A stretch of DNA of 61,301 nt, counting the filler, from Dugesia japonica (taxonomy: Eukaryota), in the NCBI GenBank assembly GCA_001938525.1. It is 5 parts of 5 records of this genome, joined end to end, with 100 filler letters (N's around TTAATTAATTAA, not from the genome) between each part and the next. Parts side by side here need not be neighbours in the genome. Positions count along the whole stretch, not along the records: positions 9,343 to 31,543 come from MQRL01628734.1; 4 more parts are not named here. One strand, written 5' to 3'. This document shows positions 1 to 61,301 of the stretch, piece by piece. Under the pieces are notes generated by a model. The model had not been told where the DNA came from, made no database searches, and saw only the letters and a list, made by a program, of their open reading frames with translations. Both the position numbers and the translations under genes were made by a program. Positions within the stretch are counted from its first letter, which is position 1. Every line of letters starts with the position of its first letter.

Positions 1-13100: not shown

Positions 13101-16100
13101 TGTAAATTAAGAGAAATTCTACTGTAAATTGAAAAAGATAATCGGGAAAAGATGGGAAGCGAAAATGGAATTAATATAATTATATTTCAAACAAAGAATT
13201 TTCAATTATAAGAAAATCAAAAATTATTAGAATAAGAAATGAGGGTGGGAAAACTAAGTTGGAATATTAATTATTTATATAATATAAATTTTATATATGT
13301 AGTTTCGTAAAATTATTAAAGAAAAGATTATATATTTGGATTATTATTATAAATTGTTGCATGGGCATTATCATTTAAAAAATTATTATATTTATGATGG
13401 TAATAATATTATTTATACGACATTTAAAAAGATAATATAATAAAATGTTAAATTCAACTTACAAGTAATGACTTTCTTAGAAAATTCAAAATCTTAACCG
13501 AAGAAGGCAGGTAGAAGCTGAAAAAATAATACATAAATGCCGACATAATAGTCTACATTTTAATGAAATTAATTATTGACATAGTATATATTTAAAAAGA
13601 AAGTTATCCAAATAAAATTTAGACCTTTAAAATGTCAAACTAATGTCTCAATGTACAATAGGTTGCTACAATTTGTAAAAAAACAAATTGTATTATTTCT
13701 TTTAATTGTTGGTTTATACCATATTTTATTTACAAATGCATCATTTCGATTTTCCAATAGTTCATCGTCATAATATTTTATTGTTTTACTTCTATAAAAA
13801 ACATAAACATAATAACCATCAACATCACGGTAATATTTACTAATTCACACACCCAAACAAATATTATAGCTACATGAATAAAATAAGTCACTATAAATAA
13901 ATGTTCCTTTTTTAGATTTTTTATTTGATGGAAACAAATTACATTAATTTTTTTGTTGATTTATTCTACTTTTATAGAAATAGGAAATAGTTAATATTTA
14001 CTTGATGTATTTAATCTATAATAAAATATCCAAAAGTTGTAACCACAATGTTATTTTTAAAATTCAACAATCAGTCGAAACCTCGATTATTAACAAAATA
14101 AAAATAAAAAGTATTTTATTGTGTGATTGCAAATCTCTTATATATATTTTTATAATGATAAAAATAGCAAATCAAACCGATGCAGTTTCAAGATAAATTA
14201 ATTAATAAAAATATTTTTTTTTATAATAATTATAATTAGTTACGATATAATAATAATGTTGAGCTAGAACACGCATATTAATAAAATTAAAATTGAGCAG
14301 GTCAAGGGTGTGATGATTGTGAGTTATGGTTGTACAGATTTATTAATTTTGGAATGAGCTTGGAAAACAAATATTGTTCGATGAGTTAGATTATTATATG
14401 TAGTAGTTGTATTATTTTATTATTATTATTATTTATAAGTAAATTTATTAGGATTTATTAGATTTTTATCGTAAATTAAGAAATTTTAAAATCATATTTA
14501 ACAATGTAGATTTAGATTTGTTATATAAAATATTATTATCGATATTATTATTAGATTTATTATTAGTATTATTATCATTATTATTAGAACGATTGGTTTT
14601 GATTTATACTGTATATTTATATAGATTTTTTTGGTANAAATTTAAATATTAATTAAAAAAAATAATAAATAAATAAAATAAAACATTAACATATAAAAAT
14701 AAATATAATAATCAATTGATTTTTTGTGTTTTGCCAAAGAGAGTTTCTACTTGGCTTGTATCTAGACTAATGAGATAATTTTCTCATAGTCTAGAATTGG
14801 CCCACCTGGAAAAAAACCAGGTTAAAAAAAATAAAAACAAAAAGTGGAGCTATAATAATAAGAAGTGGTGTGCACAGTGTGTTTGCATCAGTTCGATATA
14901 AAGTCGAATGATGCATTTACAAGTGGCATATTTTTTTTATTTTCTTTACAAGTGTTATTTATTGATTTTTGCTTGGAATTTAGAGGGTAATTTTCTTCAT
15001 TAATTTTTATTTTAAATTTAAAGAATTATTTTCGAGTGTTCTTTTTATTTGCTTACTCTACAGAGAGATTGGGGCTGCTCATTCAGCCAGCAATCATAAT
15101 CTCTGTCTCTCTCGTTTGATTGGAAGCCGCTTGTTCCTCCATCGATGTGCACATCATCTCGCGGTTGTGTAAATGTTTTCTGCACACTACTTATCTGTGT
15201 CAGATTTTTAATCGGTCACTAAGCATGACCTTTGATACATTGTGAATATCATCTCGTGATGTCTTTGTCTGGATTAGGGCGAGTAACTTGTTTGTTACTA
15301 AATTCAGACTACATTTCACCCTAATCTGACACCGACTGTACCATATGATTTCATTCATTAAGAGATAATAACAATATTAAACAGCAATTACCGTTAATAT
15401 AATAAATAATTAGTGTCGTAGAGACCCCTTTAATATAATATTATAGTAGTGTAAATTATTTTTATTATATCTAAACCCTCTTGTCTGATTTCTCGAAAAA
15501 TTTCGTTTTATTGTCTAAATTAGTGTTCCTTACGCTCAACTTTCATTTTCCGATATTTTTATAATAAATCAATAATAATAATAATAATGGTAATAATACT
15601 TATAATAATAATCAACTTTCTGGTCCAGTACTAATAAATTTCTAAATTTCTGCTCATTTTATTCATTTTTAGACACTTTTAACTCTTTTACTCCGTCATT
15701 TAGGCGTTCTAGCCCAACACTTTCATCACACCAAAACTCTTGAAAATGCGATGACAACTAGTGCTGAGATCTTTAAATAAAATCAATCATATGACAAATT
15801 TTCAGTCAGTGGGTCAGATAATTTCTTACACGGTTCATTGCGTGACCCGCGTGTCGCACGTTCCCCATCACTGAGTTTGAATTTACTACTGCGTAAATTT
15901 TCGTTTCTTTGAAATGCTTCTCTGATTTTGTTGGTTATGCCTCTATGATTGGCAGCTGAATAAGTATATTACCATTATAGGTGAAAATGTTCTTCAAAAC
16001 AAATTGATAAACCAGATTTTTTTCATTTTAATTAAAGACAGAAATTTTTAATTTTGTTGTCAAACTTCTGTATGATCTTACAACTAATTTAAATGAAAAA

Positions 16101-16595
16101 TTCTGTTAACACAATTCCAAATTTGAAATCAGCCAGTAATTTAGTTTAAATTAAAGAAAAAGAATTTTAATTCAAATTTGATTGATTTATGCCGCTTACA
16201 CATAATTCTGCAGGTTTTGAATATAGCTAGTTTTTGCAGATACAATGCCAAGTACGGAATTAATCTTTTCTCAATAGCTGGCGCATTCATCCCTTATTTC
16301 TACAAAAAATGTCAGCTTTTTTTATGTCGCTTTTCTTAAATCCCATTTATGCTACAAAATGTTTTTTTTATAATTCGTTATCTGAAACAAATAAATAAAT
16401 TACATATTTAAACAAGGTATTTTATAGAACATTGAAACATTTTAAAAACACTAAAAATAAAATATAAAAAATAAAATAAAATTTCAATATTATTGGAAAA
16501 CAGTATTTGTTATGTTCCCCATACAGGAAACATAAATCTGTCAATACAAAACGAGTTAGATAAATTTAATACTAATAACATTAAATATAACACCT

Positions 16596-18400
16596 TTAAC
16601 CCTCGAGTACTGTCGCCTGGGTGTCCGACACTCTAAGGAGTATTTTAGAAATGCAATATTTTTAATCTTGTCCATACTATTATATCCAACTCGACAGTAG
16701 CTGCAATTTTAAGGATTCTGAATTGATTGAATGTAATTTTGTTAGAATAAAAGCATTTTTTTCTCAGTTGTCGAGTTATATTTAGACTAATGTGTTCTCT
16801 TTGTGCTCTTTTTCTCAATCTCTATGTAAATTAGTGCTGTTTTTAGGATCTAAATTGCTTCTTCAGTGAAACCAAATTTATTTCACAATAATGAATGCTA
16901 GAAATTATAGAAATTTAATACATATTTTGTCCATAAGTAACTGCTTGTGGTTTTATTAATAAATTAGACAACAAAAAACCTCTGTTACAAACTTCGTTAA
17001 ATACATTCAAATAATTTTTCCTAATCTTAGTAGATTTGTTGAGTTTATTCTCACTTCTTCTGTGGATGCTATATTGTTGGTATATTATCTCTAGTTTACG
17101 GTTATTTGTAATTTCATCAGATGCAGAAACATTCAAAGCAAAACTTTTCAGTTACTGCTTTCTGAACTTTTCAATATTTGCTGACTTTGAATTTTTTCGG
17201 AGACAACACTTTTACCGTCTACATTGAGTATGCCGCCATCACTTTGAAGTTATCAACAGTCACTTGCACTTAGGTATTTAATCCTTTTTTATTATCCATT
17301 TTTTAAAAAAACTTTTTGAGGGAAATTGTAATTGTAGAATAAATCTTTATTTAGTTATGCCTGAATCTTCAATGAATGANTTTGTAAGTCAAAAATATAA
17401 TAACAATACCAATCGAACAAAATAAGACCAACAACAATCAACTTAGAAGAGCCTGATATGCGACTAGCGCATTTATTTATGATTTAATCAAATCTTTGTA
17501 TATAATTCAACTGAACAGTTAATTATAATTTAATTTTTATATTGTAAANNNNNNNNNNNNNNNNNNNNNNNNNNNNNNNNNNNNNNNNNNNNNNNNNNAA
17601 AAAACTTTTTGAGGGAAATTGTAATTGTAGAATAAATCTTTATTTAGTTATGCCTGAATCTTCAATGAATGATTTTGTAAGTCAAAAATATAATAACAAT
17701 ACCAATCGAACAAAATAAGACCAACAACAATCAACTTAGAAGAGCCTGATATGCGACTAGCGCATTTATTTATGATTTAATCAAATCTTTGTATATAATT
17801 CAACTGAACAGTTAATTATAATTTAATTTTTATATTGTAAATTTTAGAATGTGTAGCGGTAAAGTTCAATTAAGTAGTGGCAACGGCGCGAGCAACTATT
17901 TGTTTTAATTTTTTTTAATTTGAAATTTTTTGAAATACTTTTTAATGTGAATAGTAGATACTTTAACTAGGATTTTTTTGAAACACTTGTCATTATCTTC
18001 TATTACATAAATAATTGTTTATCTCGTTCGTATGCTCGGGTATATTCTAATATTTTCAATCTCATTTAGAACAGGAAATTTGTAATTTCATTAGATGCAG
18101 AACTATTCAAAGCAAAAATTTTGAACTACTGCTTTCCGAAATTCTCCATATTTTCATTCGTTTTGGATTTTTCTGAACAACAATTCTACTGTCTCTAATG
18201 AAAATGCTGCTATCACTTTCATAGTTATCGCTAAAGTCACTTTCACACAGGTATGTAATTACATTGTAGCTGACGGATTGGATGATGTTATAATGTTGAG
18301 AGGACAAATTAAATTTATATAAACTGTGAAGTGAAGTAAAGTGCATTAAAATTTAACTTTAATAGAATCCGATTCGTGAATTTTGCACAAAGGGTTTAAA
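16596..18400. mobile_element. Possible piggyBac-type non-autonomous remnant(s)
   Basis: Begins TTAA-CCCT and has AAGGGTTTAA near 18390; contains two diverged homologous segments (~17100-17280 and ~18080-18260). No catalytic motifs seen. Confidence 0.35.
17303..17841. repeat. Near-exact ~245-bp direct duplication flanking a 50-N gap (likely assembly overlap)
   Basis: 17303-17548 equals 17599-17841. Confidence 0.85.
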
Positions 18401-21400
18401 ATAATCTAAAAAATAATTGTGTTTAAAAAAATATAAAATTTTGATATTAAGTAATATCTAGTTAAAAATAAGTTACTTCCATTAAATTGAAAGAAAAAAT
18501 ACCGTCATTATCCGAGTTCCACCTACGTGAATCGCGTTTTTAAAGCCGACAATCGTACTGGAAGGTTTAGACATCAAATTATAATTAATCTAAATTTAGA
18601 ACAATTAATACCCAAAACAGATTAACTTAGTATTATTAAATTTAATAATATTTTGAAAGAAACAATATTTTTGAAGCAACAGAGAAACGAATCAATAATA
18701 AAAGCTGTAAATACACCAATGATCACTTGCCAACATTGGAATCGGGAGTAATATTTTTTGCTTCAGGTCTTTGCTCACTACAGTTTTATCTTCTTTTAGT
18801 GATAGTGGCATTCCAAAAATTCAATTTTTGTTTTTTTTATTGAGAAGATAATACTGTAATTTTAACCTTTTAAAGTAATCTTTTCCATAAATATTTGATT
18901 GGGATTTGTAGAAGTGATGAAAATGATTCGGTGTTTTTTCTATAACTTGGAACGCTGGATTCGTTTTGTGGGGTTTTTATTTTATACATATTTTATATCA
19001 TTTAGTAGATATTAGACATTTTTGTCATATTTTTACAATATTAATTATCATAATTAAATATAATAATATGCGCAAATTCAATGAACAATGACAGTTATAT
19101 CGGAAGAATACCAGCAATCGAAAGGAGATGAAATTTCTACATACTTCATTCGACTGCTGAAATTAATTTTGGGTCTAGCTTTGGCTGCGATGTAAATAGC
19201 CTTTGGTAAAATAATCTGAATTTATTTTCCAATATTTAATGATAGTCTTCTCATCCATAACTGTTGGATTTATTCTTTTTTATAGTCAAAATTGTCGGCA
19301 TTGATTTCTACATCAATTTAAGTATAAATATTCTCACTTCGAAAATGTATTGAGCCACCCGAGTTTCTCGATTTTCAAAATGAGTCACGTTAAAAAAGGT
19401 TGATAACTCTTGAATTAGAAAATTAAAGATGTCAATTATTTATAATTAAAATTCTTAAATACTTATCAGAATTGTCTAAATTTATTTTCTTAAAATTGAT
19501 TTAATAACAAAGAATTTCATTCGAATTTTACGTAACTGGATATAATGGCATATCAATAAATATTCAAAAAGTCGATACATTATAAAAATTATATTGATTT
19601 CAGTTAAAACATACAAAAGTTACATAAATCAATTAAAATGTATGCAAATATGATCTCAATTGAAAAGTTTTTATACTTAATTAAAATTTTACAAAATTAT
19701 TTAATTACTCAAAATTACAAATACAAATCTTAATAAAAAATTACTCGATTTTAAATTGCTTCAATAAAACAAGATATCACTAATTTATAATTCTGTCCAA
19801 AATTCTTATTATTAAAAATACTTTGATTCTCATAATGTAACCAAAAACATTAAACCTTAATAGCAAAAATAAAATTATCAAAAATGAACGTAAAACAGTA
19901 GCTCTGCTACTTCATTTTGTAGTATTATCTAATGTTGAAATATAAACTCAACAAAGAATTTATAAAGTTTAATAATTATAGTTTAATTTCAATAGTAATT
20001 TTATCTGCCCAAGTTCAGTAGTAATTAAGTTTATAAATTTATAGTTTCAAATGACAAAATCAATGATATTGTTAGGTTGTAATTGTTAGTTGTATTGTTA
20101 GGTTCGTGTACTGAGAACTTAATACAAAAGTTTTTTGACTCCAGTTATTATTTGACGTGTAGGTACGATAATAATAATAATATAATTAATAAACAAAGAT
20201 CTTTTATTAAATAAACTTTATTGAAAATATTTTACTATATTAAATACGATATAGATCAATTACAATTAATATTATTAACAATCGAATTCTAATTTTAGGG
20301 AACGTTCAGAACAACTTGCTTTTATTTAATTTTAGAAAGATTATCTCAGTAATAAAAATTTCCTTTCCAATTTAATTTCCGTGGTGGTGACTAACAAATT
20401 ACACCGTCGATAGCGTTAAAGACTTTAAAAGATTTTTTGGAATCGCTAAATTTAATAATTAATGATGGTGTTTTTCCTTGGAAACTTTCAGCGATAGCTA
20501 TTACCCTTTAATTAAATATAATTAACCAAATAGCAAATTTAAAAAGAACAAATCGCTCAAGTTAACTGCCTGACAAATTGTAACAATCATTTGATAAAAT
20601 TAGAATTATTTAGTCTACTGACTATAAATTTATTCTAATTTAATATTAAAAGAAACCCAAAATAACCCCTTCATTTCATGACTTTTCTTTAAAAAAAGAA
20701 AAATATCATAGGAATACCATTGCTTAATAAAAGAAGGGAAAAATAATAAAAAATATATTTGTATGCATTTTAATATATTTTTTAATAAAAAATGGTCTGT
20801 AGAAGTTTGCAATATCATGAATATGTAGTACATATATATGCTTAGTTCAATTAATATTACATCCAATTTAGGTTTTTAGCAGATTTGCTACAAAATAAAA
20901 TGTAGGGTTAAATTTATCTCGTAGTCAAATTATTCCGCAAAATTAAATTCCAAAATCGAATTGACGATTACCTAAAAGTAATTTTAAAAATGTGCAAAAA
21001 GTTAATTTTTGTACAAGTATGTATATATATTGTTTCTACGTATAATTATTTACACATACTAATTTTTGCAATATAAAATATTAAAACGAGTAACAATTTT
21101 TTGTAAAATAAATTACTGATTTAGTTAACATAAACATTTCAAGGTTATAGATTTTTCTTATTTACTTTTCTAATTAGGGTAGATTTTTTAGTAATGTTAG
21201 ATCGCGTGGGTAAATACTAGCAATAAATTAAAAAAGTCTGACTCCAAATCAAAATATAATAACGCGTTTAGGTATTGATTTGGTATGGTAAATAAAAGAC
21301 ATGTAATTTTTGGTCTAAAATTTATTGAATAATAAACAAATACAAAATGTGATACAATTTATTTCCAAATTGCGTGATTATAAGTTTTCCAAGCGTTATC

Positions 21401-21699
21401 GCTTCTATATAATTGTTTAAGAAAATTATACCGGTAATACACTACCGTCCTCAAAGATGTCAAATGATGTGCCTAATTACTTTCACCACGTGTAATAAAA
21501 TGCAAATAAATTTACCACTGAAATTTCTGACAATTCAAGAGACGATTAAGCATTAACATTGCTTTTATTATTAGGATTTGTTTCATTTATTTTCCATAAT
21601 TTGTTACTATTTACAATTTTCGATGTTTATGACAACTGTATACAATCAAAATGTGTGGTGCTAAAGAGGACCGTTATACGTTCTCATATCATATGCTCA

Positions 21700-23670
21700 C
21701 ATTGCTTATAAATTTTGTGGAAAATATTCTTGCCGGTCGTTTGTGAACTTTAATATTATAGTCTTCTGATTATGTTCAGCATTTTCTTCAATTACGAAAA
21801 GATGATCGTTAACAAATATATAGAAATTGCAACGTCTTTTTATCGTTTCCTTTCGACCAGGATTCAACATACTATTATCCTGGTTTCTGCTGCAAATATT
21901 TAACATTTATTGATGTATCGTAGGACCAATCTGTGATATTTATTATTTCTTCTGTGGACCAAATGTCTAATGGCAAATCGTCAATTACGCATCCGTCATA
22001 ACGAAATTGGTTTGGTCCCAATTTTTCGAAATCTTACCGGATCCTTATGTGGATAGGCTTCTCAAAATGACAGAAAGAAAATTGGTTTTACCTATTCCTG
22101 AAACAAAAACATATGTTAACATTTTATTATAAAAAAAAATTTCATTACCAGTGCCACCAATAAAAACTTTGGTCCGCTGATCATCCAATTGGAATCATAT
22201 TTCGGTTTAGCGTGTTGATCAATTTTTGCACTCAGTATTAATTGCAGCTTTGATTGCATCCTGATGAAATATAATGGGCGCTCATCTTCCACCATTTCTT
22301 AACCGTCCTGAACATTTTCACACTACAAAACGTCTTCCAGAACGCATTATCTTCAATACGTTTTCGGTAGCCCCATTTTAGTTTTAATCCATTTTTTGCA
22401 GCCCTATCAACGTTAGTGCATTTGTCTATTTCCAATGAGAGATTCTTGTATTTTACTTCGGTGATTGAAATACATATAAATATGAATAATCATAAAAAAA
22501 ATAAAATTACCATATATGTCATCAACTTTAAGTAATGTCTTTGTTGCTTGAATACTGTAACTTTTATTAAAAGTTACGAAACAATGCATAAAATTTTCTC
22601 CATTTGAGCTTTGTTTTTCACAAATAAAAATTTAGATTTTTCATTAATGGTTTTCATAAAAGTTTTTCTAATACGTAAATATTGGTTTTTTGCGATCATT
22701 ATTCTGAAATTTCTAAATCGTCGAATGCCAGGAATTCTAGTGATTTCTTCTCTATTTCTGTTATTATTAATATTGTTGTGGTAAAACACTCGGTTTATAA
22801 AGAAAAGTGAGGGCCAAGGTCCCAAATTATAAAATAATGAGGAAGGGACTTGAAAAGAAAATTGATTAGGAATATGGATCAATTGGATAAACATAAAATC
22901 TATACTAAGAAAAAAAACCAGAAAGAAAACACTAGACGAATAAATTCAACTCTGATCAATTACAATAATTAAAGAAAATTAGAATTTATTAAGAAAAAAC
23001 TAGAAAATTATTATTGGAAAAATAATTAATTAACAAGAAAATATTAATTAATTTTAGACAAAAAGAATTAAAATTAGTCAGAAATCAGTTTTGGTCAAAA
23101 ATATCCACTCAGGATAGTTACAGAGACGTGTAATACGAAAAACTGTAAGAAGAAAGCAACTGGGCAATAGAATTTCACCATCGGAAAATTCTATCATTAT
23201 CAGAAGGACCTCTTCAACTGTTTGAATAATGGTCCAATAAGGACCATTCCTATTGCGGAATTCCTATTGGTGCCAATTCTACAATTCCAAAATTTTTGTC
23301 AATTTACATCTACTCTATTGATGCCTATTTTTGGAGGTCCATGTGGCTTTTTCTTCTTTGTTTTATTTTTTTTTTATGTCTAAGGAGAAAAATTTTTTCA
23401 ACTTAAATCAATAAATATTTCTAAATGTATGTTAACTTAATCATTATAATTAAATATCAATATTACTTCGATCGAATACATTGCTTCGAGTTTCTAAAAC
23501 ATCAATGCTTTTAGTATCATGCATAACTTCATCAACAACAGCTTCATTTATTTAACTTTGGACTTGTGGACTTCTTTGACATTTTTTTTGCATCTATGGC
23601 TTCTTCAGTGTCACTGATCTTCAAAATATCCAACTTAGAGATTTTTTAGATAAGTTCATCTACGTTGCTC
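21700..23670 (-). pseudogene. Cluster of degenerate, short-intron orphan exons
   Basis: Several ~50-nt GT-AG introns on the minus strand (e.g. ~22099-22148) link coding-like segments with stops; no family recognised. Confidence 0.35.
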
Positions 23671-23870
23671 ATTTTTCAAAATATACCTAAATTCCAAAAG
23701 GATTACGTATAAGAAAACGCAATTTTTTAAAACATCTATTTTTAATACATGTTTCGGATATAATATATTCAGTACTGTCGTAAAATAAGAATGAAATTGT
23801 ACTGGCTAATATACTGTTATATACTGGCCAATATAACAGAATTGTTGCGTAATCAATCAATAAAATAATA

Positions 23871-24331
23871 TTAAAATAAATTTAGAAGTGAATGTGTGTC
23901 AATTTGAGTATTAAGATTCGGATTGTGCAACCAAATTCTCAAAGCCTCACACGCAATTCTTTCAAAATAGTTACCAAAACCGTTGTTCAAAACTGTAAAC
24001 TCATCAAAGCTTATTTTGTTTTTTCTNTTTTTGCAGCAACAGGCATGATCTAAAACCGAACTTTTCCTACTCAATTGCATATCAAAAATATCCACTCAGG
24101 ATAGTTACAGAGACGTGTAATACGAAGATGATGTTTTGTCTCTCCAATGTACGTGGCATCACACCCGTTACAATTAAATTGATAAACTAAGTTAGCGAGT
24201 AAAGCTTTTGGTGTAGTAGATTTGTTGATTAAATAACTTGAGGTTTTCTTTGAAGTGAAAATTAATCTATATTTATTATCATCAAAATATTTCATGAGAG
24301 AGCATTTTAATGATATATAATTGCAAACCAA
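23871..24331 (-). pseudogene. Penelope-like GIY-YIG endonuclease remnant
   Basis: NLVYQFNCNGCDATYIGETKHHLRI...ACEALRIWLHNPNLNTQ; frameshifted. Confidence 0.88.
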
Positions 24332-25413
24332 TCCGATTGATTCTAAACTTCACACATGTATATTCTATCAACATTCAACCAATACGAATATCACACACAT
24401 GTATGTATTGAAACAAAGAACAAACAATAAAAATAATGCTCGTCAACTGAATATCAACTGCTTCATGCAATGATTAAATTCAACAAGTCAAAAAGTTGTA
24501 AATGCTTTGTTTAACTTGCAGTGGCTTTGCATTTGTATTGCACTTATAATGTTTAAACAAAGAATTATCAATCAAAACATGCTAATAATCAAAAGTACCA
24601 TATTTTCAAACTATAAAATAAATACTTATCAACACTGAGTATAAAAGCAAAATGATTTTATAGGTTTTCATTATTTCAATATGAAACTAAGTATTGGATC
24701 AATATAAGATAAAGTTATGACCATAGCTGTGGATTACGGAAAGCCTACGTAATTTCATAGAATCCAAATGAAATTCCTCAGGAGACCAATATTATATTTG
24801 TTTCAAGTATTGTATTTTTGTATTTTATTATTTAATATTTTTATTTATGAACCTGTGAAGATACAACGATCTACCTATAGTTTGGTGATATCTGACATTG
24901 GCTCCAAAGACAAGAATACTTTGAATTTATTNNNNNNNNNNNNNNNNNNNNNNNNNNNNNNNNNNNNNNNNNNNNNNNNNNNNNNNNNNNNNNNNNNNNN
25001 NATTGTATTCGAAAAATCACAACAATATATGATTCAGGTTGAAATACAAGGAGTCAAGAAAAATGGAGACAACACTAACTCAATTAATAGAAAATTTAAA
25101 TCTTCAATTTGGAAAATTTCGAGACATTTTGTAAATGTTGTTATTATAATAAATGCTATATATTTATTTGTCTTTTTAACTAACTCTATTTAAATCGTAA
25201 TATTTGAAAATTAAATTTAAAAATATATAAAAATCTTATCTCTAAATAATGTCTATCANAAGAATAAAAACTCTATTTCAATTAATAACTAAAAACTTTA
25301 TGATAAATACATTACTTTTAAAACTCTATTAATTAATAATAACTACCAAATCAAATAAAAACTTTATTATAATTAACTAACAAATTGACTATATGAACAA
25401 AGAAAAACAAGTT

Positions 25414-25557
25414 TCATGACAAATAGTTTTTTAACACAAATTGATGTCTCTCAAGAAGCATATATCTACACTTGTAGCATTCACAATGGAAGCGTTGACA
25501 TAGCTCCTTATAATAATCGTCTAATACTTGTTTGTAGACTTCTTTTTGCAGGACCAT
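25414..25557 (-). CDS. Small Cys/His-rich orphan ORF (47 aa; probably the last exon of a spliced gene)
   Basis: MVLQKEVYKQVLDDYYKELCQRFHCECYKCRYMLLERHQFVLKNYLS; preceded by a tttag acceptor and a gtaata donor near 25640. Confidence 0.4.
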   Translation of the reverse strand: MVLQKEVYKQVLDDYYKELCQRFHCECYKCRYMLLERHQFVLKNYLS

Positions 25558-25932
25558 TCTTTTTCTAAATAAAATGATTGCGATAATATTTTGAAATAAA
25601 AAAATTTATAAATAATAAATAAATAAAAAATTAATATTACTTTTTTCGATAATCAGGTCCTCCTGACCATCTAAACCTGCTGATTCATCACAACTTTTTC
25701 TGTATTCTTTAATTCTTATGAGATTCATTATTTAAAATTAACAACTGATTAAAATGAAATATGTAATGTATTTTAAACAATTCTCTGTTTTACACAAATC
25801 GACCAATTAAAACCGACCAATGAAAAAAAAGTAATAATCAAACAAGGAAATGCCTTGTTATACTTGTATTCATATTGCATGACTGTGCATTCTTGTTGTG
25901 AAATTAAACAATTAAGTTATATAAATCAGAAA

Positions 25933-26342
25933 TTATATTATTATATATCCTTGGTAGTTTAAATTCTTTATACCGGGTATTATAATTTTTTCTGATAAAA
26001 ATACGTTTTCACATACAGGATCATACTTTTTAAGTCGTAATGCTTGGAAACAATTCTTGTTCAAATGAGAATTTTGTTGTTTTTGCTAATTTATACAACT
26101 TGATAACTTGTCCCAAATTTATTACAATTGTTAATGATTGCAAGCGAATATCTTTAATATCATACTTTAATTTTTCCTTTTTCTAATGGTTTTTTATATC
26201 CCATTATTCGACAATTTCCTGATTTAAAGAATATTAATGTATATTTCCTACTTTTGTCAACAAATCGAAAACAATAGAAAAACTTCATTTTGCTTGTTAA
26301 AACTTGCGACACTTTACCTTTGTAATTAATATTAACTAACAT
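25933..26342 (-). pseudogene. Divergent, intronless TATA-binding-protein (TBP)-like gene with two frameshifts
   Basis: Reconstruction gives MLVNINY...TLIFFKSGNCRIMG (repeat 1, cf. TALIFSSGKMVCTG) and IRLQSLTIVINLGQVIKLYKLA...FSFEQELFP/ALRLKKYDPVCENVFLSEKIIIPG (repeat 2, cf. YEPELFPGLIYR...IFVSGKVVLTG). Confidence 0.8.
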
Positions 26343-26467
26343 GATTAATGATTTTTTAATAAATGAGGGTGTATATATACATATTTTCCAAAAATAAATT
26401 TAATTGATTCATTTAAACAAAGACAAAATATTATTATAAACAATGCATTAAATAAAACTTTTATAAA

Positions 26468-26689
26468 ATGGAGTTGAGAAATGATGCTGTTTATCAATTT
26501 GTAGGTCCAAGCGGTAGCGGAGAAACCTTATTCGTATGCAAGTTACTAAAATCAAATTTATTTTAATCAAAATTTAACAAAATATATTGGCACAGAGGTG
26601 CAAATGAAGACCATGGGTTGACGCAATCAGAGTTTTGCAACATTAAAATGAAAATTATAAATGGATTTGATAAAAATACGGGCCACTAA
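26468..26689 (+). pseudogene. N-terminal remnant of an A32/FtsK-like packaging ATPase (Polinton type)
   Basis: MELRNDAVYQFVGPSGSGETLFVCKLLKSNLF*SKFNKIYWH: N-terminal Walker A (K>E) followed by FV..LL and I.W, with one internal stop; truncated. Not in the ORF track. Confidence 0.65.
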
Positions 26690-26809
26690 ATGATAAAGCA
26701 TTAAAGGTTTAATTCTGTTATGGAACTAATTTCTTAATTAGAAGACAACTTGAGGTATAGTTATTTAGGATATGAAAACGATTTATTAAATAAAACCATA
26801 AATATGATA

Positions 26810-27162
26810 TCACGGCCGCAGAGTTTGAGTCCCCTTATCTATCATAAGTTGCTCTAAAGGCATTTTTTCCTTTAGCCTGAGGATGTCATTTACCAGTTTA
26901 GTCTCTCGGACATGGAGGGACCGTATAACTTCTGCGAACGATTCAATCTAGGACTTCCATATGCGTTCTTGTGCGTACGATGCCTCAGCTTCCTTACATA
27001 TGGCAGTGCACTTTGCTCGGTAGCGTTTTACCTTGGCGGTAGCCACTTCAGCTTCAAATCGTCGTTTGGCCAGCCTATAGAGCTCCCAGGAAATCTCTAT
27101 ATCCTCACTGGATTCTCTCATTTTCTTGGTGGGAGCTATGTTTCGATTTAATGAAGAGTGCA
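26810..27162 (-). pseudogene. Orphan mini-gene family A, copy 2 (coiled-coil-like, ~117 aa, one internal stop)
   Basis: (A)TG-HSSLNRNIAPTKKMRESSEDIEISWELYRLAKRRFEAE...; homology to 29425-29816 continues past the stop at 26948. Confidence 0.7.
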
Positions 27163-27390
27163 CTAAAAAAAGAAATATTACAATTAGGTTTTGATTACTC
27201 TTCGCAACAAGACAATAATAACTGATACACAATCACACCAAATCGGATTGGCAATGAACAGAAATGGATGACCGGATAAAGCAACGACAAAAAAACTACA
27301 ATATTTAAACCGACCAAATGACTTCACAAGCAATATTTATTTGTGATAACTAAAATTACTAAAANGTATGATAGAGTAAAACAGAGATCC

Positions 27391-27573
27391 TCATTCTTCT
27401 TCAATATCTACCTTAGGAAATAACGGGAACATCTCGACGAAACAAATCAGGTCCGTTTTGTCACGATGTTCGATTTTCCCCTTTGTTTAAATGTGAGCCA
27501 GCAGTTGTCTCAACCTGGCTGATCTCCTTTCTTTGCATATTAATCTTAGAGTATGGATGAATCCGGCCGTCAT
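27391..27573 (-). pseudogene. Orphan mini-gene family C, copy 3 (60 aa, one internal stop)
   Basis: MTAGFIHTLRLICKERRSARLRQLLAHI*TKGKIEHRDKTDLICFVEMFPLFPKVDIEEE; paralog of 30506-30688 and 28290-28496. Not in the ORF track. Confidence 0.7.
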
Positions 27574-27852
27574 TATCTAAACTAGGCAATTATTATAAAC
27601 AAAAATATAACATCACTCAACATGGATACTTGACTGAGTGCACTAAATTCATAAAGAAAATAAATGGATACAGAAGATCTCCATAAATCTATGCTGTAAT
27701 AATACCACGAGATTTACCCACCATCCCTTTTTCAAAAGGAGACAGAATAATAATAATTTATCAGAAGAATAAAATCGAACTATATCAACTTATTATTAAA
27801 AGACACAAAAGATCAATTCAAAAAATCGAGCAACAGTAATTAGTTTCGACCA

Positions 27853-28199
27853 TTATTGTTCAGGTTCCGTGTTGGTCGTGGGATCTAAATTTTTAGCGTT
27901 TTCCACACCCGCGGGTTCCCTAACTCCCCAAAGCAAGTTGGTAATAACAGCTTGCACTGCTGGGGGTGGAGCCAGAGGCTGATAACTGAAGAGGGTTACT
28001 TGGTTACGAACCGGGCCAGTCCAATTTTGATGATTCTGCCTTTTTCCAAAAGTTTGAATACGTGCTACCATGGCCTCTATGGCGGGTAAATTGGATCGGT
28101 CTGAAAGGATACCCGGATCTCGATGGTATGGATTGATATGGCGTCGAAAAATCATATGACGCGTTTGTCGATCGTAAACTCGTTCCCATATGACATCCA
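27853..28199 (-). CDS. Orphan mini-gene family B, copy 2 (115 aa)
   Basis: Open frame, clear paralog of 30008-30364 (IFRRH.NP.HRD.GIL.D.S.LP..E..VARIQ.F...WTGP...NLLWG.REP.G.E); start is tag|TG. Confidence 0.75.
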
Positions 28200-28289
28200 C
28201 TAAAATTATAATACAAATAGACGATAATTAAAATGTTCACACAATTAGATTTAAAATCATAAAATTTATATTTTAATTCATTTAGATTT

Positions 28290-28496
28290 TTAATGCAACA
28301 GCATATCATCCGGTAGGGTCAAGAACTTCATACTCTGGATAACCGAGGGGAACATCTCCGAGATACATTGTAAATCCTTCTCATCTGGATGTTCCATCAA
28401 CTTGGGGAATAAAAGATGACCGGTCAGTCGCCGACCGCGTATGGGTTCTCGTTTTTCTAACACACAACACAACACGGTCCGTAATTCGTTACTCAT
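28290..28496 (-). CDS. Orphan mini-gene family C, copy 2 (68 aa)
   Basis: Contains EHPDEKDLQCISEMFP; acceptor lies 7 nt upstream of the ATG. Confidence 0.7.
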   Translation of the reverse strand: MSNELRTVLCCVLEKREPIRGRRLTGHLLFPKLMEHPDEKDLQCISEMFPSVIQSMKFLTLPDDMLLH

Positions 28497-28959
28497 TCCA
28501 GCACTAATATTTAATTTATAGGTTCAAGGCCAGAACAACCGCAACCAAACAAAATATGTTTCATTATAAGGTAACCCATTTAATCGCGTTGCTGATCTAG
28601 CCATCAAGCCCAGTATTATTAAGCAACAAAATATCCATTAAAATTACAGTTGTCAATGGGGTTTGATTTTGGGTGTTCCGGTTAACCCAATATAGTTACT
28701 GTGTTGGGGTTCCACCTGAATTGGATGGTAATAAAAATGTTGCCGGGGAAAAGACAGCCCTCAGGGGAACCCGTTCAAGAATTTAACCTACCGCCACTTG
28801 GGTAGGTATTCAGTTTATGGCGGTTGACCTCTCTCTTAATGGGAGGTAGACACCCATAAACCTTTGCATTCGGGTTCAATATTTTCCCTAGTATTATCAG
28901 CAAAAGAAAGAAAATACCATATTAATTATATACATTTCTTTCATAAACCGAAGAAATAT

Positions 28960-29342
28960 TTATAACAAATCCAGCGCTCCTGGATCTAACCATTGGGCCG
29001 GATCGGTCACTGAAAAGTTAAAAGCGTGGATGTCGTCATTTTCGTCCCACTGAATCCAAGTGGGGTTGCCTATTTGGTGGGAGAGATCGGTGATGTATTG
29101 TTTAAGGAATTCGATCTTTCTCAACAGCAGCTGTGTGTTTTCGGTTTCTAGGGCCTTAGTTTGGATCGCTAAATCGTTTTCTTTTTCAACGATGAAGTCT
29201 AATTTCTTTATAAGCTTGTCCCACTGGGCAAGATGTTTTAGAAGGGCCCTGCCTGTCTTACGTTTTAGATGCCTTTCGATAAGGAGTCGTCGCATAATAC
29301 GATGGCACCGTCGAAGGCTGTTAGGAAAATTGATCCGTGGCA
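28960..29342 (-). CDS. Orphan mini-gene D (127 aa; basic N-terminus, coiled coil, acidic/Trp tail)
   Basis: Open GC-rich frame; the ATG is restored by a 46-nt GT-AG intron 29343-29388 (acgA|TG). Confidence 0.7.
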
Positions 29343-29424
29343 CTAAATTTGTAAATATTAATGAGAGAACATAATTAATTAAGGGTACTCGTATGTTAAC
29401 CCAATTTTATCAAATTAGAGTAAT

Positions 29425-29816
29425 TCAGACAGAAATAAGATTTATTAACAAAGTCTTGTATCCCGGTTTGGTTTGGGTACTTTTATTGATCATGAGTGGT
29501 TCTAAGTAAGACTTTTCTTAAAGTAGCAGGATGTCGGCAACCAACTTATTTTCACGGTCCTGGCCTGACCGGATGAGCTCGGCAAATGACTCGACCTGCT
29601 TTTTCCACACCTGTTCCTGTGAGTGGGATGCTTCAGCTTCTTTCCTATACATGATACATTTTTTCTTATAACGGGATACCTTACTGTCGGCCGCAGCTAT
29701 TTCTGCCTCCCACCGACGTTTTGCGAGTCGATATAGGTCTCAAGTGAGTTCTAGATCCTCACTTATCTCTCGGAATTTCTTTGTAGGGGCTGGTGGGTGG
29801 TTGGAAGAAGAATGCA
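29425..29816 (-). pseudogene. Orphan mini-gene family A, copy 1 (two internal stops; 3' end approximate)
   Basis: (A)TG-HSSSNHPPAPTKKFREISEDLELT*DLYRLAKRRWEAEIAAADSKVSRYKKKC...; not in the ORF track. Confidence 0.7.
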
Positions 29817-30007
29817 CTAAAAGAAAGATATTTATAAAACTCAACAATAACTTTCATCATTTCTTTTTTAAATTCTAAAAGGACACAATTGTTCAAGTGC
29901 TAGACTATCCCAATTAAACCTAAAATATCTAAAGAAATTACGCAGGACATTGAACATTTATTTTAAACAGAGATAACATGAGAAGTTCACTAGTTTAGGT
30001 GCATCAT

Positions 30008-30364
30008 TCACTGAGGAGGAGTGGATGAGTCGGGTACCGGTGCGGTGTTTTCTGAGTCTTCACGGCCTGAAGGTTCCCTTATCCCCCAAAGCAGATTGGA
30101 AATAAAAGCCTGAATTGCGGGAGCTGGGGGTGTTATCGCAGTCTGGTACTTGAACGGGGTTGCTAAAGACCGGGTCGGCCCTGTCCAAGCTCTGTATTGC
30201 TGACGCTCGCTAAAATCCTGGATCCGAGCCACAATCGACTCTACTGGAGGCAGTTTTGAGCAGTCGACCAGGATGCCCGCATCCCGGTGGTGGGGATTGA
30301 AGTGCCGTCTGAAAATTATTCGACGGGTTCGCCGGTCTACTATCCGCTCACATATGGAATCCAT
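30008..30364 (-). CDS. Orphan mini-gene family B, copy 1 (118 aa)
   Basis: MDSICERIVDRRTRRIIFRRH...; acceptor tag|GA-ATG; AATAAA downstream. Confidence 0.75.
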   Translation of the reverse strand: MDSICERIVDRRTRRIIFRRHFNPHHRDAGILVDCSKLPPVESIVARIQDFSERQQYRAWTGPTRSLATPFKYQTAITPPAPAIQAFISNLLWGIREPSGREDSENTAPVPDSSTPPQ

Positions 30365-30505
30365 TCCTAAGAATAACATAGGCCTAGTAAAATTTAAATG
30401 ATACAACCTTAAGACATATTAAATGAATTATATAAGTAGTTGACACAACATTTTATTTCAGAGGGTATTTAAATAAGCACATACCCGTATATCAAAAGAA
30501 AAGAA

Positions 30506-30688
30506 TCACTCCTCGTCTAAATCTACCTTCTCGTCCATGGGAAACATCTCCGCAAAACAGCAAAGGTCTGTTTCGTCTGGATGTTCTATTTTCNCTCTGG
30601 TTATTATATGGGCTATTAACTGTCTTTGACGAACAGCTTGTCTTTGTCGTTCTAACTGTTGCAGAACTCGACACAATTCGGCGGGCAT
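30506..30688 (-). CDS. Orphan mini-gene family C, copy 1 (60 aa)
   Basis: Contains KIEHPDETDLCCFAEMFPMDEKVDLDEE; a 35-nt GT-AG intron (30690-30724) ends 1 nt before the ATG. Confidence 0.72.
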   Translation of the reverse strand: MPAELCRVLQQLERQRQAVRQRQLIAHIITRXKIEHPDETDLCCFAEMFPMDEKVDLDEE

Positions 30689-31065
30689 ACTAAATATGAG
30701 AAAAACATAATTTTAAATCGTTACTTGCGATTTAATCCCTTAAGGGAAAAAAATAGAACCATTATTACAGTCAGATGATGTTAATGGGAACCCCTATGCT
30801 TGCCCTCTGCATAAGCTAATATAAATTCAACCCTGATTATTGAGAAACTGATCCATGTGCAACATCCTGGTAATGAAGGCACCACTATCACCTTACTATT
30901 GACACTACTCGCTATAAAAAGCATTATTGGTAATCATATCAACAATCCGAGTCATAATGTTAATGCGAATATCACTTATCAGGCAAAAGGTGATGGAGAT
31001 AATAGCAATACCGAATTGTTATATCTCTAAAGACAATTTTTCCTTTAAATAGTTTTAAATATCAT

Positions 31066-31308
31066 GTGATGGGTTATACTGAACTTAACAAATTTACTTA
31101 TACAGTTAAAATAAATAATATTACTAAATCATATATTAAAGAAATATTTTCACAAATTTTTGTCCTTGACATAAAGTTTAATGAAAATATAAACTTTATA
31201 GAAATAACTTTACCTAAAGGAGTTTACATTAATCATATTTATTTTTATCATAAAGAAAATGGAGAATATGGAGAAAATTTATCCCAGTTTAAACGAAGAA
31301 GAAGATAG
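31066..31308 (+). pseudogene. 3' fragment of the Maverick fibre-like gene (second copy)
   Basis: KFTYTVKINNITKSY...NINFIEITLPK matches the repeat unit of 47431-49745; same overlap with the next gene. Confidence 0.7.
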
Positions 31309-31543
31309 AAATTGTTTTACAATTTTAGATTTAAAAAATAAACTGTCATTATCTAGAATTAGAGATTTTGAAAATGACTTGTACTTTATAAAAGATAAAA
31401 TTAAACATTATAAGAAAATACATAAAAGATGGAATAGAATTGACTCATCTATAAAATATACACAAATAAGTGTTAGTGTTATAATTGGAATTGGAGGTAT
31501 TGTATTAATTACACCAGTTGGAATTGCACTTGCTACAATTGGT
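31259..31543 (+). CDS. Maverick 2-TM protein, second copy (truncated by contig end)
   Basis: 44/50 aa identical (TILDL...YTQI) to the 46780-47441 protein. Confidence 0.85.
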
Positions 31544-31643
31544 NNNNNNNNNNNNNNNNNNNNNNNNNNNNNNNNNNNNNNNNNNNNTTAATTAATTAAN
31601 NNNNNNNNNNNNNNNNNNNNNNNNNNNNNNNNNNNNNNNNNNN
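31544..31643. other. Artificial contig-joining spacer
   Basis: 44 N + TTAATTAATTAA + 44 N. Confidence 0.97.
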
Positions 31644-31660
31644 GGTTAGGGCAAAACTTT

Positions 31661-32025
31661 ACTAGATAAATTACCATCTAGATTTTGTGGTAATGTCTCA
31701 AACATTTACTAGAAGTATATAATAATAATCTTAATATTACAAGAAGTATATTAAAAATCATAAACATTTACTAGAAGTATGCAAAATGTTTTGAAAATTT
31801 ACTAGAAGTATATAATATTTCTTGAAAATTTACTAGAAGTTGATAAAGATTTCAAAATCCTATGTCAAACAATGGGAAAATAATTCAAATATTTACTAGA
31901 AGTATAAAAAATTTTAAAAAAATTACTAGAAGTATATAAAATTATCAAAAAGTTACTAGAAGTCACTAAATGTTTTATGAAATTTATGAGAAGTTAAGGC
32001 AATCTTTCACAAATTTACCAAAAAC
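31661..32025. repeat. 31-bp-period array with conserved core TTTACTAGAAGT
   Basis: Cores (ACTAGAAGT, at most 2 mismatches) start at 31708, 31739, 31770, 31801, 31832, 31895, 31925, 31955, 31986; intervening sequence varies. Confidence 0.85.
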
Positions 32026-32524
32026 ATGAAATATTTTTCTTATAAAATTTATACTATTTTGATTAAAAGATAAATTTTTTAAAGTCTCATACAAATGCAT
32101 AAAGAATATGCAATAACTTTAATAATTCTTATACTAATATCATATAAAAATGATGACAAAAATACATTATGTTCAATATGTTATTTAAAACTTATGCAAA
32201 TTAAGACATTTGTAAATCTGTTAAGTCATGTGTAAATTACACAAAGTCAATAACACTAATTTCATATAAATATAGTTTAAAAAAAATTGACTGATATTAA
32301 TAGTAATTATTATAATAACAATAATAATATANTAATACTATTAGGCATATTTAGAATATTGAATGTGTTTTACTGTTTCAGTTTAATTTAAAATCAGGTG
32401 TGTATTAATAATTTGGTATATAAACAAAGTACATGTAGTGTTTCGACATAATTTGAAAACGAAGAAAATAAGTAAGTGTCTTTTTTTTAGTAAAATATTG
32501 TAACATTTCTTTTAGAACAATAAA

Positions 32525-34230
32525 ATGAATACAAACAATATGAATGAAAACCTAATGCAAGGCAAAATCAATGAAGTAATTTTAATTTTATTAATTAATT
32601 CAATTTAATTAATTTTTTTAGAATGAAGAAGTTAAATGAAAATATGAAAAGGAAGATTTCTACTGAAAATTATGGAAATAATAAGAATTAACGATGATTA
32701 TATTCGTAAATCAGATTCCAGTCTTCAATTAAAGGTTAAGAATTTCGAATTGAAATCGGTCCAAATTCCATAACACGTAAAACATCAGGTTGAAGAAGTT
32801 AATAAATTCAAACATTGTAAGGTGCAATTCGGATTTCACGCAGAATTTGAAAAGAAGAATGATGATGAAGAAGAAATTAAAGAATGGTCATGGTCGTACA
32901 AGGCTATGGAATACTTAGAAGATTTTATAGATAAAATAATAGAAAAGTCAAATGTAGAAATTTCAATGTATTCAGAGCACAGTAATGGACGGAAAATTAA
33001 AAGAATATTAAAGCTACGATTTATTTTGACGAAATATGTCTCAGTAATTTATCTATCTGGTCGATCATACATTCGAGTTCTCCAGCATTACACATATCTA
33101 ATGCAATAGTAAATGTACACAATACAGACAACAGATGTCTTATATATAGCATTTTGGTGGCGCTTAAGTACGATTTAATTAAAGATCATCGAACATCATA
33201 ATAGGTTAGATCAATTACTTTTGGCTCCAGAAAATAAATGTCCACCTGGATTAAAAATTTAAGAAGTTGTAGATGACACATGAACCATAACGACATTATA
33301 TCGTATATTGGCGATTAATAGAATTATATATAAAGCTCGGGGCTCGTGTGACTGCAGTACATAGAATAATTCAGTTCAAACAAACGGAAATATTTGCCAA
33401 TTATATTAATGTAAAGTCCAAATTTGAAAAGGATTTCTACAAACTATTAAATAATGCGTTATATGGTAAGACTGTGGAGAATTTAAAGAAGCGTATGAAT
33501 CTCCAGCTATGTAAAAATGAGAAAAAATTTGTAACTTACACTAACAAAGTTACATTTAAGCAAACAATGAATATTGCAGAAGGATTCAAGGCTGTATTGT
33601 TAGAGAAAAATACCATTTCTCTAGATAGACAGAGTTATATTGGTCATATGGAGCTAGATTTGAGTAAATTGCGTATGTATACGCTCCAATATGAAGAGTT
33701 GGAAAAATATCGTCAACAATTTCTTTGTAATATTGATATTATTGTTGGAGATACGGATAGTTTTTTCTTATCATGTACCGGAGTACATATAAACCAACAC
33801 TTGTCTCAAATGAAATCGGATAGTCTGCTGGATACAAGCAATTACCCAAAGGATCATCCCCTCTATTCAAATAATATGGCCAACAGAATTAGATTGTTTA
33901 AAGATGAAGGAGAAGGTGAAGATTATACTGAATAGGTATTCCTAAGGCCAAAATATTATAGTTTGAAGAAAGAACATTCTAGTGCGATAATGAAGGCAAA
34001 AGGAATCAGTTTAAAACAAACAGATATCAATCATCAAAACTATTTAAATGCATACAATAAAGAAGAAGAACAAAACACGAAAATTATGCAGACTAGCTTT
34101 CGATCGATAAATCACCAGGTTTACACAATAGAGAGTAACAAACACGTATTGTAATGCCTGGATGATAAGCGCTTTTGGGGTGAAAAAATACTAGTATGGC
34201 CTATGGTCATTATAAAATTAATAATTAAAT
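32525..34230 (+). pseudogene. Polinton/Maverick protein-primed family B DNA polymerase, internally deleted and frameshifted
   Basis: N-terminal GRSYI...AIVNVHNTDNRCLIYSIL; KDFYKLLNNALYGKTVEN (KxxxNxxYG), GDTDSFF, LDTSNYPKDHPLYS, LFKDE, LRPKYYS, KAKGI, DDKR...AYGHY. Confidence 0.92.
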
Positions 34231-34918
34231 AATAAGTATATATTTGCTATGCTTAATGACTTTTGATTGTCAAAGTATAAGGAGCAAAAGAAGAAGAAAC
34301 AGAAGTATCTAGAAGAGTAAGAAAAAGAAGATGAAGACGAAGACGATGATTATTTGAAAATTTCTTGTTATTTTGTGTTTAAATGTCGAAAGAAATGTTA
34401 TCTATTTGTTATTTTGTGTTTATTTATTCATTATGATATGTTAATAATAAGAAAAGAAATATTTATTGTCTTTAATTTTTTAAAAGTATAATGTCTCCTT
34501 TGATTTATTCGTAATGATGTAAATAATAAGGTTAATTATAAGAAATATTTAGTCTTTTGTTTATAATAAAAAGTGTAGCAACCAAAATTGTAAATAATTA
34601 TAAAAGAAGACTAATAATGACAATAATAGTTATTATGTAGCATGGTAATTCTGTATTGTTATACTAAATGTTAAGAGTAGGATTATGCAATATGCCAAAT
34701 GACACGTTTGCTATGTGTGTATTGATTATGTAATAGATGAAATTTCATTGACAGGTGGCTTCGTGTGCACCATAATACATTTGATTTTTGTATTATGTTC
34801 TGGAAGATCTTTCGATTCTTTTAGCGGTCAAAAAATTTCAAACTTTCGGTACTTTTCACATGATCAGATCTAGTTGTTATTAATTAGCATCCCCTTTTTC
34901 AAAGGCCTTGATTTAGAT

Positions 34919-35723
34919 CAGTGTTTCCCAAAGTGGGCGATACCGCCCTATGGGGGGTGATACAAGCCTCGGGTGGATTGGGGGTGCTGAATAAAAATAA
35001 GGAAGCGGTCAAACTTTGACAAATCATCAAAGACGCCAAGTATTAAACAATGACGCCATTAGCTGATTCTTTAAAGTACGGAGACAACATATGGGACATC
35101 AAAAAAAAATAATTATAGTGTACTGAGAGTACAGATTAAATTTTTACAATTTATAATTTTGTATCGTTCAAAAATATTCGAATATCAAATAGTCAATTAA
35201 TACACAAATATATTTGAATATTCAGTTTGGAATCTCTAAGTCGCATCAAAAAATGAAAATTCTTTTCATACGCCATTGGGGGGGAGTTTAACCCCTTATG
35301 ATCCACAGGGTCAAAGTATTAATAAGGATGAAAGATTTAAAACACATTCGTGCATATTTCATTTTTTTAAAAATAATATTGTNNNNNNNNNNNNNNNNNN
35401 NNNNNNNNNNNNNNNNNNNNNNNNNNNNNNNNNNNNNNNNNNNNNNNNNNNNNNNNNNNNNNNNNNNNNNNNNNNNNNNNNNNNNNNNAATAATTCTGAT
35501 TTTCGACTTTGTTTTCTTCAGGAAAAGTCAATTCCTGACGAAGACAAAGTCGAAAATTTAATGAATTCTGAAAAACGATTAATGGTTACGTCCAACAATA
35601 ATGAAATAAAATAAAATAAAGAATAACCGCTAAAAACTAAATTTTAGGTAGAAATATAGATAAATATGCTTTTTGTTCATTTAAAAAAGGAGGCGGAAGG
35701 CCAAATAACTTTGGGAACCACTG
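34919..35723. mobile_element. hAT-type non-autonomous element with nested inserts
   Basis: TIRs CAGTGTTTCCCAAAGT / ACTTTGGGAACCACTG; perfect 8-bp TSD ATTTAGAT (34911-34918, 35724-35731). Confidence 0.92.
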
Positions 35724-37647
35724 ATTTAGATGTAAAGAATGCAGTAGAAGTAATGTTAATAAAACTACATTTACACTTTTTCATAACGACTATTTAAAAT
35801 TTGAAAACAAAAGAGCCACTCCAAATCATTTAGAAAATCGGTCATATTCATTATGCTTATATTTCGGAAGCTTAAACCGTCGTATTGAAACGTTCATTTG
35901 ATTATAGAATATCAGGTAAAAAAGAATTTCAAATATCTTTTAATTATCCGTAGCAAAATTATTTAATGTGATTTTCAAATTCGAATATTCGTAAAAGAAA
36001 TTCAGTTTCTCTTGATTTACTTAATTTTAATTAATGACTATTAAAAATTTGTCAAATAATGATTAGTTTTTAAAATTAAATTTATTGTAAAAAACAATCA
36101 CAACAATAATTTGTCTATTTAAACAAATTTATAATATGCTCAGCTCAAGGCCCTTGTTCTTTGTACATTCTGCATACTCAATCACGAAGGCTCTGCCTGT
36201 GAAACATGTCCATCATACATAGAAACACAATGATAAATTTTACATAAGCATATTTCAGATAAAATATATGAAATGAGTCACACTACACAGTACCATGTTT
36301 ATCGATGTGTAATAAGCTTAGTAATAAAAAACGCTTAAATTTAGACTGGAAAAATTAACTGAGATCTTTGGAACACTGCGAGAAGTAATTAAAACTCAGT
36401 ATGTCTGGACATTATATATATATATATATATATATATATANNNNNNNNNNNNNNNNNNNNNNNNNNNNNNNNNNNNNNNNNNNNNNNNNNATATATATAG
36501 ACAGAATTATTAGAATAAAGCTTTTATACTGCAGAAACGAACATAAAATTAAATTAGGACAAACTCTAACGTTTTATTACTACAACTTATACAATAAGCA
36601 ACATTAGGAACATTTAATTAAATTATTAAAAATTTTCAGTTAATTAATTATAGAATGGCAACCATTAGAAATATTATATTTACATAAAATTGATTAATTA
36701 TCTCACCTTAATATCTTCTATATTATTAAATGAGAATACTTTATCAGACAGCACTGAATTGATGAATATAATAAAAAACACACTCGTCATAAGAATTGCT
36801 AATTTCATAAACATTTGAAATATAAACCAAATATTAAATAAATTAGAAATGTATAAATATTGTATTTAAAATATTAAATTATCTAAGTAAATGAACAGTA
36901 GTTGTGTTATTTACAAGATAAAATTCTAAATATAGCAACCAATCAAATCATATCCATTTTTCCAGGAATTATTGTGTTTTGAGTAATTATTAGAAAAGTT
37001 GATTACGAATTGTTCTAGTTCTTTTTAGCAAATTCAATATAGTTTATTACTAAATAGTTATTAGTAATTATAAATGTTATAATAATTATAAAATTAAGTA
37101 TTATTTATTACTAAATAATTAATAATAGTTATAAATGTGAAAGTTTATTTAAATTGTTTGTCAATTGTTCGTTTTTTTTCTTGTCTGTCAGATTTAAATG
37201 ATAGTAAATACTTCTGTTTAAATTTTATTTACGCGTTTTATAACATTTACTTTGATTTATGCGAAACGGAATTATATTGTAAACTTTGTGTTTTTAAAAT
37301 TTTATAAGTAATATTATACTAATTTAAATTTTATTTAAAAAGAATAAATTGCATATTACAATCACAATCACAATGATAGGCATCTAATGTTAAGGTTGAT
37401 AAGGTGAATCAGAGATGTTAGTCAAAAATTTAAAAGAATCTTATTTAGATGCATAATTTTATTTAAAACAAAAAGAATGATCTAACTATTTTGTTTATTC
37501 AAACTAATTAAATATATTATACAAAGCCAAGTAATTTGAAATTTAACTTCAATTTTCTCATTTTACCGGCTCAACGATTCAGTGTATTAGTTTGTCTTAT
37601 CGTTACTCGGAACGATTAGATCTATAAGTGTTTAATACTGCCCTGTG

Positions 37648-38600
37648 CAGGGCCGGATTAAGATCCCCGTTGCGATTTTTATGGAAAATAAATAAAATAT
37701 ATTTGGTGACATTCAAAAGATATCCCCTACATGTTTGTAGTATATATTGACACGTAATATTTACTCATAGTGATTATATAATTTCTTCCGAAATTTCTTT
37801 CTTGCAAATTCTTAAATCAGATCTTCATAATTGGGTTTACTTTAACACATCTGCTTTTATACATAACACTTATAACCTACCCAGAATGCCTTGCTTCGTT
37901 GTTGTTCTCAGTGAATTTCTTAAATATTTAAGTCGTGACTGAACGTTTGTCGCACATTTAAATGAATCTGCTGAAATCCTATGGAAATCCTTGGTAAAAA
38001 AAATCAATCAGGATTTGACAATGTTCAGTGATGTGAATGAATCATTTGATGTTGATGTATTATGTACCATACCACATAGAAAAGAAAATTTATCTTCAAT
38101 ATTTTTTGTATATTTCCTCTTATCTTTTCATTTCAGCTAAAAGTATGTCAACTATTCGAAACGTGGTGACACGAAAATTATCTCTTGCACTTAAATATAC
38201 TTCTGTTGCATCTTCGTTATTGAATACCTTCTTTCTGATTCGTTTACGAGATGTAATGGTCTTGTAATCAGCATTGGGTAACATTTCTATGGGTAGTTGT
38301 CCATATTTTCAAATTCACCTCACAAAGTATACAGTTGCTCAGCCAATGATTCATACAAATCTGCACATGTTTTGCAGAACTTTATTTACTCTGCGAAAAT
38401 TCAGAAAAATTTCATTCCAAAAATTCAGCATAACAAATTCGAGCTCTTGCATCTTATCTCCCATAATATTTGCTTTTATTCTAGAATCTTCTTTTTGTGA
38501 CTAATTTTCAGCTATGAATTCCGATGCATCAATAATCTCACAGAAATATTTAAAAAATGCATCAGTAGCTATCAGGATTTCATTTTCTTTTCATCTTTTG
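37648..38600 (-). mobile_element. Probable hAT transposon remnant
   Basis: End-like CAGGGCCGGATTAAG plus decayed coding-like sequence on the minus strand. Confidence 0.4.
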
Positions 38601-49754: not shown

Positions 49755-50234
49755 TTATGTGGCTTCGCTTCTGTTGCTATTTTTTAATATTAATTTATAA
49801 AGTGATAACATTTCAGATATTATAAGATCAAACTCAACATATTGCAGCTTGTATAAAAAATAAATACATAAGATTCCACATATTTCAGTGTTAAAATGTT
49901 GCACTTGAATTTTATTATAAATCTTGGTATGTGGTTCTATTTCATCTAAAGGTTTTAAACCAAAAGAATCAAAGTAATAACCTCTAGAGTAAGCAACCCA
50001 ATGTGTTCCTTTTTGATTTGAGTTTTGATAATTAAATATAATATTTCCATTTAATTCTTTAGGTGTCTTTCCGTAGGTCAGCGTAGCGCATTCATTTTTC
50101 ATATAAATCTCAAGATTTAGATCTAAAAAGTTAGCAATTGAATATAAATCAAAATTTGTTGTTGTGTTGATTCCAAATGTTTTTAAAAAATCTAATAGCG
50201 AGTAATTCAATCTCTTTTCTAATAAACTGTACAT
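49755..50234 (-). CDS. Adenain-like (C5) cysteine maturation protease
   Basis: GTHWVAY (His), YYFDSFG (Asp), VQHFNTEICGILC (Gln, Cys). Confidence 0.93.
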   Translation of the reverse strand: MYSLLEKRLNYSLLDFLKTFGINTTTNFDLYSIANFLDLNLEIYMKNECATLTYGKTPKELNGNIIFNYQNSNQKGTHWVAYSRGYYFDSFGLKPLDEIEPHTKIYNKIQVQHFNTEICGILCIYFLYKLQYVEFDLIISEMLSLYKLILKNSNRSEAT

Positions 50235-50325
50235 TTTCGTCTTTTTTCGCGCTCTTTCTTATAATCGATATTTCTGCACTTCGTTTTATTTTCGTCTTTT
50301 CGGCTCTATGTTTTTTTATAGATCT

Positions 50326-50463
50326 TTATAATCGATACTTTCGTAGATGAACTAAAATTGTAATTGTTTCTTGGTTAAAATCTATTATATTAAAATTTTC
50401 ATCCATGATATTAATCTCAAAACCATCAATATAATCAGTGTTAATTTTAGAATAAATAACTGG
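50326..50463 (-). CDS. Minor capsid (penton) protein, C-terminal 45 aa (truncated by contig end)
   Basis: PVIYSKINTDYIDGFEINIMDENFNIIDFNQETITILVHLRKYRL matches the Polinton penton C-terminal pattern Y......I..I.I.I.D.....I.F......I.LHLR. Not in the ORF track. Confidence 0.82.
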   Translation of the reverse strand, partial: PVIYSKINTDYIDGFEINIMDENFNIIDFNQETITILVHLRKYRL

Positions 50464-50563
50464 NNNNNNNNNNNNNNNNNNNNNNNNNNNNNNNNNNNNN
50501 NNNNNNNTTAATTAATTAANNNNNNNNNNNNNNNNNNNNNNNNNNNNNNNNNNNNNNNNNNNN
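50464..50563. other. Artificial contig-joining spacer
   Basis: 44 N + TTAATTAATTAA + 44 N. Confidence 0.97.
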
Positions 50564-51990
50564 AGTGTTGGAATTGAGTTATGAGTATGTTAAATTATTT
50601 AAAGTTTCAATAAATTAAAAAGCGCAGGTGAAAAAAAATTCATTTACTTGTTAGAAATCCAAAATTTCGACAATAGTTTTCGTCGTGGATTCACTTTTTA
50701 AATCAATAAATAATTTTAAAAATTTTCAGTTTAAATTATTCTTCAAAATTATTATAATAATCACTTTCATAATAGCATTGTTTATATATTTAGAAGCAAT
50801 TCGTTTATATGAGTATTTAATGTGAAATTGAATGCGGTTTTTGATTGAAGAAAAGTACATGTTTGCAGATGTGAATTCAAATAATTTTATATCAAAANNN
50901 NNNNNNNNNNNNNNNNNNNNNNNNNNNNNNNNNNNNNNNNNNNNNNNNNNNNNNNNNNNNNNNNNNNNNNNNNNNNNNNNNNNNNNNNNNNNNNNNNNNN
51001 NNNNNNNNNNNNNNNNNNNNNNNNNNNNNNNNNNNNNNNNNNNNNNNNNNNNNNNNNNNNNNNNNNNNNNNNNNNNNNNNNNNNNNNNNNNNNNNNNNNN
51101 NNNNNNNNNNNNNNNNNNNNNNNNNNNNNNNNNNNNNNNNNNNNNNNNNNNNNNNNNNNNNNNNNNNNNNNNNNNNNNNNNNNNNNNNNNNNNNNNNNNN
51201 NNNNNNNNNNNNNNNNNNNACAATTATTCTCGTAATAATTGCAATTGTAAAATAGTCTTATTCTTCAGTATTTCACCAATTCACATATATAATAAAAATA
51301 AAAGAAATTAAATATTTTGAACTATTGATTGATTGCGGGGTTAAATTTTTTTGGGATTTCAGCTTCGATTTTTAAATTTTAAAAATGAAATTATTTATAA
51401 TAACTTGTTAAAAAAATTGAATAAAAATGTATTACGGATTTTAAAATCCTTATAATAAACTATAATACTTTGTAAATAAAAGTATATGGCCATAATTTTA
51501 TTGCAATAATTTTTCAGAAATAAAATCAGGAATTTTTAAATTTGGTAGTTATAAAAATTTTTCTTAAAAATTGAAGTTGAATTTCAAATTATTTGTTACG
51601 TTTCATTTGTTTGAAATAGTAAATTTTATTCTTTCTCTTTTGTTTTATTAATAAATTTATGTATACTAAAAGCCTTTTAAATTCTATATTGAGGGTTTAA
51701 CTATTTTAAAAATTATCACTATTATGCATGTTAATTTATTATTTTTTTTATCATGATTTTCTTAAATATTTTCCTGGAGTTATTGTATTTTATTAGTCGA
51801 TTTTATTTAATTCTGTTTCTCGTTCGTTGTTTTGCTTTATTTTATTTTTCGTGTTCGAGTTCTGTACATCTTTCTTNAAATTATATTATTGTCAATCAAT
51901 CATGATGGGTTTTGTTTCATCAATTTTAGGTAACTAAATTTGTTTTATAAAATTTATGATTAAAATATATTGAAAAAAACATTATTTTAG

Positions 51991-52289
51991 TAGCATTACA
52001 TCACAAACGATTTCTGAAAAGGATTCTGGAATCAATAATGTTCACAAATCTAATATAACAACCGATCAAACCTATTTATTACCAGTTAAAGAAGTCGTTA
52101 TAACGTCTAAAAGTATTTATTAAAATTGAATTTAATAATTTATTTATACCTTAGATGATGAGAATGCTATTGATAAATTAGACAGTGGAATATCTTCTCC
52201 TGTTGGCAATTATTCAGACAATCTTAGTTCAGTTAAAAAAGAAAAATCTGGTTCCTTCAAAGAAAAATTTAACGAAAATATTCCAATCG
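51991..52289 (+). CDS. Two probable host exons of an unidentified gene
   Basis: Stop-free Ser-rich frames bounded by ttag/gt, with a ~42-nt intron (~52113-52154). Confidence 0.4.
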
Positions 52290-52752
52290 GTAGTTTATTT
52301 TTAGATTTTAAATTTTGTGCTCAAAATTTTTGACAAAAATGTTTTGAATTTTTTTTTATTAAAAGCAGATTTTATAAATTTCTTGTTCTTTGGAGATTTA
52401 TTTAGTTTATTGTTATAATTAATTAATTATAACTAAACTATATATAAATAATTTAATTTTCTTAAATAACTGTTGTGTATAGAAACACAGACCGATATCT
52501 GTGGGCGCCATAAACTCTCCGTAGATTTTTGGTGACCACCTCACTGTGTATTATTTTACTTTTATTTTGCCAGTTTTAAAAATATTTACGAAAGAGTTTT
52601 GTACTTAACATTTAATTTTTTAGCACTGAATTAAAATTTAAAATGATTTAGAATATTTTACAATACTGTTTTTCACCTATTTTTACTTAAATTGATGTTA
52701 CAGCCACTCACTCAAAAATAGCTTAATTTCTGAGTTAATTATTAATGCGATA

Positions 52753-53539
52753 CAGTTATTCNTCGTATAACAGGTATTCGTATAACGCGATTCCATATCC
52801 CTCGTATAATGCGATGCTTCCCTCACATAACGCGGGGATTTTCCACAAAGAAATTTCTGCACTATAACTTAACAGTTTATGCAATACGAATATATTTTTA
52901 CAATATGTATAATTAAAATACACGTATATCTTTGTTCATAACAAAATATTTCTTTAACACTAAACCTACCGTCATTTTATACATACCTACCATTTCTACC
53001 ATACATTTCTACCTAACATTTCTACCACAACGAGTCAAGTGATCGCGTTTAAAAAATTATATATTTTAAGAGAAGAAAATCCTTTAGTTCAATTTAGTAT
53101 ATGAATAAAATACTTTTCAAAATAACATTTTCAACTAGTTTTCATTTAAAATAAAAGCTTCGATTAAAAAAATTTGTTTTTGTATTTTGAGTTTGATTCG
53201 ATATTTTGACTTTGTCTTAGCCAGGAATTTACTTTTTTGTCAAAAAGTCAATTCATGACGAAGACAAAGTCGAAAAATTGAATCAAACTAAAAAAACAAA
53301 GAAAACAAATTTTGATCGAAGCTTTTATTTTAAATGAATTCTAAAAAACGATCAATTATTCTCGCAATAATTGCAATTGTAATTCAACTAGTTTATTTAT
53401 TAAATTAAAAAAAACATAAAAATCTCAAATTTGGAAATTAAATTAATTCTGTATAAACAGCGCGTTATATGGACATACTCTTATAGCGCGTTTTCCTATA
53501 ACGCGGTACGTATCTACCTCGTTATACGGCGGATCACTG
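52753..53539. mobile_element. Tigger/pogo-type MITE with nested fold-back repeat
   Basis: TA-flanked ends CAGTTATTCnTCGTATAAC / GTTATACGGCGGATCACTG; internal TATAACGCG repeats; inverted repeat ~53140-53340. Confidence 0.7.
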
Positions 53540-54213
53540 TATTTATTTGTGAGTTTATGCTGATTTTATGTATGATATATTTTGTACATTTTTTCATAAA
53601 TTCTCAAAATTTAATTTAATTTCGACAATTAGTTTCGTTTTTCGGTATAAACATTTTGAAACTTTTTTTCATTCACAATTTTCTCAGAAAATATTAGCTT
53701 TGTCATCTAACTTTGGTCGTATCAAGTGGGTTCCTTTGTTAGTTTATTGATTTCTTTTTTCTTTTTATTTTATAAATAGTTTTTTATATGGAAAATTATC
53801 AATTCGATAGATTTTCTTTAATAATCCTTAATTATATATTTCATCTAATCATAATTACTTTTCACTTGTTTATCGACTTATGAATTATCCGATATCGATG
53901 AAATATTGACTTAAAATTGAAAAATTAAATACAACCAAATTGTCTGTTATTAATAGCTTTGATANNNNNNNNNNNNNNNNNNNNTTTTTAGTCTTGTAAT
54001 ATTTCTCTCTGATATTATTTGGAATTTGGCATATTCACAGTATTAAAGAAATGATTTTCGTCAATTGTTTTCTTTGTCCAATTGGCTATTTAGAACTCAA
54101 AATTTTTTACATGTGTTAGATAATTGCACGATTTTAAAATTCTTAAATTAGTTTAAATAATTTTGATTATTTGTACAAATTTTTAAAGAATATTTTAATT
54201 GATTTATTTAAAT

Positions 54214-56795
54214 CAGTAGCGTAGCCAGGAATATATGAAAGGGGGGTTTAAATTTTTGTCAAAATTTTTGTTTTGGTTTACTACCATAAAACAACAAAGA
54301 CGCCAAGTATTAAATAATGACGTCATTAGCTGATTCTTTAAAGTACGGAGACAACGTATGGGACATCAGAAAAAATAAATAATTATAGTGTACTGAGAGT
54401 ACAGATTACAGGCAGGTGTCCCATCCCAGGTGTATTAAATAAATAAATTAATAAAATCCTAATAATAATAAAAAGGGAATAAAGTAGGAAAAACAATTTT
54501 TATATACAATTGTTTTGTTTTTTTATTATTTAAGTGGATGACCTTTTTTTAGGCACATAAAGTCGCATTAGACATTCTAACTATTCAAGGTTTTCAACTA
54601 TTCGAATAGAAAAATTTTAAAAATATTTGATTATTCAATTATTTGAATATTCGAATAATTTACTAAAACTTTAAAAAAGATTATCAGAAATAAATATTAT
54701 AATAATAAAATTATTAAAAAATGGTTTAATATTTTTATTGCTTTTGTTATAGAGGTATCTGCTAATGCGAACGTCAAAATTGATTATACTGATTTGTATG
54801 AGTTAGTGATTAATCAGTGATACGAAGGAAAGTTGTATCTGAAACGGGAAGTTTTAATAAAAGCTATAAAAGTAAATATTAAATAAAAGGAAGATCGCAC
54901 AAGACTATTAGTTATTTACATATTTTATTTATTACTTTTTGTTAGGTAAATCTTCAATTGGCAATTAATTTTCCAAATCAAAACTAATATTTTGAGACAT
55001 CANTTATTTTACTACTACAACTCTGCTATTTGGAAATAATTATAATTGAAAAGCTTTGATGGAAACTTATTACCGATTTAACTTACTTTCTATTTGCTAA
55101 AAATATTAAATAATAATTATTTACTTATATCCCCCTTCTTAAGAAACTTCTAAGTTTTTTCACATTTCTTTCTAATCGCTGTCCATTTTTTTCTTGTACT
55201 GAATACCGCCTTTCGTGAATTCTCTCAATTATTCGAAAAGGTCCTTCAAATCTGTATTGACTTTTATTTCCTTTTTCTATCTTGATGAGCACAAAATCGC
55301 GCACTTTGAATTCTCTATTTGTATTCCCATCTGAAGTGTTTTCTTTAGTTTTATCTAAAACATCTGACTCATACCATTTTTCTCTGCTAATTTTTTTTCC
55401 AAATACTATCTCAGCTGCGCTTTTTCCAGTCGTCTTTTACATCATTTTCAATTTTATCATCAACAAAATTTTCGATATCGTCCAAGTCCAAAGCTTCATT
55501 AGGAGTAGAATTTATTGGTATATAGAAACAGTTCATTACGGCCAAATGGAGTACATGATTATGGCAAAGCTGATTTAAAACATCTAATATTTTCCCGTAT
55601 TTTTTCATTACAGCTGCCGCGTCGTTAGTTGATGCAATAAAATCACTTTTCAAAGAAATACCAAACTTTGCCAACTTAGCTTGAAATGAATGTTTAATAG
55701 TTTCTTCATTTCCCTGCTTAATATTTCCGTTAAACCCAGTACATAGCATTCAAATTTCTTATTCCATTCCAAATACATGAACTGTTACGTTTACATAACG
55801 TAAGATGGTGCAATCTGTCCATTCATCCATAGTAATAGCAAATTTACGATTTGCTTTTTTAAATTTTTCAAATTTATTTCGCAGTTCAATACATTTTTCT
55901 TTATNNNNNNNNNNNNNNNNNNNNNNNNNNNNNNNNNNNNNNNNNNNNNNNNNNNNNNNNNNNNNNNNNNNNNNNNNNNNNNNNNNNNNNNNNNNNNNNN
56001 NNNNNNNNNNNNNNNNNNNNNNNNNNNNNNNNNNNNNNNNNNNNNNNNNNNNNNNNNNNNNNNNNNNNNNNNNNNNNNNNTACTTGTTTCAATTTTTGGC
56101 TTTTTCTGCGGAACATTATTTTCTTCATAATTTTCACTTGATACAGATTTAGATGTAAATATGTTGTGTGGTAACTTCAAATTATTAATCATAGGAGTGG
56201 TGGAAACTTCTACACCCTACGTTCGCGTTACAAGTACCACATGTGGCTTCACCAATTTTTTTTCTTTCTTAAAAAACTTCCACACCTCGGATTTTTTTGA
56301 CGTGGCTAAAAATCTAAATATCTAATTATGTAAGATAATCTAACAAACTTTAGTAAACCTTTCAAATATAAGAAATATTCAAAAATAATTAATGTAACAA
56401 TTGATTACGATTTATTTTAATCATTAAAATTTTTAATGACAATAACAATTACTTATTGCGACTGTTTTTCAAAAGCCAACTAAAATAATATCACACAAAA
56501 CACATTAAAAAAATTCAAAATGCGATTCTTTGGAACGTTTTTCAAAGCTTACTTTGATAATCAAAGTTTTTTGAATTTTTACAACTTATAATTTTGTATC
56601 NTTCAAAAATATTCTAATAATTTTTCCAAATATTCGAATATAAATTAGGCAATTAACACAAAAATATATTCGAATACCAAGTATTCCAATATTCAGTTTG
56701 GAATCTCTGAGTCGCATCAAAAATATTTTTTTTTCATACGCCAATGCGGGGGGGGGGTTTAACCTCCTAAACTCTCCCCCTTGGCTACGCCAATG
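54214..56795 (-). mobile_element. hAT transposon with decayed transposase and nested Gypsy fragment
   Basis: Ends CAGTAGCGTAGCCAGG / CTTGGCTACGCCAATG; BED-finger-like SEVWKFF...ATCGTC; DEWT; STNDAAAVMKK...LCHNHVLHLAV (CxxH). Confidence 0.85.
54940..55380 (-). mobile_element. Gypsy 3' LTR, PPT and pol tail, same family as 1005-4322
   Basis: Aligns with ~1005-1435. Confidence 0.85.
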
Positions 56796-56888
56796 GTTTT
56801 AATTTTCAATATTTTTTCAAGGTGTATTTTAAATAATAAATTTCTTTTAAGGAATATTAAAAATTTTATAATAATTTTTCTATAAGTA

Positions 56889-57065
56889 CAGTAGAATCTC
56901 TCTATATGGTACATTTTGTTTGCACACTCTGTACCATATGTAGATGTACCATAAAAAGTGATTATTTGTTTCCCAAAATCAACTTTGCTGTAAGTTTTCT
57001 GTTATTTTGTACTATATAGAGAAGTGTGCCATATATAGGGTGTATCATATACGGATATTCTATTA
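56889..57065. mobile_element. Small Tc1/pogo-type MITE
   Basis: TA-CAGTAGAATCTCTCTATATGGTACA with an imperfect inverted copy at the right end. Confidence 0.55.
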
Positions 57066-57603
57066 TTCTTGAAAATTATTATATTAATAAATTTTATGGA
57101 GAACTTTGATAATATCTCATTAACTATTAATATATAAATATGATTGTTTAATTTTTATTTAATTAAATTTTAGTTCAAGGCATATTTATATTATAATATA
57201 TTATAATATATTATGAAATGTATTATTATAGAAAAAATATTAATTTTATGTTTATATAAAGTCATTTATTGATGCAGTTCATGATATGCAATCTATGATT
57301 ATGTTCTAGATTTCTTATTTTTTAGACAATGGGTGTCAATGCAATCATTAGAAATCTCATTTTTCAAAAAAAATGCATAATTCCGAGAAATAATACGTTT
57401 TAAAATAATAATTGTGATCAATTTGTTTTTCAAGAAATTAATTTATTTTTTCATTTATTACTACTCTTTAAATTCATTATCAATCATTAAAATTTTTTAG
57501 ATTTGCCTTTTATTGAAAGGTTTAAATTTATTTACAAAAAAAATAAGATTTGATAAAAATATTAGAAAAATATCACCAAAGGAAACTTATTTATAACCAT
57601 TAG

Positions 57604-59600
57604 TGTTAGACTTGAAAATAGAGTTAAGCATAAAATATATTTATTCAACAAAGATAACACTGTGACAAATGAATTCATTTCACCATTTTCTAAGTTACTT
57701 TTTTTTACCATTTTTTAAGTTTTCTTGCAAATTATTACCATTTGTTTTAAGCTCAATTGCTAAGACTTTTGTTTTCTTTTTTCCATTTTTTCCATAAATT
57801 ATAATTTTTAAAATTTTGAAACGATTTAAAAAATAGATTAAATCACTAATGTTTTTATTTCCAACATTTCCTTGTCAATATAATTCAACATTTTTAATTT
57901 TATATTAAATTTAGATAAAAAATCAATTCCTGCAAAAACATTGGAAGAAATATTTTCTGCAACATAAAACTTAATAGATTCTGTTTGATTATTAAGTGCA
58001 ATTGTTAATATAATACTTCCTATTATTTTTACTTGGCTTTTATTAGCCGAATTAACATTTATATATTCACTTTTAATTTTATTAATATTTAATTTTAAAA
58101 ATAATGCANNNNNAGTCAGTCACATTAATCTAGTATCAAGTAAACAATCAACATTTAATTCGTTATTTAATTTTAACTTTAAACATGGTCTTTCTGACAT
58201 TTTATAATATACAATCTTATCTTCATAAGTATTAAATTTACATTATTTAAATTCTTATTTAAATCTGAAACAGCATTAGTAATTGAAAGGTTATCTATAA
58301 AATATTCATTTTTATATTCTAAAGTTTTGTTAAATAAATCATCAATCAACGAATATTTACATCCAATCCATCAAAATAAAGTATTCAACTTTTTTATAAT
58401 TTTTATTATTTACATCAAACAAACATTTGCAAGCTTTTGCCACATCCATTATTACAAAATAAATTATTATCTAACCTAAATTTATTGCTCCAACTGCATC
58501 CTCCCTCATCAGAGCTTTGACATTTCCAGAATTATCTTCTTGACCTACTCCATCACTGAGACAGGTATCATGGTCATCATCATCATAGGCATTCATTTGA
58601 AATCTTCGTATCTTGTTATACATTTACCTTCTTTCTTCTCTCATAGGATTAATTTCATAGCATTAAAATCTGGATTCTTACAATGTAACATTTAATATTA
58701 AGACATTGTGAGCGTATATGATCTTCTCTGCACGCCCAACATTTGCTCACTACTAAAGTCTGATCATTGGGTTCATAATTTCCTCTCATAAAATTTCCGA
58801 TATTTTTTCGATATATTTTGGAATCCATTTTCTGCTCATAATTTTTACTTCGATTTAAATTTCCATAGAATCTTTGTTTATTAAATTTATTATTTGAATT
58901 TGGGATTTTACGTGCTACTGTTGCATGTAATTCTTTTTTCAACACTGATATTCCATATTTTGGTTTTATTTTCTTTTTTAATCCATCAATTTTAATAACT
59001 TCTTTTCAACATCTTCTGTACCGCTTTTTAATTTACTGTTTAACTTCTTTATCATCCATTGAATTTTGTAAAAGGAATTTGACCAGTTTTTCCTTTGTTA
59101 ACTGGTGACGCAGAAAATTATCTGTTAATTTCTCAACTTTTTACAAAATTGAAAATGAAGATTCATTAAGTCTTAGATATTTCAAGGCATTAATTAGATC
59201 TTTACCAAGATCTGCAGGCTCTAAAATGCTTCTTTTCATCTTGTTTCAAAATCTTCAATTTTTGAATGTACTGCTTCATTTAATTTGACTGCATCTGTTG
59301 TCATTAACTGATTCGAAGTCAGGGAAATTTCAAAAAACCTGTTTCTTCTTTAATAAATTCTTCAATATTTCTTTCTATAGTGAAAATATTAGGCATTGGA
59401 ATCCATGAGTTCAGGATTGACGTGGTAGCCATGTTAGACTTGAAACTAGATTTAAGTGTAAAATATATTTATTCAACAAAAATTACACTTCAAATTATAT
59501 ACACATTCAATCACGAATTCACCTATTATCAAATACAAATGTCAATTTACTCTTTAAAAGGTCATTATAGAAATAGTATACAATTCTTAGTCATATCTCA
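57604..59600 (-). mobile_element. Second Gypsy family remnant (gag-protease between LTR-like repeats)
   Basis: Direct repeat TGTTAGACTTGAAA...TATTCAACAAA at 57604 and 59432; knuckle CWACREDHIRSQC; protease-like CLLDT. Confidence 0.7.
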
Positions 59601-60149
59601 CAATTGAAATGCAATTTTCAGAGTAACTAGAATTTTATAGAAATATTAATTAATCGATTATTTAATTTAGCAAAATATAATTTTTTTAGTAAATAAACAA
59701 AAACTGAAAATATTTGAAAAATAATCAGAAACATTGCATAGAATAAATTATGAAATTGAGATTTAAAAATCAAGTATATCTAAAAGATTGGAAACTTTGA
59801 AGAATTCAATGAAAATTATGAATTTAAAATCAAATCACAAAAGACAAAAATATTAGGAGTTTACAGATTAATAATTGAAGAGATTTGTAAAATTCCAGAA
59901 TAAATTATTTATTCAAAACAAATATTTCATGTGTCGACATTAAAAATAAAGATATCAGTTAATCTACGTCAGTGGTTTTCAATCGGTTTGTCNTAATACT
60001 TTGATATAAAAGGATAAATTTAATTAAGAAATACATGATTTATTAATTTTACTTAAAAATCACGTACAAAAACAGCCATATTAAAGCTTTTTTGTATGTT
60101 ATTGTTTTAATATTTATTTATTATACCTCTAATTATAGATATGCATGGC

Positions 60150-61030
60150 TGCATGGATTTATGATAACTATGCTCTGTCTTAAACATGCCGCCGAGAATA
60201 GTTTCGGTTATTCAAAATGGGTGACTTTGCTTTGCAGGATAAACAACGTCCAGGTCAACCAGAGCGCTTTTCAGATGAAGATTTGGAAAAGGTGTTGATC
60301 AAAGATCGATCCGAAACAATTGAAACAATGCCAGAAATCAATAATGTAAATAAATCTACCATAAGCCATGTGATACAAACAGAAAGTCGGTAAATGGTTT
60401 CCTCATCAATTGAAAGAAGCAGATATTGCAAAACGATTAGATATTTGTCAGACGCTGCTCAGCAGACAAAGGACAAAATCCTTTTTATATTGCATTGTTA
60501 CTTGTGATGAAAAATGGATTTCTTATGAAAATCCTAAACTAAGAACATCATGGGTGAATCCTGGTAAATCCGGAANNNNNNNNNNNNNNNNNNNNNNNNN
60601 NNNNNNNNNNNNNNNNNNNNNNNNNNNNNNNNNNNNNNNNNNNNNNNNNNNNNNNNNNNNNNNNNNNNNNNNNNNNNNNNNNNATGGTCGCCGTTATCAA
60701 TAACAATTAATAAAATTGAGGTAAGGATTGCACGAAAAACAGCCAGACTATTCCAATAGACATGAGATGATGTTGTTACAGCATGGTAATTCTCGATCCC
60801 ACACTTTGATTTTAGTGAGGAATACAATAGCAGATAGGAAGTGTTCCCTCACCCGCCATACTCACCAGACATCGCATCAATTGATTACCATTTTTTTCGC
60901 TCAATGCAACATGGCCTTTGTGAACGCTACTTTGAATGAAATATTATTTAAAAATTAATGTATTTGGAGTTTTTATTTACATTTCATCTTATTATTAAAA
61001 AACAGCGAAAATTAATGCAACTACCTAATA
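60150..61030 (+). pseudogene. mariner (Tc1/mariner) transposase remnant with 3' TIR
   Basis: W(F)PHQL, IVTCDEKW, HGNSRSH (HDNARPH), HPPYSPDIASIDYHFFRSMQ; mariner-type end ...CAACTACCTAATA. Confidence 0.92.
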
Positions 61031-61301
61031 TTTAGATAATGTTGGCAAATTAAACATTTCAAAAAGACGAACTAATGAAAATAGGGAGGTTATTAAGTAC
61101 TATTAATTGTTTTCAATTATTTCGAAATTAGTGTTATTTTTTTATTTGGTTTATTCGAATGAATCTTGCAATAAATTTTGGTCTTTAATTTTTGCATCGT
61201 TTAGTAAATTCTATTATATATATATACATTGTTGCTTATCAAATATAATATTTCAAATTACGAATATCACTATAGTATTTTCCCAATTTACTAGGTTGAT
61301 C

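Follow-up and report, generated by a model that had tools for sequence, protein, structure and literature searches.

Polinton-type elements encode a family of small proteins with the fold of the TATA-binding protein (TBP). Our preferred reading, to which we assign a probability of about 0.6, is that in intact elements this protein serves as a one-protein late-promoter factor that binds the box YATAAACR and recruits host TFIIB and RNA polymerase II (Pol II). The core of the box, ATAAAC, stands before the packaging, integrase, and capsid-type genes of these elements and hardly ever before the TBP gene itself, and the protein therefore likely switches on the element's late genes. A broken copy of the gene lies in the 61,301-nucleotide stretch of Dugesia japonica DNA analyzed here (the window).

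Results

A broken TBP-like gene in the window

Six-frame translation of the window showed TBP-like words in three frames of the minus strand, starting from an ATG at 26342. The gene (25904..26342, minus strand) was delimited by tblastn of three intact homologues, P0001 to P0003. P0003 aligned in three pieces with 56, 64, and 62% identity (combined E 1.5e-35), in agreement with the first-pass annotation, which had read an intronless, minus-strand TBP-like gene at this place. The Pfam TBP family (PF00352), suggested there as a check, was the sole match of one frame piece, a weak one (E 0.044), and scored above the cut-off in all four intact homologues tested. Two other details had to be corrected. 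First, instead of two frameshifts, three frame changes were found (near 26170-26180, 26040-26050, and 25945-25950), as well as a small local lesion (near 26265-26280) and a number of substitutions at sites conserved in the family. Second, the last helix was recovered in a further frame in the P0001/P0002 alignment and continues to a stop at 25906-25904, so that the gene spans about 146 codons rather than the proposed ~135; intact members mostly have 144 to 165 aa. The window copy is a dead remnant, in which both promoter boxes described below are still kept.

A second, more divergent TBP-like remnant, overlooked in the first-pass annotation, was found on a different assembly segment (39950-40135, minus strand). 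It covers the second repeat only, at 50 to 56% identity (E 6e-13 and 2e-15).

Facing the first TBP gene is the 5′ remnant of an A32/FtsK-type packaging ATPase (26468..26689, plus strand). The divergent orientation and the 125-bp spacer had been described correctly, the start codons at 26342 (minus) and 26468 (plus) being exactly 125 nt apart. The remnant is 60% identical over 70 aa (E 7e-24) to the ATPase of locus L008, one of those that accompany the TBP gene in related elements. It has an altered Walker A motif and an in-frame stop at 26564-26566; the match ends at 26677, and an unrelated insert cuts the gene off near 26690. The Walker-A open reading frame had also been called a Polinton A32-type ATPase distinct from the one at 44621, and this was borne out: none of the 27 TBP-accompanying ATPases matched the ATPase at 44621 at E 1e-3, and a profile of them matched it only over 37 Walker A columns.

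Other gene remnants and elements in the window

The window is AT-rich, repeat-laden eukaryotic DNA divided into five segments by four identical linkers, N44-TTAATTAATTAA-N44, at 9243-9342, 31544-31643, 40392-40491, and 50464-50563. The linkers look like artificial contig joins, and because of those at 31544-31643 and 40392-40491, the features that flank them need not be true neighbours. A broken remnant of a protein-primed DNA polymerase (PolB; 32792..34178, plus strand) is 50% identical to the PolB of locus L014 (E 1.9e-91); a linker separates it from the first TBP gene, and the two need not belong to one element. Among Polinton genes, only the ATPase remnant is directly linked to the TBP gene at 25904..26342. 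Weak remnants of the usual TBP neighbour (family c3/c14/c17, see below) were detected by tblastn at 24765..24929 (plus strand, E 1.7e-4) and, directly upstream of the second TBP remnant, at 40239..40346 (minus strand, E 8.5e-4). The order at the latter site, c3 and then TBP (40239..40346 and 39950..40135), is that of loci L009, L014, and L019 to L025.

A different and better kept Polinton occupies 40637-50258. It encodes a double jelly roll (DJR)-like capsid protein (E 8e-22), an rve integrase, a Pox_A32 ATPase, and a weakly matching C5 protease; the DJR capsid, a phospholipase A2 (PLA2)-like domain, and the integrase share one reading frame. No TBP match was found in this element with the TBP-family homologues as queries, and ATAAAC was absent before all six of its genes whose upstream regions were printed.

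The insert that truncates the ATPase (26690-31000) carries tandem, apparently spliced, minus-strand mini-genes, is low-copy, and has a GC content of 37 to 42%. Two of its units (26823-28200 and 29471-30363) share about 64% of their DNA sequence and 58% of their protein sequence, and no convincing Pfam match was obtained within it. At its first nucleotide, 26690, contig depth drops about a thousand-fold or more in two runs. It had been suggested that a second Polinton-like lineage encodes its own TBP, possibly driving this mini-gene array. The lineage and its TBP-fold protein stand, and the link to the array is unsupported: the insert (26.7 to 31 kb) is a different and much rarer sequence, with one minus-strand ATAAAC in 4 kb.

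Several further features were observed. An inverted pair, 31208-31543 and 46780-47395, is 81 to 84% alike, so that a relative of a gene of the second Polinton abuts the linker at 31544. An array of ~31-nt units with a TTTACTAGAAGT core (31690-31954) precedes the PolB remnant and may mark the end of an element. Retroelement remnants with reverse transcriptase, aspartyl protease, zinc knuckle, and integrase tail lie at 1890-3528, 55128-55436, and 235-555; the stretch 235-555 also holds a GIY-YIG piece, to which a sequence near 24121-24187 is related. At 17306-17841, identical 243-nt copies flank an N gap, a duplication that is probably an assembly artefact.

The family belongs to the TBP superfamily

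A search with the first window piece returned three intact proteins of 149 to 153 aa at 56 to 68% identity. P0003 as a query returned 129 proteins at E 1e-5, and PF00352 was present in 120 of the 120 matches listed. An exhaustive search gave 114 clusters at E 1e-10, cellular-type TBPs entering only from about E 3e-10. When the AlphaFold model of P0003 (pLDDT 95.8) was compared with the PDB by Foldseek, the first 41 chains listed were TBP (best E 2.6e-09, TM 0.69), at sequence identities between the family and solved TBPs of 18 to 26%. The intact homologues and the predicted structure place the family in the TBP superfamily (PF00352), with its saddle fold. An unrooted tree was built from 36 family members (6 chosen and 30 drawn at random from the nonredundant set) and nine other TBPs, TRF2-type proteins not being among the nine. 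The family formed one side of a 100/99 branch, with the other TBPs opposite. It may go back to an ancient capture of a TBP from some eukaryote.

These data bear on a simpler explanation, that the window gene began as a retrocopy of host TBP or TRF2, inserted next to a Polinton fragment and since decayed. The copy is indeed intronless and broken, and the tree is silent on TRF2. However, its identity of 56 to 68% to a large intact family, compared to 18 to 26% between that family and solved TBPs, the 100/99 branch, and the regular linkage to Polinton genes (next section) leave this origin with next to no probability. A recent host retrocopy, which the first-pass annotation had already rejected on grounds of divergence, is refuted by the same three results.

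In related elements the TBP gene accompanies Polinton-type genes

A family profile confirmed 167 metagenome loci, the best 80 of which, all chosen by TBP and partial in extent, were kept for analysis. The ATPase was found in 27 of the 80 loci, the rve integrase in 16, and a capsid-type gene in 10; ORF clustering plus Pfam gave PolB in 8 and the C5 protease in 6. At least one Polinton-type gene was present in 36 of the 80 loci and in 19 of the 23 that are at least 4 kb long, which answers the call for a look at the neighbours of genomic copies. Good examples are L012 and L014, which unite TBP, ATPase, integrase, and PolB in the order TBP, ATPase, small gene, integrase, c6, small gene, and capsid-type gene, with PolB opposite, and L047, which unites TBP, ATPase, integrase, and protease. 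In these relatives the TBP gene belongs to Polinton-type elements. The first-pass annotation had named two outcomes that would overturn its reading, the lack of a TBP fold match, or copies nested within host TBP/TRF and never linked to ATPase or capsid genes; neither was obtained. No polymerase subunit or TFIIB was found among the neighbour families scanned in the TBP loci.

Among the accompanying ATPases, 9 of 19 had a Pox_A32 match in Pfam (lowest E 1.5e-07). The capsid-type family, c8, has proteins of 403 to 427 aa, and its capsid identity is weak by sequence: Capsid_N (E 0.0073) and DJR-like (E 0.039) matches came from 1 of 10 members each, and the alignment with the window's DJR protein had 19% identity over 295 columns at a probability of 4%. 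In 24 of 27 loci, TBP and ATPase are in tandem. In this host, the family is characterised by the close head-to-head arrangement, to which 7230 and 4438 contigs from two runs align; the TBP-ATPase spacer is covered by contigs from runs carrying four organism labels.

The commonest TBP neighbours, c3, c14, and c17, are one family (for example, L033:1479-1835, L035:2934-3512, and L054:943-1713), of which c12 is a probable upstream exon. Its Atlas look-alikes were DUF5871/DUF2738 proteins of large DNA viruses (score 0.92 to 0.95), and its members are probably single-strand DNA-binding proteins. In a subgroup (L059, L066, L068, L074, L080, and L081), KilA-N/DUF3627 genes lie near TBP, and several of these loci have C2H2 zinc-finger genes and tandem c2. 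A tRNA-like sequence was noticed by eye between the TBP and ATPase genes of L059 (~3460-3525). Two Polinton-type contigs, L085 and L086, are within bacterial metagenome-assembled genome records and are probably stray.

The ATAAAC box marks packaging and capsid-side genes

Promoter elements were counted in the 100 nt upstream of each gene after removal of near-duplicate regions, which reduced the TBP set from 74 to 52 and the ATPase set from 27 to 23. ATAAAC was first seen by eye in printed upstream regions and then counted; it was also the top 6-mer in an unbiased ranking of these regions. It occurred before 102 of 130 packaging and capsid-side genes, compared to 10 expected from dinucleotide shuffles, and once in antisense. 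All 23 ATPase genes had it (antisense 0, shuffle mean 1.9), as did all nine capsid-type genes, 11 of 14 integrase genes, and 3 of 4 protease genes. The frequencies for other families were 10/13 for both c6 and the PLA2-like gene, 7/7 for c9, 5/7 for c10, 4/5 for c20, 14/18 for c2, 4/8 for c11, 1/6 for c15, and 1/3 for c31. Before TBP genes it was at chance (4 of 52, 3.4 expected), and likewise before c3 (1/14), c14 (1/7), KilA (0/5), c12 (0/4), and c16 (0/4); the counts for PolB (1/3) and c17 (2/4) are small. Without removal of duplicates, the box preceded 99 of 125 late genes compared to 14 of 129 early genes, by labels that were assigned in this analysis, partly from position, the box-bearing c2, c9, c10, c11, and PLA2-like genes having no known timing.

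Several properties of the box were apparent. First, its flanks extend it to (T/C)ATAAAC(A/G), that is, YATAAACR: the base preceding ATAAAC was T or C in 92 of 100 cases and A in 4, and C occupied position 1 in 34 of 100. Second, the sister hexamers ATAAAA, ATAAAG, and ATAAAT were found before 18, 9, and 15 of the 130 genes. Third, 51 of 114 boxes lie between -45 and -30, a TATA-like geometry, and a canonical TATA is absent from 89 of the 102 box-bearing regions. Finally, when the loci were grouped into 23 lineages by a cut at 60% TBP identity, 20 of these had the box. TBP genes themselves have a different promoter: canonical TATAWAWR preceded 20 of 52 (5.2 expected), and in 13 of these 20 upstream regions a TCA follows 30 to 32 nt downstream of the TATA.

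Could ATAAAC be an RNA signal instead, namely a variant poly(A) signal that serves the gene ahead of it in tightly packed tandem arrays? It resembles AATAAA and is often near the end of the upstream gene. However, the preceding base is nearly always the T or C noted above, TBP genes lack the box although they, too, lie behind genes on the same strand, and the box in the window stands between two head-to-head genes, where no plus-strand gene ends. This reading is improbable. Alternatively, the box may be a late promoter that is read by another element protein, such as c2, the zinc-finger protein c11, or an unrecognised factor, the TBP-like protein having other targets such as the termini or the origin. 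Several conserved neighbour families without an assigned function could supply such a reader. Against this, TBP and the box occur in both deep subgroups, and c2 is the only one of these neighbours that does so as well; c2 is itself preceded by the box in 14 of 18 instances, and the box is TATA-shaped and at TATA distance. We consider this alternative unlikely, though less so than an RNA signal, and prefer the TBP-like protein as the reader of the box.

Two elements served as TBP-less controls, one of them a partial contig; IMG/VR yielded none. Of two loci found via their ATPase alone, L086 has a TBP gene and the box before four genes, and L085 has no TBP in 4.4 kb and no box before its ATPase. 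Because all 80 main loci were chosen by TBP, box and TBP may be co-inherited without interacting.

The window family carries both putative promoters back to back in its 125-bp spacer. On the ATPase side is the candidate late-promoter box TATAAACA (26435..26442, plus strand), its ATAAAC at -32 from the ATPase start codon; no variant was listed in 26435-26444 among contigs of four runs. On the TBP side, TATATATA lies at -37 from the TBP start codon within the palindrome GTATATATAC (26371-26380, minus strand), which contains a canonical TATAWAWR. An initiator-like TCATT (26347..26351, minus strand), whose role we infer, follows at -9, 30 nt past the TATA box. No substitution was listed in 26372-26380 among contigs of the four runs, and rare 2-nt insertions occurred at its edge. 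The palindrome had been singled out at first pass. It is present as described, but it is not special in itself: the window has 250 perfect 10-mer palindromes, a chance level, and this same one recurs within a coding region at 40995. The idea that it is a private site of the TBP-like protein is likewise unsupported: it fits the canonical TATA box, which precedes 20 of 52 TBP genes, and probably serves the TBP gene as a host-type (early) promoter. The first-pass annotation had overlooked the actual candidate target, TATAAACA in front of the ATPase. RNA reads related to these copies numbered 39 and 531 in two runs, came from both strands, and none was 99% alike; 90% and 69% of them continue into unlike sequence, and no discrete transcript or start site was seen in either run.

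The DNA-binding face is changed and the new residues are conserved

Residues were counted in 177 full-length members at <80% identity and mapped onto a plant-type TBP (P0240) and solved TBPs, the register in the first half of repeat 1 being alignment based. Three of the four intercalating phenylalanines are kept (F41, F100, and F116, in 176 to 177 of 177), as are N4 (170), P101 (163), and K120 (158); the first intercalating Phe of TBP has no aromatic counterpart. Also conserved are the stirrup glutamates of the TFIIB-contact type, E96 (169) and E98 (175). At the sequence level, therefore, the acidic C-terminal stirrup that contacts TFIIB in cellular TBP is kept here. The rest of the DNA face differs. 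N6 (169 of 177) and R47 (176) each replace Val, M49 (177) replaces Thr, S71 (164) replaces Asn, T73 (151) replaces Val, R104 (155) replaces Ile, and N114 (177) replaces Leu; N6 forms an N-x-N pair with N4. Among these 177 members, the canonical combination of four intercalating Phe with a hydrophobic DNA face bearing two Asn/Thr pairs is absent.

The protein had also been described as having two repeats. The TBP fold holds, but not two full repeats: repeat 1 is shortened, with a 13-residue gap relative to P0240, and helix H2 is absent from the P0003 model, no long helix following strand 45-51. Neither the model nor the P0240 alignment thus shows the canonical arrangement of two full repeats that both close with a long helix. 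In TBP-DNA structures, repeat 1 touches the 3′ half of the box. This half is the site of the new C, which makes N6 and R47 candidate readers of it. The strong conservation of the changed face argues for a different specific ligand rather than decay.

A third explanation keeps host TBP as the reader. It would use ATAAAC as a weak TATA variant, delaying expression until the DNA is amplified, and the TBP-like protein would be a decoy that ties up TFIIB or further general factors and so damps host transcription. The kept stirrup glutamates fit a decoy, as do the changes to one of four intercalating Phe and to most hydrophobic DNA contacts. The C(-25) variant of the TATA box is presumably TATAAAC. 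Wild-type plant TBP has been crystallised on the C(-25) variant (PDB 1qn3, according to its title), so host TBP can bind such DNA. However, a decoy needs no near-invariant new residues on its DNA face such as R47, M49, and N114 (176, 177, and 177 of 177), and reading by host TBP sits poorly with the 89 of 102 box regions that have no canonical TATA and with the 34 of 100 boxes that have C at position 1. We give the decoy the same small chance as reading by another element protein, and a dedicated TBP-fold late factor remains the preferred interpretation.

Discussion

The proposed mechanism is as follows. In the early phase, host TBP/TFIID would transcribe the TBP-like gene from its ordinary TATA-plus-initiator promoter, and the host machinery would also transcribe the replication genes that lack the box. 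The polar DNA face of the product, with its near-invariant Asn, Arg, Ser, Thr, and Met, would then read the variant box, which has C where TATA has A/T at position 7 and T or C at position 1. Its acidic stirrup would bind host TFIIB, and the bound protein, together with host TFIIB and Pol II, would turn on the packaging, integrase, and capsid-type genes. In cellular TBP, helix H2 is the docking surface for TFIIA, TAF1, Brf1, and Mot1. Its loss would remove these contacts and place the factor outside normal TBP control. The outcome would be a one-protein early-to-late switch, whose two promoters in the window family would stand back to back in a single 125-bp spacer. The protein is predicted to favour YATAAACR over TATAAAAG.

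We advance a broader claim with more reserve, at slightly under even odds: that a widespread lineage of integrating viruses of 15 to 20 kb has a true early-to-late programme run by the smallest switch known, one stripped-down TBP plus YATAAACR, the protein retaining its TFIIB contact and having lost the surface by which cells govern TBP. If true, this would be a sign that TBP-bearing Polintons make particles on their own, and it would provide a natural orthogonal TBP-promoter pair. The box and its candidate factor make the timing of Polinton genes, and the standing of animal Polintons as autonomous viruses, testable questions, and the test needs one small protein and an 8-bp site. The family is also a natural experiment on TBP, on which surface residues set box specificity and on the functions left to a TBP that lacks helix H2. 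The window copy itself is dead, and it is the family that is of value.

Compared with cellular TBP (PF00352), the family shares the saddle fold, three of the four intercalating Phe, the first Asn, and the PELFP stirrup with two acidic residues. It differs in being about 30 residues shorter, with a short H1 and no H2 in repeat 1, in the missing aromatic counterpart of the first Phe, and in seven near-invariant, mostly polar DNA-face positions. Most Nucleocytoviricota and mirusviruses encode their own RNA polymerase. Their TBPs are likewise virus encoded and have the same fold (best E in BFVD, 1.2e-08), but the P0003 model matched giant-virus TBPs more weakly than those in the PDB, and they are at most 20% identical to the family. 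For mirusviruses, a TBP is reported in 59% of genomes (PMC10132985).

The gene complement of PolB, rve integrase, A32-type ATPase, C5 protease, and a capsid-sized gene in one cassette is that of Polinton/Maverick elements and adintoviruses. In the literature that we found on Polintons together with TBP or promoters, the only trace of such a protein is the gene label "TBP" among MELD viruses in the legend of Fig. 5 of PMC8502044. That figure could already show an element of a similar kind; in the text searched, the label comes with neither a description of the family nor an analysis of its residues, and neither a function nor a promoter motif is given for it.

The closest functional parallel is with the vTBPs of beta- and gammaherpesviruses (KSHV ORF24, EBV BcRF1, and HCMV UL87). 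According to 10.1101/2025.08.25.672222, ORF24 reads TATT late promoters through an N-x-N pair (N425/N427) and a polar face. It is 752 aa long, has a domain that binds Pol II and additional domains that bind DNA, works in a six-protein complex, and does not have the TFIIB-contact glutamates. The present family shares the N-x-N pair and the polar DNA face, likenesses that do not imply homology, and in the proposed model also the use of host-type early promoters and a variant TATA-like late box. It differs in being a bare core of ~150 aa that keeps the TFIIB glutamates and whose box is ATAAAC, not TATT; the structural match to BcRF1 is weak (E 6e-3, TM 0.36). Because ORF24 is multidomain, belongs to a six-member complex, and has no TFIIB glutamates, the best reading, which we regard as somewhat better than an even bet, is that in the proposed model the family would work like the ORF24 system without being a member of the ORF24 family. 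If the broader claim above holds, these elements would have arrived independently at a counterpart of the herpesvirus TATT arrangement that needs none of its five helper proteins.

Follow-up and report, generated by a model that had tools for sequence, protein, structure and literature searches.

A decayed array of small genes with predicted split start codons beside Polinton-type fragments in Dugesia japonica

Organisation of the locus

The window analysed here, a stretch of 61,301 nt (filler included) from the Dugesia japonica assembly GCA_001938525.1, contains an island of ~3.9 kb with a GC content of 0.40 (0.46 in coding sequence), compared to 0.26 for the window and 0.23 for the contig that carries the Polinton core genes. 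As a preliminary description had noted, the island holds eight genes, all on the minus strand, which fall into three paralog families (A, B and C) plus D and are transcribed in the order C1 (start at 30688), B1 (30364), A1 (29816), D (29342), C2 (28496), B2 (28199), C3 (27573) and A2 (27162). A further gene, suspected between D and C2, has no open frame, and its place is taken by a folded high-copy repeat, for which no Rfam match was found. The features are the following, in the direction of transcription of the array:

31006..31543, plus: right flank, disrupted paralogs of a pair of unnamed ORFs (47431-48981 and 46780-47322) of the Polinton core contig
30891..30897, minus: strong A-ending GTAAG donor (30896), further upstream; second candidate leader end
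30690..30724, minus: predicted 35-nt intron at the array head, donor preceded by A (candidate shared leader end)
30506..30688, minus: gene C1, 60 aa, genomic ATG 1 nt past the acceptor; contains one N, a DLxCxxEMFP motif and an acidic tail
30008..30364, minus: gene B1, 118 aa, intact, genomic ATG 2 nt past the acceptor; nearest good donor (30407) preceded by G
29425..29816, minus: gene A1, ~130 codons, AG|TG start; in-frame stops at 29742-29740 and 29520-29518
29343..29388, minus: predicted 46-nt intron splitting the D start codon, A-ending GTA donor
28960..29342, minus: gene D, ~127 aa, open frame, AG|TG start; long helices predicted at low confidence; without paralog
28680..28885 (ends approximate), plus: folded high-copy repeat, not a gene (z -4.5)
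28306..28496 (end approximate), minus: gene C2, genomic ATG 7 nt past the acceptor; frameshift near 28346
27853..28199, minus: gene B2, 115 aa, uninterrupted frame; its AG|TG start aligns with the B1 ATG; without local A-ending donor
27620..27642, minus: stub resembling an A-family start, with an acceptor followed by TG (27642) and two matching codons
27391..27573, minus: gene C3, 60 codons, genomic ATG 3 nt past the acceptor; in-frame stop at 27489-27487
27163..27198, minus: predicted 36-nt intron splitting the A2 start codon, A-ending GTA donor
26810..27162, minus: gene A2, ~117 codons, AG|TG start; in-frame stop at 26950-26948
26468..26692, plus: left flank, truncated gene bearing a Walker-A-like motif, without Pfam match
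25950..26400, minus: left flank, disrupted gene similar to TBP (Pfam TBP, E 0.048, under the cut-off)

Four of the eight genes are broken (A1 by two stops, A2 and C3 by one stop each, C2 by a frameshift), and the array is, as far as its sequence can tell, a decayed copy of an eight-gene cassette. The island had been placed between Polinton-type genes, which holds for broken fragments on the same contig, whereas the capsid, integrase and polymerase of the intact core lie beyond the 100-nt linkers at 31544 and 40392. Indeed, the Polinton-type content of the array contig comes down to an ATPase-like 5' piece, the TBP-like gene and the paralogs of two core-contig ORFs. The truncated gene at 26468..26692, whose Walker-A-like motif we take to be that of a Polinton packaging ATPase, shares with the core genes a common start, TTATAAAATG. 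A Polinton/Maverick element would unite capsid, rve integrase, packaging ATPase, protease and pPolB. Another contig of the window carries the capsid (PF21738, E 8e-22), the rve integrase (E 2e-10) and an A32 ATPase (E 2e-4, below cut-off), and motifs that we take to be those of the polymerase lie on a third. By its size and GC excess, the island falls in the range of Maverick cargo (2-5 kb, GC-richer than the core). As to position, where such cargo lies between the left terminal repeat and the integrase, the immediate neighbours of the array are other gene fragments and the element is incomplete. No inverted pair of the kind expected for a Polinton/Maverick (adintovirus) was present among the 25 longest of 447, and the array contig stops at the linker at 31544. 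The fragments on the same contig nevertheless support a link to Polintons, and the cassette is likely the cargo region of a Polinton-type element.

Acceptors, start codons and poly(A) signals

All eight starts have a TAG ending 0-7 nt upstream, compared to 603 of the 5755 background TG sites (10.5%), which gives p ~1e-8 when eight genes are counted and 1e-4 when four families are; among the Polinton-type genes of the window, used as a control, this was the case for one of nine ORF starts. A stricter acceptor filter kept 11 sites, five of them at gene starts, and the acceptors of B1, C2 and C3 failed it. At 27162, 28199, 29342 and 29816, the acceptor is followed directly by TG in the coding frame (AG|TG), and these four split starts, found in three unrelated families, are all cut as A|TG, with no case of AT|G or ATG|. 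Donors preceded by A were confirmed at 27198 (36 nt), 29388 (46 nt) and 30724 (35 nt), and A1 has a weak one at 29851 (35 nt). B2 is, as reported, without an obvious local donor, both GTs located 30-60 nt above its acceptor being preceded by T and not by A. The local donors were not all found to share a promoter motif.

The claim that start codons are built by splicing stands for the tie between starts and acceptors and, in families A and B, for the split codon as the genuine start, while splicing itself is predicted. This start assignment is supported because the codons between the split start and the next ATG show conservation together with synonymous changes (9 of 13 identical and 6 synonymous in A; 8 of 14 and 5, respectively, in B) and because the AG|TG of B2 falls in the same alignment column as the Met of B1 and that of the outside homolog P0001. 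Both A paralogs retain the AG|TG even though the 40 nt on their donor side do not align, a point in favour of the reading preferred below. AATAAA follows five of the eight genes (C1, B1, A1, C3 and A2; p ~6e-5), ATTAAA follows C2, and D and B2 have neither. Taken as sequence signals, these would place several poly(A) sites along the unit, as in adenovirus-type units.

Selection, homologs and protein properties

Comparison of the best paralog pairs indicated purifying selection, with pN/pS of 0.28 (A), 0.36 (B) and 0.29 (C1/C3) and synonymous sites saturated (pS 0.76-0.97), which supports the view that the array genes were protein genes under selection. No named homolog of any array protein was identified, and one unnamed relative was found, for family B. 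A profile search with family B gave two proteins, P0001 (E 5e-9; on a contig of 512 bases) and P0002 (E 7e-4), of which the latter, being repetitive, was dropped as a likely chance match; with a three-member profile, only P0001 was matched. Single-sequence searches among proteins of near length gave no homolog of B1 or D, locus scans for the array in viral and metagenome contigs gave no match, and no array protein exceeded the Pfam cut-off. The best Atlas scores were 0.76 for B1 and 0.91 for D, the latter to an unnamed cluster. Folds were predicted for families B (pLDDT 62) and D (pLDDT 58); compared to viral models, they gave no match at E<=0.001, and the best PDB hit reached Z 3.2 (B). Such weak matches of modelled folds do not show that the folds are new. 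A match of family C to the colicin E7 immunity protein among PDB sequences (E 0.19) was treated as chance. The small, basic and helical character of the array proteins faintly hints at nuclear action on host functions. Altogether, four small protein families are gained as candidate host modulators; selection is evident in three of them, and one has a relative elsewhere.

RNA data and related contigs

The raw RNA runs X7 and X10 (~25% of each was read) gave a depth of 0-1.6 over the array genes, which is too low for a test, and listed no junction. Among the 15 joints listed of 61 in the four sequencing runs analysed, out of 24, none had intron ends or RNA support. Two related contigs (records 3 and 4) align through the D junction, a point in favour of the reading preferred below. 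Contig record 6 of run X3 crosses the predicted B1 intron unspliced, which would argue against splicing if X3, a run whose kind is guessed, is RNA.

Possible modes of expression

The reading that we prefer, plausible if not quite probable, is that the cassette beside the Polinton fragments is likely cargo, that all its genes lie behind predicted acceptors, and that in four of them the ATG is likely completed by a short A-ending leader exon. A few such leaders would exist, at 30724 or 30896 at the array head, at 29388 before D and at 27198 before A2, and each would be spliced to its own gene or, through use of an alternative acceptor together with poly(A) read-through, to a gene farther downstream. 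The leader would thus be local for D and A2 and borrowed from upstream for B2, since B2 has no A-ending donor of its own, and full-length A, D or B2 protein would not be made from unspliced RNA. A common A-ending leader predicts the uniform A|TG cut and is compatible with all eight starts; moreover, A-ending GTA donors occur at two of the four split genes (p 0.04), and between B1 and B2 the acceptor has shifted into the ATG, with local GTs preceded by G or T rather than A. A bolder version, which we put forward tentatively and consider somewhat unlikely, is that one short A-ending leader is alternatively spliced to all eight acceptors and completes four start codons, so that splice choice would set which host-modulating protein is made, as in an adenovirus-like Polinton accessory unit. 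Several observations count against the preferred reading. A precedes the donor at three of four genes where it is needed and at one of four where it is not (p 0.24), and the pattern of upstream ATGs is not significant either; D has no paralog and contains an in-frame ATG at codon 17; the assembly holds no whole element spanning the array; and intact vertebrate Mavericks are reported as intronless. In addition, as the copy is decayed, the missing donor of B2 could be damage rather than a sign of borrowing.

The main rival is strictly local splicing, in which every gene would be driven by a separate promoter and have a very short first exon followed by an intron of 35-46 nt, the ATG being spliced but nothing shared and the B2 donor lost in decay. 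We regard this as rather unlikely. It is favoured by a GT located 35-36 nt above the acceptor in all five A and C genes, compared to 49 of 495 background sites (nominal p 1e-4, or ~0.05-0.1 by a hand estimate once local GT density and window choice are considered), by A-ending local donors at three of the four split genes (p 0.04), by a weak alignment of the regions upstream of B1 and B2 (p 0.047) and by the presence of an own poly(A) signal at five of the eight genes. However, five of the local donors are weak (GTT or GTG), and introns of 35-36 nt would be shorter than the three other predicted introns here (49, 50 and 76 nt) and than the peak at 45-85 nt reported for planarians. Furthermore, a local A1 leader would hold out-of-frame ATGs 6 and 9 nt upstream, and the gap from stop to next acceptor is only 85 nt for A1-D and 107 nt for C2-B2. 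If, on the other hand, nothing were spliced, translation would start at GTG (the last G of the acceptor with TG), which keeps the frame in each of the four cases, or else at the next ATG within the gene, found in frame at codon 15 in A2, 17 in D and 16 in B2; no junction read was seen at the RNA depth of 0-1.6, which agrees with this. Yet it leaves unexplained the TAG 1-7 nt above all four genes with a genomic ATG, the downstream ATGs are missing from the paralogs A1 and B1 while the codons upstream of them are conserved, and the start has T at -3, a poor initiation context, so that we consider it improbable.

Trans-splicing, by which a leader RNA joined to each acceptor would resolve an operon-like array, would suit the co-oriented genes, the 85-277 nt from stop to next acceptor in six of seven gaps and the acceptors without strong donors, a pattern that matches an operon signature known from a flatworm (PMC9851317, PMC8629364). 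But a leader with a terminal whole AUG would be in the wrong frame at all four split starts and meet a stop after 4-25 codons; across the array, the frame set by the acceptor is shut after 4-29 codons in seven of the eight genes and runs for 65 codons, in a non-conserved frame, in C1. The leader would need to end in A, and we know of no spliced leader that does. We consider trans-splicing very unlikely. Under decay by itself, AG|TG would reflect mutation of an ATG to GTG in a dead element, and the T-rich TAGs would be chance occurrences in AT-rich spacers. Although half of the genes are broken and A>G ranks high among the differences between this and other copies, the same junction occurs in two paralogs with saturated synonymous sites and in a third stub, four start-codon changes are far above the decay level, and the TAG enrichment holds even per family (p 1e-4); this is the reading to which we give least credence.

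Comparison with known systems and implications

The cassette had been proposed as splice-gated and as possibly an undescribed viral accessory or effector unit; gating as a means of regulation and an effector role are both hypothetical. Its layout was not found described for Polintons in our searches, but GC-rich, intron-bearing cargo is already known from nematode Mavericks, so that it is less unprecedented than proposed. The study bioRxiv 10.1101/2022.07.12.499685 describes Polinton core genes as intronless and, beside them in nematode Mavericks, 2-5 kb of cargo that is GC-richer than the core, poorly conserved and intron-bearing. The array resembles this cargo as a GC-rich stretch of that size in a Polinton/Maverick context. 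In contrast, the nematode cargo consists of recognisable host-type enzymes (wasp proteases and krma kinases), whereas the array consists of eight tiny, near-orphan tandem genes between ATPase-like and core-paralog fragments, with predicted introns located at start codons.

Adenovirus E4 and major late units comprise small ORFs on one strand, each behind an acceptor, with several poly(A) sites. The array shares this layout, and a shared leader is predicted here as well; no sequence similarity was found between the two. To our knowledge, it is not usual for adenoviral leaders to contribute a single base of a start codon. The flatworm spliced leader, according to the same two papers, supplies a whole AUG in trans, and the array is similar in that gene DNA lacks a start codon, a leader would join at the 5' acceptor and the genes are compact and co-oriented; unlike in that system, the split starts require just the A, and a complete AUG would put the gene in the wrong frame. 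Our literature search, by title or abstract start, found no split start codon in Polintons, on which the supplementary genome maps of PMC8502044 could bear, and no account of how Polinton accessory genes are expressed. If a spliced multi-gene unit does exist, Polintons would use host splicing like their adenovirus relatives, and this would explain why ORF-based annotation misses such genes, which without a genomic ATG would go uncalled or be called short.

As small, probably accessory ORFs of an animal Polinton, the array genes also recall the "Oncoid" genes of adintoviruses (PMC8502044, in which the string "splic" does not occur). Family C differs from these in its spacing, which is LxCxxE and not LxCxE in all three copies, in an acidic tail without S/T in C1 and C3, in the lack of an S/T-x-x-D/E kinase site after the motif and in having no paired CxxC, as judged visually on the alignment. 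It nevertheless carries an invariant DLxC..E followed by the acidic tail, an arrangement reminiscent of an Rb-binding region.

Acceptors and start codons of the array genes

The array (26810..30724) carries eight small genes, presumed Polinton cargo, whose starts are, in order of transcription:
30688, minus strand, C1
30364, minus strand, B1
29816, minus strand, A1
29342, minus strand, D
28496, minus strand, C2
28199, minus strand, B2
27573, minus strand, C3
27162, minus strand, A2

A TAG lies 0-7 nt upstream of all eight starts, compared with 603 of 5755 background sites and one of nine control starts, which bears out the preliminary description that every gene begins just behind an acceptor. 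Under a stricter acceptor filter, 11 sites remained across 4.3 kb, and 5 of these are at gene starts. The acceptor divides the start codon as A|TG in four genes, as had been claimed, the A being expected from a spliced leader; this junction is common to both A paralogs, and the TG of B2 falls in the same alignment column as B1's ATG and as the initial Met of P0001, an outside protein homolog of family B. Translation might instead begin at the next downstream ATG, which is codon 56 of A1 and falls at codons 15-17 in the other three genes (A2, B2, D), but such a start would lose upstream residues whose codons are conserved and differ synonymously, as shown for families A and B. We regard it as quite probable that these start codons are built by splicing in one form or another.

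Possible origin of the predicted leader

The earlier account of the donors is borne out: the distance from an A-ending GTA donor to the gene below it is 35 nt for C1 (the array head), 36 nt for A2 and 46 nt for D, and B2, said to have no obvious local donor, has two local GTs, each preceded by T. The donor of A1, again at 35 nt and again A-ending, is a weak GTT; a strong A-ending donor is found at 30896. Taken one by one, the statistical tests on the leader question are weak (p 0.04; others p 0.17-0.24). Adenovirus E4 and late units offer an analogy for the array.

Each gene might simply carry its own, strictly local intron, as the GT found at 35-36 nt in 5/5 A and C genes would suggest. However, the A|TG phase is uniform in three unrelated families, the start shifts from B1 to B2 with no local donor that ends in A, donors are weak at five genes and out-of-frame ATGs directly precede the A1 donor, all of which favour leaders borrowed from upstream. 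The local lengths argue in the same direction, since they fall below the 49, 50 and 76 nt of introns predicted nearby and are shorter than the 45-85 nt at which planarian intron lengths are reported to peak. The local yardstick is a host-like gene (5982-6900, minus strand, three exons, predicted signal peptide), whose two predicted introns of 49-50 nt both preserve the reading frame, indicating that the host splices short introns. A mixed or shared-leader form, in which an A-ending leader exon joins genes further down, has in our judgement slightly less than an even chance. Flatworm leaders can provide an entire AUG in trans, according to PMC9851317, but such a leader would enter out of frame at the array starts.

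RNA-seq mapping was the check proposed earlier: one quarter of the reads from each of two raw RNA runs gave the array genes a depth of only 0-1.6. Among the joints in the mapping, none of the 15 listed, out of 61, is intron-like. A contig of one public run (X3) spans the predicted B1 intron unspliced; as X3 covers the spacers, our guess is that the run is DNA.

Age, decay and dispersal of the array

Paralogs share 57% (B1/B2), 65% (A1/A2) and 53% (C1/C3) identity, with pS of 0.76-0.97. The proposed selection check between paralogs gave pN/pS of 0.28-0.36 for these pairs, and 0.42 and 0.61 for pairs including C2. P0001, the one outside homolog of family B (E 5e-9), comes from a 512-base contig. 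Judged from sequence, the array genes are real and old. This copy is decayed, three genes holding four in-frame stops in all, plus one frameshift; its architecture is real and non-random, the key splicing step being predicted.

The whole array is found in contigs of two public runs, for the most part at <95% identity and with up to 47 contigs at one site among the sites listed, and some contigs connect B1-C1, D-A1 and C1-right flank; the cassette is therefore a dispersed family. Summed array depth, which gives no copy number, is about two to three orders below that of flanking core-type genes.

No family or fold was assigned to the array proteins (Pfam; fold matches for B and D models only). 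The N-termini of B and D are arginine-rich, D is predicted with low confidence as mostly long helices, and family C ends with an invariant DLxCxxEMFP and an acidic tail. These proteins might perhaps be small nuclear host modulators. The C-family motif resembles the LxCxE of adintovirus Oncoids but departs from its definition (PMC8502044).

Polinton neighbourhood

The window is AT-rich (GC 0.26) and interrupted by four identical 100-nt linkers (N44, 12 bases, N44) at 9243, 31544, 40392 and 50464, so that gene order is unreliable across them. Its features include:
9343-31543, array contig
25400-25730, minus strand, small gene that follows the TBP-like one, is Cys/His-rich at its end and is predicted to hold a GT-AG intron of 76 nt (25640-25565)
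31690-31995, 31-nt repeat array opening the polymerase contig, perhaps Polinton subterminal repeats
40492-50463, Polinton core contig, coding for a capsid (PF21738), an rve integrase that includes a phospholipase A2-like domain, and an A32-type ATPase (Pfam; the ATPase below cut-off)
40637-50258, near-intact core: capsid, integrase, ATPase, protease-like ORF and three-repeat ORF (repeat family D11)
45907-46041, 15-nt tandem repeat within a core-contig ORF of 437 codons (repeat family D8)

The array had been placed between Polinton-type genes. Indeed, on the same contig its left-hand neighbours are an ATPase-like gene that is truncated and a TBP-like gene that is broken, and on its right two unnamed ORFs of the core contig have paralogs (amino-acid identity 38% and 68%; DNA 81-84%), but the core itself (capsid, integrase, ATPase) is on a different contig; the Polinton link is thus real but indirect. 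The core integrase combines a parvovirus-like phospholipase A2 domain with an N-terminal zinc finger. Fragments on the third contig, which we take from their motifs to be polymerase, gave no Pfam polymerase match. The gene at 25400-25730 is likely a second spliced gene in the element, and one public contig links a C-family gene end to its region.

A TTATAAAATG (plus strand) is shared by the ATPase-like fragment (26461), the first core ORF (40741) and the capsid gene (41835), where it sits at the gene start or close to it; three of the 9 control genes carry it within or at their 5′ end, and none occurs in the array. It is a possible late-promoter or start motif.

The array would form a variant of Polinton cargo; the literature, incompletely covered, yielded no report of splicing-split start codons in a Polinton. 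Intact Mavericks of vertebrates are reported to lack introns (PMC8097293), and nematode Mavericks have a GC-rich cargo region of 2-5 kb with intron-bearing genes, the closest match to the array (10.1101/2022.07.12.499685).

A probable folded repeat between D and C2

The slot between D and C2, entered earlier as a questionable array gene, does not hold one: 28680-28885 has no open frame, folds strongly (plus strand z -4.5, multi-stem; minus strand z -2.2) and shows, in public-run contigs, a depth resembling the high-copy flanks. It has no Rfam match. This segment is likely a nested repeat, a candidate SINE/MITE-like repeat or element-borne RNA, and a target-site duplication may account for the similar ~20-nt stretches located at 28609 and at 28886.
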